Of a DNA stretch of 64,000 nucleotides, positions 1 to 64,000 are shown piece after piece. The notes below the pieces were generated by a model. The model made no database searches. It had not been told where the DNA came from and saw only the letters and a program-made list of their open reading frames with translations. Numbering within the stretch: the first letter of the stretch is position 1; each line of letters begins with the position of its first letter. A program made the position numbers and the translations under genes. The DNA is taken from the NCBI GenBank assembly GCA_963748825.1, contig CAVVKN010000012.1:32001-96000 (forward strand), read 5' to 3'. The DNA is from Methanotrichaceae archaeon. Lineage in GTDB: Archaea; Halobacteriota; Methanosarcinia; Methanotrichales; Methanotrichaceae.

Positions 1-2
1 CT

Positions 3-1424
3 CTAGCTGCTAAGCTGCCTGCCTACCGTTGAATCCATAAGCGCCAAAAATTCCTCTTTTGCCTGTGGCGGGATAGTCGCCCCGGCAGCTACATTGTGCC
101 CCCCGCCCACGCCGCCCACCGCGCGCGCACAGCGCGACAAGGCATCGGCCAGGTCCAGACCCGATCTGACCAGATCCTGTGTGCCTCGCGCCGAGACTTT
201 TAGCTCCCCTTCCGCGGTCCGGGCAAAGGCCAGGATAGGCCGGGAGCGATCACCCATCTGAAAGCTCATGCCGGCTACGATGCCGACGATGGTGTCCAAA
301 ATGGCATCTCCGGCATCAAAGTACTGGATGCTCTTAAGGGAGGTGATGCCTTTCTCGCGGACGAGCTTCAGGCCGTTTACCAGATTCTGGCGGTGCTGGC
401 CCAGCAGCCTTTGCGCCTCGCTAAAGGCTTCGTCTCTGTCGCCCATGCATACTTGCAGCCCCACGTCGGCGTGACCGTAACGAGCGGTAGCATTGAGAAG
501 AGTCGAGTACTCGCTGGCGTCCCTCAGCTCCGTGCCCTCCTGTTCGCCTAAAAGGATGTAGACCTCTCCTATCAAGCGCTCCAGCTTGACATTGGTGATG
601 CCGCTTCTTAGGCCCTTGCGAAGAATGGCTGTGACAAAGCTGGCCTTCTCCTCCTGGGATAGATCGATCCAGCGTCGCCACTTCTCTCCGCCCAGGCGTA
701 TGCCGATCTCCTTGAGAAATGCGATGCAAGCGTCTTCATTTCCTGAAAGCCCGGGCAGGTACGGGTCCTGAGAGTACTCCAGCATCTTGTAGACCGGACG
801 GGTCTGTCTGCCGAAGAACTTGATGTCCCGGGAGAAGGAAACGGCCCCTGCATTGGATCCGATCTCCAGGATATGACGGTTGATGCCGACCAGCTGGCCG
901 CGTGCCATGTCCTGCAGATCTCCCACAGCCCCCACCACCGCTAAAGCTGCCAGATCATCATTGCTGCCAGGCGTAGATGCCAGCGCCCGGGCCAGGAGAA
1001 AAGAGGTTCCGCTGCCGCTGAGCTGTGTTGCCCCATCAGCGCCTACAAGATGGGGATTGATGTGGGCTATTGGACGGGCCTCACAAGCGGCAGGCTTGTG
1101 ATGATCGGCCACTACCGCAGAAATGTTGCGATCGCATATCTGCTGAATCATTCCGCTGCCAAGATCCGTGAATATGACCAGATCGGCACCGTGATCTGCA
1201 ACCTCGTTTATCGCCGCATCATCAAGCTGGCGGAAAAATTTGGGCTGAAAGTCCAAGCCGCACCTCTCCAGGGCGGTGCAGACTATAGCCGCTGCCGTGA
1301 GCCCATCCGCATCTACGTGAGAGACGACGAGAAGATTCTTTTTCGTCTTGATCTCCTTTGCAGGGCTCTTGCATAGCTCGCAAAGCTCGCGATACTTTCC
1401 GGCGATCTCCTGGTTGTCCTGCAT
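3..1424 (-). CDS. recJ: Archaeal RecJ-like DHH/DHHA1 phosphoesterase (ssDNA exonuclease family)
   Basis: Motifs SHVDADG, FTDLG, ADHH, GAVGD and C-terminal KVSARG...GGGHNVAAGA (DHHA1). Confidence 0.85.
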   Translation of the reverse strand: MQDNQEIAGKYRELCELCKSPAKEIKTKKNLLVVSHVDADGLTAAAIVCTALERCGLDFQPKFFRQLDDAAINEVADHGADLVIFTDLGSGMIQQICDRNISAVVADHHKPAACEARPIAHINPHLVGADGATQLSGSGTSFLLARALASTPGSNDDLAALAVVGAVGDLQDMARGQLVGINRHILEIGSNAGAVSFSRDIKFFGRQTRPVYKMLEYSQDPYLPGLSGNEDACIAFLKEIGIRLGGEKWRRWIDLSQEEKASFVTAILRKGLRSGITNVKLERLIGEVYILLGEQEGTELRDASEYSTLLNATARYGHADVGLQVCMGDRDEAFSEAQRLLGQHRQNLVNGLKLVREKGITSLKSIQYFDAGDAILDTIVGIVAGMSFQMGDRSRPILAFARTAEGELKVSARGTQDLVRSGLDLADALSRCARAVGGVGGGHNVAAGATIPPQAKEEFLALMDSTVGRQLSS

Positions 1425-1475
1425 ATCTATCGTAACTTTGATGGAGTGTTAATAAATCTTTGGCGCAAGGCGAAA

Positions 1476-1940
1476 CTAATCGGCTATCATTTGTACGCTA
1501 TCATTTTGCGGGGTAAGGTTTATTTTTGCGGCCCAGGTCGTCCCCAGCAGGCGGAAGCTTCCTGGGCTTTTAGTCATCTGAGGATAGTCGCGAATAGTAA
1601 TCTCGTGGGCGACAGGTATCTTCGTAAAGAGGAACTGGTCTTCGATGGAGACGTTCTCGGAGTTGTTGCTGACAAAAACATATTTGTTCATGACCTCGCC
1701 GCTTCCTCGCACTCTTCCGGTAGCCTGCGTGCTCTCATCCGATCCCATTTTAAAATCGGTCATTACTGTCCCGGTACCTACAACGTTATGGCTGTAATCA
1801 ATATCCATATTTGCAGAAGTGACATATGCTACAGCCATCAGCATCGTCAGAGCTAAAATCAGCAGAGCTAGAGGGAGCGGGGCGTAGTTGAGCTGAAGCG
1901 AAAAAGCGTTTCTTTTTTTCATGTTTTCATTGCCTGACAT
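1476..1940 (-). CDS. Hypothetical secreted protein
   Basis: 154 aa ORF; basic N-terminus then hydrophobic stretch (LPLALLILALTMLMAVA) resembling a signal peptide. Confidence 0.6.
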   Translation of the reverse strand: MSGNENMKKRNAFSLQLNYAPLPLALLILALTMLMAVAYVTSANMDIDYSHNVVGTGTVMTDFKMGSDESTQATGRVRGSGEVMNKYVFVSNNSENVSIEDQFLFTKIPVAHEITIRDYPQMTKSPGSFRLLGTTWAAKINLTPQNDSVQMIAD

Positions 1941-2141
1941 TTCTCATGCTTGGCCCGTTTTATGGCGAACCTGACTCATGCGGGCCTGTTTCATGCCTGC
2001 CTTATCTTTATCCTTATTTAAGTCTGCGGCAATATTGTTGCCCGCTTTCATGTTTCAGTATCAGGTTTCAGTTTCATTTCTGATATTGCAGCCAAACAAA
2101 AAGGCATTACTATATGGCCAAGAAAGATAACAAAGATCCTC

Positions 2142-2918
2142 ATGACAGCTCAAAATACCATGCCGCCATTCAGCCAGCTTGACATCGCACCCACGGCAGC
2201 TCTTATCCTGGGGCTGCAGCTTCCTAAGCCAGACGGCCGGCCGATTGATTCGGCAGTGGCCTGGGGCTGCAAAAACGTCGCGCTCATCATCATCGACAGC
2301 CTGGGCTATGATTTATTGAAGTGGCTCTTGCCCACAATGGAGAACATGAGAGCTCTAAGTATTGCTGGGCTGCTCTTGCGGGCCACGGCCGTCTCCAATC
2401 ACACCACCCCGGCCATCGCCAGCATCTTGAGCGGACTGTTGCCGGAGCACCACGGAATTTTGGATAAGGCCGGCGCAAAAGAGTCCCGCATCCTCAGCTT
2501 GCCGGAGATAGCAGCCGCGTCAGGCCTTAAGTGCGCGGTGATAATGGAGCAAAATGGTGCCGACGTTTACCAGGGTTTGATTGAGATTGTGCACGGCATA
2601 CTGGACAGTATTCCTCCGCAGGACTTCGATCGAGAGGCTTGCCGCATGACCTGCCAGGCCCTTTTAGAGGGGCCCAGGCTTCTCGTCTCCTACTTCATAG
2701 GAATTGATAAGAGCGTACATATGGGCAGGGGTTGGGAAGGTATTAGAGAAGCGGCTTTGCTTATTGATCGCTGTATAGGTGAGATAGTAAGGACGGCAAA
2801 CGACGAGACTTTATTCATCATCTGCGGAGACCATCCTATACACGCCGGGCCGCTAAAGAGAACCAGAGAGCCTTATTGCGTGGCTTTGATCCTGGCAAAA
2901 GGAAGTGCGCAGAAATGA
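2142..2918 (+). CDS. Alkaline-phosphatase-superfamily (nucleotide pyrophosphatase/phosphodiesterase-like) protein
   Basis: IIIDSLG metal-binding motif, T-x-PAIASILSGLLPEHHGI, GIDKSVH, CGDH. Confidence 0.75.
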   Translation: MTAQNTMPPFSQLDIAPTAALILGLQLPKPDGRPIDSAVAWGCKNVALIIIDSLGYDLLKWLLPTMENMRALSIAGLLLRATAVSNHTTPAIASILSGLLPEHHGILDKAGAKESRILSLPEIAAASGLKCAVIMEQNGADVYQGLIEIVHGILDSIPPQDFDREACRMTCQALLEGPRLLVSYFIGIDKSVHMGRGWEGIREAALLIDRCIGEIVRTANDETLFIICGDHPIHAGPLKRTREPYCVALILAKGSAQK

Positions 2919-2964
2919 GAATCTAACAGGCTTTCGATAAGTTTAAATGCCGAAAGCGGTTAAC

Positions 2965-3096
2965 ATGTGTTCGATGGATGAAGATCTCTCTGAGGTTTTT
3001 CAATTAATTGCCGAAGATGAACGCAAGCGCAGATATCTTAAGGAGGTCGGCGACTGGCTTGTAGAAGAATACTTTGAACTTCGTCAAGCATCTTGA
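2965..3096 (+). CDS. Small acidic protein (40-43 aa), absent from the ORF track
   Basis: Hand translation (MCS)MDEDLSEVFQLIAEDERKRRYLKEVGDWLVEEYFELRQAS*; TATA-like TTTAAA at 2942-2947 just upstream. Confidence 0.5.
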   Translation: MCSMDEDLSEVFQLIAEDERKRRYLKEVGDWLVEEYFELRQAS

Positions 3097-3523
3097 ATCA
3101 TTTACTTATTTCTTGGTTTTCCCTTTATTTCATAACTATGGTACTTAACTATAATTATTATGTGGCTTCGGGGTGGATTTCGCATTTATGAGCATGTTGT
3201 GCGGCAACTTCGCGCGCATTAATTCACAATGTTTTTTGAAAATAGGGTAGAATTTCGGGTAATTTTCCTAAATTTCAGCATCAGTAAGTCGTTGTGAAAT
3301 GGTTCACAAAGGCAAAATTTCCTCCGCGCATAATCGTAAGGCCTACTGATGGCTATTATTATGATAGTATTCGCCCGAAAATTCTTTTCACAACACATTA
3401 TAATTCGTTTTACCTGTCTTAAGCATACCCTGTGAAATACTATTCTGAATACTATTAGGGCTTTATTTCAAAAAATAACTTCAAATCTGAGTTTTAAGCT
3501 ATTAACCACAACTACCAACTATT

Positions 3524-3540
3524 GGAAAGGTTTATATATC
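3524..3540 (+). promoter_or_regulatory. Putative archaeal BRE/TATA element
   Basis: GGAAAGG followed by TTTATATA at the end of an AT-rich block. Confidence 0.35.
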
Positions 3541-4441
3541 CTAAATACCAGGTTAATATTGTGCCAAAACGGCCAGACAACCTGTCTGAATACATAGAGA
3601 CAGGATGACTAAAGAGGGCTTATTCGTCTGAGGGGATGGATGGACCTTGGCAATATATCGGCGCAGTAAGGGAAGTGTATCGGGTGGATAAATCTGATGT
3701 ATCAGCTCTATTTGATCCACACAATTGGGTGAAGAGCTTGATCGTCTGGAAAATGTTCGCCTTTGTGAAAGCATAACGTCACCGTAAGGGATGGCAAAGG
3801 GGTAGCAATGAAGGGGGAAATCGAAGCCTTGAATGGCATTTTCGATATCCAGAGAAATGCTTCACAGAAATATACTTTCTCGCATAGATGGCACAAGGGG
3901 TAGCGAAAGGGAGTTCGTATCGGATCTGGATACATGCATCTGTCTACATACTGTTCACTGTCGGAAAGGGACGACAAAATAGCTCAGGCCTGATGCAGAC
4001 AATGAATTCCTTGGCCGGTGAAATCCTCGTTGTTGGAAAGGGACGGCAATGAGGTTCAAAAGGGAACGGCTGAGACTGGATCGGATATGAATTGTTGGAG
4101 ACTTGGCTGTGAAAGCAATGTCTTTCACAACCTGCCTCAAATTGGGGATGGCACGAGAATAAGATTTGATCGGATCGGCTGGAATGGAATTCATATATTA
4201 TAAAGCTGGTCCGATCTGGAAAATAAGTGAGTAGTTGGCTATGAGGAGGGGAAAATTGTGAGAGGGCACATCAAATTATTTATGCTGCAGATGGACCTAG
4301 AGAGGTTCAGGCAGCCTAAAAATGCTGCAATGACAGAAAATGTCTGCTTTGGCACCTGCCGGGATGCAGCTTCCTCTATGCAGCGCATATACCTTCCTTC
4401 TTTGAAGATAGTGTCCGGAAGATGATTGGAGGGGGTTTAGA

Positions 4442-4909
4442 ATGAGGATCCGGATAGAGATAGAAGACAAGGGCCTTAAGTCCTCCCATGAATTTGAGTC
4501 GCAAAACATGGATGGAGAGGCTCTAAGAGACAGAATCGTTGGCTTTCTGTCGGCTTCCGGTATCTTTGAAGGCAGAGGAGAGAGCATTGCATCAGCCACA
4601 TCTGCTCGTGATTATAGCAGCGGAACGATCATGGACCGGCTGGAAAGCTTCATCCGACATGAGTTTACCAACACCTGGTTCACAACCCAGGAATTAAGAG
4701 AGCAATATGAGACCGTAGCCGATGATATAAAGCTCTCCACAGTCTCCACCTATCTATCTCGCATGAATCACGATGGTCTGCTGGATAAGAGAGGGAACAG
4801 AAACAACCGGCAGTACAGATTGATGGAGATCATCGAGCCGGAGATGGTATCGCAGCATAATTATCAACGTCAAACTAGCTATGAGAAAAAGAGAGTAGAA
4901 AGCAGATGA
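4442..4909 (+). CDS. Winged-helix DNA-binding protein
   Basis: WFTTQELREQYE...IKLSTVSTYLSRMNHDGLLDKRG...QYRL is a typical wHTH recognition helix plus wing. Confidence 0.7.
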   Translation: MRIRIEIEDKGLKSSHEFESQNMDGEALRDRIVGFLSASGIFEGRGESIASATSARDYSSGTIMDRLESFIRHEFTNTWFTTQELREQYETVADDIKLSTVSTYLSRMNHDGLLDKRGNRNNRQYRLMEIIEPEMVSQHNYQRQTSYEKKRVESR

Positions 4910-5090
4910 AGAAATGGCCAGACCGGAAAGCATCTAATGGATCTTTCCCACCACCTAGACATTCTTTGCCATAGATTTCCGGTCCGGCTCCTCTGCTTCA
5001 TAGCAGCCGTATTTTGCATAATTTTATGCAGACTGTTTTTATGCTGATTGCATTATACTGGAATACTGGATGTTATATGCACGACCTGAG

Positions 5091-8000
5091 CTAGGCTGTA
5101 CCGCTGAGGCGAGCCTGAGTTAGATTGATGGCATACCTGGCCAATGAATTCTCCGGATCGATCTCTAAGACTCCTTCAAAGGCGCGAAGAGCTTCTTGAT
5201 AGCTGTTTTTGGCCACCAATGTCAGGCCCCTGTTGTATTTGGCATCAGTATTTTGCGGCTGCAGCAAGGCCGCTTTCTCAAAGCTCTGCAAAGCCTCATC
5301 AAGCTTACCACTCTGGTTTTGCGCCAGTCCCAGTTCCAGCCAGGCGGCTGCATCCTGCGGGTTTAGCCTGGTCACATTCTGGAAAGCATCTGCCGATTGA
5401 CCGTAGCGGCCCAAAGAGTAGTACACCTGGCCCAGATTATACCAGACTTCCTCATGAGTGGAATCGGCCCGGCATGCCTTTTCCAGGTTCCTGGCAGCCT
5501 CATCGTACTGGCCAATAGAGGCCTGCAGGCTTCCCAGGTTGGACCAGGCAGCATAGTTTCCTGGATTTATGGATACAATCTCCTGGAAGCATTTTATGGC
5601 AAGAGAGCTGTTGCCAAGAGCCACCAGCGCCAGTCCCTTTCCCAGCAATGCATCGACATCCAGCGGATTTCGGCTCAGGGATTTGTCAAAGAGCGGCAGA
5701 GAACTGTTGTACTCCCCCTGGGCACAGAGAGCATTGCCCTGTCCACTGTAGCCGCGGGCGTTGCCCGTATCAAATGCTACAGCCTGCTCATAGTAGTGAA
5801 GAGCATCACTGTAGTTGCCATTTTCGTAAAGAGCATCGCCCATGCCCAGGAGAGACGCCACGTTTTGCGGCTGGATGGCAAGAGCCCGCTCGTAGCTTTG
5901 CAGGGCTAGATCAACATCCTTTCCGCAGAGCAGGGAATTGCCCCTGCCCGCCCAGGCGGCAGTGTTATTTTCATCCAGTGAAAGGGCTTCGTCATAAGAA
6001 TTCAGAGCGGATTTGCAGTCTGCCATTGCATATTGAATCCCGGCTTTTCCCAATAATGCGCGAATATTTAGCCGGTCGATTTCAAGAGCGTTCTCATAAA
6101 GTGGCAATGCCCTATCAAGGATGCCGTTTTGCAGGAAAGCATCTCCCCTGCCTAGCATCGCCCGCACATTGTCAGGCTCCAGAGCGAGGACGCGGCCATA
6201 GGCCAGCAAAGCACCGGTCAGATCGTTTTGCTCCAAGAGCACATCTCCTTTGCCCAGCAGTGCCGCAGTATTATCCGGTTCCCGGAGAAGAGCCTGCTCG
6301 TAGCATTGCAGGGCCTGTTCTCTCTCTCCTTGCTGATAGAGAGCCTCTCCTTTTCCCAATAGGGCGGGGACGCTTTCCGAATCCTGGGCCAGAGCACTGG
6401 CAAAGCTTTCCAGAGCAAAAGGATAATCATGCAGTGCCAGGAGGCAGTATCCAATGCCCAGCAATGCCCGAAGATCGTCAGGCTTTATCTTCAAGGCCTG
6501 ATCGTATGTCTGCAGGGAGGAGTTGTAGTCCTGCCTGGCATAAAGAGTCTCAGCCTTTCCCAGCATTGATGCAAGATCGCTGGAGTTGTGCAAAAGTGCT
6601 GCCTCGTAGGACTCTAAGGCCTGATCGTATTCCCGAAGAGCGAGGTGGGCATCGCCCATGCCCCGCAAGGCAGAATCATTTTCTTTTTCCAGCACTAATA
6701 CCAGGGAGAAGCATTGCACTGCCTCCCGGTACTTTGCCAATTGCAGCAATAGACTGCCTTTGTTAAGCAGAGTCTCTGTATTATTATCATCCAGCTTTAA
6801 TGCCTTGTCGTAGCTTCGCAGGGCGCTTTTATAGTCTTGCAGCTTCTCTTGCACCAGTGCCTTTTCATTCCACAGGGCGATATTCTCCGGGTCCAGACGC
6901 AGGGCAGAGTCGATGAATAGCCCGGACATTCTATATTTCCCCGTCATGGCCAGGATGCGCCCCTTTAATACCAGGGCGGGGAGGCTGGACTGATTTATCT
7001 TTAAAGCCTGATCCAGTGAATTGAGGGCCTCGGACTGCATTCCCATGCGGGAGAGAATCTGTCCTTTGAGCAGCCATGCCTCTGACTGGCTGGCATCAAG
7101 CTCAAGGGATTTGTTAATGTTCTCCAAAGCCAGAGAATACGAGCCGTTCCTGCTATGGTTTTCAGCCTGCTGCAAATAATGGGAGTAATCGGAGATCTCC
7201 GACTCTTTTTGCCGGGAAGCATTCTCCGATTCGGCCTCCTCCATCCTGGCGGCAAGTGCTGCCGATGCCTTCTCTTTTCCGGCCAGTGCGCCAGGGCCCT
7301 CAGGCAAAAGGACAAGGGCTGCATCGTAATTCTTGAGAGCCTCTGAGAAGAGACCATCGCACGAAAGCCGATCGGCCTTGACCGTCAGAGCCTTGACCCA
7401 ACCGGACACTGCCTCTGCGCTTTGGGGTGCAAGGCGAGAAGCCTCCTTAAAATTGTCAAGGGCACGGGAAATGTTCCCCCCGGCCAGCTCTTTTTCGCCC
7501 AGGCCCACCAGAGCCAGGGCCTTGCCATCTTTGGCCTGCTGATCAGATGAATTGCCGGCCAGAATTTCGTCATAGCTGGCCAGCCCCTCCTCAAATCTGC
7601 CCAGGCTGTTCAAAGCTGCTCCCTTTAGCTGCAGTGCCTGGATATTTTGCGGGTCAAGGGCTAGAGCATCATTGCTACCATTATAAGCCTCCTCGAATTT
7701 ACCTTCCTTCATCAAGGCCGAACTGTGAGCCAGCAGCACTCTAACCTGGCCCGCCTTGCCAGCATCGCTCCGGCCGTAAAGAGAGGCGTTCTTGAAACTT
7801 TGTAGGGCTTCATCGTAGCTTTCCAGGACAAGAGAAGCATTGGCCTTTCCCAACCAGGCCTCGGCAAGGCTGCCGTCCAAAGCCAGGGCCCGCTCGTAGC
7901 TCTGCGAAGCCTGCCCAAAATCCCCGGCCAGCTCTTTTACCCTGCCGTCCTCCAGCCAGAGCCGGGCATTTTTGGCATCTTTTCTGAGAGCATAGTCAAA

Positions 8001-8282
8001 GCACAGCTCGGCCATCTTGTACCGGCCCAGCCGGGAGAGGGCAGCGCCTTTGCCGCCCCAGGCCGATGAGTTCTCGGGATCAATCTTTATGGCACGATCA
8101 AAGCTGCCGATGGCCTGCTGAAAGCTGCCGTTTAAGAGAGATGCCTGACCCATCTCCAGCCAGTAGGCAGCACTATCTTGAGCTGCGGCAGACACTGGAA
8201 GGAATAGCAGCAGCATACAAGCCAGCATAGCGCAAGAACGCATCGGGGATGGGAAGGGAGAGGACTTTTGCAAAGCAATCAC
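5091..8282 (-). CDS. Secreted tetratricopeptide-repeat protein
   Basis: Signal peptide (LLLFLPVSAAA-Q) followed by more than 20 34-aa TPR units (A.W..KG..L..LG.Y..A...YD.AL..DP.N). Confidence 0.9.
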   Translation of the reverse strand: MIALQKSSPFPSPMRSCAMLACMLLLFLPVSAAAQDSAAYWLEMGQASLLNGSFQQAIGSFDRAIKIDPENSSAWGGKGAALSRLGRYKMAELCFDYALRKDAKNARLWLEDGRVKELAGDFGQASQSYERALALDGSLAEAWLGKANASLVLESYDEALQSFKNASLYGRSDAGKAGQVRVLLAHSSALMKEGKFEEAYNGSNDALALDPQNIQALQLKGAALNSLGRFEEGLASYDEILAGNSSDQQAKDGKALALVGLGEKELAGGNISRALDNFKEASRLAPQSAEAVSGWVKALTVKADRLSCDGLFSEALKNYDAALVLLPEGPGALAGKEKASAALAARMEEAESENASRQKESEISDYSHYLQQAENHSRNGSYSLALENINKSLELDASQSEAWLLKGQILSRMGMQSEALNSLDQALKINQSSLPALVLKGRILAMTGKYRMSGLFIDSALRLDPENIALWNEKALVQEKLQDYKSALRSYDKALKLDDNNTETLLNKGSLLLQLAKYREAVQCFSLVLVLEKENDSALRGMGDAHLALREYDQALESYEAALLHNSSDLASMLGKAETLYARQDYNSSLQTYDQALKIKPDDLRALLGIGYCLLALHDYPFALESFASALAQDSESVPALLGKGEALYQQGEREQALQCYEQALLREPDNTAALLGKGDVLLEQNDLTGALLAYGRVLALEPDNVRAMLGRGDAFLQNGILDRALPLYENALEIDRLNIRALLGKAGIQYAMADCKSALNSYDEALSLDENNTAAWAGRGNSLLCGKDVDLALQSYERALAIQPQNVASLLGMGDALYENGNYSDALHYYEQAVAFDTGNARGYSGQGNALCAQGEYNSSLPLFDKSLSRNPLDVDALLGKGLALVALGNSSLAIKCFQEIVSINPGNYAAWSNLGSLQASIGQYDEAARNLEKACRADSTHEEVWYNLGQVYYSLGRYGQSADAFQNVTRLNPQDAAAWLELGLAQNQSGKLDEALQSFEKAALLQPQNTDAKYNRGLTLVAKNSYQEALRAFEGVLEIDPENSLARYAINLTQARLSGTA

Positions 8283-8476
8283 TGTTCTAGAGAGAATTGC
8301 AGATGGGATATATTACCAGCGCCTTTATTCATTCCCAGCGCATCTTTAGAATCGGATGCAACCAGCCATCAGGCCAGAGAAGTGCCGTGCCCGCCCGCGC
8401 TCGGGACGCGAGAGCACGCCCGCCAGGAAGGGCACCGGCATCCCAACTTTTTTGGGCTTTGTTTGACTGCATCCTA

Positions 8477-8869
8477 TCATAATAATATTACCTCGACGGG
8501 ATCGCCTTCTTCCAGCCCCAAAGCCTGGCGCAGTTGCACGGGCGCTATGACCTCGATCAATTCCGACGGATAGCGGCTCCGCTCGGGCCGGACCACAGCG
8601 GCATCGATACCGTTCAGCTTGATGCGGTAGCATTTGCACTCGCCAAAGCTCTTGCCCTCCTCCGCGAAGCCCTCGATTTTGATCGCCTGGCTAGCTCCAG
8701 CCGGGAAAGGCTCATCGAGCAGCACGTTCAGGGTGCCGGGGAAGGGGACAAAGCCCAGATGCTGCAAAAACTGGCGGCTGTAGCCTTCTCGGGAGATGAA
8801 GTACTGGCCCTGCCCAAGACCTGACGCAATTTTTCCGCGCATGATTTTGACCTTCTTGCTCTCAAACAT
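8477..8869 (-). CDS. ribK: CTP-dependent riboflavin kinase (stand-alone, no HTH)
   Basis: GKIASGLGQGQYF, LGFVPFPGTLNV, ELIEVIAPVQLRQALGLEEGD motifs. Confidence 0.9.
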   Translation of the reverse strand: MFESKKVKIMRGKIASGLGQGQYFISREGYSRQFLQHLGFVPFPGTLNVLLDEPFPAGASQAIKIEGFAEEGKSFGECKCYRIKLNGIDAAVVRPERSRYPSELIEVIAPVQLRQALGLEEGDPVEVILL

Positions 8870-9072
8870 CAAGCATCTTCGATTGGAACTCCTTTTCCAA
8901 GATCACGCAGCGTTTCAATATAGACATCGATAGCCTCTTCAGCCATCAGAACAGCTTCTTTTGCATTCTTTCCGAAGGTATTGCATCCCGGAAGCGAAGG
9001 TACCGAAGCGATATAAACGCCCTCTTCAGGGTATTTTTCTATTATTATGCGATATTTCGGGGGCATCATCAA
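8869..9072 (-). CDS. hicB: HicB-family antitoxin (short form, no hicA partner seen)
   Basis: YIASVPSLPGCNTFG...EAVLMAEEAIDVYIETL..GKGVP. Confidence 0.85.
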   Translation of the reverse strand: MMMPPKYRIIIEKYPEEGVYIASVPSLPGCNTFGKNAKEAVLMAEEAIDVYIETLRDLGKGVPIEDA

Positions 9073-9104
9073 TCCATCTATTGAAAGATCTTTTATTTCT
9101 TCAT

Positions 9105-9230
9105 CTCAAATGTGGAGTTGGAAATGAGCGATCATCGGCCAAGCTCTTCTTCAAGAGTTCGGAGATCCTTTTCTGCATCATTGGCCGAGTAGTCGAGAGG
9201 CACTCCCCTCTCGCTGAGCAGCATCAGCAT
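9105..9230 (-). pseudogene. Remnant of a UPF0175 antitoxin C-terminus plus the first codons of a DUF3368-like PIN toxin
   Basis: 9230-9132 reads [32 protein letters not shown]; its stop overlaps ATG ATC GCT c ATT TCC AAC TCC ACA (MI-x-ISNST with a 1-nt insertion). Confidence 0.5.
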
Positions 9231-11263
9231 TGCCTTGGCAATAGTGCATGGTCTAATACTTCTTCAATGCTCTTTACAGGAGTTATTTTAATCGCATCAA
9301 GAATATATGACGGAAGGCTTTGAGCATCTTTCAAATTGTCCTCCGGCAGAAGCACTTCTTTAATTCCCGCATCATATGCAGCTCTTACCTTCTCTTGAAT
9401 GCCTCCTACGGGAAGGACCTTGCCCATGATAGTGATCTCGCCAGTCATCGCCAGATCATTTCTTATGGGAATGCCTTTCAATGCGGAGACTATACCTGTT
9501 ACGAGCGTGACTCCAGCAGAAGGCCCTTCTTTGGGAATGCCCATAAACGTTGCCAGCACCGCGACATCAAAACTGCTACGCCACTCCTCAGTTATCCCTA
9601 GCACTTGATGTTTGGCTTTTATATACTGGGCTCCAGCTTCGATGCTCTCCCTCATTACTCGCTGAATGGAACCAAGGGGAACGATACGACCGGTGCCCTT
9701 CGTTGCCTGCATCTCAAAGAGCAGTATGCAACCATGGTCGCCCGCAACTGCCAGACCGATAACTTCACCAACCGAAGGTTCAGGTGGTAGAGCGACCTTC
9801 TGAATTCTATTGGCGTCCGGTAGCTCTGGTGTGACCACTTTGCCCGTAGAAAGGATCTTCGCCCCTAAATTTATGCGCTCGTATTCTCCAGCGGCAATCA
9901 GGTGGAGCTGCTCACGAACCCGTTGACGAAGCTCGCATGCGATAGTGAGAAGCTCTTCCAGTTCTTCATCAGTTATTTTGCCATCCGGATAAATGAGCTT
10001 CATAAGTCCTGATGCCAGCTTCATTATTGCACGCTGATCTCGACCAGAGACTCCTCGACCGGTTCCACCTCTATCCACAAGCTCGAAGCGGGATCTCACA
10101 ATGTTCATGGGATCCGTTCGCCTGAGTTCATGCATGATCTCGCAGAAGTAGTCAGTGATAAAACCATAGTCTTTGGCATAGCTCTCCGGTGTCAACTTGG
10201 GGATCTCCCAGCCTGGCAAATAACCATGAATCCGATCCAGAAAAGCGGTGACCTGAAGAAAGTCCGGGAGTGGCTCGAAGAGATGATAGTACTTCTCATG
10301 GGGAAGATTGCCCTGAACATCCAGATTCCCAACGAACACCAGGCTGCCAAAGGCCAGTATCTCCTTCTTTCCGCGGCTGAACTTGGCGTCCTGCATGTAG
10401 GCCTGCATGATGCTTACGAAGGACTTGGTATCAGTGAAATCCGTATTGGCTATCTCGTCAAAGACTACGCAGTCCCTTGTCCCTACAACCCCGATCTTGC
10501 CGGTGTTGAGGTTGATAAAAAGCTGGGAAGGAGTAGCCTTGCCGCCAGATAGAACATGGGCATAATAAGAAATGTTCCTGTAGAGATAGGTCTTTCCGGT
10601 CTCGCGCGGCCCTAGCTCGATTATGTTTACGTTTGTCTCAACCAGGGGGATGCATCTGCATAGGTAGAGAAGCTTCTGCCTAAGGGTCAACTTATCAGGA
10701 TTCAAACCGCATGAGTTTATCAGGACGTCTACCCACTCATCCGTCGTAAATCTGGAACGCTTATCGATGTACTCCTGCTGATTTATGACGCTAACCTGGA
10801 ACGGAGTGAATTCAACGATCTTGAAGGGACGGATTTTCTTGTTATGGATCTCGGTCTCGTCGTAGGTCAGTTCGAGGGTTCCCCACATGCCACCTGATAA
10901 GAGCATTGGATACTGATTGACAATGCTTTCTGGAATGTTAACGAAGCTCTCGTTTATGGCAGGGATCGAGGCCCAGTACTTATCTTCGGTCTCGACCAGC
11001 CTAGCTTCCATGTTAGCTATTAGAGTATGATGGCGATTCTCTCTTATGAAATGGCGTATCTTTTCCGCCTCTGCGCCATGGACGAAATTCTCCTTCAAAC
11101 GAAGAATAACTTTGCCCATATCCACATAGAAAGTCTCTTCTGAGCAGAAATTGTCGATGAGGTACTCTAGAACATATCGTGGGAATTCATCAACGCCTGT
11201 GTTGAGGGTGTGAGCCTTATTGACTACCTTGCCTTTGAAGACCTCTTTGAGCTTTGTATTCAC
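9224..11263 (-). CDS. brxL: BREX system Lon-like AAA+ protein BrxL
   Basis: N-terminal PRYVLEYLI, Walker [11 protein letters not shown], Walker [23 protein letters not shown]-terminal Lon domain PKEGPSAG...GGIQEK; directly downstream of pglZ. Confidence 0.9.
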
Positions 11264-11313
11264 AGCACTCCCTCTCCTACCCGCGATTTATCGCATAGCT
11301 TTTTCATGCTTAG

Positions 11314-14208
11314 TTACCTCATGCCTCTTGGAGTCAGTCCCAGGATGCTGCCCAAATTGCCCATGCGCCTAATGATCTTCTCGGAGTTGATCCTGACCCT
11401 GAACTCATGGGACATTGACCTACGTGCCGCTCTGCGGCCTTCTTTGTAGCTTACAGTTACAGTTATAATGACTTTTATATCCTCTTTGAGTCGTTCTGAG
11501 GGAGGCAATTTAGTCATGTCTGGGACAAATCGATAAAAGACCTCTTTCTCAGACAAGGCAGACAAATAAGCCACTTTTAGGGGTAATGCCATTTCATCTT
11601 GGCCACAGTTGTAGCTGGCCTCAATGTCAACACGCAGGTCCTGAGCAGATTCGCGATCATCAGGACTGCTCAGAATTATGCCTAATTCAACCTCTTCACC
11701 CTCGACGGCCTCTTTGGATCCACGCAGTTCAATTTTCATCTCACTGGCATCGGGCTGCTTGACCTGCAGGACGCACATGGGAATCATCATCTCCTGAATG
11801 GAGATTCCCCCATGGGTGAAGGCATCAGGCTTATGGCCTCCCTTTCTGCTAAAATAATATCTGATTTTAGGAAACACGATCGAATGATATGTTTTGTTTA
11901 TCTTAGTGTTCGTTCGTCTGTCTGAAATTATAACCTCTTTGCTAGGCATTCGAAGCTGAGATGGGGTGAAACTTATCATGTTCTCCTTGATCCGGTCAGG
12001 AATCCTTGAGAAGAGAAGAGATTGCTTTAGCCGGCAGTTCAAATAGGAGCAGTCGTACTCGTCATTCAAATCCTCTTCATTGAACCATATCGGCTCACGG
12101 CCCACCTGAACGAAGCCGTGATCTGCGGTTATGAACACTTTTGTCCCGGGCGAAAGGCCGCGGACAATCTCCATAACTTCGTTCTTCAATATGTCTTTGA
12201 TGAGCTGGGTATAAATGAAAGCTATCGGCCTTGATGGGATGAGTCTGCCATCGGAGAGCTCTTTCATCTTGATCTTGTGCAGCTCCTTATCACAGAGTTC
12301 GAATATGTAAACATCGAGGTTCCCGGCTCGATAGTGCACGGTTTCGCCAGTGCCGGCTCCATCGGGATTTACCACATCAACTTGGCCAGCATAGCGAAAC
12401 TCGCGTGCCAGCGCCTCTTTTAGAAGATCATCTTCGCCACGACGAGAATCAAACTCATCCGGATTGGCTCCAGCACTGATAGCTTTTCTTGTGATATGGG
12501 TTTCGGAGGGCAGAAGCGAGGATGCTGGATAGTCCTTGATCAGATCCATGCGTCCCATCAGCATGGGACGAAAGAGCTCATCCCAGATATCGTATCGCAT
12601 GCCATCGAAGATAAACAGGACTGCCTTCTCTTTCTCAGGGTCCCAATGAGGTTTGATACATCTTCTCAGGATCTGGCTGGTCAGGATTACATCGCCATCC
12701 TTTTCGATCCATGAAGGATACTGTTTCTTGACCATCTCCTGGAAGCGAAGGTTGATTTCGTCAAGCAGGTCATTTGTCTTCTCCGTGACCTCTTGTATCC
12801 GCTGCTTTATGTGATCCAGAGATTCCAGGAATACCTTTGGCAGCCTATCGCTGGAACAGGGCAAGAGCCTCTGGCCTTCTGATAGCCTTGCCAAGCGGGA
12901 GAGATTGTATTCAAGTCGATTGATCTCCTTTTTGTTCCAGAGATCGCGGAAAAACTCGAAAGAGAAATCATCCTTGGTAACCCGCATCTTACGGAGAGCT
13001 TCGAAGAGAGAGCTTCTAAGCCGGCGGATCTCATAGGCCAGAAGGTATGCCGTTTTGAGATTTGACCAGGAGCTCGATTCCCGAAGATCTACAAACCTGG
13101 CACCTTTATGACCACCAGAGATTACTTCATTGATCTTTCTATGCTCGGTCGGGCTCGCTTCACTTGTGAGAAGATCCTCAAGAGCCGCAAGAAGTGCCAG
13201 AGATCTGAGAAAAGTTGAATATTCTTCCTTCTCAATCACAGAGGCAAAATTCTTAGCATCCATTATCTTCATCTGGTCGATGAGCAGGAGCTTCAGGGAC
13301 TCCTGGGAGAGAGAGTCCTCCAAGTCGCTCAAGTCGGAGTCGGCCTGGAGGAAATCCAGCTCAACCAGCTTTGGAGCTGCCTCTTTCAGGACTTCGGCTT
13401 TTATATTGGATAGTGGTTTCAACGATGGGTCGATGTTGGCGAGCATTAGCTGCCAGTTGTCGAAGTGCTGGGCCAGAATGGCAGACAGATAAAAAGCTCT
13501 GATGACCCTCTCAGGATCATGATCGCCAAACCAGCAGAAGGGAGGCTCTGCTTGCGAGAACTGGTCCTTGATGGGCTTGATAATATCCGCAGCCAAATAT
13601 TCGAGCATCCTCAGCTCTTCATGCTTCAAAAGTCCTATCGTCCAGAGGTCCCTTGAATCGAGCTTTTTAAAAGCTTTTTCGGGCACGCCGAGGGTTGCGA
13701 AGGCGACAATGGTCTTGAAGTCATGATCTGTGAAACGTCTTTCGTCTGCAGTTCGAAGGTTGGAATGAGCACGAAGCGTTCCTTCGATGTTCTTTACGAT
13801 CAACCTCGCATAGCGGGATTCATTGGCTTCTGCAGGCCAGTTGGAGTCCCCAGTTTTCTCTTTCAGGAACTCGCGAAGATCCAGTCGTATCCTGGCCTCC
13901 TGGGGTGTTTTGGCCAGGAAATCCGGATAGAATAGAGGAGGTGCCTTGTTTATCGCTGACCTGGCCCTCCGAGACTCTGGAGTTCGATCAATGAGAAGTA
14001 TCTTCGGCGTTTGCGGATCCGAACTGGCCGCCTCATAAAGCTCGCGGAAGACCAGGTTAGTAGAGGCTGGTATTGCGGTGAAGCCATTACTTGTGGCAAA
14101 CTCATTGATGATGCTGTCAGGCTTGAGGAGCTGCAAGGGGTCGCTTACAAGAACCCGAGGGCTATCCTTTACATCTTCAAGCTTTGATAAGACCCAGTCT
14201 TTCAGCAT
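11314..14208 (-). CDS. pglZ: PglZ-domain (alkaline-phosphatase fold) BREX protein
   Basis: LFIFDGMRYD, LLPSET, ITADHGF, FTHGGISIQEMMIP motifs; adjacent to brxL. Confidence 0.85.
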   Translation of the reverse strand: MLKDWVLSKLEDVKDSPRVLVSDPLQLLKPDSIINEFATSNGFTAIPASTNLVFRELYEAASSDPQTPKILLIDRTPESRRARSAINKAPPLFYPDFLAKTPQEARIRLDLREFLKEKTGDSNWPAEANESRYARLIVKNIEGTLRAHSNLRTADERRFTDHDFKTIVAFATLGVPEKAFKKLDSRDLWTIGLLKHEELRMLEYLAADIIKPIKDQFSQAEPPFCWFGDHDPERVIRAFYLSAILAQHFDNWQLMLANIDPSLKPLSNIKAEVLKEAAPKLVELDFLQADSDLSDLEDSLSQESLKLLLIDQMKIMDAKNFASVIEKEEYSTFLRSLALLAALEDLLTSEASPTEHRKINEVISGGHKGARFVDLRESSSWSNLKTAYLLAYEIRRLRSSLFEALRKMRVTKDDFSFEFFRDLWNKKEINRLEYNLSRLARLSEGQRLLPCSSDRLPKVFLESLDHIKQRIQEVTEKTNDLLDEINLRFQEMVKKQYPSWIEKDGDVILTSQILRRCIKPHWDPEKEKAVLFIFDGMRYDIWDELFRPMLMGRMDLIKDYPASSLLPSETHITRKAISAGANPDEFDSRRGEDDLLKEALAREFRYAGQVDVVNPDGAGTGETVHYRAGNLDVYIFELCDKELHKIKMKELSDGRLIPSRPIAFIYTQLIKDILKNEVMEIVRGLSPGTKVFITADHGFVQVGREPIWFNEEDLNDEYDCSYLNCRLKQSLLFSRIPDRIKENMISFTPSQLRMPSKEVIISDRRTNTKINKTYHSIVFPKIRYYFSRKGGHKPDAFTHGGISIQEMMIPMCVLQVKQPDASEMKIELRGSKEAVEGEEVELGIILSSPDDRESAQDLRVDIEASYNCGQDEMALPLKVAYLSALSEKEVFYRFVPDMTKLPPSERLKEDIKVIITVTVSYKEGRRAARRSMSHEFRVRINSEKIIRRMGNLGSILGLTPRGMR

Positions 14209-14217
14209 GTTGCCACC

Positions 14218-17200
14218 TCATTCCAACTGTAGCATCTGCCTTGAATCAGGATCACCGTCTTCAAACTGCTCCTCCAGGAACTTCTTGAAGGCAGAGACCA
14301 GGCCGTCGATCTGATTTCGCTCGATAGTCCTGGTGATCGGCTTGAAGTCCGAGATGCGTACCGATTTGACTAAAACTCTCAACAGATACTTGTTTATCTT
14401 GTCTACTAAGGTTGGATCTCGGAGGCTGCTTTCTGTCAGGTAAGACCTAACTTCGCTCGGGCTCTGGCATTTTAGCAGGGCTGCGATCTCAGGTTCGTTC
14501 TCTCCCTGCTTCAGCCTCTCTTTAATTCCTGGGCTTAAGAAGAACTCCATTTTCTTATTGATAGTATCATCGAAGATCCTCTGAGCCTCTTCAGACTTCT
14601 GAGAAGCGAAGTCAAGATGCTTGGATGCGCCGCCAAAGGAGAGGCCGCAACCATGTTCCGGCTTGACCCTCAGATCTTTATCAATCGAGGACCGGGATTG
14701 TTCGGGACAGGAGAAGATTTCCTCAGATAGTTTCTGGAGCCTTGCTTTGATTTCCACGGAATCGTTCTGTTGAATTGCTTTGATCTTTTCCAGGACACCA
14801 AGGGCTTTCATCTCATTGCTCTGAAGTATCTCCCGGATCATGCGGCGGTTTTCGTCGATCCTCACCAGGACGTTGTCGTGCATGGTGGCATACTTGACTG
14901 TGTACTCGTGGATGAAGGACCAGAGCGTGCCGGACTCGCCGGCCTGCGGGGGATTCTTGCCTATCAGTTCTGAGCTGAGTTTCACTTCCGAATCGATATA
15001 GGGCTGCAAGTTCTTCAACTTCAGAGAGAGGGCCTTTTGCATCTCTTTGAGCGATGAGAGTTCCTGCTGGTCCGGGAGGACGTAGCTGCAGTAGATCTGG
15101 GCGGTCTCCAGCTCCCTCTCGAATTCGAGGAATCTCTTTATTTTGCGGTAGTTGTCCAGCCGATTAGCCAGATCATCGATCTCTCTTTGGTCTGGGCTCG
15201 TCTGCTGGAAGACTCTGTATCCAAAGGCTTGGTCTAAAGCATAGAGCACAGCCTCGATGTCCTTGCCGCCGCGAAGATCGTTGGCAAAGAAGGCCGCAGC
15301 CTGCTCTACCTCTTTCTCGTAGGGATTATTCGTGGCTAGCAGAGAGAAAAGCTCTTTAGCTTTTGCCAGGACTTCTAAAGATTGATCTCTCTCTTTTTCG
15401 AAGGTCTCAATAAGCTCCTTGCGGTACCCAGAGATGATGGCATCATCGTTGGTATTCTTCAGTTCATGCCCGAGTAGCTTCTCGGCGTAAGGGCGCAGGA
15501 CTTCCCAATTCTCTGGGTGGAGCCAGCCGCTGCACTTCAAGCATGGAGTCGAGCACTCTAGCTGTGAAGTCGATGTCAGATATGTTCGAGTAATCGACAT
15601 AGTTGGAAGGAAGCCCGGACTTTGGCCCCAGAGCTATTCTGATCTTGCCCTGCTGGACCAGGCAGAGGAGATAGATCTGGACCATGCGGCGGGAGAGGCC
15701 GTAGTTCTTGCCATTGGGCCCGCCTACGCCCATGAAGTTCTTCATCAGGGTGTCAATTTTGATGGCCTGGCCGCCTTCGCCGCTCTTTGATTCGATGAAG
15801 GACAGGATATCGGAAACGTGGCTGTTTGCAGATGTATCCAAAACTCTTTCGGCGCCTCTCCGGACGATCTTCAAGCCTGGGCCGAAGTTCAGGGCTGCGC
15901 TGATGTTTTTATCCTGCTTGGCACCCTTGGGGATCTGGCCGGTCTTGACGATGCCGTTTATGACGTTTACTCCGTACTCTTTGGTGAAGACCAGATTTCC
16001 CTCAAATTCAATATCCCTGGAGTCGTAAGCAGCCCTTAGGACACGATCGACGATGGGTGGGAGAATGCCTGGCAGCTCTCCAGCCACGTGAAAGTCCATC
16101 CTGGAGTTGTTGAGGGCGTCCATCCGGCCTCGGTCATAGCTGCTGTCCACGATCTTTTTTATTCGAGCCATTTCCCTTTGGAGCTGCTCAGCTACCCAGT
16201 TTATAATGGCGATGGCGTCTTCGCTGTCCTTTCCCTGGCTGTCGGCAACCAGCTTCCTGTAGGCGGCAAAGTCCAGGAGCCGATCTCTCTCCTCTGCGGT
16301 CAGCTCCTCCGGTGTCCATACGATCATCCTCGGATCGTTTCTCTGCAAGAGTATCTTGTTGAGGGTGCTCTGGTCTAAAGGCTTAGTTCCCACAAAGACG
16401 GCAAAGTCCAGGTCGGAATCCGGGCTGGCGATGGCTGGTAGAATCAGGCTGTCGGATACTACCCTTCCCAGATCCAGCATCTCAATTCTTCCTGCGATCT
16501 GGCGATTCTGCCAGTTTACAGACAGGTTCTGGGGCCCGGCCTTTGCCGTGGACCTTTCCTCCCAGGGGCCCACGAAGGCAGCAATATCTCGGAAGATAGA
16601 TCTAACGCCGTTTTCCAGATAAATGGTCATCTGGCGGGTGCGCACCGGCCACTCGTCGAGGGCCAGGAGGTGGTTCCATGCCTCCTGCTGCATGAGAAGG
16701 TTGGACTCGGACTCCGCTCTGGCTTTTTCAAATTCGCGTTTGGGGTTCTTGCTGGTTATTATGATGGGTCGAAGCGGAACCTGGGGCGGTTATCCTCATC
16801 GTAATTTGCGACTATCTGCGGCAGCTCTTTGCCAAGACTGTCGGCAATGGTCTCATAGTGCTGGATGTTCTCATCCACGGTGGCATCCGGGCTTCTTTCC
16901 GTAAGGACGGAGTTGGCTATCTCCTCAGGGGTCAAGCCTTGCTGACGGGTCTTAGAAACGTAATAGAGAAAGAGGGTTTGCAATGTCTTGATGGATCGGT
17001 CCCGATACACCTTCAAGGTTCCCTTTGTGATGCTATCAATCTGCTTCTTGCAGATTTCGTAGATCCTGTACTCGGTATCTTTGCTTGCCCGCAGAGCTTT
17101 GATTCCGGCGTATGTGCCGCTGGGGTCTTCTTCATAGGTCAGGGCTTCATCGAAGAAGTCCCAGAGGCGGATCAATTCAGTGCCTTGAATCTTCATCTGA

Positions 17201-18571
17201 TATTTCAGGGTCTGATGCATGAAGTGAATGGCAGATCTGGTGGTGGTCAGCTCGTAGGTGATGGCTCTGAAGGACTTCGATGGCTGGTTTATGGAAGGGG
17301 AAGAAGCGCCAAACTCGTCTTCACTTATGGCGTTGGACCAGGTGAAGCCGCGTTTATAGTAGGAGTAGTAGCTGGTTATAGCATCAGGCTTGATATATAT
17401 CTCGAACGCGGGAGAGGACGATATCATAATAGTCCTTCTCATCCTTGAGCAGGGGAATGAGCTTCAGCCGGTCATCGGCTATGATGTTCTTGGCACCCAT
17501 CTTGGATTCTATGGCCTGCTGGGCAGCGCAGACGGTCCAGATGGGAAGATTGTGAACTCTGGTCAGGACGGTTGGACAGGACCAGGAGGGTCTTCTCGTC
17601 TTCGGTCCTCTGAGTTCTCGTCTCGATCCTTCATGAAAAGAGAGACCTCGTCCAGCAACAGAAGAATGCCGCTGTAGCCCTCGGCCATGATGGCCTTAGC
17701 CATGTGCACCAGGATCTCCTCCAGATCAGCTTCGATGCGCGGTCTGACCTTCAGGTATTCGTCATAAAATCTCCAGAGTTTGTTGCCGCAAGATTCCTTG
17801 TATGCGGGAGATTTATCGTCCTGAATCTCGCGGATGAATTCGTCTACATCCTCAAACTCGTCTTCTTCAAAGAAGCGTGGATCTCGGAGAAACTTCTTGA
17901 GATCATTTCTGTATCGATCTAAATCGTCACTGATGAATCGATCTGCCAGCAGTTCCACCGGATAAAGGGAAATATTTTTTCCCAGACTCCCGCAAAAGTT
18001 GCTCCTTTGCCTCATCCAGGATGTAATCCAACAGGCGTCTCCCGGAGCCTACACCGTCTGCGCTTCTGCCACCTGATCCTACCAGTGTTTTCACGACGAC
18101 GAAGATGCCCTTATTGGGAGCAGAGCTCTTGGCCTCAAGGCCTTCTTCCCAGAACTGGTAGAGCGATTCTCGCTTTCCCCGACCGGCTTTTTGCTCTTTT
18201 TCTCGGACCAGTTCCCAGGAATCCTTCGAGCCCAGAGCAAGCGAGGCCAGGAAACAGAGGAGATGGGACTTTCCGGAGCCGAACTCGGCCTGGATCCAGT
18301 AGCCCTGGCCGATAGGATCGCCCACCCGGTCCGGCCGGTAGGGGGCGGCCATCTTGCGGAAGATGTCGTTTAAGAAGTGACGGACGGGATCGATCTGAAA
18401 CTCCTGGATGGTTTTAAGCTCCGGTTTTCTCAGGCGGAAGGCATCAGGGTCGAGGTGGCCTCCAGCCCAGACGTGCTGCTCCAGAGTGTAAACGGAGATA
18501 ATTTTATCAGGAATCTTGCAGATCTTGTCCAGGCTTTCGCGGAAGGTCAGAATGTCCGATTTTGCCGCCAT
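14218..18571 (-). pseudogene. Large BrxC/PglY-like P-loop ATPase (~1450 codons) split by several frameshifts
   Basis: Fragments 17927-18571 (Walker A AEFGSGKSH), 17563-18015 (Walker B LLLLDEV), 16759-17442, 15464-16693 and 14218-15600 join by single-nt shifts, e.g. the A-run near 17975-17980 and C-runs near 16765 and 15515. Confidence 0.7.
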
Positions 18572-18681
18572 TTCAATCCCTTCCGTGACTGCTTTCTACG
18601 AACTTTGCCCCAGGTTTTGTTCCTCGCATTCCAACATCTCAATTAGTCCACATTCAATCTCTCTCAAAACTCTATCGATCA

Positions 18682-18770
18682 GACTCCTGACTCATGAGTC
18701 ATGACTCATGACTCATGGTCACTGACTCCGATCAGACTCAAGACTTATTACTAATGACTTATTACTAAGA
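18682..18770. repeat. 7-bp-period GACTCAT-type repeat block containing the perfect palindrome TGACTCATGAGTCA (18688-18701) and two copies of GACTTATTACTAA
   Basis: Read directly between the divergent ATPase genes. Confidence 0.75.
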
Positions 18771-18857
18771 ATTCAGGACCGGGGATTATGGATTTGACCT
18801 TTCGAGCAGGAGCTGTGGGATCGCGATGTATTGGGATTCGATTAGGGTGATTGATTT

Positions 18858-19943
18858 ATGTACAGGTCCATAGAGGTTGACAACTTTCGGGGTTTCCGCA
18901 GACTTGTTATGGACAACCTGAGCAGGATCAATCTAGTTGCAGGCGTGAATAACGTCGGCAAGACGGCTCTACTTGAGGCTATTTTCATACATTCCGGGGC
19001 ATACAATCCCTCTATTACTATGAGCCTGGACAATTTTCGCGGTATCGACAGACTTCATATCGAAATAGGAAGCTTTGAAAAGACACCCTGGGATTCGCTA
19101 TTTTATAATTTTGATAGATCGAAAGAAGTAGAGATTAGCGGTGAATTCGAAGAGGGCGGCAGCAGGAAGATTCATTTGCGGGTGATAAGCCCGGCGGATG
19201 AGCCTTCAGAAAGCCTTCCGGTCATTCATTACGACACCATGAAGCTGCAAAAGATGGACTTATCTCCAGACAATACCCTCCTCTTGAAATTGGATTATGA
19301 GGAGTCTCCTGGAGAGAAGACGGGAAGCGCATTCTTAATTATCGATCAGCAGGGCGTAAGATCCTCCCTGGCAAGACGTTCACCTTTCCCGGTTTACTTT
19401 CTGCCGGCTCGCTTTCGCATTCCTCTGGCGGAGGAAGCAGAAAAGTATGGAAAGCTGGAGATATCCGGCAAGCAGGATGTGCTTTTGGAGGCTCTTCGCA
19501 TCATCGAGCCGAAGCTGCAGCGCGTCACCGTGGTGGCCATGGGCGGCGTTCCCATCCTGTATGGAGACATTGGCCTGGAACAGATGCTTCCTCTCTCCTA
19601 CATGGGCGACGGGATGTCAAGGCTGGCGAGCCTAATTTTGGCCATCGGAAATGCCAAGAACGGCGTAGTCCTCGTTGACGAAATTGAGAATGGTTTTCAT
19701 CATAAGGTAATGGCAAAAGTGTGGAGTGCCATAGCAAAAGCCGCCCGGAGATTCAATTGTCAGGTATTCGCCACAACCCACAGTTTGGAGTGCATCGCTT
19801 CGGCTCACAAAGCCTTCTCAGAAGAGGATCGTTACGATCTTTTAGTTCACCGACTGGATCAAACGGATGATAAGGTTTCAGCGACTGCCTTCGGACAGGA
19901 TGAGCTGGACGTAGCTTTTGAGATGAAGATGGATATCAGATGA
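18858..19943 (+). CDS. ABC-type ATPase (AAA_15/AAA_21 family, AriA-like)
   Basis: NFRGF, Walker A GVNNVGKT, signature MGDG, Walker B VLVDEIENGFH, H-loop ATTHS. Confidence 0.85.
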   Translation: MYRSIEVDNFRGFRRLVMDNLSRINLVAGVNNVGKTALLEAIFIHSGAYNPSITMSLDNFRGIDRLHIEIGSFEKTPWDSLFYNFDRSKEVEISGEFEEGGSRKIHLRVISPADEPSESLPVIHYDTMKLQKMDLSPDNTLLLKLDYEESPGEKTGSAFLIIDQQGVRSSLARRSPFPVYFLPARFRIPLAEEAEKYGKLEISGKQDVLLEALRIIEPKLQRVTVVAMGGVPILYGDIGLEQMLPLSYMGDGMSRLASLILAIGNAKNGVVLVDEIENGFHHKVMAKVWSAIAKAARRFNCQVFATTHSLECIASAHKAFSEEDRYDLLVHRLDQTDDKVSATAFGQDELDVAFEMKMDIR

Positions 19944-20569
19944 CTCTGAAGACTTTGGACGCCCCGGGCAGCATCGAAGAGAGGCATCTCTTGATTGTGG
20001 AGGGAATCGATGATGCACTTTTCTGCGAGGCCTTTATTCGACGCCTGAATCTCTCTGCAATAGAGATATGGCCAATTGGCGGCAAGACAAATCTAAAGCG
20101 GAATCTGGGATTGCTCAAGAAACTTTCCGGATTTGCCGGGGTGATCGCTCTTGGGATCATTCGAGATGCCGATGACAATCCCTGGGGTGCTTTTGAGAGC
20201 GTTTGTCAGGCCTTGAGGGAGAGCAATCTTCCCGTGCCTGGCGGCCCTGGGCTTCGGTCGGATGGAGTTCCAGTGGTAAGGGTTATGATTCTGCCGGATG
20301 CAGAGAGTCCCGGCAATCTCGAATCGCTTTGCCTGAGGTCGATCTCTGAGGATCCCGTTCTGAGTTGTGTAAGCCGGTATTTTGAATGTCTTGACGATCT
20401 GGGGATCTCAACCGGAGAGATAGACAAAGCGAGAGTGCAAGTCTATCTTGCCTCAATGGAGAAGCCGGACAGGAGACTGGGCGAGTCGGCACTGGCAGAT
20501 TGCTGGCCGCTCGACAATCGGGCTTTCGACAGCATGTTGCAGTTTCTCCTCAGCGTCGGCAACATTTGA
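19940..20569 (+). CDS. TOPRIM-like protein (DUF3226/DUF4435-like) coupled to the ATPase
   Basis: LLIVEGIDD, GIIRDAD and GNLESL motifs; ATGA overlap with the upstream ATPase. Confidence 0.7.
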   Translation: MTLKTLDAPGSIEERHLLIVEGIDDALFCEAFIRRLNLSAIEIWPIGGKTNLKRNLGLLKKLSGFAGVIALGIIRDADDNPWGAFESVCQALRESNLPVPGGPGLRSDGVPVVRVMILPDAESPGNLESLCLRSISEDPVLSCVSRYFECLDDLGISTGEIDKARVQVYLASMEKPDRRLGESALADCWPLDNRAFDSMLQFLLSVGNI

Positions 20570-20588
20570 CGCCAGGCAGGAGAGCCTC

Positions 20589-23177
20589 TTAAATCTCTTC
20601 GGCCTTCCCGGCCTTTCTGCTTCGCTTTGCTCTCTTCTCGGATCCACCCGCACGGGCCAGCATCTTGCCACAGATCTGGTAGTCCTCGTCCGCGTTCACC
20701 TGGCTCTCTTCGGTCAGGCTCTCCAGGTTGAGGCCGCCTTTCTCGTAGAGCAGTTTGCCCTGCTCGTACATGCCGGAGCGCTTGCAGTGGCGGATCCAGT
20801 CGGCCAGGGTGGCGTCGCCCGGCCGCTCGCCCGCGGGCACGGGCACGCCCTGCTCCAGATAGGCCAGGTAGCGCTTGATCCTGCGGCTGACGCCCTGAGA
20901 GCGGCCCTCTTTCTTGATCTGCTCTTCTTCAGGGGAGGCAGGCAGGCGGTAGGTGCCCTCATCGGTTTTGTAGAAGTAGTCGAGGAGCCACTCGACCAGA
21001 GGCCGGCGCGGCTTGTCCTTTGGCCGGAACGACGTAGACGTAGTGCTCGAATATGTCGGAGTAATGGACGCCTTCATCCTCAGGCTTCTTGGATTTGGCA
21101 ATGAACCCTTTGATGATATCAGCGGCAGCATCTTCTTTGCCGGACTCGGCAGAATCGTCGATCTCCGTCTCCCGCAAGTACCAACGGGCATGCGCCGTTG
21201 GCCTCACCTTCGGGATGAAAAGGCTCAGCCACCTGGGAAAGAAGGTCCTCGAAATTGTGGGACTCCATCCGGCCCCGGCGCACCATGCGGCTGACAACCT
21301 CGTCGAAGATGCGGTCCTTGGTAGAGCCTGGATTTGAAGTAAGGTAAATGGTTATGATGTTTTTGACCTTGTCCTGGAAGGTGCCAAAGTCGTCAAGTTC
21401 CGTGATTAATTCGGGACGCCTAATTCATCCGGCTTGGGCTTGCGGAAGTTGATCACCAGGTCGCGTCTTATTGACTTTATCTGCGGTCATCTTGATTGAA
21501 TGTGTTTTCTGACCAGTATCGATAAACAGCGCAGAGTCTGTCTTTCTCAACTACAAATCCAACTTCAGCCATGATATCTTGAATCAAAGCCCATGTTCCC
21601 TCAGATGTATCGTGATAACATAGGGAAATGCCACCCGACCGGGCTTGAGAACGCGACAACATTCAAACATAGCCTTTCGCATGTCATTTGCCCAATCAGC
21701 TCTCTGGTCTTTCCGCTGACTTCATTGACTATAATCTCTTCATTATGCCATCTGGTATCGAAGTCCAAGCCATGCTTCCCAGATAAAGTTCAGTTCGCCA
21801 TACTGAATATTGCCTGCATAAGGAGGATCGGTAAAAATATAATCGATTGACTCTGCTGGTATATCTCTGAGATTGACAGCTGTACTCTGTGTAGAAATGA
21901 TTCAGATCATTATTTAGATTGTTGAGACTGCAGGTAATCCCCGCTCTTAGCCGTCCAAATTTTGCTTCATATGATTGCTCCAAGTACATTGATTTCTCGG
22001 GATATCTGCGGAATATAATATGTTCCTTTAAGATATCATGTTAACCACTCTGCACGCTATCGATACATCTTGAGCAGTCCTAGATAGGATTGACTTGAAA
22101 CGCAAAACAGCAGCATTGCATTTATGTTGCTATCAGTATTGATCTATTGTTTCAAGCACTGCCGCCAGCGCCCACAGGTTGCGCTTGGTGAAAAGCTCAT
22201 CAACCGTTCTAAAGTTGCTTGTTCCTGCTACTCCATTTAACGCCCCAGCATTCTTGAACATCCTCAGGAGCATTCATCATCCTGTGCTGTAGGATACCAG
22301 TGCGGTATCTCCTTCCCTTCGATCTCTTTGATCTTGCTCAGGTCATATCGTCTCGAAGAACTCCCGCTTCCTCGGATCGGGATCATCATGCCTGCGCTCA
22401 TCTCTTGCTGGCTTGCACCCATTCTCGCAGATGTAGCTCACCAACACCGGCACGGCCCCGAATTTCTCGCTCGAAGTGCTGATCTCTTCGGTAATCCCGC
22501 GCTTCTGGCAGTGAGGACAGACCCTGACCTTCTTGGGCTTCCCAGCCTTGGTCCTTCCCTCCACCTCCGGGCAGTCGAAGAGCGCCACCTTCTCCATGCA
22601 CCTGCGGGCACTGGAAAACCTGCGAGTAAACCGTGTAAGCCGTGGTCGCCTTTCCGCCGCATCGATCGCACCGGGTCTCATAGAGCCAGTCGATCTCCGG
22701 CTTGACCTTTGCCTTCAGCTCCTCAAAGGCCGCCTGCAGCTCATCCACATCCACCGGCGTGCAGTAGTTCTTGGTGATGAAGGTGGCCGCAGGCGAGCGA
22801 TCGATGGCGATGGCTTTGCGGCCCTCCATGAGCGCTGCCAGGGCTGTTCCGCCCGAGCCGCAGAAGGGATCGAGCACCAGATCGCCCGGTTTGGTGTAGT
22901 GGCGGATGTACTCCCGGATGGCGTCGTGGGGCTTCTTGGACCAGTAGGTGTGCATGTTGTAGATGGCTGTGGCCTTGGTGGTCTCGATGGCATGGTCGAA
23001 GGCCGGGACATCGTACTTATCGGTCTCGGGATCGTAAGGCCGCTCTGCCAGGTGCGCCTCCACGAAGGCCCGCAGGTTGGGATTGGGCTTGTCGCCGGAG
23101 TAGTAGCCCTCGGGCATCTGCGGGACGGGGCGCCTTCGCGCCGCTGTCTTCTTGCGCTCGTCTTTCCATTCGGTCAT
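20589..23177 (-). pseudogene. N6A/N4C DNA methyltransferase (PglXI-like role), heavily frameshifted
   Basis: SAM motif [11 protein letters not shown], Zn-ribbon cysteines (CDRC, CPxC, CPHC), catalytic [25 protein letters not shown] read by hand near 21770-21842, C-terminal fragments 20959-21297 and 20589-21191. Confidence 0.75.
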
Positions 23178-23328
23178 GGTTCGGTCCTTTCAGCTAAGAT
23201 CTTGGGGGCTCTGGTGGAAGGCCCCGTGATAAGCTTGCAACCACACATCAACACTGTCTTCAACATCCCTTAGTCCGCCTTTTTGGGTTATCTACTTCAT
23301 GTAAACCCATTGCGTGTCACAAACCTGT

Positions 23329-23492
23329 GTTTGATGACACACAAATGGATTTGTGGATCATATATTAGACGCAAACTCTGTTGTGTATCATAGATACTCG
23401 TTTGGTGATACACAAACAGATTTGTGTTTCATATAATACATGCAAATTCCGTATGCAAATCATAGAACTCTGTTTGATGGTACACAACAGAA
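23329..23492. repeat. Degenerate 71-72 bp tandem repeat (about 2.3 copies)
   Basis: Units start near 23329, 23400 and 23472: GTTTGaTGatACACAAAcaGATTTGTG..TCATATA.TA.A.GCAAA.TC.GT....ATCATAGA.ACTC. Confidence 0.7.
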
Positions 23493-23520
23493 GTCCATGA
23501 TGATATGGTAATGGACTGCA

Positions 23521-24646
23521 TCACACTTCGTCCCTCTCAGTGATATCAATCAACTCAGTGAATTCATAGAGAGCGGATCGACTTCCTCGTCTTTCACGAG
23601 AAACAACAAGAATTCCGCTTTCTTTCATCTCTCGCAGTATCCTTTGAGCAGTCATTTTGTTTATCTCCGATTTCTTTATGAAATACGCGGAGTTGAATAT
23701 CGGCCTGGAGAATATGGCATCTATCGCTTGAATAGAGTGCTGGGAATGCGTAATCTCCGGCACCTGCTGCTTCATGCTGTTATACAGCGCCAGGATCGCC
23801 CTCGCTTTGTGGCTGTTCTCGTCAGCCTGCTCTACAAGTGCCTTGAGGAAGAACGATACCCAGCCGTTCCAATCTCCCTCGCCGGATATTGCCCTCAGCC
23901 GCTCGTAGTAAACGTCCCGGTTTCTCTCCAGATAGGCGCTGATGTAAAACATGGGACTGGAGAGAATCACCTTTGTGGTAGAGGATAAGCGGCACAAGCA
24001 TCCGCCCGATACGTCCGTTGCCATCCAGAAAGGGGTGGATCAGCTCAAACTGAGCCTTGAGGATGGCGAGTTGAACTAGCGCATCCTTTTCGTCGCTGTG
24101 CAGGTATTCTTCCCAGTTGGAGAGCGCATCCATAATCATGGGCGGGGTTGGGGGAACAAAGGTCGCCCGCTCAAGGGGAGTGCCAGGCGGGGCAATGTAA
24201 TTTTGGATGCGCCGAATCTCTCCTGGGTCCTTGTTTCTGCCTCTAACCCCTGTCAAAAGGATACGGTGAAGATCACGAATCGTGTTTATGCCAAAAGGCC
24301 GCTTTTTCATCTCCTCGACAGCGGCACCCATGGCCTTCCGGTAGTTGATTATCTCATGAATATCCCTGGTTTCCGGAGTATCTTTCCCGATTCCGTCTTC
24401 CGGAGGTTCTCCAACATCCGCCTCATACTGCAGGACGTCTTCCAAAGATGCTTGAGTGCCCTCGATCCGCGAAGACAGCACTGCCTCGCGGGTGGTGAGC
24501 GGAGAGAGAAGCACCTGGGGATTGACAATTCCGAGGAGGATTCCATCATATCTGGCAAGCGCTGCATTGGCTTTGCCGATAAGAGAAACATGCATCTCCC
24601 AGTCGATGGTCTGAAGAGGCAATCTATCAGGAATATACGGCTCCAT
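23521..24646 (-). pseudogene. fic: Fic-domain protein with N-terminal Fic_N region and C-terminal wHTH; one frameshift near 23972
   Basis: EAVLSSRIEGT, canonical HPFLDGNGRIGR; continues in another frame as ILSSPMFYISAYLE...wHTH. Confidence 0.8.
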
Positions 24647-24650
24647 TATC

Positions 24651-25181
24651 TCATGCTCGCTCGTTCAGGCTCCATATGTGATCATCTGCAATGAGGTTGG
24701 TGGGCAGCAAGTAGCTGTCTTCGCCGGACTCGGAGAACATGATTATCTTGTCGCCGGCACGCCTTCCGGGCAAGAGCAGTATCGCTCTCTTCTGGTCCGT
24801 GGACAGAGTGCGCAGAGGATTCAGGTCCACGTCATAGGCGAAGAGAAGTTCCAGGTTAGAAAGCACCACGAGACCGTTCTCCATGAGCTTTTGGCGCAAA
24901 AACTTCTCAAAGGCCCGGTAGATATGGGCTCGGGTAGGCTCGGGCTTCCTGGCCTCGCTCTCGACGAGCTTTTTGAACTCGTCGTCCGGGATAGCACTGA
25001 GTATTCCTTTGTTTACCGAAGTTGGGGCTGGGAAGGGCTGCCCGTCAGAGGTCTTCGCTTCCTGGAGACGGGATGCAAACCGCTCCAGGGCGCTGTAAGA
25101 ACCGACTATGCCATACAGGTGTCTTCCTACATCAACTGAGAGCTTGGCTATAATGGCCTCAGTAATTTCCGTATCCCTTAT
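24651..25181 (-). CDS. BrxF/BrxB-like degenerate P-loop protein (~176 aa; start codon ATA or lost to an indel)
   Basis: Open frame extends upstream of the 82-aa track ORF to ATA at 25181, after a GGGAGG SD-like site; ..RHLYGIVGSY..SVNKGIL..LVVLSNLELLFAYDVDLNPLRTLST..AILLLPG.. Confidence 0.55.
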   Translation of the reverse strand: MRDTEITEAIIAKLSVDVGRHLYGIVGSYSALERFASRLQEAKTSDGQPFPAPTSVNKGILSAIPDDEFKKLVESEARKPEPTRAHIYRAFEKFLRQKLMENGLVVLSNLELLFAYDVDLNPLRTLSTDQKRAILLLPGRRAGDKIIMFSESGEDSYLLPTNLIADDHIWSLNERA

Positions 25182-25268
25182 GCCTGCATCCCTCCCAACA
25201 GATCATTAATTCACTTCATGCATTGAAGTAATAAGTCCTTTAAGCTGCCTTCGGTCGGACAAAATATA

Positions 25269-26426
25269 TTATTGGATTATTCTTTCTTTTCCCAAGTATT
25301 CGACAAGTTCCTCTAGAGTGAACTTGGTAGTGAACTGCCTGAATCTGTCGATCTCTGAGACCTTTGCCAGGATGCCCCGATTCCTCAGTTCATATAGCCC
25401 AGCAAGCAGCTTATCTGGATTCCAGAGCATTGATTTTATAGCTTGATTCTGCTCCACATTTGATATCTCGTACATTCCAGGCTGTGGAAATTCGCTGTGG
25501 ATCACAAAGGCCAGGGAGGCTGTCAATGGATCGCGGTAGCCAAAACTGATTATCTTTCGGTCTGATCGAGCTAGGCCGCCAGCTACAAGAGAACTTACAA
25601 TGGCCTGGGCGGACAGATTGGTAACTTTGGCGGAGGGGTAACGTGCGGCCAGGTATTCTCTTATCTTCGATCGGTCTAGGCGGCCATAACCAACGGCCGG
25701 CATCAACATGTCATTAAAGATGGAGAGCATCAAGGGTTCGGCCTTGCAGAACCGGTAAAAGCAAGCATCTCGAAGCTCCTGGCGTCCCGAGTAAATCTTG
25801 GCAAAAGATCTCATCGCCTGATCCGCCTTGCCATCAGGAAACAGCCTGTTCACGATGTAGGGAACGTATCTATCTCTGGTGTTCTGGCCGCTGAAGGGCA
25901 GGTTCTCCTTGAGAAAAGCTCTTATTATGCCGATATCTTCCGTATCAGGCAGCCTGGGCAGAATCTCAATGGCTTCTTTTAGAACAGAATTGGTGAAAAG
26001 ATCGCTCTTACGCCTGGCAATATTTGCTTTGCGCAATTGCGTCTCTTTCTTCGATGGCAATATGGGCGTTTGATCTGACAACGGTTGAAACTTACTTAGG
26101 CTTTGTTGCGGCTTCTCAAAAACTTCTTTTTGTTGATCCTTGGTAGTTTCATTGGAGCGAAGATATCCTACGAGCTTTAGGAGCGTTGCGGTATATGATT
26201 TCACTCCCTTTACCCGGCATAGAGCATCAAAATCAGAGGACAAAACGCCATCCAGTCCTCCAAATTCTAAGATGAGCTTTTTAGCCAACGGCTCAGGATT
26301 TCCTCTGCTCAGAGCATAGCTTAAAAGCAGCTCAAGGAGTGCTTCATGCGTAAGTGCATTTGGCTCTCCTGAGACAAAATCGTCTCTCAGCTTTTGCCTT
26401 AGCCCGATCGCACTTTTCTCAGCCAT
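25269..26426 (-). CDS. Fusion of a RadC-like N-terminal helix-hairpin-helix module with a BrxA-like helical domain
   Basis: N-terminal EALLELLLSYAL..PLAKKLILEFGGL..LCRVKGVK matches the RadC/UPF0758 N-terminus; no JAB HNHPS motif; first gene of the BREX-like cluster (BrxA assignment is positional and weak). Confidence 0.6.
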   Translation of the reverse strand: MAEKSAIGLRQKLRDDFVSGEPNALTHEALLELLLSYALSRGNPEPLAKKLILEFGGLDGVLSSDFDALCRVKGVKSYTATLLKLVGYLRSNETTKDQQKEVFEKPQQSLSKFQPLSDQTPILPSKKETQLRKANIARRKSDLFTNSVLKEAIEILPRLPDTEDIGIIRAFLKENLPFSGQNTRDRYVPYIVNRLFPDGKADQAMRSFAKIYSGRQELRDACFYRFCKAEPLMLSIFNDMLMPAVGYGRLDRSKIREYLAARYPSAKVTNLSAQAIVSSLVAGGLARSDRKIISFGYRDPLTASLAFVIHSEFPQPGMYEISNVEQNQAIKSMLWNPDKLLAGLYELRNRGILAKVSEIDRFRQFTTKFTLEELVEYLGKERIIQ

Positions 26427-26662
26427 CCGTCCCTCATTAAGGCCATTTAATGATAATCCAAATTAAATTTTTGGTCAAGACTGCATCCCATAATTCAATT
26501 TCATGTCCTCTTCAGGTATCTCTCATAGCTTTGCCTAATAGGTGCCCTGAATAATTTTTCTTATTTGTTAAAAAACCATAAATGAGGAATAAGCGGCTTG
26601 AAGAACACCATGTCCCATCCTCCTCTTTCGAAGAAGAATTTTGTAACGAAGAGTAGTCATAG

Positions 26663-27328
26663 CTACACCTTCCGCCCTCTTCTCACCCTCTTCCTCACAA
26701 TCAGGCATATCGACTGCACGGTGTTCCCAATGAAAAACCGCGGCGGCGTCCGCTTCCCAACGACGCGCGTCTGCCCGGCCCGGATGGCCTGCACCGCTTC
26801 CTCTGCGTCTGCCGCCTCGATCTCCGTGACCCCCAGCCCAACCGTGGCGGCAAAGTGCGAGTCGCTTCCCGCCACCATGGGCAGGTCTAGCTTCTTGGCG
26901 TTCCTCCGGGCCCGAGCGTTGGCTATGCCGAAGAGGTGCTTGGAGTTGTAGACCTCCACCGCATCGCAGTCCGGTATGCGCCCGATGGCGTGCCGGAAGG
27001 GATGGTAAGGATGGGGAACAATAGTGATGCCCCCCTGCTCGCGGGCCATCTCGGACGTTTCTTCAGGGCTCAACCCACGAGGCGGCAGCTTCTCTATTCC
27101 CAGGACGAGCAGGTGGCCCTCGGCGGTGGTGACCTCCGCTCCGGGGATGAGGATCAGGTCGAGCCTCTCTTCCCGGATGATCTTGAGGGCTTCTAGTGAG
27201 CCTTGCAGAGTGTCGTGATCAGTTATGGACAGACCGGCCAGTCCCCGGCGCACGGCGGCCCGCAGGATGGTTCTGACCTCATCGCGGCCGTCGGAACAGT
27301 TGGAATGCACATGCAGATCAAATTTCAT
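26663..27328 (-). CDS. PHP-domain metal-dependent phosphoesterase
   Basis: DLHVHSNCSDG, ITDHD, GAEVT..GH, PHP, GSDSH. Confidence 0.9.
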   Translation of the reverse strand: MKFDLHVHSNCSDGRDEVRTILRAAVRRGLAGLSITDHDTLQGSLEALKIIREERLDLILIPGAEVTTAEGHLLVLGIEKLPPRGLSPEETSEMAREQGGITIVPHPYHPFRHAIGRIPDCDAVEVYNSKHLFGIANARARRNAKKLDLPMVAGSDSHFAATVGLGVTEIEAADAEEAVQAIRAGQTRVVGKRTPPRFFIGNTVQSICLIVRKRVRRGRKV

Positions 27329-27363
27329 CTTCGCCTGGGCTCCATTTTACAAATTAGTTAGTC

Positions 27364-27401
27364 GCTCTGTGCGTTCTCTGTGAGCTCTGTGTCTCTGTGG
27401 T
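27364..27401. repeat. Four short CTCTGTG direct repeats
   Basis: gCTCTGTGcgttCTCTGTGagCTCTGTGtCTCTGTGgtt. Confidence 0.6.
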
Positions 27402-27438
27402 TAGAGCGTCGTTAGCCGCTGGTTATAATCAAATTATT

Positions 27439-28686
27439 CTAAATCTCGGGCACGGCCAGATAGCCGCTCAGGGCCGAGGCCGCTGCTGTGGCAGGACTCG
27501 TCAGATAAACCAGTCCTCCTTTGCCCATCCTTCCCGGGAAGTTGCGATTGGATGTGGAGACGCAAACCTCGCCTTCCGCCAGGACGCCCATGTGCGCTCC
27601 CAGGCAGGGCCCGCATCCCGGCGGACCGATCATCGCTCCGGCTTCCACCAGCGTCTGGATGATGCCGCTTTGCAGTGCCTCCAGCAGAACCTCCCGCGAG
27701 GCGGGGATGACCAGGGTTCTGGCTTTGACCTGTTTTCCCTTCAAGATGCGGGCCGCCACAGACAGATCCTCCAGCCTTCCATTGGTGCAGGTGCCTATGA
27801 AGACCTGATCGACCTCCAGGCCATCCAGCTCCGAGACAGGCCGAACATTGTCGACCCGGTAGGGCACCGCAACCTGCGGTTCTAAATCAGTTATGTCGTA
27901 CTCGTATTCATAATCGTAGGAACCGGGATCGGAATGCACCGGAGTGTAAGGCTGGCGCGCCCGACCCTCAAGCCAAGCATCCGTCTTTTTGTCGGGCGGA
28001 ACTATTGTAGCCTTGGCCCCCATCTCCACGCCCAAATTGCACATCGTCATCCTTCCCGACATGCTCAGGGCCTCGATGGCAGGTCCGATGTACTCCACGG
28101 TTTTGTAGGTCGCCCCGTCAGCGCCCAGTTTGCCAATCACCATAAGAGCAATGTCCTTGGCGGAGACGTTGGACTTAAGCGAGCCGGAAACGCTCACGGC
28201 TATGGTCTCGGGCACCTTGAACCACAAACGCCCTCGGGAGTAGATCTCAGCCATATCCGTCGCCCCCACGCCTGTGCCGAAGGCCCCGAAGGCCCCGTAG
28301 GTGCAGGAATGCGAATCTGCTCCTACCAGCAATAGGCCGGGCAAGGCAAAGCCCTGCTCGGGAAAGACCTGATGACAGACTCCACTGCCGCAATCAAAGA
28401 GGCTCTTGATCTTCTGCTGTTTAGCCCAGGCCCGCACATCCCTTTGCAGCTCGGCTGCCGTCTCATTGTTGGCAGGAACGATATGATCGAAGGGTATGAC
28501 AATGCTTTCCGGATCCCATACCTTCTCCGATCCCATCTCCTGGAAGGCCTTGATGGCCAGGACACTTGTCCCGTCATGAGACATGGCATAATCCACGCCC
28601 GCCTCAACAATCTCCCCCGGCTCCACCATTTTAGTGGAACCGGAGGCCCGCGAAAAAATTTTTTGGCTTATCGTAGCAGTCGCCAT
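27439..28686 (-). CDS. Aconitase-family large subunit (homoaconitase/3-isopropylmalate dehydratase, LeuC/HacA type)
   Basis: [46 protein letters not shown]. Confidence 0.9.
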
Positions 28687-28730
28687 TCTCGCCCGCCTCA
28701 GGGCTTAAACGACGATTCTATCACTTAAGC

Positions 28731-30590
28731 TCAACGCTTGCATTTAATGTCCTCCGGAGAGGGCATCATGTAAGCGATATCATCCGATGGATGCCGGTAG
28801 AGCCTTGAACCCAGTCGCTTTTGATCCAGGATATGCCCGATCAGTCCGATGCTTCTGCCCAGGGCAAACAGCCCATTGAGATAGCCCAGACGCACCACTT
28901 CATTGATCTCCTCTTTGCTGAAATCTCCGCAGGAGGTCATCAGGTCTAAGAAGAGAATGCCGATGCATCCGTCCACGTTCAAGATCAGGTTCCCCTTCTT
29001 GGCTGTGGTAAGCTCCTCCACCTGCAGGGCGTAATTGAGAAGCTCCGTGTGGGGGAAGTTCGCTCGGGCGTAGCTTATGAGAAGTTGCACCCTTTTATCC
29101 GGGTTCTTGACGCTCTTGATCTTGTGGCCGATGCCCGGGATGTTGATGCCCTTCCTCTTCATGTCGCTGACAAACTGCTCGGGCGTCATAGCCATCTCTT
29201 TGGCGTGCTTGAATTCGCGAGCAGCATCGTCGATGGCTCCACCGAAGCGCGGGCCGATGGTCAAGAGGCCGCTGCATAGTGATGATATGAGGTCTTTTCC
29301 GGCGCAGGAGGCGACGATAGCGTTATGGGCCCCGGATACGGCCGGGCCATGGTCGGCCACGATCTGCAAGACAAGCTCAATGAATCCGGCTGCATAGTCG
29401 GGCAGCTCCTTCTTGAACCACAGCAGGCCGATGACACCACCAATGCCCATCTTCTCTTCCAGGACGGCAGAGAGCTTCTTGCCCGCGTAGAGCACCTCTT
29501 CCCCACTGTCATCTGAGACTGTGCAGATGAATGTGGTCGGCTTTCTGATGTCGCCGGAAGCGAGGGCTTTGCTATAATCGGCCGCGATCTTGGGCGCCTC
29601 GGGCTCCTCAAACGGAATAGCAATGCCCTTGGAGAGAAGCATCTCGTAGACCTGTCGCACCGTATCGCCATAGCCGTCGAATGATGTGGGAACGTAGGCG
29701 CCTGCCTCGCGAAAAGCATCATTCTTGGCCTGAGCCGTCTCCTTATGAGTATCGGCCTTGGCTCCGGCATGGCCGAACTGAACGCTGGCAGGAAGCACGG
29801 GCGAGCAGGTCCCCGTCACCCAGGCTACCAGCGGCTTTTTGATCTTGCCCTCTTTTAAGGCGGAAATGATCCTGTACTCGTCTTCACCGCCGAGTTCTCC
29901 AAGGCAGGCAATCATCTTGATGGCGGGATTCTCCTCATAGCGCAGGATGTGGTCGAGCATGGTCGAGCCTGGATAACGATCTCCTCCAATGGCCACGCCC
30001 TCGTAAATGCCGTCTGAGTTTCTGGAGATGATGTTAAAGGCCTCGTTGAGCATGCCTCCCGACTTGGAGACAAAGCCGACCGATCCCGGCCGGTAGAGCT
30101 TGGAGGCGATGATGTTCTCGATGGTTCCGGCGGTATTGCCGATGCGAAAAGCTCCTGCCGTCATTCCTCCCACAGTGGCCGGACCTAAGACGATCTTGCC
30201 CTGCTTTTTGGCGGTGGCGCTCATGATCCGCGACTTCCTCTCCGGCACGCCCTCGGCAATGACAGCCACAATGCGAATGCTCTCCTCGGCCAATGCCTCC
30301 ATGGTAGTCTCGAAGGCGGAACGGTGTGAGGCGAAGTTGACCATCACATCAGCTTCGGGATAGGCTTTGGCTGCCAGGGAGATGCTCCTGTACATGGGCA
30401 GGATGATCTCTTTGCTTCCCCAAAAGGCCTTGTGAATGCCGGCTCGACTGGGATTGATGATGGCAGAGATGCTGGGGCCGGGGCGTTTGCAGATGTAATC
30501 GAAGTCCAGCATGCGCTGAATGGCATTGGTCTGATAGCCGTAGACGAAGGCTTTCGTGTTTCTATCAAAGAGAACGTAATTCTTGCTCAT
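28731..30590 (-). CDS. aclA: ATP citrate lyase alpha subunit
   Basis: AIQRMLDFDY, GPATVGG, phospho-His QFGHAGA, ADHGPAVSGAHN, IPGIGH, LILNVDG. Confidence 0.92.
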   Translation of the reverse strand: MSKNYVLFDRNTKAFVYGYQTNAIQRMLDFDYICKRPGPSISAIINPSRAGIHKAFWGSKEIILPMYRSISLAAKAYPEADVMVNFASHRSAFETTMEALAEESIRIVAVIAEGVPERKSRIMSATAKKQGKIVLGPATVGGMTAGAFRIGNTAGTIENIIASKLYRPGSVGFVSKSGGMLNEAFNIISRNSDGIYEGVAIGGDRYPGSTMLDHILRYEENPAIKMIACLGELGGEDEYRIISALKEGKIKKPLVAWVTGTCSPVLPASVQFGHAGAKADTHKETAQAKNDAFREAGAYVPTSFDGYGDTVRQVYEMLLSKGIAIPFEEPEAPKIAADYSKALASGDIRKPTTFICTVSDDSGEEVLYAGKKLSAVLEEKMGIGGVIGLLWFKKELPDYAAGFIELVLQIVADHGPAVSGAHNAIVASCAGKDLISSLCSGLLTIGPRFGGAIDDAAREFKHAKEMAMTPEQFVSDMKRKGINIPGIGHKIKSVKNPDKRVQLLISYARANFPHTELLNYALQVEELTTAKKGNLILNVDGCIGILFLDLMTSCGDFSKEEINEVVRLGYLNGLFALGRSIGLIGHILDQKRLGSRLYRHPSDDIAYMMPSPEDIKCKR

Positions 30591-31855
30591 TGAGATGCAC
30601 CCTCCAGGGCAAGGGGAACAATTCTGGTCATATGCGTCTCAGGTCCGTATACTTCAATGGGCACGCCTAGCCTTCTGCCTAAACTGCGCATGAGCTTCAG
30701 GCCCTGCTCATAATTTGGGCCCCCTCTCCTCACATAGATCTTAACGCCTGCTTCATGCAACTTTTCCTGGTACTCTTCCAAAGCCATGACCACGCCCTTG
30801 AAGGTCTTGGCCACATCAGTGAAGTTGGCAATAGCGCCTCCGATGAGCAGCATCTTTCCACGGGGGTCAATGTGACGCGTCATCAGGTCCAAAATGGTCT
30901 TGGTGTAGTAGTAAGTCTCCTCGGTATTGGGGTCGCCGCTGTATTCGCCGTAATTGGCCATCTCCTTGGCAAAACCCAGGTCGCAGATGGTATCGGCGTA
31001 GATCACGCTCGCCCCACCTCCGGCCACCATGGTCCAGACCCGTCCTTCCGGATTTAAAATGGTCAGCTTCAAAGAGGCTCCTGTCTTGGAATCGAGATCC
31101 TTGATGAAGAGCTCCTCCTTGGACAGGCTCCTGCCGAAGGGCTCGGGGAAAGCAAGACCTGACCATCTTTTCCTCTGCCAGTACTCCTCAGCATCATCAA
31201 GCTTGGCCACCATATCCAGGGGCACAATGGAGCCGTTATGGAAGGTAAAGGGATTGATCTCCAGGTAGGAAAAGCCCGTTTCTGCATAAAAGCGCCACAA
31301 AGCCTTGACGAAATTCTCAATTGCGGTGCTCTTTTCCCCAAGGCTCTTCGGCAACCCGGACTTTATGTCAACGCCATCCATTCCTGCCAGTACATCTACA
31401 TGAAAACGAACTACTTTGTCCCAATTCTCCTCAACAAAGACGCCGCCTTGCATGGAGATGAATATGTTGTCGCCATCACCATCAGAGCTGATGGCCACAT
31501 AAAGCTCCTCTTCGTGTGGTATGAAGGGTTCAATTAAGAAATGAGATAGCCTTCCAGTTATGCCTCCAACCGCTACCAATGCACCCATGTTCTCCTGAAG
31601 GTATTTCTTCGCCCGATCCCAATCTGCATCCAGAAGAACCAGCCCGTGCTTGCCCCTCTTTCCAAAGAGCTGATCCGGCTTGACGACAAGCCTGGCCGTC
31701 TTCAGCCAGGGATGAGTTGATGCCAGCTCCTCCAGATCGGTCTCTGGTCCCACAAGGGCGAGATCGCCTTTATAGGAGAATTCGTTGAGGTACTGGGGAA
31801 GGAATCCGGCCAGCAAACGCTTTGCATCGTATTCCCTAATGCCTCTCTGTGCCAT
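30587..31855 (-). CDS. aclB: ATP citrate lyase beta subunit
   Basis: MAQRGIREYDAK start, VVKPDQLFGKRGK, WTMVAGGGASVIYADT, IGGAIANFT, RRGGPNY; ATGA overlap with aclA. Confidence 0.92.
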   Translation of the reverse strand: MAQRGIREYDAKRLLAGFLPQYLNEFSYKGDLALVGPETDLEELASTHPWLKTARLVVKPDQLFGKRGKHGLVLLDADWDRAKKYLQENMGALVAVGGITGRLSHFLIEPFIPHEEELYVAISSDGDGDNIFISMQGGVFVEENWDKVVRFHVDVLAGMDGVDIKSGLPKSLGEKSTAIENFVKALWRFYAETGFSYLEINPFTFHNGSIVPLDMVAKLDDAEEYWQRKRWSGLAFPEPFGRSLSKEELFIKDLDSKTGASLKLTILNPEGRVWTMVAGGGASVIYADTICDLGFAKEMANYGEYSGDPNTEETYYYTKTILDLMTRHIDPRGKMLLIGGAIANFTDVAKTFKGVVMALEEYQEKLHEAGVKIYVRRGGPNYEQGLKLMRSLGRRLGVPIEVYGPETHMTRIVPLALEGASQ

Positions 31856-31966
31856 GTCCAAAACCACCTTCGCCGCCTTAATGATTTTCTTATTTACAAA
31901 CCTTTCTAAAGGAAAAAGCCAGAATATCTCTTGAATGGCGAAATACTCCTGGGAGACCGGCATACT

Positions 31967-32965
31967 ATGAAGTGTCCTGTTTGCGGAAAAGGCTGCATTC
32001 AGCCTGCAAAAGAGGTTCTGGCTGAGATCGAGCAAAGGTACCCGGCCTGCCCCGTTTGCGCGCCGCAGCCTAATTTAGACAAGACCGCAGGGGCAAGGCT
32101 TCTTCCGGAAAGGGTGGAAAGGTGCCAATCCTGCGGCAGAGCTACGCTTGACGGCGTAATGCTCGATGCCCTGCGCCTGCTGCAAGGCTACGGTCTGCGC
32201 GAGGAAGATGAGACGCTGCGCTCCGTAGGCTCGCCGCTAATTGAGGTCGGCTATCCTTTGGCCTACTCGCCGCGGCTTGGGCCCAGGAGCCTGATACTTT
32301 CCGGTGACAGGTACAGCAAAGAGGCCGCAGAGGCGATGATAAAGCAAATTCCGGAGATCAAGGGAGTGATTCTGAGCCGAGGCGTCGCTGGAGTGGTCGC
32401 CTCAAAGAAAAAGCCCCAGAAGAACGTGCTATTGGCCGGCTGCGACATGCGCGCCGACATCTCTCAAAGCCTCTTTGGCGAAACGGTGATATACAAGAGC
32501 CAGTCGCGAATACACATCGAATTTTCCCGTCAGAGCGCCCCCAAGATGAGAATTTTAGAGCAGCTATCTTTGCAAGGAAAGCTTCGCGATGTAGTGGATG
32601 GGCTCTGTGGCCCAGGAACACTGGGACTGATGTGCGTTTTGGCCGGGGCCAAGCGCGTGGTGCTCAATGATGCCTGGCTTGCCAGCGTGCAAAATGTGCT
32701 GCTAAATCTTGAAGTTAATAGAAGTTTGCTTGGAATCGATGAGATTGAGTATCCGGAAACTTCCAAGAACGAAGTGGGAAAGGAGCCGGTGCTCGTCGGT
32801 CGCGCCCACGGGGCCTGTGAGATCGAGGTATATCATGGCGACCTGGTGAGGCTCTTTTCCAGAGCGCGGCCCGGCGACATTTGCCTGATCGATCACTTTC
32901 CCGGCGCGAATACTGCGGAGCTGGAGAGGGCCTGCCGCTGCTGTAAAGAGATCGTAATCGTATGA
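31967..32965 (+). CDS. Archaeal protein with N-terminal Zn-ribbons and a C-terminal SAM-methyltransferase-like fold
   Basis: CPVC..C, CPVC, CQSC; VVDGLCGPGTLG..VVLND glycine-rich motif; start set at MKCP. Confidence 0.6.
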   Translation: MKCPVCGKGCIQPAKEVLAEIEQRYPACPVCAPQPNLDKTAGARLLPERVERCQSCGRATLDGVMLDALRLLQGYGLREEDETLRSVGSPLIEVGYPLAYSPRLGPRSLILSGDRYSKEAAEAMIKQIPEIKGVILSRGVAGVVASKKKPQKNVLLAGCDMRADISQSLFGETVIYKSQSRIHIEFSRQSAPKMRILEQLSLQGKLRDVVDGLCGPGTLGLMCVLAGAKRVVLNDAWLASVQNVLLNLEVNRSLLGIDEIEYPETSKNEVGKEPVLVGRAHGACEIEVYHGDLVRLFSRARPGDICLIDHFPGANTAELERACRCCKEIVIV

Positions 32966-33009
32966 GGCTGAAGAGCGACGATTGAGAAACAATTGAAAAA
33001 CCAAATAAA

Positions 33010-33084
33010 TGGGACAGCGCGGATTCGAACCGCGGTCCAAGAGTCCCAAACCCTCGAGGATAGACCAGGCTACCCCACTGTCCC
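33010..33084 (-). tRNA. tRNA-Pro(TGG)
   Basis: GGGACAG acceptor stem, anticodon loop TT-TGG-GA, GGTTCGAATCC T-arm; no encoded CCA. Confidence 0.95.
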
Positions 33085-33398
33085 AAAATGCAGTAGGCCT
33101 ACTGGTCTGTGGTCTTTAAAAGGCTTTTGCTAGGTATTTCCCTAGTGCGGTCATCAAAGCATTGCGATTCTAGAAAACCCTAATCACAACCTTTTTAAAT
33201 CCTGCTTTGATAGGGACATCTCATGGGAAAGACAGGAAGCATAGTATGGGTCAAGATTAAGGGCAGAAAGGGTCAGGTCCGGCAGGTTACCAAGGCTGAG
33301 GCCACTCACAAAAAGCCCGGTCCGATGCAAAGATATACCGCAGCAGGTTCTAGAGTCAAGAAGATAAAGAGATCTGCGAAGGCTACTCAAATCAGAAC

Positions 33399-34574
33399 AT
33401 GATCTCCCAGGACGTAGTCTTAGTTCGCTACGGGGAGATCACACTAAAAGATAGCTGGACCAGGCAGAACTGGGAACGCATTTTAGCTGGCAATATTGCT
33501 TTTTCCTTGCATAGGGCCAGGGTAGAGCATAAGATGGAGAGGGGCGAGGGCCGGATCTTCATCCATACCTCTGACTCCAGGGCAAGCGAGATTGCAGCAC
33601 GTGTTTTTGGAGTAGTCTCAACCAGCCCCGCCAGGACAGTCGCTTCGGATCTGGGGGAAATAAGCCGGGCGGCGGTAGAGCTGGCAGGCCTGGCCAAACC
33701 GAGCACTTTTGCCATCCGGCCCAGGCGCTCAGGGGTCTCATTCTCCAGCGAACAAATAGGGCGAGTCGTGGGTGAGGCCGTCAGAATTGCCACGGGCTCC
33801 TCTGTGGACCTGAATAGGCCGGAACTGGAGATCTTCGTTGAGGCCAGGAAGGATCGGGCCTTCATCTTCACCGAGGTTGTGAAGGGCGTGGGCGGCCTGC
33901 CTCTGGGGTCGCAGGGCAAGATGTTAGTTCTCATTTCAGGAGGCATTGACTCGCCCGTGGCCGCATGGATGATGATGAAGAGGGGCTGTCCGGTCACACT
34001 CCTGCATTTCGACTCCCGGCCTTATGCCGACGCCATAGACCAGTCCATGAGGTGCGCTGAGATTCTAGCGGACTGGACCGCTGGCAGAAAGATCGATTTT
34101 ATCACCATCCCCATCAGCCGGGGAATTGAGAAGATTGCATCTCACTATCCTAGAGCCACCTGCATTCTCTGCCGGCGCTTGATGTACCGGATAGCTACAG
34201 AGGTCATGGAGATGCAGGGGTGCCTGGGCATAGTCACCGGCTATTCCATGGGCCAGGTAGCCTCGCAGACGGCAGATAACATCCTGGCTGAGCAGGCGGC
34301 GATAGGAGTTCCGGTCTTCCATCCGCTCATCTCTATGGACAAGACGGAGATCATGGATCTGGCCAGAAAGGTAGGCACCTATGGCATTGCCGCAGAGACC
34401 AAATCCTGCACTGCCGTGCCGAACAAGCCCATGACTCGGGCCAAGAAGGGCGAGATCCTCATGGCAGAAGAAGAGCTTGGGCTGAGGGAAATAGCCAGAG
34501 CGCTGGTCAAAGAGATGACGGTAACCAGAATCGGGTACCAGGATATTGATTCTCTGCAAGAGGGCCATGAATAA
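33399..34574 (+). CDS. thiI: tRNA 4-thiouridine synthase ThiI
   Basis: VRYGEITLK, THUMP domain, GVGGLPLGSQG, PP-loop SGGIDSPVA, CILC, GQVASQT. Confidence 0.93.
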   Translation: MISQDVVLVRYGEITLKDSWTRQNWERILAGNIAFSLHRARVEHKMERGEGRIFIHTSDSRASEIAARVFGVVSTSPARTVASDLGEISRAAVELAGLAKPSTFAIRPRRSGVSFSSEQIGRVVGEAVRIATGSSVDLNRPELEIFVEARKDRAFIFTEVVKGVGGLPLGSQGKMLVLISGGIDSPVAAWMMMKRGCPVTLLHFDSRPYADAIDQSMRCAEILADWTAGRKIDFITIPISRGIEKIASHYPRATCILCRRLMYRIATEVMEMQGCLGIVTGYSMGQVASQTADNILAEQAAIGVPVFHPLISMDKTEIMDLARKVGTYGIAAETKSCTAVPNKPMTRAKKGEILMAEEELGLREIARALVKEMTVTRIGYQDIDSLQEGHE

Positions 34575-35142
34575 TATGTCTGTAAGCATATCAACAGTCA
34601 TTATTGATAGTACCTGAACTGTAAGTAATGAACTAACTTACGGATTATAGTTTGAGATTCCATTTTTTTGTCCGGCGCAAAAAAGACCTCAAAGCAATCG
34701 ATCATTCTCCATAGTGCTCCAATGATATTGATTACTAAGAGACGGGCATGGCTAGTTAGCGTGAGGTGATTTGGCCATGAAATATTCAGTGATATTCCTG
34801 CTAATCGCTAAAGTATCTACAGTTATTAATTCTAGGTGACGTCATATGGGCCTGAATAATCCTCAATTTCAGATATTTATACCACGATTTCTCCACTAAT
34901 TCCTGATTGAATTAGGCGTAAAACATAAATATTGAAAGAAGAGATACGAGATTACAATTGCGAATTAATTGATTAATTGCGATGATTGATTTAGTGTTTC
35001 CTTGGGCACGCATCAAGGGATTATGATAAACAGGCCACAATGGTCATATTTGTCGCCAATCTCACGAAGAAAGAATATTGGCAAATGTATTGCTAAACCA
35101 AGAAAAATAAGAATTTTAATCATAAGTTCAGGAGGGATACGA

Positions 35143-35346
35143 ATGGCTGAGGATAAGAAAAGGTCTAAAAAAGAAGTAAAGGGCACGATGACAGTTCAGG
35201 AGGCAGGAAGAAGAGGTGGCATGAAGACTGCTCAAACACATGGAAAGGATTTTTATGAAGAAATCGGCCATAAAGGTGGTCAGAGGGTCAAAGAATTAAT
35301 TGAAGAAGGCAAGAGAGCCAGGGCACTAAGCACAGAGAGGCAGTAG
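35143..35346 (+). CDS. Small KGG-repeat (Em/GsiB-like) stress protein
   Basis: MTVQEAGRRGG..HGKDFYEEIGHKGGQRV; GGAGG SD upstream of ATG 35143. Confidence 0.85.
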   Translation: MAEDKKRSKKEVKGTMTVQEAGRRGGMKTAQTHGKDFYEEIGHKGGQRVKELIEEGKRARALSTERQ

Positions 35347-35501
35347 CGTCTTTTTTGTAAGAACGCAAGGACAAGTCCCGGCAGTGGCAGATTCTTTGCC
35401 GATTTGCCGGGACCGGCATCTTGACCGGGACGCCTGGCTTTCTAGGGGCCATGTCTTCCAGCTTCGCGGCGCTCTGCTGGCGGCAAGATGAGACGGCGGC
35501 T

Positions 35502-36122
35502 TTACGGAGAGTCTGTGCTCTTCGGCTGATGGTCCTCTGTATTTTCGCTTGACGCTATCGCCATCTCATCCTTCATCTTGACCAGGATCCATCCTCGCTT
35601 GGTGCGGGTGAGAGCATAGCCGCCTTTGAGCCTTTTGCCCTCCAGCCAGAAGGCAGCGTGACCGCTATGCAGGGCCTCCCCCATGGAGATCTCCTGCCCA
35701 TCTTTTTGGGTCATATTTCGATAGGGACCCGTATCCCACACGACCACAGTTCCGGCACCGTACTGGCCTTCCGGGATTGTGCCCTGGAAAATGGCATATT
35801 CTAGAGGATGGTCTTCGGTCTGTATGGCCAGACGCTTGTCCCTGGGATCGAGGGAAGGGCCTTTGGGAACGGCCCAGGACTTAAGGACGCCGTCCACCTC
35901 CAGGCGCAGATCGTAGTGCAGGCGGCGGGAGCTGTGCTCTTGCACTACAAAGATCCTGTTGCTGGTACTGAGACCCTCGCCCGAGGGCTCAGAAGTGAGA
36001 GAAAAGTCCCTCTTCTCCCGGTAGGTTTTTAGTGGGTCCGGTTTTTCCATGCCGGATTTTGATGGATCAGATTTTTGCGAGCCTTCATTCATGAGAACAC
36101 CAATAACATTTTTCACGCTCAT
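35502..36122 (-). CDS. Stand-alone LigD 3'-phosphoesterase domain protein (true start probably near 36092 or 36050)
   Basis: YREKRDF..TSEP, FVVQEH..RRLHYDLRLE, SWAVPKGPSLDP, EDHPLEY, YGAG.V.VWD.G. Confidence 0.88.
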   Translation of the reverse strand: MSVKNVIGVLMNEGSQKSDPSKSGMEKPDPLKTYREKRDFSLTSEPSGEGLSTSNRIFVVQEHSSRRLHYDLRLEVDGVLKSWAVPKGPSLDPRDKRLAIQTEDHPLEYAIFQGTIPEGQYGAGTVVVWDTGPYRNMTQKDGQEISMGEALHSGHAAFWLEGKRLKGGYALTRTKRGWILVKMKDEMAIASSENTEDHQPKSTDSP

Positions 36123-36228
36123 AATTTAAAGATCTTCACTTGGCGAATAGGAATCGATAATCATTATAACTGACGAAGACTTTTTCTCCTCAAAACGATA
36201 ATATTACTAGCAAGAATTACTAGCAGGA

Positions 36229-38361
36229 GTGATCCCCATCCCCATGCCATCATCCCACTCGCATCACGAGCCCACGGATCTGGAGCCTGTGGCAAAAGTC
36301 GAAGAGAAAAAGCCCGATCAAGACAAGGAAATGAGGGCTAGAGAGGATTCCCGGCCGGATAGAGCCCAAAAAGAAAAGCCGCAAATGAGACATTCCGGCC
36401 ATGCCGGGCAGGGCCATGCAGGACAAGGCCATCAGGGCATGCTGGCCGATTTCAAGCGACGTCTGATCTTCTCTCTCATCCTTACCGGGCCGGTACTCTT
36501 GCTCTCTCCTCACGTGCAGCAGTTCTTCGGCTTTCATTGGCAGCCTTCTGGCTCCGCCACACTCCTTTTCCTGCTCTCCTCCGCAGTCTACTTCTATGGC
36601 GGCTATCCCTTCTTTGTCGGCCTGAAAGCCGAATTTCGAAAAAGGCAGCCGGGCATGATGACACTGGTGGCAGTTGCCATAACTGTGGCCTACGTCTACA
36701 GCTCTTCTGTCATCTTTGGCTTTGCAGGCATGGACTTCTTCTGGGAGCTGGTCACGCTGATAGATATCATGCTTCTCGGTCACTGGATCGAGATGCGCTC
36801 CACCATGGGGGCCTCGCGCGCCCTGGAGGAACTGGCAAAGATCTTGCCCTCTCAAGCGCATCTGATCCGGGACGGTGCGGTGCATGAAGTAAATGTTTCA
36901 GACTTAAAACCGGAAGATCACGTTCTTGTAAAGCCCGGCGAAAAGATTCCTGCAGACGGAAGGGTACTGGAGGGGGCCTCGGATGTAAATGAATCAGCGC
37001 TCACTGGCGAGTCTCAGCCGGTGATCAAGAGAGCTGGAGACGAGGTCATGGCCGGCTCGATAAATGGCTCAGGAGCTGTAACGGTGGCCGTCACGAAGAC
37101 GGGCAAGGACAGCTACCTGTCCCAGGTGATTGAACTGGTAAGACGCGCCCAGGAGAGCCGATCAAAGACCCAGAACCTGGCCGACAAAGCGGCATTTGCG
37201 CTCACGGTTGTGGCTTTAACGGCAGGCAGCCTCACCTTGGCCGCCTGGCTCATCCTGGGGGAGGGTTTTGCTTTTGCCGTGGAGAGGGCGGTGACGGTCA
37301 TGGTCACTGCCTGCCCTCATGCCTTGGGGCTGGCTATTCCTCTGGTGGTAGCCGTGTCCACCTCTCTGGCCGCCAAATCCGGGCTTCTGGTTCGAGAGCG
37401 GCAGGCCTTTGAGACGGCCAAAGACATCTCGGCCGTGGTCTTCGATAAGACGGGCACCCTCACAGAAGGCCGCTTCGGGGTCACAGATATTCTGCCTCTG
37501 GTGGAGGCGGATGAGAACAGGATCCTGGAGCTGGCAGCGTCCCTGGAGGGCCGGGCGGAGCATCCCATCGCTCAGGCAGTGACGAAAAAGGCGGAGGAGA
37601 GGAATCTAGCCATCCTCACGCCCCAGGAGTTTCGGCTCATTCCGGGAGAGGGAATCGAAGGCCAAGTAGGGGGCAGAAATCTGAAGATCGTCAGCCCCGG
37701 TTATCTGAAAGAGCTGAAAAACGATTTTCAGGACGAGCGGCTGGGGCGGTTGCTCGGTCAGGCAAAGACGGTGGTGATCCTTCTGGAGGGCGAAAAGCCT
37801 CTGGGTGCTATTGCTCTGGCCGATGTTGTCAGAAAGGAGTCACGAGAGGCTGTGGACCTGCTCAAGTCCATGGGCATAAAATGTATGATGCTCACCGGAG
37901 ACAATCGATCTGTCGCCGAGGCGGTCTCCAGGGAGCTGGGGCTGGATGAGTTCTTCGCTGAGGTTTTGCCTGGCGAGAAAGCGGATGCCATCAAGAAAGT
38001 GCAGGAAAAATACACCGTGGCCATGGTGGGAGATGGAGTCAACGATGCTCCGGCCCTGGCCCAGGCTGATGTGGGCATCGCCATCGGCGCGGGAACAGAT
38101 GTGGCCATCCAGGCCGCGGACATAATATTAGTAAGAAATGACCCGCGCGATGTGGTCAATATCATCAGCCTCTCTAGAAAGACCTATGCCAAAATGCTTC
38201 AGAATCTGCTCTGGGCCACGGGCTACAATGTAATTGCCATTCCTTTGGCAGCTGGCGTTCTTTATAGCTGGGGCATTCTGCTCAGCCCGGCAGCGGGAGC
38301 GGTGCTCATGAGCCTGTCCACGGTGATTGTGGCGGTGAATGCCAGGAGGCTCGAGATGTGA
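36229..38361 (+). CDS. copB: Copper-transporting P1B-3 type ATPase with His-rich N-terminus
   Basis: TGES, CPH transmembrane motif, DKTGT, EHP, GDGVNDAPALA, GYN, MSLST. Confidence 0.9.
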   Translation: MIPIPMPSSHSHHEPTDLEPVAKVEEKKPDQDKEMRAREDSRPDRAQKEKPQMRHSGHAGQGHAGQGHQGMLADFKRRLIFSLILTGPVLLLSPHVQQFFGFHWQPSGSATLLFLLSSAVYFYGGYPFFVGLKAEFRKRQPGMMTLVAVAITVAYVYSSSVIFGFAGMDFFWELVTLIDIMLLGHWIEMRSTMGASRALEELAKILPSQAHLIRDGAVHEVNVSDLKPEDHVLVKPGEKIPADGRVLEGASDVNESALTGESQPVIKRAGDEVMAGSINGSGAVTVAVTKTGKDSYLSQVIELVRRAQESRSKTQNLADKAAFALTVVALTAGSLTLAAWLILGEGFAFAVERAVTVMVTACPHALGLAIPLVVAVSTSLAAKSGLLVRERQAFETAKDISAVVFDKTGTLTEGRFGVTDILPLVEADENRILELAASLEGRAEHPIAQAVTKKAEERNLAILTPQEFRLIPGEGIEGQVGGRNLKIVSPGYLKELKNDFQDERLGRLLGQAKTVVILLEGEKPLGAIALADVVRKESREAVDLLKSMGIKCMMLTGDNRSVAEAVSRELGLDEFFAEVLPGEKADAIKKVQEKYTVAMVGDGVNDAPALAQADVGIAIGAGTDVAIQAADIILVRNDPRDVVNIISLSRKTYAKMLQNLLWATGYNVIAIPLAAGVLYSWGILLSPAAGAVLMSLSTVIVAVNARRLEM

Positions 38362-38472
38362 AATCGCTATTCTATTACTCGTAAGAAAGCTCCGAGGGTG
38401 GGATAATGACTATAACTTTAATGTTTAAATGCACAAAAAATATACAAGCGACCTAATTACTCAGTAATTATA

Positions 38473-38545
<73 letters not shown>

Positions 38546-38550
38546 TCAAG

Positions 38551-38624
38551 TGGGCCCGACGCGATTCGAACGCATGACCTCCGCCATGTCAAGGCGACGT
38601 CATAACCAGCTAGACCACGGGCCC
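38551..38624 (-). tRNA. tRNA-Val(GAC), 5 nt upstream of tRNA-Phe
   Basis: GGGCCCG..TCGCC-TT-GAC-AT-GGCGG..GTTCGAATC..CGGGCCCA. Confidence 0.95.
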
Positions 38625-38689
38625 GCAAGCACCTTCCCTGTCTCGTTCTCGCAGATAAAGGCTTCGGTCTGACTTGGGAATAGCTAAAA

Positions 38690-38737
38690 TGAAATTTGGA
38701 TAGGGGCGGCATCGTGCCCGGCCCTATCCAAATTTCA
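38690..38737 (-). terminator. 16-bp perfect inverted repeat at the carB stop codon
   Basis: TGAAATTTGGATAGGG-N16-CCCTATCCAAATTTCA. Confidence 0.55.
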
Positions 38738-41700
38738 ATTGTAGTAGACCTCTTTGTGATACTCATCCAGCGCCTTGATGGTGATCTGATCCTTCTTAGC
38801 CATGAGAATCGCATCTGCCGCTGCCTGAGCCGCCTGGATGGTGGTGATGTAGGGGAGATGGTAATCCACGGCGCTTCTCCGGATCTGGACGCCGTCCTTG
38901 ACCGACTGCTTGGTGGTGGGCGTGTTGATGATCAGCTTCACCTCGCCAATCTTGATATAGTCCATGATATTGGGGCTGCCGTTGTAGATCTTATTCACCT
39001 TCACCACAGGCAGGCCCGAGCGGCGCAGGTAATCGGCTGTGCTATCCGTCGCAATGATGGAGAGCCCTGCCTCATGCATCTTCTTGGCAGCCACAGCAAC
39101 TGCAGCCTTGTCCTCATCTTTGACGGAGATGAAGACCATGCCCTCCAGAGGCAGCGGATTGTCCGCGGACAGCTCTGCCTTGAAGAAGGCCAGGCCCAGC
39201 TTGTAGTCTATGCCCATGACCTCGCCCGTAGACCTCATCTCCGGCCCCAGCAGCACATCCGCGCCTGGCAGCTTGTCGAAGGGCAGGAGCACCTCTTTGA
39301 CGGAGACGTAAGGCGTCTTGGGCTCCAAGAGCATGCCCTGCTCGCGTAGGGACTTTCCAATCATGACGTTGGCGGCAATCTTGGCCAGGGGCAGGCCCAC
39401 GGCTTTGGAGACGAAGGGTATGGTGCGACTCGACCTGGGATTGGCCTCCAGCACATAAACCGTTCCGTCTTTGTAAGCCATCTGCAGGTTCACAATTCCT
39501 ACGACTTTAAGACCAAGCGCGATCTTGCGCACGTAGTCCCTTACTACCTCTAAAACCACACCCGGTAAGGTCTGGGGTGGAATCATGCAGGCGCTGTCGC
39601 CCGAATGAATGCCTGCCTCCTCGATGTGCTCCATGATGGCGCCGATCAGAACATCTGTTCCGTCGCAAACAGCGTCCACATCGATCTCCACGGCGTTTTG
39701 CAGGAAATCATCGATAAGAACCGGATGCTCATGGGAGACGTGCACCGCCTCGCGCATATAGACCTCCAGGCCCGCCTCGTCGTAAACAATCTCCATGGCC
39801 CGGCCCCCCAGAACGTAGCTGGGCCGCACCAGCACGGGATAGCCGATCCTGGTGGCAACGGCCTTGGCCTCGGCGGGAGTGAAGGCGATGCCGGCTCTGG
39901 GCTGAGGGATGTTCAACTGGTCCATGAGAGCATTGAACCTCTCCCTGTCCTCCGCCAGATCAATGCTGTCCGGGCTGGTGCCCAGGATCTTTGTCTTCAG
40001 GCCTCGGCGCGCGATCTCCTTTTCCAGGGGGAAGGCCAGGTTTATGGCCGTCTGGCCGCCGAACTGCACCAGTACACCGTAGGGCTGCTCCTTTTCCAGG
40101 ATGTTTATGACGTCCTCCAAAGTAACCGGCTCAAAGAAGAGCTTGTCTGAGGTGTCGTAATCGGTGGAAACGGTCTCAGGATTGTTGTTGACGATGTGGG
40201 TCTCGATGCCCTGCTCGCGCAGCGCCATCACAGCATGAACTGTGCAGTAGTCAAACTCGATACCCTGGCCGATGCGGATGGGGCCTGAGCCCAGGATCAG
40301 CACCTTCTTTTTGTCTGAGGGCACCAGCTCGCACTGGGTGTCGTAGGTGGAGTAGTAGTAGGGGGTCTTGGCCTCAAACTCGGCGGCACAGGTATCCACC
40401 ATCTTGTAAGTAGGAATGATGCCAAGCGAGATACGCATATCTGTTATCTCTTCCCGGCTTTTGCCCACGATGCCCGCTATCTGCTTATCGGTAAAGCCGG
40501 TGCGCTTGGCCTTCCTCAGGGTCTCGAAATTCAGTTCTGCCCCTATTTCCTTCTCCATGGCAATGATGTTCTCTATCCTGTAGAGGAAGTAAGGCTCAAT
40601 GCCGGTGATCTTTGAGATCTCCTCTGATGACATGCCCCTCTTCAAGGCCTGGTAGATGGCAAAGAGCCGCTCGTCAGTGGGATTTTCCAGGAGGTTTTTG
40701 ATCTCCTCATCCGTCCAGGTGGTGTACTTTCCCGCGTACCCCAGATCTTTATCGATATCCAGGGAACGAATGGCCTTCATGAGAGCCTCTTCGTAGCTGC
40801 GTCCAATGGACATGACCTCACCAGTGGATTTCATGGCCGTGGTGAGGGTCTTGTTGGCCTTGACGAACTTGTCGAACGGCCAGCGGGGAATCTTGATCAC
40901 CACGTAATCCACGGCGGGCTCGAAGGAGGCGGGCGTCTCTTTGGTCACATCGTTTCTGATCTCATCGAGTGTCATGCCGATAGCGATCTTGGCGGTAACT
41001 CGAGCAATTGGGTAGCCGGTGGCCTTGGAGGCCAGAGCCGAGGATCGGGAGACGCGGGGATTGACCTCTATGACCCGGTACTCCCCGTTCTTGAATGCGA
41101 ACTGAATGTTGCAGCCACCTTCAATTTCTAAAGCGCGGATGATGTTGATGGCTGCGCTTCGCAGCATCTGGATCTCCTTATCGGACAGGGTCTGGATGGG
41201 CGTGACGACAATGGACTCGCCAGTGTGAATGCCCATTGGATCCATATTCTCCATGTTGCAGATGGTGATGCAGGTATTGTTCGAGTCTCTCATCACCTCG
41301 TACTCCAGCTCAATCCAGCCTCCTACGCTCTCCTCCAGCAGGACCTGGCTAATGCGAGACCTCTTCAGCCCCAGCTCGCAGATGGAGAGAAGTTCCTCGC
41401 GAGTCTTGGCAATACCGCCACCAGAGCCGCCTAATGTGTAGGCGGGCCGGACTACCAGCGGCAGTCCCAGCTCCTCCATGACCGCCAGAGCCTCCTGCAG
41501 GGTGTTGACCGCTTTGCTCTTCGGCACAGGCTCGCCCACCCGCTGCATGGCTTTCTTGAAGAGGTCGCGATCCTCTGCCTCTCGAATGGACTTGACGGAC
41601 GTGCCCAGTACCTCAACATTGAATTTCTCTAAAACGCCCATCTCCGCCAGCTCGGATGTGATATTCAGGCCTGTCTGGCCGCCGATGCCGGCGATAATTC

Positions 41701-41953
41701 CATCAGGCCTCTCCTTCTCGATGATCTTGGCCACGATCTCCGGCACCAAAGGCTCAATGTAGACTTTATCTGCGGTGTCCGGATCGGTCATGATGGTGGC
41801 CGGATTGGAGTTGACCAAGACGACCTCGATTCCCTCTTCGCGCAGAGACTTGCAGGCCTGAGAGCCGGAGAAATCAAATTCTGCAGCCTGGCCGATCTGA
41901 ATAGGCCCCGAGCCGATGAGAAGGACCTTATGAATATCATTTCTTTTGGGCAT
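38735..41953 (-). CDS. carB: Carbamoyl-phosphate synthase large subunit
   Basis: [17 protein letters not shown], duplicated ATP-grasp domains, C-terminal MGS domain. Confidence 0.97.
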
Positions 41954-41955
41954 CT

Positions 41956-43062
41956 CTATCGCCTCCCGGCGGCAGCAGTCTTGTCATTCATTATTCTCAA
42001 GACCGATCCGAAGAAGGGGTCTTCAGTGCAGAGCGGTCCGGGATTGGCTTCCGGATGGTACTGGACTGCCAGAACATTGAGCTTGTCGCTCTTTATGCCT
42101 TCGACTGTGCCGTCGTTGGCATTGAGTTGAGTGATCTCCAGATCCGTGCCTTCTACCGAATCAGGGACCACGGCGAAGTTGTGATTCTGTGAGGTGATGT
42201 AGACAATCTTCTTTTCCAGGTCTTTGACGGGCTGGTTACCCCCATGGTGACCGAACTTGAGCTTGAAGGTCTGGGCACCTAGAGCCAGAGAAATGATCTG
42301 ATGTCCCAGGCATATTCCGAAGACGGGAATCTGTCCGGCAAAGTGCTTAACGGCTGAGATGGCCTCATAGGCCCTCTCGGGATCGCCCGGCCCATTGGAG
42401 ACGAAAAGTGCCTCTGGCCTTGCCGCCTCGATCAGAGAGATGTCGGCATGAGCGGGAAGCACGGTTACATCAAATCCGCGGCAAGAGAGGCTCTTTAAAA
42501 TGTTCCTCTTAATGCCTAAATCCAGCACCACCATGCGAGGACCTTTTCCCTCGATGCGATAGGGAGCCTTGCAAGTCACATCCCTCAGCAGATTTTGCGC
42601 GGAGATATCGGCCTGGGATCGGGCCATTGCCACCACATCCATGTCTTGCACGTCTCTCCTTTCGCCAACGGCAAGCGTGGCTTTCATTACGCCAAGCTCC
42701 CTCACCTTCAAAGTGAGCATGCGAGTATCCACGTCGCATAGTCCAGGCTTGCCCTCATCGATAAGGAACCGATTGAGCGTTTTTGCATGGCGATGATGTG
42801 TTGGCCGGTCCCAGTACTCCCGGCTGACCATGGCGCGCGGCCACATCTTGTCGGATTGAAAATCCTCACCGCTTATGCCGTAGTTGCCCTGCAAAGGATA
42901 TGTGAACATAAGCATCTGTCCGTGGTAAGAGGGGTCTGTTAATGCCTCCTCGTAACCGGACATAACGGTAGTAAAGACCAGTTCACCCGAAACCACGCCG
43001 GGCGCACCAAAACCGGTACCTTCCACCCTCGTACCGTCTTCTAACCCTAAGACCCCAATCAT
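41956..43062 (-). CDS. carA: Carbamoyl-phosphate synthase small subunit
   Basis: LEDG, GELVFTT, SNGPGDP, GICLGHQ, SQNHNF, QYHPE; start set at MIGVLG. Confidence 0.95.
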
Positions 43063-43186
43063 AGTATCGGCAACACAAGAAGCTAAGTCACCTAAATACA
43101 TTTCGATGCTGGAAAATGGTTTTAGAGGCTTGGCTCTATCCGGCAGAATCACCATCTTTTTTAAGTTGGAGCCCTATTTCGCATGC

Positions 43187-43531
43187 ATGGAAGTTAAAGT
43201 GGAGATCTCGAAAAGCTCTGATTTCAAGCAGGTCTATGCCATCGGCGCAATAGGAGGCCACAGCCCCTATGACTTTCGCATTGCCTTTTACAACGACTCG
43301 CCCAAAACGGTGGTCGACGACGGCAAGAGCTTGACCATCATGGAGAGAAAAATCGATACGGAAATCATTCTCTCACCCCTGGCGGCCAAGGAACTGGCCA
43401 ACTGGCTGGTAGAACATATCAAGGACTATGAGAAGGTCTTCGGAGAGATCAAGAGGCCGGGATCGGTATCCCAGGGTCCTGCCGTTGTCGGAAAGGGCAG
43501 CGAGTCGGCAGCTATTCAGGGATATATGTGA
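43187..43531 (+). CDS. Conserved archaeal protein (DUF3467-like)
   Basis: VYAIGAIGGHSPYDFRIAFY..IILSPLAAKEL..WL...IKDYEKVFGEI. Confidence 0.65.
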   Translation: MEVKVEISKSSDFKQVYAIGAIGGHSPYDFRIAFYNDSPKTVVDDGKSLTIMERKIDTEIILSPLAAKELANWLVEHIKDYEKVFGEIKRPGSVSQGPAVVGKGSESAAIQGYM

Positions 43532-43538
43532 GGCAGCT

Positions 43539-44099
43539 ATGAACAACAAAGAGAAGGTGCTGCTGCACAGAGGCATAGACAAGGTCAAGCAGAAGAAGTT
43601 TGAGGAGGCCTTAGAGATTTTCGAGCGAGTGCTCGCTATGAACCAGGAGATACCGGAAGTCTGGAACAACCAAGGCGTGGCTCAATATGGCCTCGGCCGC
43701 TTAGAAGAGTCCCTGCAAAGCTACGATCGATGCCTGGCCATGGACCCCGAAAATCTGGATGCTCTGAGGAACAAGGGCTTTTTGCTGAGAAACCAAAAAA
43801 GGCTGGAAGAGGCGCTTCTGGTTTACGACTGCGTGCTCCAGAATGGAGGCGATGCATTTGACATGGAATCCACGGCAGCGGTATTGACAGCATTAGGGCG
43901 GTTGGAGGAGGCATTGAGTTGCCTTTACCTGGCCAGGGAGGCAATGCCTTTGGAGCGCTTAGAAGATGAGATTGAGATGGTAAAGAGCCTGATGGAGCAG
44001 AGAGGCATCCCCGTTCCTCAGGAGAGAGCCCCCCCGGAGATCGCCCATCAGAGAACCCTTCAGAGAGATCTTCAGAGAGACCTTCAGGGGAAAGAGTGA
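43539..44099 (+). CDS. TPR protein
   Basis: About four TPR units; C-terminal LQRD repeats from a 12-bp tandem. Confidence 0.8.
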   Translation: MNNKEKVLLHRGIDKVKQKKFEEALEIFERVLAMNQEIPEVWNNQGVAQYGLGRLEESLQSYDRCLAMDPENLDALRNKGFLLRNQKRLEEALLVYDCVLQNGGDAFDMESTAAVLTALGRLEEALSCLYLAREAMPLERLEDEIEMVKSLMEQRGIPVPQERAPPEIAHQRTLQRDLQRDLQGKE

Positions 44100-44168
44100 T
44101 ATTATCAAAAGAGAATAAATGAAGGGGTGCTTTCTGCATCTTAGAGCTTAATTTTTGGGGGATAGATA

Positions 44169-44402
44169 TTGAAAGGCTTCATAATGATAAACGTTGAGCC
44201 GGGAACGGAAAAAGCAGTCCATGATTGCCTGGAGGGCATCAAAGGTATTCGAGAGGTTGTGCCGGTCTACGGAGAGAGAGACTTCATCGCTATTGCCGAT
44301 GTGGAGAGCATATCCGACCTAAATCGGGCTGTGCTGAGCGTAAGAGAGATCAATGGAGTGACATATACTCAGACGATTCTTGGCATGGAGCTGAAGTTCT
44401 AG
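44169..44402 (+). CDS. Stand-alone Lrp/AsnC ligand-binding (RAM) domain
   Basis: FIMINVEPG..VYGERDFIA..VREINGVTYTQT. Confidence 0.8.
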   Translation: MKGFIMINVEPGTEKAVHDCLEGIKGIREVVPVYGERDFIAIADVESISDLNRAVLSVREINGVTYTQTILGMELKF

Positions 44403-44408
44403 AGATCA

Positions 44409-45593
44409 ATGCCCTCTATCAAAAATTCCGGCTCTCTTGCGCCCCTTTATCTGGCCGTCTTCGTCGCAGTCCTGGGATTCTCTCTGGTTGCGCCGTTCTT
44501 TCCTCGCTATGTCATGGATCTGGGCGCATCTTACACCATGCTCGGATTTATTGTCTCCGTCTACGGAGCGGTGCAGCTTCTCACCCAGATACCCATAGGC
44601 CGCCTCTCCGATCAGATGGGGCGAAAGAAGATCTTGCTCCTGGGCCTGGCCACTTTCTCCTTTCTGCCGCTCCTTTACATCTATGCGAAGAGTGCCAATT
44701 CTCTACTGTTCATCAGAGCATTAGGTGGACTTGGGGCATCAGCCGTCTGGCCCATTGCCATGGCACTTATTGTCGATCAGGCAGATGCGAAAAACAGAGG
44801 GGCAGCCATGGGCAGGTACAACGCTGCATTCTTCTCCGCCTTAGCTTTAGGCCCCCTGATAGGCGGAGTGCTCTACGATTTTTTCGGCCTGAATGCCCCT
44901 TTTTATTTGTGGGCTCTTCTGGGGGCTGCTTCGTTTCTTGTTATCTATTTCCGGGTAAAAGAGCCGGAGAAGATAAGGGTAAAGATGGGCCTTCTTCCTT
45001 CACGGGGAAAGGAAGCACTCATAGCACCCGGCTATCTGCCCACCTTTCTAGCCTGCTCCTGCGTCGTCCTCTGGGCGGGCGTGGTGGGCGGCTTCAACTT
45101 CACAATGCTGCCCAGCTTCGCTGCCAATCTGGGCTTTAATGCTACGGATGTAGGGATAATCTACCTGGTTTATGGAGGCAGCACGGCTCTTTTTAATATC
45201 TACTTTGGTCGCCAGGCCGACCGCGGAACAAGAAAAAAACTCATCTTCGCCGGCTGCCTGGCGGGAGCCATCAGTTTTGCTTTTCTCTCCCAGGCGGATG
45301 CCATGATCCAAGTCACATTCCTTTTTGCAGGTCTCGGAATGGGGCTGGGCATGGCAAGCCCGGCAGCCGCGGCGCTAATCGCTGATACAACATGTGCCGC
45401 CCGGAGAGGAGAGGTTTACGGCATCTTCAATACCGCTCGCATGAGTGGTGTGGTGATCGGGCCACTTATTGCGGGATTGACCGCGGATCTGCATGGAGTT
45501 AATGGTGCGGTCTATGCCTTTACAATGTTGGCTATTGCCATAACTCTGGGAACTCTAATCGTGCGCGAGTCAAATGAAATAAATAAAAAATAA
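44409..45593 (+). CDS. MFS transporter
   Basis: About 12 hydrophobic helices; motif A GRLSDQMGRKK. Confidence 0.9.
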   Translation: MPSIKNSGSLAPLYLAVFVAVLGFSLVAPFFPRYVMDLGASYTMLGFIVSVYGAVQLLTQIPIGRLSDQMGRKKILLLGLATFSFLPLLYIYAKSANSLLFIRALGGLGASAVWPIAMALIVDQADAKNRGAAMGRYNAAFFSALALGPLIGGVLYDFFGLNAPFYLWALLGAASFLVIYFRVKEPEKIRVKMGLLPSRGKEALIAPGYLPTFLACSCVVLWAGVVGGFNFTMLPSFAANLGFNATDVGIIYLVYGGSTALFNIYFGRQADRGTRKKLIFAGCLAGAISFAFLSQADAMIQVTFLFAGLGMGLGMASPAAAALIADTTCAARRGEVYGIFNTARMSGVVIGPLIAGLTADLHGVNGAVYAFTMLAIAITLGTLIVRESNEINKK

Positions 45594-45624
45594 GCTGTCG
45601 GAACTGCCTATCCGTCCTATTCTC

Positions 45625-46041
45625 CTAAAGCACTCCCGGAGCGTTTATGTTGCTCCAGGAACCTTGCGAACCTATCCTCAGAGAGGACTTGCTCTGCGCG
45701 TACTTAAGGTTATTTTCCAGGTGTCCGCCAAAGGTTACCGGGATGGGAGACATAGATCCAGGAGCCCTGCTGCCAATCTGGATGGTATTGGTATTGTTGC
45801 TAAGCTTGACAGGGATGGCATTGTAATAGAAGCTCTGGCCCAGGAGAGGGAAATAGGGTGAATCTATTATTTCCATAATTGATATGTCTGCCGGTTTGAA
45901 GGAGCCTGCCTGCGAAGTATAGCCCATCTGGAAGAACATGGGATCATCGTAAGTCCACATCGTTGCCAGGCCGGTGCTGGCCAGCATAAGGAGCACAGCT
46001 ACGGAGATTATGTATTTCATCATAGTTTCTCCCCCTGACAT
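45625..46041 (-). CDS. Hypothetical secreted protein
   Basis: Signal peptide MMKYIISVAVLLMLASTGLA. Confidence 0.6.
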   Translation of the reverse strand: MSGGETMMKYIISVAVLLMLASTGLATMWTYDDPMFFQMGYTSQAGSFKPADISIMEIIDSPYFPLLGQSFYYNAIPVKLSNNTNTIQIGSRAPGSMSPIPVTFGGHLENNLKYAQSKSSLRIGSQGSWSNINAPGVL

Positions 46042-46071
46042 TCGTTGGATTTAAACCTATCTCATCTGCCT

Positions 46072-46482
46072 TCAGGGTGTCCGCCAGATACCGCTGGAAT
46101 AGACCCTCATTGACGAACTGGATCTAGCAATATCAAGCGTTTTTGGCAGATCCCCATGGGTGCCGATCCACCACGGATTTGTCGGGTACTTGTTGACAAA
46201 ATATGGTTGATAGTAATAGTAAGGCTCTGCAGAGGTCCAGGGACTGTACCAGTAGGAATCGGCGTACGCCGGCCAGCTGCTGTAGCTTGGCGTATAACTG
46301 TAGGCGGGATAATAATATGGATAATACGGTTGAGTGGTAAAGAAAGGACCATAGCTATAGATCGGCCCTACGCCGAGCCAGTCCCAATATGTCTCGGATG
46401 TAGCTGCAGGCTCTGCGCCTGCAAAGGATGTCGATGTCCCCAAGAGAATGATCAGAAACAAGACTATTGCGATTTTTGCCAT
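46072..46482 (-). CDS. Secreted Tyr/Pro/Trp-rich low-complexity protein
   Basis: Signal peptide followed by PYYPYYYPAYSYTP-type segments. Confidence 0.65.
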   Translation of the reverse strand: MAKIAIVLFLIILLGTSTSFAGAEPAATSETYWDWLGVGPIYSYGPFFTTQPYYPYYYPAYSYTPSYSSWPAYADSYWYSPWTSAEPYYYYQPYFVNKYPTNPWWIGTHGDLPKTLDIARSSSSMRVYSSGIWRTP

Positions 46483-46638
46483 ATCCTATTCCCCTGCATA
46501 CTGGGTCTTAGAATAATATAAAACTTTCCCGCCCCAATCAAGCGGATTGAAAAAGAGATGAGATGGGCAGGACCTTTTGCTCCATCTCAAATGTATCTTT
46601 CTAAGCGATGCGTTATGCTTCATTCATCATGGGCGTTT

Positions 46639-49600
46639 TCACCTAGTTCTTCCTATGACGATCACCTTTTTGCTCACCACCTGATTTAGAAGCAAATAGT
46701 CCAGGCCTATCGCGCTGTCGTAGCCGGTAGCCGGCGCGTGCTTGCCGTCTCGGGCGTAGACAAAAACCCTATAGCTGCCGCCATCAATTGGAGCATTGGT
46801 CCAAGTCCACTGGTTCTTTGTAGACCAATCCTGCACAATCTTCCAGGCATTGCCTGTAGTGGGGCCCATCAGCCAGAACCGGTAGAGTATCGGATCTTTA
46901 TTGGCATCAGTGGCCATTGCAGTCCATTTTACTGCCGTTCCTGCACTCTGCGGACTTATCTTATCCGGCACCAGAGCCGTCAGCTTGGGTGGCTCATTGG
47001 GAGTGAGCTGATATGGCGCTCCCAATGCGCTATCGTAACTGGTTACAGGGCTATGCTTTCCATCCCGGGCGTAGACATAGACTATGTAAGCCCCGTCGTC
47101 GCTGCCGGAACTGGTCCAGGTCCACTGGTTGTTTATGGACCAATCCTGCACCACCTTCCAGGCATTGCCTGTGGTGGGGCCCTTCAGCCAGAACCGGTAG
47201 AGTATCGGATCTTTATTGGCATCAGTGGCCGTTGCAGTCCATTTCACTGTCGTTCCTGCACTCTGTGAGCTCTTTTTATCGGGAGTCAGAGTTGCCAGCT
47301 TGGGTGGCTGATTGGGAGTGAGCAGATACGGTGCCCCCAGTGCGCTATCGTAACCAGTCGCAGGATTATGTTTTGCGTCCCGGGCGAAGACATAGACGGT
47401 ATAAGCTCCACCATTGCTGGGGGAATCGGCCCATGTCCACTGGTTCTTTGTCGACCAATCCTGCACTACCTTCCAGGCATTGCCCGTGGATGGACCCGTT
47501 AGCCAGAATTTGTAGAATACCGGCTCTCTATCCGGATCTGAGGCCACTGCCGTCCACTTTATGGGCGTGCCGGCAACCTGGGCGCTGGGCTTGTCTGGCT
47601 TCAGGGAGATGAGAGTGGGCGGCAGGTTTGGCCGCAGCACGGTGAAAAGAGCTCCTGCATCGTCATCCCATCCAGCCGGGCTGGAGTGCAGGCCGTCTCT
47701 CACTTGCACCTGAATCTCGCTTGTTCCTGCGTCAGCAGGCGAGGTGGGCCATACCCAGGTAGAGTCGGTGGACCAATCCCGCGCAATCTTCCAGAATCCG
47801 CCCGTAGCTGGTCCCTTTACCCAGTACCTGTAGAACACAGGGTTTCCTTCTGGGTCCATGGCTGATGCCCGCCACCCTACGGTGGCACCTATGGGCTGCG
47901 GGCTAAACACATTGCTGGCCAGGCTGGTGATAACCGGCGGAAGGTTCTGGTTGATGATAGAGAAGCGAGCGATTTCATAGTCGTCTGAGCCTCCCGGTCC
48001 GGCATGATTTCCGTCCCTAACTGCTACCAGCACCTCGCTGTTGCCGGCGTCCATGGGATTGGTTCTCCAGATCCAGCGGTTGTTCTTGCCCCAGCCGGTC
48101 TGGTCCATCCAAAATCCGTTGGTAGAAGGCCCGCGCAGATAGAACTTGTACTGCAGGGGATTTCCCTCCGGATCTGAGGCCAGTGCTGTCCACCTAATCC
48201 AGCTTCCCACAAACTGAGGAGCCGGCCGATCGGAGAACAGTACATTGACTCGTGGCGGCAGGTTGGCGACCGTCAGCTTATAAGTGATCGGTTTCCTGGC
48301 ATCAAAGCCGTTCGCATCGGAATGCATTCCATCTCTAACCCATACCTCAACCTGATAATCGCCAGGCACGTATCCAACTGTGCTCCAAGCCCAGAAGGCA
48401 CTTGTCGTGTAGCCCGTATCGGAACGAACCTGGCTGCTTGGGGCAGGTCCTTTGATGACGAACCTGTACTGCAGCGGATCGTTCTCCGTATCTGTGGCCG
48501 TGGCGGTCAGGACTATAGACTGACCTACTCTTTGCGGGCTGGTTGGGTTAGCCGTCAGAGTCAAGACCGTCGGAAGTAGGTTGTTGTTCCTATTGCCGAA
48601 GTTCAACTCCTTACTGTCGCCTGCCACCAGGGCAAACGTGGTAAATGCAGGCGAAGTTGCCGTCCAGCCGCTCTGTAAGACCTCGCTCAATGTGTAGCTT
48701 CCCGGATCCAGATTTGTGAAGCTGTACCCGCCGTTGACGTTGGTGGTTGTGGTCAGCTCCACGCTCGTGGAAAGGTTCATGAGCTTGATCGTCCAGCCGG
48801 AGAGGCCGGGCTCGCCGTTGTTGGCTCCATTACCATTGATGTCGTTGTACTTGACGCCCCAGACAGAGGCCTTGCCGGGCGGGGAGACAAGCCTATTGCC
48901 GAAGTTCTGGTTGGTCTTGCTGCCGGGCAGGGTAACCGTAAGCTCTGTTGCCGTAGTCGGCGTCCAGCCGAGCTGTGAGAACTCGCTTACCTTGTAGATT
49001 CCCGGGAAGAGCTTCTTGAAGCTGTAAGCTCCCGTGGCATCGGTCTTGGTCTTGGCCAGGATTATGTCATGGACAGGACCGCCTACCGGCCCCACGAAGG
49101 TCAAGGCCATCTGCCAGTTGGCAATTCCCGGCTCGCCAGCGTCTTTCACGCTATTTCCGTTCAGATCGTTCCACTTGACCCCTGATATGGAGGATGTGCC
49201 AAATATGGGAATGGGCGCGATGATCAGCGATTTTACTGTAATGCTGACGATAATGGGATCGTCCACCTCATAGGTTCCGGGAGCGAGGTTGCTGAATGTG
49301 TAGGAGCCGTCCTCGTCCGAGGTCACATTGGCGATCTCTTTTCCGTTTTGCACAAGCGTCACAGGCTGCCCTGGAATGGATGGTTCATCCGAGTCCTGCA
49401 CTCCGTTCTCATTGGTATCGTAGAACTTGACACCGGAGATGGTAAATCCGCCTTTGTTGCCGAAGTCCTTGCCGGTTACGTCAGCATCCAGCAGGTCCAC
49501 TGTGTAGGATCCCTCCTGGGGCAGGCTGACGGTCCATCCTTCCGAAGCGACCTCGCTTACGGTGTACTTGCCCGGAGCGAGGTTCTTGAAGGCATAGGAG

Positions 49601-52600
49601 CCATCCTGACTGGAAGTGGTGGCATTGATAACACTTTCCATCCTGGGAGAGCTGGACATTCCAGCCGGCCTGGCCGGTCTCATCAGCATCCTTGGCACCA
49701 TTTCCATTGCTGTCAAGGAATACGCTTCCGGATATGGCCCAGGACCCGTGGTTTCCGAAGTCCTTGCCCGTTATATCGGCATCTGAGAGCGTTATAGAGT
49801 AGGAGCCCTCCGCAGGTGCCGTCCTGACCCAGCCGGACTGCTCTGTCTCGGTGACGGTGTAGGTGCCGGGCAGGAGGGTCTCAAACCTGTAAGATCCGTC
49901 CTTTGCTGTTGTCAGTTCCTTTTGCACAGCCTCATTGCTCTGAGCTGTGCCGGAGAGCGTGATCTTCCAGCCCTCCATTCCCGGCTCGCCCTCATTGGCT
50001 CCATTGCCGTCAAGGTCGTTGTACTTCATGCCGGATATGCTGTAGGATGTCAGCTTATTGGCGAAGTTCTTGTCCGTAGCATCGCTGTCTTTCAATTCTA
50101 CTGAGTAAGCATCCTCTTGGGGAATTGTCCTGATCCAGCCGGAGGGCAATGTCTCGCTGACTGTGTAGCTTCCCGCCAAAAGTCGCTCGAAGCGGTACGA
50201 TCCGTCCACACTCGTCAGGGCGGAAACCTCGCTGTTATCGGGTTTAGCAAGTCGGATCGTCCAGCCGGATAAGGCCTCGCCGCTATCTAAGAGTCCGTTT
50301 CCGTTCTTATCATCATAAGCTGTGCCGGAAATGTTCATGGCCAGCTCGCTGATGGTGAAAAAGGCTACAACCTCGCTATCAGAGCTGTCTTCAGCCGCGT
50401 GCTTGCCGTCTCTTACCTGAACTTTGACCTGGTTTTCGCCGGCATCCGCAGAGGATGTCGTCTGGGTCCAGGTCTTGGCATCGCCCCACTCAGTCACAGG
50501 CTGCCAGGCTCCGCCGGTTACAGGTCCGCTCAGGAAGAAGCGGTAGAGCAATGGGTCAGAGTCAGCATCAGTGGCCTCGGCAGTCCAGGTAATGGTTGTG
50601 CCGGGAATCTGGGGACTGATTAAATCTGCTGTCAGAGATTTCAAGACTGGTGTCTGGTTCACTGCAGCGGGAATCAAAGGCTCCGTTTCATTAACGGGCT
50701 GCGCCGGTATTGTCACATTTTCCGGTGCTATAGGTGTGGTAATGTTGTCTCCCGCAGGAGGTACAACGGTCTCCGGGGCAATCGTCACAGCTTCCGTCTC
50801 ATTGGCGGGCTGCTGTGTCGCATTTTCCGGTGCTACGGGTATGGTTATGTTTTCTGTCACAGGAGGTAGCACGCTCTCCGGAACAGTCGTCGCAGGCCCC
50901 GTCTTATTCTCTTCTGGCACTGTTACATTCTCGGCCGTAACAGGCTCTTGCACCGGCTTGATTTCGGGCGCAGGAGCATTTATGGAAAACTCGCGGCTCA
51001 TGTTGCCGGCTTCTCCCAGCGGTCCCTCATGCAGGCTATCTTTAACCTGTACTGAGATCTGGCTGGTGCCGGGCTGCATGGCTATCCAGGCCCACAGGTT
51101 CTCTGGTTGCCAATCTGTGGCAGGCGTGTCGTTGACCAGGAAGCGATATGAAATTGGATCGGATTCCGGATCACTGGCCTGAGCTGTCCAGGTGACTGTT
51201 GTTCCCAATAGTTGTGGGCTTTCGCTGTCCGCAGTCAAACCGGCAAGAGCTGGAGATTCATTGAGCTTGGCCGGTACTACTTCTGCGAGCACAGGTGCTG
51301 GTGCATTTATGGAAAACTCGCGGCTCATGTTGCCGGCTTCTCCCAGCGGTCCCTCATGCAGGCTATCTTTAACCTGTACTGAGATCTGGCTGGTGCCGGG
51401 CTGCATGGCTATCCAGGCCCACAGGTTCTCTGGTTGCCAATCTGTGGCAGGCGTGTCGTTGACCAGGAAGCGATATGAAATTGGATCAGATTCCGGATCA
51501 CTGGCCTGAGCTGTCCAGGTGACTGTTGTTCCCAATAGTTGTGGGCTTTCGCTGTCCGCAGTCAAACCGGCAAGAGCTGGAGATTCATTGAGCTTGGCCG
51601 GTACTACTTCTGCGAGCACAGGTGCTGGTGCATTTATGGAAAACTCGCGGCTCATGTTGCCGGCTTCTCCCAGCGGTCCCTCATGCAGGCTATCTTTAAC
51701 CTGTACTGAGATCTGGCTGGTGCCGGGCTGCATGGCTATCCAGGCCCACAGGTTCTCTGGTTGCCAATCTGTGGCAGGCGTGTCGTTGACCAGGAAGCGA
51801 TATGAAATTGGATCAGATTCCGGATCACTGGCCTGAGCTGTCCAGGTGACTGTTGTTCCCAATAGTTGTGGGCTTTCGCTGTCCGCAGTCAAACCGGCAA
51901 GAGCTGGAGATTCATTGAGCTTGGCCGGTACTACTTCTGCGAGCACAGGTGCTGGTGCATTTATGGAAAACTCGCGGCTCATGTTGCCGGCTTCTCCCAG
52001 CGGTCCCTCATGCAGGCTATCTTTAACCTGTACTGAGATCTGGCTGGTGCCGGGCTGCATGGCTATCCAGGCCCACAGGTTCTCTGGTTGCCAATCTGTG
52101 GCAGGCGTGTCGTTGACCAGGAAGCGATATGAAATTGGATCAGATTCCGGATCACTGGCCTGAGCTGTCCAGGTGACTGTTGTTCCCAATAGTTGTGGGC
52201 TTTCGCTGTCCGCAGTCAAACCGGCAAGAGCTGGAGATTCATTGAGCTTGGCCGGTACTACTTCTGCGAGCACAGGTGCTGGTGCATTTATGGAAAACTC
52301 GCTGCTCATGTTGCCGACTTCTCCCAGCGGTCCCTCATGCAGGCTATCTTTAACCTGTACTGAGATCTGGCTGGTGCCGGGCTGCATGGCTATCCAGGCC
52401 CACAGGTTCTCTGGTTGCCAATCTGTGGCAGGCGTGTCGTTGACCAGGAAGCGATATGAAATTGGATCAGATTCCGGATCACTGGCCTGAGCTGTCCAGG
52501 TGACTGTTGTTCCCAATAGTTGTGGGCTTTCGCTGTCCGCAGTCAAACCGGCAAGAGCTGGAGATTCATTGAGCTTGGCCGGTACTACTTCTGCGAGCAC

Positions 52601-55600
52601 AGGTGCTGGTGCATTTATGGAAAACTCGCGGCTCATGTTGCCGACTTCTCCCAGCGGTCCCTCATGCAGGCTATCTTTAACCTGTACTGAGATCTGGCTG
52701 GTGCCGGGCTGCATGGCTATCCAGGCCCACAGGTTCTCTGGTTGCCAATCTGTGGCAGGCGTGTCGTTGACCAGGAAGCGATATGAAATTGGATCGGATT
52801 CCGGATCACTGGCCTGAGCTGTCCAGGTGACTGTTGTTCCCAATAGTTGTGGGCTTTCGCTGTCCGCAGTCAAGCCAGCAAGAACTGGGGCATTGTTGGG
52901 CGGAAGAACTATCTCGAAGTTGGCGCTGCTGGCGCTGTCTCCTTCTGCATTGTGCTTTTCATCCCTTACCTTGGCCTCAATGGCATGCTGTCCGACCTGC
53001 TCCGCGGCAGCGGTCCAGCTCCAGACGGGGCTCTCCGACCAATCCTGCATTACCTGTCCGTCCATTGAGAACTGGAATTGCAGGGGATCGTTCTCGGCAT
53101 CAGATGCAACTGCCGTCCAGATTACTGCGGTTCCTGTAACCTGTGGGCTCTCTTTGTCTGCGGTCAGGCTGCTCATGACCGGAGCAGTGTTGGGAGGCAG
53201 AACTATCTCGAAGTTAGCGCTGCTTGCGCTGTCTCCGTCCTGGTTATGCTTTCCATCTCTTACCTTGGCCTCAAAGGCATGCTGTCCGACCTGTTCCGCG
53301 ACAGCCGTCCAGCTCCAGACGGGGCTCTCCGACCAATCCTGCACTACCTGTCCGTCCATTAAGAACTGGAATTGCAGGGGATCGTTCTCGGCATCAGATG
53401 CAACTGCCGTCCAGATTACTGCGGTTCCTGTAACCTGCGGGCTCTCTTTGTCTGCGGTCAGGCTGCTCATGACCGGAGCAGTGTTGGGCGGCAGAACTAT
53501 CTCGAAGTTAGCGCTGCTGGCGCTGTCTCCTTCTGCATTGTGCTTTCCATCTCTTACCTTGGCCTCAATGGCATGCTGTCCGACCTGCTCCGCGGCAGCC
53601 GTCCAGCTCCAGACAGGGCTCTCCGACCAGTCCTGCATTACCTGTCCATCCATTGAGAACTGGAATTGCAGGGGATCGTTCTCGACATCAGATGCAACTG
53701 CCGTCCAGATTACTGCGGTTCCTGTAACCTGTGGGCTCTCTTTGTCTGCGGTCAGGCTGCTCATGACCGGAGCAGTGTTGGGCGGCAGAACTATCTCGAA
53801 GTTAGCGCTGCTGGCGCTGTCTCCTTCTGCATTGTGCTTTCCATCTCTTACCTTGGCCTCAATGGCATGCTGTCCGACCTGTTCCGCGGCAGCCGTCCAG
53901 CTCCAGACGGGGCTCTCGGACCAATCCTGCACTACCTGTCCGTCCATTGAGAACTGGAATTGCAGGGGATCATTCTCGGCATCAGATGCAACTGCCGTCC
54001 AGATTACTGCGGTTCCTGTAACCTGCGGGCTCTCTTTGTCTGCGGTCAGGCTGCTCATGACCGGAGCAGTGTTGGGCGGCAGAACTATCTCGAAGTTGGC
54101 GCTGCTGGCGCTGTCTCCGTCCTGGTTATGCTTTCCATCTCTTACCTTGGCCTCAATGGCATGCTGTCCGACCTGTTCCGCGACAGCCGTCCAGCTCCAG
54201 ACAGGGCTCTCCGACCAGTCCTGCATTACCTGTCCGTCCATTGAGAACTGGAATTGCAGGGGATCGTTCTCTGGATCAGATGCAACTGCCGTCCAGATTA
54301 CTGCGGTTCCTGTAACCTGTGGGCTCTCTTTGTCTGCGGTCAGGCTGCTCATGACCGGTGCGTTGTTAGGCGGCAGAACTATCTCGAAGTTGGCGCTGCT
54401 CGAGCTGTCTCCTTCAGGATTGTGCTTTCCATCTCTTATCTTGGCCTCGATGACATGCCGTCCTACCTGCTCTTTGGCTGCATTCCAGCTCCAGCCTGGG
54501 CTATCCGACCAGTCCTGCACTACCTGTCCGTCCAGGGAAAACTGGAATTGCAATGGATCGTTCTCAGAATCCATAAAATCCACATTCCAGGTGATAGTCG
54601 AACCTATCTCCTGGGGGCTGAGCTTGTCAGGACTGAAATTAATGATCGCAGGTTTCTGGTTAGGCGGCATTACGATGAACGTCGCGCTCTTCCTGTCATC
54701 AAATCCGTCCTGCTCGGCATGCTTACCATCTCTTACCTGAACCTCTACCTGGGCTTCGCCCTCAGCTGCAGTCCAGGTCCATTGTTTGTTGGGCTGCCAA
54801 TCGGTTGTAGGAAGCCCGTTCAAAAAGAACCTATATAAAATTGGATCACTTTCGGCGTCATTGGCCTGGGCCGTCCAGGTTACAATGCTGCCTGTCTCCT
54901 GGGGACTGGCCTTATCAGATGACAAATCGGATATTACTGGCTTCTCATTGGGCTTGTTTATGATGAAGCTTGCCTTCTGGGACGAGTCGCCATCCGCATT
55001 ATGTGTGCCGTCCTTAACTCTTACCTCTATACTATGAGCGCCAAAATCATTGGCAGAGGTTTGCCAGGTCCATTGATTCTGGTATTGCCATCCGGTTACC
55101 GGCTGATTGTCCAGCAGGAACAGGAACTGCAGACCATCGCTTTCCTGGTCACTGGCTTCCGCCGCCCAGGTTACTGATGTACCGGCTTCCTGGGGGCTGG
55201 CGAGATCAGAGGTCAAGCTGATCATGACAGGAGCCAGATTTGCAGGTGTCGTTACCTGTGGCTGCTCCACCTGTTGCATCTGGGGGGGCTGTTGTTCCTC
55301 TACGGGCGGCACGTAAGCTTGCTCTGGGGCCGTCACAATGGGTAAAGGCTCAACAATTGGCTGCGCCTGGACTTCCGGGGGAGCTGGGGGGGCCGTTAAC
55401 AAAAAGTCAACTATTTTCTCATCCTGAGTAAATTGGGGGCCGGCATGAGTTTCATCTCTAACTGAAACGCTTATCTGGTATTTTCCGGCATCTTGTGAAT
55501 TAGTATCCCATTTCCACGTATTGTCCGGGGACCATTGGCTTACCGGCTTCCATACGTCTACAGGCCCCCATACGTCTCCCGTGGATGGCCCTCTTAGCCG

Positions 55601-55921
55601 GAACGTGAAGAACATGGGATCATTTTCCGGGTCCTCTGCTTTGGCCGTCCATTTTATGGAGCTGCCTGCTTCCTGGGGGCTGGGTTTATCGCTTTCAAGA
55701 GCGGTGAGCTTGGGCTGCTGGTTATAGCCCACTCCGCCCAGGTTATCCGGCGTGGAGAAATCCCCCACTCCTGAAGATCCCGGCTGCGGATCGAATTGTG
55801 CGAAGGCCGATATGGCCAGTAGCACTCCCGTTATCATTAACACTGCAAAGACGAGAAATACGTCCCTGTACTTGCGCTTGAATCTAGTCTTATTTTTGCA
55901 ATTGCTATCCGGTTTTTGCAT
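46639..55921 (-). CDS. Giant secreted Ig-like repeat surface protein (~3090 aa) with SdrD-B/Cna-B-like domains; one +1 frameshift near 49636
   Basis: Signal peptide; repeated ~100-aa beta domains (SPQ..G..V.WTA.ASD.E.DP..Y/F.F..DW..W.W..VRDG.H); SdrD-B motifs ISG.K.ND.DGNG..G.Y.F..L.PG.Y.V.E; deleting one A joins QDG to SVINATT. Confidence 0.8.
46700..47620 (-). repeat. Three 315-bp intragenic tandem domain repeats
   Basis: Anchor GCGCTRTCGTA at 46712, 47027 and 47342. Confidence 0.8.
50975..52885 (-). repeat. Six near-identical 327-bp intragenic tandem repeats (109 aa)
   Basis: Shadow ORF starts recur every 327 nt (51192, 51519, 51846, 52173, 52500, 52827); only a few substitutions between copies. 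Confidence 0.95.
52890..54660 (-). repeat. Five near-identical 294-bp intragenic tandem repeats (98 aa) plus one diverged copy
   Basis: Shadow ORF starts recur every 294 nt (53078, 53372, 53666, 53960, 54254). Confidence 0.95.
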
Positions 55922-56124
55922 ATCCTCACTCTCCTTTTCTTACTATCTCACTCGCGCTTGACATTTTTCTAGACCAAAAGTCAGGCTTGGCATTTATGAA
56001 TCTATTTTTCACATTGAGGACTTGTTAGCAGTCCACAGCCATTGGCAATCTCATGTGAATACTCTATGAATTCAATATTGAATATTGACTGCGATACGCA
56101 TATTTATTTTTTGCAGTAATTCAT

Positions 56125-56631
56125 CTAGGCAAAGGGATGCTTCGCAGAGTCCTTCTTGGCCAGTACTTCCGATACATTGGGATTCTTAGCAGCGGCACGC
56201 TCGATGGCCAGCTTTGTAGCCTGATAGTTATATTCGTAGATCTTTTTCTTGTCTTTTGCATCCCATTCTAAGAACACGGATACGATTATCATCAGCTCCT
56301 CTGCCAACTCCTGGGGCAGGGTCCCTTCCGCCACACAGTCCATTACCGCCTTGGCTACAGCAGCCTGGGCGGGGCCGAACATGAGTATGGCCTGCCCGGC
56401 GTCTTTGATGGTAACCTTGTTTACCATAAGGGTGAAGGGCTTGGCGGGCAGGTTGGGCTCTAAGACCGCCAGCAAGGGAGTATGCCCCTTCGCGGGCGAG
56501 GCCAGGGCACTGACAAATGCCTGCTCTACATAGCTGCCTTTGGGCCCAATTACGAGATCGATATGGGCGATCTCCGGCCCCTCTCCCACCAATGCTTCTC
56601 CGATCAGTACTCTATCAAAAGGTTGCATCAT
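56125..56631 (-). CDS. fae: Formaldehyde-activating enzyme (stand-alone)
   Basis: IGEALVGEGPEIAHIDL, GHTPLLAVL.PNL, MFGPAQAAVAKAV, YNYQATKLAI, HPF. Confidence 0.92.
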   Translation of the reverse strand: MMQPFDRVLIGEALVGEGPEIAHIDLVIGPKGSYVEQAFVSALASPAKGHTPLLAVLEPNLPAKPFTLMVNKVTIKDAGQAILMFGPAQAAVAKAVMDCVAEGTLPQELAEELMIIVSVFLEWDAKDKKKIYEYNYQATKLAIERAAAKNPNVSEVLAKKDSAKHPFA

Positions 56632-56762
56632 ACATACAACATAAGATCTGTATTCATATAAATTTGTACTCTATGCTCTCATGAAAATCTAGCCTTTCCG
56701 CATTTGCATCAAATCCATCTCGCCAAAAAATATATCATCATAATGAGCTGCAAGATAAGGCA

Positions 56763-57308
56763 ATGCGAATACTTGTAGTCAACAACTATGGACAGTTCAA
56801 TCACCTCATACGGCGCGCCATCCGGGAAAAGGTGGAGACGGACCTCATCTCCAACCAGACGCCTCCGGAGAAGATCGACGCTAACGGCCTCATTTTGGGG
56901 GGAGGGCCATCGCTGGAGCGCGCCGGGCGCTGCGCGGATTATCTGCGTGATCTGGATATCCCCATTCTGGGTATTTGCCTGGGCATGCAGCTCATGGGCA
57001 CCACCTTTGGCGGAAAAGTGGTGCCTGGCAGCATGGGAGGCTACGCGGAGGTGGATGTGCAGGTTCTCAGGGAAGACGACATACTAAAGGGCCTGCCGCC
57101 CAAGTTCAAGACCTGGGCCTCGCACATGGATCAGGTGTCGGAGCTTCCGGTGGGTTTTGAGATTCTGGCCAGGTCGAACGTCTGCGAGATCGAGGCCATG
57201 AAGCACCTGACCCGGCCGTTATACGGCGTGCAGTGGCATCCCGAGGTTGTTCATACCGAGTACGGCCCGGAGCTTTTAGATAATTTCATCGCCCTGTGCA
57301 AGAGATGA
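56763..57308 (+). CDS. guaAA: GMP synthase glutamine amidotransferase subunit A
   Basis: GQFNHLI, GICLGMQ, WASH, VQWHPEV. Confidence 0.9.
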   Translation: MRILVVNNYGQFNHLIRRAIREKVETDLISNQTPPEKIDANGLILGGGPSLERAGRCADYLRDLDIPILGICLGMQLMGTTFGGKVVPGSMGGYAEVDVQVLREDDILKGLPPKFKTWASHMDQVSELPVGFEILARSNVCEIEAMKHLTRPLYGVQWHPEVVHTEYGPELLDNFIALCKR

Positions 57309-57326
57309 ACGAAAAAGGCGACCCGC

Positions 57327-58061
57327 GTGAAGAGAGAAGATCAAGAAGATAGGATTTCTGAGCTGAATGAGTTTTTCTTGGCAGCGAAAAAGCTCTCCCC
57401 GATAAAGCTGGCCGCTCGGATACAGGAGTTCGGATTTCACTGCCTGCAATGCGGGGAATGCTGCCGGGGAGAAGACAACAGCGTGGTCGCCTTTCCTCGG
57501 GAGATAAGATGCATCCTGATAGCAACGGGCCTGCAGTGGCTGGAAGTTGTGGGCCCGCCGGAGGAGGGTGAGTGGGACAAAGACGGCTGCTTTCATACCC
57601 TGGAGTGGAGGCTGAAAAAAGATGGCGGATCCTGCCGGTTTTATCAAAATGGCCGCTGCTCTGTCTATCGTGCCCGGCCCATGCTCTGCCGCACCTACCC
57701 CTTCTATTTAGATAACGGCGAATTGATGTGCTCGGAGTGCCGGGGGCTGGGGGGCAAGATGGAATCCGACGAAGCGGAGAAATTGGCTGAGCAGCTCATT
57801 TTGCGCTATCTCTTCGAGATCCAGGAGGCCATCGCCCTGCTGGAAAAATATCGGGACTTCGAGAGAGGTGAGGCCGGGAAGAGCGGCGAGTGCATCGTGC
57901 ACGATAGCGAGGGGGAACACAGGATCGTAGGCGGAGAGCTGCTTAGTTTCCAGCAATTGAGAGATGAGAACGCTCGATTGAATGGAGAGAAGGGCAAGCC
58001 GAAAATCGCACCAAATGTTCCTCCACGTAAGCCAAGACCCCCGTTCTGTAGAGAAGTCTAA
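57327..58061 (+). CDS. YkgJ-family CxxCxxCC cysteine-cluster protein
   Basis: FHCLQCGECCR, CRFY..CSVYRARPMLCRTYPF. Confidence 0.85.
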   Translation: MKREDQEDRISELNEFFLAAKKLSPIKLAARIQEFGFHCLQCGECCRGEDNSVVAFPREIRCILIATGLQWLEVVGPPEEGEWDKDGCFHTLEWRLKKDGGSCRFYQNGRCSVYRARPMLCRTYPFYLDNGELMCSECRGLGGKMESDEAEKLAEQLILRYLFEIQEAIALLEKYRDFERGEAGKSGECIVHDSEGEHRIVGGELLSFQQLRDENARLNGEKGKPKIAPNVPPRKPRPPFCREV

Positions 58062-58110
58062 ACAGTGGTCTAAAGACTCGAAGAATCCCAAGATCGAGAC
58101 AACCTTGATC

Positions 58111-58914
58111 TCACAGCCCCCCATACTTTCTCACGTGCTCCCAGGCTTTGTGCTCCTCCGGGAACCGATCCTTTCGGGAGTAGATGGAAGCATCCTCCCG
58201 CCCGTACAGTTTCCTGTCCTCGCCCACCGGGCAGACCTTGATGCATATCCCGCAGGGCGAGATTCCCCGCTGGTTCAGCTCGGCGCTGTGAGCGGTGCAG
58301 CTCTTCTTGTCCGTGAGCCCTTGCGGATAGTCCTTCTCGTCCAGAGCCTGCGCCGGGCACATCTTGACGCAGCGCATACAGCGGGTGCACAGCTCCTCAT
58401 GTAAGAGCGGATCGGACGGGAGCTCCGCTGCTGTAAAAACAGAGCCGAAACGCACGCGGGGGCCAAATTGGGACGTGAGCAGCATATTGTTTGTCCCGAA
58501 ATTGCCCAGGCCCGCCAGCAGGGCAGCGTGCCGGTGGGAGAAGAAAGCCACCGGATTTTTCAGCAGGGCCTTGATGCCGAAGTATCCGTCCCGGGGAACG
58601 AAGACGGAAGGGTGGCCTTTTTCATTCAGAAAATTGGCCAGGCGGTAGGTGTATTGGTCCAGGAGAGCATTCACGGTGTTGTACAGCTCCCTGTAGTAAA
58701 TTGATGGCGAGGTTTCCAGCACGGGCAGGCTGACGGGCAGACCAATAACGATCACCGATTTGGCCTGGGGGAATATGGACTGAGGATAAAACTCCTCCGC
58801 CATCCAGGGCTGAAAGGGTGGGTCCTTCCAGCGCTCTACATTCGCCACTCCCACCAGGGGTATCTCCATCTTCTTGCATCTTTTACGGACCGCTCGTAGC
58901 AACTCCTCACTCAT
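58111..58914 (-). CDS. QueG/reductive-dehalogenase-like 2x[4Fe-4S] protein
   Basis: FSHRHAALLAGLG.FG.N, FGPRVRFGSVFT, CTRCMRCVKMCP, CGICIKVCP. Confidence 0.8.
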   Translation of the reverse strand: MSEELLRAVRKRCKKMEIPLVGVANVERWKDPPFQPWMAEEFYPQSIFPQAKSVIVIGLPVSLPVLETSPSIYYRELYNTVNALLDQYTYRLANFLNEKGHPSVFVPRDGYFGIKALLKNPVAFFSHRHAALLAGLGNFGTNNMLLTSQFGPRVRFGSVFTAAELPSDPLLHEELCTRCMRCVKMCPAQALDEKDYPQGLTDKKSCTAHSAELNQRGISPCGICIKVCPVGEDRKLYGREDASIYSRKDRFPEEHKAWEHVRKYGGL

Positions 58915-59364
58915 GGAGATACTTTATTGCAATCAATGGATAAAAGGCTCTGCACGAGTTGCACTGATGCGCTACAGCTTGCTTTTCCGGGGCTTCAGGA
59001 TCATTGTCGTTATAAGTATAGTATATCGACCATTCATATGCTATATGGGATGTAGCAAATGGGAGTGAGTGGTCCAAAACAACGATTCTTGAATGTGTCA
59101 TATCCAAATGAGCAGGCGTACTCAACTTGATGCGGAAGGAAAAGCAACGAAACTAATTTTAGCAAGAGGAAGGCCTTGACATTTCAGCCTACTAGATGTT
59201 AGCGGCCCTTTTGTGAATTTTTCACAATAAATCATATATATCAGGCTTGTACTAATGCGAAACAAAAAGCGAGATTCAACTGGCGCTAAAGGTGCCTCTC
59301 CAAGCTTTAACGGAACCCAAGATCATGCCATCTTCGGCTTTGCTGATGAAGACGGGAGGAGATT

Positions 59365-59601
59365 ATGATGTCAGAATCAACAGAAAAAGGAACAAGCAAA
59401 GTGAAAGTAGCTGTAAGGAGCACCTTCCTTGCGCAATCCTGCGGTGCTGTTGACGAACGAGAATGCAGTATGATAAAACATCTAATCCTGGCTGAAACGC
59501 GAAGATCAAATGCGCCTGCCTGGGTGGCGGAAGAGCTGGACAAAATGCTCAATTGTCCCGCATGCAGAGGCTCGCATCTATTCCTTGATCAGAGACAATG
59601 A
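59365..59601 (+). CDS. Small Cys-containing hypothetical protein ahead of the redox operon
   Basis: GGGAGGA SD upstream; C-x7-C and CPAC. Confidence 0.45.
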   Translation: MMSESTEKGTSKVKVAVRSTFLAQSCGAVDERECSMIKHLILAETRRSNAPAWVAEELDKMLNCPACRGSHLFLDQRQ

Positions 59602-59680
59602 GAACTCTATTAGGAATACGGGGGAATTATTGGAAGAGGGGCAGAGAGAACCCCTAAGAAAAGCCCAGGGAGGTGGCATT

Positions 59681-60148
59681 ATGAACGATGCTGACAAGGA
59701 AAAGCTGAATAATATAATAAAAAAATATAATGGAAAAGAAGGATTCTTGATCCAGTTGCTCTTAGATCTGCAAAGCGAGTTGCATTGGATCTCCAAAGAA
59801 GCCATCGGGGAGCTTTCCCAGAGGCTTAAGATTCCAGCAAGCCAGATATTCAGAGTGGCGAGCTTCTACAAAGCGATGAATCTCTCTCCCGTAGGCCGGC
59901 ATAAAGTATGCGTTTGCATGGGAACCGCCTGCCAGGTGCGAGGCGCTCAGAGATTGCTGGATGCAACACAGTCAAAATTGGGGATAAAACCGGGACAGAC
60001 TACGCCGGACAATAGCTTCACTCTAGATAGGGTCAACTGCCTGGGATGCTGCGCCATCGGCCCGGTAATTGTAGTAGATAATGATTATTATGGCCGGGTG
60101 GACTCCAAGAGGGTAGAGAAGATATTGGGCAAGCTTGCACTCGAATAG
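59681..60148 (+). CDS. NuoE/HydC-like [2Fe-2S] subunit
   Basis: VASFY, VCMGTACQVRG, VNCLGCCAIGP; GGAGGTGG SD upstream of ATG 59681. Confidence 0.9.
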   Translation: MNDADKEKLNNIIKKYNGKEGFLIQLLLDLQSELHWISKEAIGELSQRLKIPASQIFRVASFYKAMNLSPVGRHKVCVCMGTACQVRGAQRLLDATQSKLGIKPGQTTPDNSFTLDRVNCLGCCAIGPVIVVDNDYYGRVDSKRVEKILGKLALE

Positions 60149-60186
60149 TCAATATCAGTCAGTGATTAGAAAAAAATGGGGAAGAG

Positions 60187-62097
60187 ATGGCAAGACTTAC
60201 ATCAATTCAGGATCTGGAGATCTTGAGAGATGAGATCACGTGCACGAGAGATCCCAAGAAAAAAATTGTGGCAATCTGTGCCGGTACCGGCTGCCAAGGC
60301 CTTGGCGCGGGAAAGGTCGTCAGCGCCTTTAAAAGCGAGGTTGAGAAGAGGGGTCTGCATAGAGAGATCAGCATCAAGGAGACGGGGTGTCCCGGCTTTT
60401 GCGAAAAAGGGACTCTCGTGGTTGTATATCCGCAGGGAATCTATTACATGGGCGTCCAGCCGGATGACGTTCCGGAGATCGTGGAGGAGACCATTCTCAA
60501 AGGCGAGCTGGTAGAACGCCTTCTTTATACAGATCCTGCAACCGGGCTAAAGGCAATACTGGAAGATGATATCCCGTTTTATAATCATCAGATGAGACTT
60601 CTAATAAAAAATAATATAAAAATAAATCCTAGAAATATATACGACTACATCGCCCTGGGTGGCTATGCCGCTCTAGCTCGCGCCTTATCACAGATGACTT
60701 CTCAAGAGGTAATTGATGAGATAAAAAAGTCAGGCCTCAGAGGGAGGGGTGGAGGCGGATTTCCCACCGGGAAAAAATGGGAATCGACAGCGGGAGCGTT
60801 CGGAGACCCCAAATATGTGATCGTCAATTGCGATGAGGGAGACCCGGGTGCCTTCATGGATCGTGCCCTCATGGAAGGCAATCCGCACAGCGTTTTGGAG
60901 GGGCTGATAATTGGAGCCTATGCGGTTGGAGCGCATAGCGGCTACATCTACGTGCGCATGGAGTATCCTCTGGCCGTGGAAAATGCAAAATTCGCCCTGC
61001 ATCAGGCCCGGGAGCTGGGCCTTCTTGGGAAGAACATACTTGGCAGCGGATTTGATTTCGATGTAACCGTGCATAGAGGTGCGGGTGCCTTTGTCTCTGG
61101 AGAGTCAACCGCTCTCATGAACGCCCTGGAGGGCAAAGTGGGCGAGCCCCGGCCCAAATATGTCCATACCTCTGAGTGCGGGGTCTGGAATCGACCCAGC
61201 CTGCTCAACAATGTGGAGACCTGGGCCAATATCCCTCTCATCATCAACCGGGGAGCCGAATGGTTTTCCTCCATTGGAACGGAAAGAAGCAAGGGAACCA
61301 AGATCTTCTCACTGGTAGGAAAGGTCAACAATACCGGTCTGGTGGAAGTTCCCATGGGCATGAGCCTGGCCGACATAGTTTACAAGATAGGAGGTGGAAT
61401 TCCTGGTGGAAAAAAGCTCAAAGGAGTGCAGACGGGAGGTCCCTCCGGTGGAATAATTCCTGCCCGGCATTTGCAGACGCCGGTTGACTTCGACGAGCTT
61501 ACGAGCCTTGGTTCCATGATGGGCTCAGGCAGCATAATTGTTATAGACGAGGATACTTGCGTCGTAGATTTGGCTCGCTACTTTGTGGACTTTCTCTGCG
61601 ATGAGTCCTGCGGCAAGTGCCTGCCTTGCCGGGAGGGCCTGAAACAAATGCGAGAGATATTAGACGGCATTGTTTCCGGCAAAGGGCATGAGGGAGATCT
61701 GCGAATTCTCAAAGAGATAGCAGAGCTGATGAAAAATGCGTCGCTGTGTGCATTGGGTCGGACGGCAGTAAATCCAGTTTTAAGCACAATTGCCCACTTT
61801 CCAGATGAATATGCTGCCCATATAATTGAGAAAAGGTGCCCCTCTCTGGCCTGCAAAGCCCTTGTTTCATATTTCATAGAGCCAGAGATCTGTATAGGGT
61901 GCGGTCTGTGCCAGAAGAACTGTCCCCAAGGAGCCATCGAGGGAGAGGAGGACAGCATCAGCGTCATAGATCAGTCCCGCTGCACTCGATGCGGCATTTG
62001 CTTTGAGGTATGTCCACCTAAGGTGAGGGCTGTCAAGAAGGTCTCCCGAGGACTTTCTCATTCTGCTGAGAGACTCAAGAGAGGTGAGAAGGCATGA
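60187..62097 (+). CDS. NuoF/HydB-like FMN/NAD(P)H subunit with N-terminal [2Fe-2S] and C-terminal 2x[4Fe-4S]
   Basis: CAGTGC..CPGFC, GLRGRGGGGFPTG, NCDEGDPGAFMDR, GGPSGG, ESCGKCLPCREG, SLCALG, CIGCGLC..CP, CTRCGIC..CP. Confidence 0.92.
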   Translation: MARLTSIQDLEILRDEITCTRDPKKKIVAICAGTGCQGLGAGKVVSAFKSEVEKRGLHREISIKETGCPGFCEKGTLVVVYPQGIYYMGVQPDDVPEIVEETILKGELVERLLYTDPATGLKAILEDDIPFYNHQMRLLIKNNIKINPRNIYDYIALGGYAALARALSQMTSQEVIDEIKKSGLRGRGGGGFPTGKKWESTAGAFGDPKYVIVNCDEGDPGAFMDRALMEGNPHSVLEGLIIGAYAVGAHSGYIYVRMEYPLAVENAKFALHQARELGLLGKNILGSGFDFDVTVHRGAGAFVSGESTALMNALEGKVGEPRPKYVHTSECGVWNRPSLLNNVETWANIPLIINRGAEWFSSIGTERSKGTKIFSLVGKVNNTGLVEVPMGMSLADIVYKIGGGIPGGKKLKGVQTGGPSGGIIPARHLQTPVDFDELTSLGSMMGSGSIIVIDEDTCVVDLARYFVDFLCDESCGKCLPCREGLKQMREILDGIVSGKGHEGDLRILKEIAELMKNASLCALGRTAVNPVLSTIAHFPDEYAAHIIEKRCPSLACKALVSYFIEPEICIGCGLCQKNCPQGAIEGEEDSISVIDQSRCTRCGICFEVCPPKVRAVKKVSRGLSHSAERLKRGEKA

Positions 62098-63575
62098 TCA
62101 AGTTGAAGATCAAGATCGACGGTCGTGAGATTGAAACCGATGCCAAGAGCTGCCCGGCCACGATACTGGAGGCAGCAAGGCTGGCCGGCATCCATATTCC
62201 TACATTATGCCATCATCCTTCTCTCGGACCCTATGGATCTTGCCGGCTGTGTACGGTGCAGATCGAAAAAAATGGCCGGAAAAAGTTTGTCACCGCCTGC
62301 AACTATCCGGTAGAGGAGGGACTTGTCGTAAATACTCGCTCACCGGAGGTTTTAGACATTCGCAAGATGATCTTAGAGCTTCTCATAGCCCGATGCCCCC
62401 AGGAGAAGAAGTTGCTGGAGCTGGCCGGAGAATATGGGATTTTCAAGCCTCGCTTTATGCTGGAGGATAAAAATTGCATCCTCTGCGGATTGTGCCACCG
62501 GGTCTGCGAGGAGCTGGTGGGTGTATCGGCTATAAGTGCTCAGAATCGAGGAGTTACCAGGGATGTGGATACGCCCTACGGGGAATTATCGGAAGACTGC
62601 ATCGGATGCGGTGCATGTGCTCTGGTATGTCCCACAAAGTCCATATTGGAAAGAAAAAACATCTACCCACTGTCCTCTGCCGATATCAAAGATATGGAAG
62701 AGGAATTTCTCAGTGGAACTATTGATGACGATCTGGGAGTCAATAGGGAAATATTTGCCGGCAGGAGCAGCATAGAGGGACAGGATGGAGGGATGGTAAC
62801 CTCAATTCTCCAACAAGGAATTGAAACAGGGCTGCTGGATGCGGCTGTGGTTGCTCAAAAAGATACGAGCTTGGGAGCAAAAGCAACTCTAGTTGACGAA
62901 ACTGATCTGATTTTGCAGGCCAGGGGGACGAAGTATGTGCGGGTGTCTGTTATCGCCCCGCTTATGGATGCCTTGAACAGCGGCAAAAGGAGAATTGCCG
63001 TTGTCGGCACGCCCTGTCAGATCCGAGTGGTTAGAAAATTGCAGATGCAGGGATATTTTAATGAAAAATTTCCTGATGCTGAGATATTTCTCATAGGCCT
63101 CTTCTGTTTCGAAAGCTTCGATTATGAATCTCTCAAGAGTCACATCCGAGAGCTTTTCGGCATAAATCTTGATAGTGCCGAAAGGGTCCAGATCGCCAGA
63201 GGAAAATTCATAGTGGCAATAGACGGCAAAGAGCACTCCTGCCGTGTGCGGGAGCTTGAACGCGAGGTGAGGTCAGGCTGCGGATTTTGTGATGATCTGG
63301 TCAGCCGGCTGGCGGACATATCCGTAGGTTCGATTGGAAGCCCGGATGGATACTCCACGGTGATAGTCAGATCAGAGAGAGGGGAAAAGCTGCTGGAAGC
63401 GGCGGTGTTTAGTCGAAGAGAGATAAACAGGGATGAGATCGTTAAGCTGGCTGGATTTAAAAAGAAAAATGCAGATAAAAATTTTGCCGGGATTGTGGCA
63501 GGGCTGCCGGAACGATTTGAGACGGAGAAGAGGGAATATGCTCCTGTTTACAGCAATTTGGGCATTTCATCCTGA
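62094..63575 (+). CDS. NuoG/HydA N-terminal FeS module fused to an FrhB/FdhB-type F420-binding domain
   Basis: IPTLC..GSCRLC..TAC, CILCGLCHRVC, CIGCGACALVCP, then GQDGGMVTSIL, VVGTPCQ, IGLFCFESF, CGFCDD..ADISVGSIGSP. Confidence 0.88.
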   Translation: MIKLKIKIDGREIETDAKSCPATILEAARLAGIHIPTLCHHPSLGPYGSCRLCTVQIEKNGRKKFVTACNYPVEEGLVVNTRSPEVLDIRKMILELLIARCPQEKKLLELAGEYGIFKPRFMLEDKNCILCGLCHRVCEELVGVSAISAQNRGVTRDVDTPYGELSEDCIGCGACALVCPTKSILERKNIYPLSSADIKDMEEEFLSGTIDDDLGVNREIFAGRSSIEGQDGGMVTSILQQGIETGLLDAAVVAQKDTSLGAKATLVDETDLILQARGTKYVRVSVIAPLMDALNSGKRRIAVVGTPCQIRVVRKLQMQGYFNEKFPDAEIFLIGLFCFESFDYESLKSHIRELFGINLDSAERVQIARGKFIVAIDGKEHSCRVRELEREVRSGCGFCDDLVSRLADISVGSIGSPDGYSTVIVRSERGEKLLEAAVFSRREINRDEIVKLAGFKKKNADKNFAGIVAGLPERFETEKREYAPVYSNLGISS

Positions 63576-63625
63576 ATCTCATTTCGCTCGAAAGATCTAT
63601 ACAGGAACAGGACCAACCCCTTCGC

Positions 63626-63937
63626 ATGGATTACACACTCAAACGAGGCTTCAAGCCCGATTTAGAGCGAATTCAAAAGGCACTGGAAGAGGAGTTTCCG
63701 ACAGAGATAAAGCAAGAGGACGGCAAGCTTCTTCTCAGCTATGGAGCTCTTAAAAGCATCTGTGTGTCGATCACCGGCAAGAAGCTCACTGTGACCACAG
63801 AGTCGGTAATAGGCGCGGACGATGTTGTTGCCATGGATACCAACAAACGCTTTAGAAATTTCCTGGAAAAAGCCACAGGTTACAACGCCAAGCAGAGACT
63901 GCAGATGGCCAAAAAAGAGGTAACCAAAGGAGCCTGA
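63626..63937 (+). CDS. Conserved archaeal protein (DUF5611-like)
   Basis: Y.LKRGF, SYGALK, FRNFLEKATGYNAKQR. Confidence 0.7.
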   Translation: MDYTLKRGFKPDLERIQKALEEEFPTEIKQEDGKLLLSYGALKSICVSITGKKLTVTTESVIGADDVVAMDTNKRFRNFLEKATGYNAKQRLQMAKKEVTKGA

Positions 63938-64000
63938 TTGAAATTTCAATTTCAGTATAAAGTCAGCTTGCCTTTGACAAACTGCTCCACCAGGGCGTCC

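Follow-up and report, generated by a model that had tools for sequence, protein, structure and literature searches.

A probable F420-Bfu-type operon with an FrhB domain fused to its A subunit in a Methanotrichaceae genome

The closest described system is 'F420-Bfu', a Type 1 enzyme of BfuB clade 45 that was named from two Methanosaetaceae sequences (Schut et al. 2022, Front Microbiol 13:946711, PMC9304861). The direction NADH + Fd -> F420H2 was proposed for it, and Table 1 of the same paper places F420 (-360 mV) between NADH (E' -280 mV) and ferredoxin (E' -500 mV). In ANME genomes, genes for 'FrhB8' were found in clusters together with those for divergent NuoF and for thioredoxin (Chadwick et al. 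2022, PLoS Biol, PMC9012536). These clusters were described as almost exclusive to ANME, and the accessible portions of that paper give no bifurcation reading. Bifurcation with NAD and ferredoxin as acceptors has been described for the bacterial WorABCSL complex (PNAS 2025, PMC12318220). The locus reported here was brought up by a first-pass annotation made from the DNA letters and their open reading frames, which implied that it was new while suspecting an earlier computational prediction. The suspicion was right and the implied novelty does not stand: the operon type is in print as F420-Bfu for Methanosaetaceae and has been noted in ANME genomes, so that the enzyme type is already known by the 2022 prediction. 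The annotation also knew of no biochemical characterisation, and we found none for the F420-Bfu subtype in the searchable literature; the accessible parts of PMC11543930, PMC12533140 and PMC12621877 do not mention it. The feature itself is real and plausible.

The window, i.e., the 64,000-nucleotide stretch of a Methanotrichaceae contig that was analysed, contains three intact ORFs at 59681-63575, all on the + strand and at exactly the coordinates given by the first-pass annotation. The features of the locus are listed below.

58915..59680, + strand: upstream non-coding/leader region that includes a 78-aa small ORF, recognised by low GC, RNA contigs and conservation of the small ORF
59681..60148, + strand: bfuC (HydC/NuoE-like), thioredoxin-like [2Fe-2S] subunit, 155 aa from the ATG
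60187..62097, + strand: bfuB (HydB/NuoF-like), FMN/NAD(H) subunit, 636 aa
62094..63575, + strand: bfuA::frhB fusion, 493 aa

The bfuB and bfuA::frhB genes overlap by 4 nt, and a GGAGGTG ribosome-binding site lies 5' of the bfuC ATG. The ORFs and their Pfam domains agree with the earlier description of a HydC-like subunit, a HydB-like subunit and a HydA/NuoG-FrhB fusion. As that description also held, H-cluster, NiFe and molybdopterin domains are absent from the Pfam matches of the trio, and the neighbouring genes that were examined likewise gave none. The region upstream of bfuC is low in GC (0.448 for 59000-59999), and its small ORF, at 59365-59601, is conserved among relatives. RNA-library contigs from two studies both start near 59280 and another run extends further upstream; the contig ends give a weak hint of a transcript start near 59280. 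Both the C/B and the B/A junctions are spanned by contigs of a ~95%-identical relative, although these come from metatranscriptome libraries in which DNA carry-over is possible, so that they do not prove a single transcript. Run X4 gave short pieces only, 90-95% identical, and was dropped as evidence of expression or habitat.

We consider it probable that the trio is a soluble heterotrimeric (or multimeric) flavoenzyme of the Bfu type, namely the F420-Bfu of Schut et al. 2022. The first-pass annotation had likewise proposed a soluble coupling of F420, NAD(P)H and ferredoxin, which is the reasoning of Schut et al. 2022, and the activity is in each case a prediction from sequence. In such a complex, the FrhB domain of subunit A would bind FAD and exchange hydride with coenzyme F420, the putative third substrate. 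Single electrons would then pass from the FrhB [4Fe-4S] cluster through two [4Fe-4S] clusters to the N-terminal [2Fe-2S] cluster of subunit A, along an A4-A2-A1 path that lacks an A3 branch. In the BfuBC core, one FMN and its neighbouring clusters would couple the electrons to both acceptors, with NAD+/NADH, probably in preference to NADP, reacting at the BfuB flavin and ferredoxin at the C-terminal 2x[4Fe-4S] of BfuB. The net reaction of this predicted bifurcation, reversible and near equilibrium, would be as follows.

2 F420H2 + NAD+ + 2 Fd(ox) <-> 2 F420 + NADH + 2 Fd(red)

With ferredoxin as the sole primary reductant, a separate source of NADH or F420H2 would be needed, so that the reaction may run in either direction physiologically. 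The sequence is compatible with either alternative, and does not separate them, in three respects: NAD or NADP as the nucleotide, Zn or [2Fe-2S] at the Cys3His site of BfuB, and F420 or another acceptor of the FrhB family. The domain order of the trio is as expected for a Type 1 Bfu enzyme, which argues for a bifurcating function, and the same holds for the F420 potential, which falls between those of NADH and ferredoxin.

Pfam analysis of BfuB revealed a weak 2Fe-2S_thioredx match at the N-terminus, Complex1_51K (PF01512, E 1.7e-44) with SLBB, NADH_4Fe-4S (PF10589, E 8.2e-32) and a 4Fe-4S dicluster at the C-terminus. BfuB thus has the NuoF-type FMN/NAD(H) core with the N3-type [4Fe-4S] cluster (C475/478/481/521) of the Bfu family, together with the extra clusters of that family: an N-terminal [2Fe-2S] (C31/36/68/72), a Cys3His site of the form C...H-x5-C-x4-C (C458/H545/C551/C556), which we take to be the Zn/'B2' site, and a C-terminal 2x[4Fe-4S] (C569/572/575/579 and C599/602/605/609). 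None of these 20 Cys/His ligands varies among the 48 homologues compared, which come from several archaeal lineages. The GAFM (221-224), KIF (372-374) and GGPSG (417-421) motifs named in the first-pass annotation are all present, as are the extra clusters that it had listed. The best solved relatives of BfuB are bifurcating enzymes, with 7t2r_B reaching 764 bits over residues 28-610, followed by 8a6t_B (758), 9mqx_B (718) and 7q4v_B (709 bits). Matches with 7p5h_B (650 bits) and 9n5u_B (644 bits) also come from enzymes described as bifurcating. The HydB/BfuB chains of enzymes so described align with BfuB from one end to the other; BfuB is 55-60% identical to subunits of the solved complexes, and its ligands are in register with those of 7t2r_B, 8a6t_B and 9mqx_B. 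Among these best matches, 9mqx_B is WorB, a WOR-type BfuB of the published clade 45. The non-bifurcating Nqo1 scored 359 bits over residues 153-550 only, and non-bifurcating relatives of the NuoF/FdsB type scored ~350 bits over the core (150-550) only; for the non-bifurcating NuoEF-type modules as a whole, the alignments reach no further than about residues 35-550.

This kinship and the extra invariant clusters suggest a bifurcating enzyme. A non-bifurcating NAD(P)H:F420 oxidoreductase, in which a NuoEF-like module would relay electrons through the Fe-S chain and the extra BfuB clusters would be structural or vestigial, appears unlikely. Electron transfer from NADH to F420 is near-neutral thermodynamically and does not strictly require coupling. 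Furthermore, Ser304, near the FMN site, is present in all 48 F420-type BfuB sequences, whereas the three aligned bifurcating BfuB/HydB chains (7t2r_B, 8a6t_B and 9mqx_B) have Cys at this position, indicating flavin surroundings unlike those of the tested enzymes and possibly counting against bifurcation. However, according to Schut et al. 2022 (PMC9304861), what non-bifurcating homologues lack is exactly the N-terminal [2Fe-2S], Cys3His and C-terminal 2x[4Fe-4S] set that BfuB has. A NuoF without extra N- and C-terminal clusters characterises the non-bifurcating NuoEF modules (Nqo1/2, FdsBG, HoxFU), and BfuB is not of this kind. The invariance of the extra-cluster ligands across distant lineages argues for their function, and the NADP/F420 link is already served by the Fno of this genome. 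Among the A. mobile residues at the FMN/NADH site that were reported as specific to bifurcating members (F182, A202 and M204; Schut et al. 2022, PMC9304861), A202 and M204 correspond to BfuB A222 and M224, both present in 48 of 48 sequences.

BfuC matches 2Fe-2S_thioredx (PF01257, E 2.8e-49) and the NuoE/HoxE/FdsG models; it has the single [2Fe-2S] cluster of a Bfu-family BfuC, and its C79, C84, C120, C123 and C124 are shared by all 49 sequences compared. The fusion protein begins with Fer2_4 (E 2.9e-14) and a 4Fe-4S dicluster, followed by FrhB_FdhB_N (PF04422, E 5.7e-13, 49.3 bits, cut-off 22) and FrhB_FdhB_C (PF04432, E 1.2e-39, 136 bits, cut-off 23.3). The ligands of its [2Fe-2S] (C39/50/53/69) and 2x[4Fe-4S] clusters (C128/131/134/138 and C169/172/175/179) are invariant in 57 of 57 sequences, and its FrhB domain (~222-438) contains the equally invariant C308, C338, C396 and C399. 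Both FrhB domains above cut-off together with conserved cluster cysteines place it in the FrhB/FdhB/FpoF family. The His-Cys3 (A3) motif, which had been noted as apparently lost, is indeed absent: the stretch 96-102 retains C101 alone, a residue conserved in 56 of 57 homologues. The best solved match of the N-terminus is WorA (9mqx_A, E 2e-43), and the His-Cys3 region aligns gap-free to this A3-less protein. An A subunit with A1/A2/A4, neither A3 nor A5, and a fused FrhB domain is the composition of the F420-Bfu subtype, and by analogy with WorA of the bifurcating WorABCSL the missing A3 may favour a bifurcating function. The C-terminus matches Fsr (7npa_A) and FrhB (9r51_B/3zfs_C).

It is improbable that the FrhB domain, instead of using F420, forms a FAD/Fe-S module directed toward another acceptor. 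FrhB-family members of chlorophyll metabolism work with ferredoxin, and BfuA::FrhB scored below the curated cut-offs of TIGR03289 frhB (163.1 vs 331.5) and NF040616 FpoF (161.5 vs 475); it is therefore not an FrhB or FpoF orthologue. However, the best matches of the FrhB domain are all F420-reactive (FrhB, Fsr and FpoF), and their conserved motifs are retained. The hosts named in the titles of homologous loci are methanogens, ANME and alkane oxidisers, and the window's genome encodes Mer, Mtd and Fno, which use F420 or act as its partners. Neither FrhA nor FrhG of an F420-reducing hydrogenase FrhABG was found in the genome; PF00374 gave one partial match only (model 1-68 of 508, 33 bits), and none near the operon.

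Among 104 other Methanotrichaceae genomes, 48 have the trio; when the window's own is counted, so do 29 of the 64 high-quality ones. Because of this patchy occurrence, F420-Bfu is not essential for acetoclastic growth. Across the genome set there was no overlap between the trio and molybdopterin-type Bfu. Where Methanotrichaceae genomes have A::FrhB, all but one (47 of 48) also have F420-type BfuB, which is absent from all 56 genomes without the fusion. The trio is also present in loci titled ANME-1/Methanophagales, Methanolliviera, Bathyarchaeota and Hadarchaeota. C-B-A order is kept in 47 of 63 related loci, a recurrence far beyond chance; 6 more are B-A with the contig ending before C, and in 6 A lies at a contig edge. 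Even in a divergent ANME-1 clade whose A is only 42% identical, C-B-A is kept, and all three genomes with a lone A have a BfuB orthologue elsewhere (67-74% identical). Synteny, co-occurrence, the F420 partner genes and the junction-spanning RNA contigs are consistent with an F420-Bfu enzyme. The downstream DUF5611 gene and the upstream QueG/RDH-like Fe-S gene were considered as parts of the system and rejected, being kept in 21 and 18 of 65 loci, respectively, and in close Methanothrix relatives only.

It is very improbable that the BfuBC core pairs with a catalytic subunit encoded elsewhere, the candidate being a formate-dehydrogenase alpha subunit on another contig (C2), and that the trio is only part of the system. 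BfuB is the sole NuoF-family gene product of the genome, which has two proteins with a BfuA-type N-terminus, and in two related genomes (G057 and G002) BfuC-BfuB is encoded right alongside a molybdopterin-type BfuA and a PyrK/NfnA-like protein, the latter 46% identical to the one adjoining FdhA in the window's genome. However, the FdhA on C2 is adjoined by its own NfnA-like and GltA/NfnB-like partners and is only 34% identical to the relatives' molybdopterin BfuA, F420-type BfuB groups in its own clade, separate from the molybdopterin type, and across lineages only C-B-A is conserved around the operon. Since the C2 subunit has a complete BfuA-type N-terminus and no NuoEF genes of its own, a single BfuBC core might conceivably act as a shared bifurcating hub for interchangeable A::FrhB and formate-dehydrogenase inputs, a notion of slight probability under which the formate/CO2, F420, NAD and ferredoxin pools would meet at one flavin.

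Methanothrix species are major methane producers. To our knowledge, neither FpoF nor the usual F420-reducing hydrogenase occurs in them, and for this reason the connection between ferredoxin, F420 and NAD(H) in these organisms is unsettled. If the F420-Bfu assignment is correct, the enzyme would provide this link in about half of the Methanotrichaceae, as well as in ANME-1 and alkane-oxidising archaea, and the Bfu class would gain its first F420-dependent member. Two DIET papers invoke lone 'FrhB' proteins with Hdr or Fpo and discuss the locus tags Mhar_2358, Mthe_0174 and Mthe_0959; a NuoEF-linked F420-Bfu enzyme is not mentioned in the accessible portions of either. The window adds another F420-Bfu member and comparative detail to an idea that has been in print since 2022. 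New here are the distribution without molybdopterin-Bfu overlap, the loci outside the Methanotrichaceae, the clade-invariant Ser304, the conserved upstream small ORF and the metatranscriptome contigs across the gene junctions.

Among the known systems, the HydABC [FeFe]- and HydABCSL [NiFe]-hydrogenases (7p5h, 8a6t, 7q4v, 7t2r) and NfnABC/Stn (9n5u) have the BfuBC core in common with the trio, and the alignment of BfuB with theirs extends over 580-610 residues and keeps every ligand in register. The A subunits of these enzymes have an H-cluster domain, a docked NiFe module or an NADPH/FAD domain, plus A3, whereas that of the trio carries FrhB and no A3. FpoF/FqoF, FrhB and the N-terminal half of Fsr resemble BfuA::FrhB in having a 2x[4Fe-4S] ferredoxin segment followed by the FrhB domain; FpoF models are collinear with residues 125-464 and Fsr (7npa_A) with residues 169-458. 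Unlike these modules, BfuA::FrhB has an extra N-terminal [2Fe-2S] domain, and its partner is a NuoEF-like core instead of a hydrogenase, the Fpo membrane complex or a sulfite reductase. In WorABCSL of Acetomicrobium mobile (9MQX), WorA also lacks A3 and electrons enter via A4, but the aldehyde is oxidised on separate tungsten subunits docked to the WorA C-terminal helix, whereas FrhB is fused to A in the archaeal trio (PMC12318220). The ANME FrhB8 cluster has an FrhB paralogue beside NuoF-like and thioredoxin-like ([2Fe-2S]) genes, as in the trio, and the ANME-1 loci among our homologues keep the C-B-A order; judging from the published description, the two are probably equivalent. The F420-Bfu of Schut et al. 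is the same trio of BfuC, full-cluster BfuB and A1/A2/A4-only BfuA with an F420-dehydrogenase domain, in the same host family (Methanosaetaceae, now Methanotrichaceae) and with the same proposed substrates, and as far as the accessible text of that paper describes it, there is no architectural difference from the operon reported here.

The interval holds three ORFs, all in the same direction:

59681-60148, + strand, bfuC (C), 155 aa, its ATG preceded by a GGAGGTG ribosome-binding site
60187-62097, + strand, bfuB (B), 636 aa
62094-63575, + strand, bfuA::frhB fusion (A), 493 aa, with a 4-nt overlap at the B stop

Pfam and NCBIfam identified C as a thioredoxin-like [2Fe-2S] protein of the NuoE/HoxE/FdsG type, B as a NuoF-type flavoprotein with a C-terminal 4Fe-4S dicluster and an extra weak N-terminal match to a thioredoxin-like [2Fe-2S] domain, and A as a Fer2_4 [2Fe-2S] domain with a 4Fe-4S dicluster and both FrhB domains. 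These domains bear out the HydC-like, HydB-like and A::FrhB fusion subunits described in the first-pass annotation. It had also reported no H-cluster, NiFe or molybdopterin domain, and none was found in the trio or its flanking genes. The neighbors are Fae, a glutamine amidotransferase-like ORF, a CxxCxxCC protein, DUF5611, SAM synthetase and a divergent QueG/RDH-like Fe-S protein; a domain search of the neighbors examined revealed no hydrogenase, molybdopterin or other catalytic partner. The window comes from contig C12 of a genome of 2.88 Mb and 94.9% completeness, and its closest titled relatives are Methanothrix/Methanotrichaceae MAGs. Elsewhere in the window, a 2146-aa ORF (49481-55921, - strand) is made up of numerous near-identical tandem repeats, each about 90-100 residues long, and resembles a surface protein; its shadows account for the long ORFs on the other strand.

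The trio almost certainly belongs to a published architecture. The available text of Schut et al. 2022 (PMC9304861) describes exactly this arrangement as F420-Bfu (Type 1, BfuB clade 45, BfuA with clusters A1, A2 and A4 only), as the first-pass annotation had suspected of an earlier computational prediction, and proposes that F420H2 for biosynthesis is generated by oxidation of NADH and ferredoxin. The feature is genuine and was correctly read, yet it is already in print for Methanotrichaceae. In the part seen of Chadwick et al. 2022 (PMC9012536), "FrhB8" sits in clusters alongside divergent NuoF and thioredoxin genes, nearly all of them in ANME; we take this arrangement to be the same operon. 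Our literature search found neither "F420-Bfu" nor "BfuABC" with "F420" in any paper beyond Schut et al. 2022, nor a characterization of a NuoEF/FrhB-type enzyme from Methanothrix/Methanosaeta or ANME-1, which agrees with the earlier statement that no biochemical characterization is known. What is added here comes from comparison: the distribution is wider, there is no overlap with a molybdopterin-type Bfu, some operons are split, one Ser is invariant and a small upstream ORF is conserved.

Alignments were built from the related loci and the window (n = 49 for C, 48 for B and 57 for A), excluding rows with coverage below 90% or an internal stop. All predicted cluster ligands were invariant. 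They comprise C79, C84, C120, C123 and C124 in C; in B, C31/36/68/72 of the N-terminal [2Fe-2S] cluster, C475/478/481/521 of the N3-type cluster, C458/H545/C551/C556 of the Cys3His site, and the C-terminal motifs C569/572/575/579 and C599/602/605/609; and in A, C39/50/53/69, C128/131/134/138, C169/172/175/179 and C308/338/396/399. The B motifs claimed in the first-pass annotation were all located (GAFM at 221-224, KIF at 372-374, GGPSG at 417-421), as were its proposed ligand sets (N-terminal [2Fe-2S], C...H-x5-C-x4-C and C-terminal 2x[4Fe-4S]), every ligand being invariant in the 48 sequences. The His-cluster motif of HydA/NuoG is His-x3-Cys-x2-Cys-x5-Cys. In A, it is replaced by a stretch with a single Cys, C101, which is kept in 56 of 57 sequences; the cluster is thus missing, as had been noted. 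Residue 304 of B (window about 61096-61098), within a conserved segment adjoining the flavin site, is Ser in 48/48 F420-type BfuB sequences, and the three solved bifurcating BfuB/HydB chains compared carry Cys there. Ser304 is a clade signature beside the flavin site that lies outside the range of tested enzymes.

A relative of A is encoded at 63 loci of species-representative genomes, titled Methanothrix/Methanotrichaceae, ANME-1/Methanophagales, Ca. Methanolliviera, one Bathyarchaeota and one Hadarchaeota genome. The order C-B-A is kept at 47 of the 63, although at two of these (L017, L058) the best HSPs span only part of B or A; B-A with a contig end ahead of C occurs at six, A lies at a contig edge at six, and upstream DNA is present with B and C absent at four. 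Three genomes in which A lacks adjacent B and C (loci L038, L057 and L066) have a BfuB orthologue elsewhere, 67-74% identical, and one displaced orthologue has a BfuC gene before it and a pyridine-nucleotide-disulfide oxidoreductase after it. At the last of the four, L062 (1147-2582), in a Methanotrichaceae MAG, only the final 185 residues of A are present, immediately after a QueG-like gene and with neither C nor B in between, reflecting either an operon deletion or a misassembly. At another locus (L078, contig C39 of genome G495), the reading frame of a BfuB orthologue runs on into a DEAD-box helicase; the resulting open frame of 873 aa is probably an assembly or frame artefact. At E <= 1e-60, A was matched in 48/104 other genomes of the family and 37/58 of the genus. 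When 401 genomes were sampled evenly across the phylum, matches concentrated in one other family, f13 (48/54 genomes); row by row, these are 30 full-length fusions, 6 fusions interrupted by contig ends and 12 matches to the FpoF-like part only. A second f13 clade has an A only 42-46% identical and still keeps C-B-A.

A BfuB search of 105 Methanotrichaceae genomes (the window's and 104 others) gave two sets: orthologues with 64% identity or more, and a second set at 46-56%. Of the 48 other genomes with A, 47 carry an orthologue; the 56 without A carry none. The second set covers 25 genomes, none with A, and 31 genomes have neither A nor B; the sole overlap of both types is G074, which carries an F420-type BfuB and a 46% fragment. 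The operon content of the second type is known from two inspected loci of the 25 (L079 on G057:C1 and L080 on G002:C1), which encode BfuC, a BfuB about 50% identical, a molybdopterin BfuA of 745-788 aa, whose molybdopterin domain is seemingly reduced, and a PyrK/NfnA-like gene. In a quick maximum-likelihood BfuB tree (51 sequences, SH-aLRT support only), a long branch with 100% support parts the F420 type from two molybdopterin-type sequences. Methanotrichaceae form one clade adjoining Methanolliviera, and ANME-1 form another, which includes a long-branched Hadarchaeota row. The patchy distribution and the non-overlap with the other Bfu type suggest that the trio has a replaceable function in redox balancing and is not a core step of acetoclastic methanogenesis.

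The leader 5' of bfuC contains a further candidate gene:

59365-59601, + strand, small ORF of 78 aa with a strong ribosome-binding site

Its protein sequence is conserved among Methanotrichaceae loci; two Cys are invariant and another two are retained in most rows. Depending on the locus it is found 5' of C or 3' of A, and L026 and L028 have it in both positions. A paralogue occurs on contig C7 of the same genome. No Pfam or NCBIfam family was matched, and its 25 named database relatives are hypothetical proteins of Methanothrix or Methanosaeta. Groundwater metatranscriptome libraries from two studies contain contigs from a roughly 95%-identical relative that cover 59281-60643, spanning the C/B junction, and 60643-63575, spanning the B/A junction. 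In both libraries the contigs start near 59280; a run of unrecorded kind goes further upstream. The contigs are compatible with co-transcription and a long leader without proving either, since such libraries may contain DNA. They skip 98 nt within the small ORF (59402-59501), a between-strain indel in the leader. The ORF is also truncated at L005, so that in some strains it may be degenerating.

Alignments of B to the corresponding subunits of bifurcating complexes extend over about 580-610 residues.

Scores of solved bifurcating B subunits against B
7t2r_B, NiFe-HydABCSL of A. mobile: 764 bits
8a6t_B, HydB: 758 bits
9mqx_B, WorB: 718 bits
7q4v_B, HydB: 709 bits
7p5h_B, HydB of T. maritima: 650 bits
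9n5u_B, NfnB: 644 bits

Non-bifurcating Nqo1, NuoF and FdsB scored about 320-360 bits, over the central core only. B is about as near to proven bifurcating enzymes as those are to one another. The sections available of Schut et al. 2022 (PMC9304861) state that the additional BfuB clusters are absent from non-bifurcating homologues and name F182, A202 and M204 (A. mobile numbering) as family-specific; of these, A202 and M204 correspond to A222 and M224, each present in 48/48 sequences. A plain NAD(P)H:F420 oxidoreductase seems unlikely. It is more doubtful still that the FrhB domain acts on a substrate other than F420: FrhB structures (9r51_B, 3zfs_C, 6qii_B) match the C-terminal part of A, FpoF models are collinear with residues 125-464, and Fsr (7npa_A) aligns with residues 169-458. 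A scores under the curated FrhB and FpoF cut-offs and is therefore a member of the FrhB/FpoF family but an orthologue of neither.

B is the one NuoF-family gene of the genome, and the FrhB family has two members, A and a lone gene on contig C10. Two loci outside the window are relevant here:

G000:C10:193584-194681 (L073 6585-7682), - strand, lone FrhB-like gene, 365 aa
G000:C2:191773-197903 (L074), FdhA locus, FdhA of 916 aa (TIGR01591, 834 bits)

The first falls slightly short of the FrhB subfamily cut-off (265.4 vs 269) and adjoins an Obg-like GTPase and a hydantoinase-like gene, with no hydrogenase, Hdr or Fdh among its neighbors at this locus. It is probably the "FrhB" of the DIET papers PMC12072023 and PMC10470525, whose accessible portions discuss lone FrhB genes with Hdr or Fpo and make no mention of a NuoEF-linked enzyme. 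The C2 FdhA joins a BfuA-type N-terminus ([2Fe-2S]/His-cluster/dicluster) to a molybdopterin domain; NfnA/PyrK-like, divergent GltA/NfnB-like and formate transporter genes are its neighbors, and no FdhB or NuoEF genes lie alongside. The locus is possibly an NADP-linked formate dehydrogenase; that the BfuBC core works also with another catalytic subunit such as this FdhA is the least probable alternative. The genome further encodes Fno (228.6 bits, over cut-off), Mer and Mtd, and gives only a partial match to the NiFe large-subunit family.

We favor, with reasonable though not strong confidence, a ferredoxin- and NAD(H)-coupled F420 enzyme. The genes, their strongly conserved cofactor motifs, the conserved trio and the kinship of B are observed here; the pathway is inferred. 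The FrhB domain of A would exchange hydride between F420 and FAD, and electrons would pass from the FrhB [4Fe-4S] cluster through A4, A2 and A1 to the FMN region of B. There they would be coupled to NAD+/NADH, and to ferredoxin through the mobile cluster of C and the C-terminal clusters of B; this scheme follows the family description in the parts seen of Schut et al. 2022 (PMC9304861) and PNAS 2025 (PMC12318220). The overall reaction would be 2 F420H2 + NAD+ + 2 Fd(ox) <-> 2 F420 + NADH + 2 Fd(red). Because F420 (-360 mV) lies between NADH (E' -280 mV) and ferredoxin (E' -500 mV; Table 1 of Schut et al. 2022, PMC9304861, as available), it should sit close to equilibrium. As ferredoxin is the primary reductant during growth on acetate, F420H2 synthesis by the trio would need NADH too. 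In the opposite direction, F420H2 from methyl-group oxidation (Mer, Mtd) would supply NADH and return low-potential ferredoxin. The best match of the A N-terminus is WorA (9mqx_A, E 2e-43), from the bifurcating tungsten enzyme WorABCSL of Acetomicrobium mobile, which according to the text available of PNAS 2025 (PMC12318220) also lacks cluster A3 and takes in electrons at A4.
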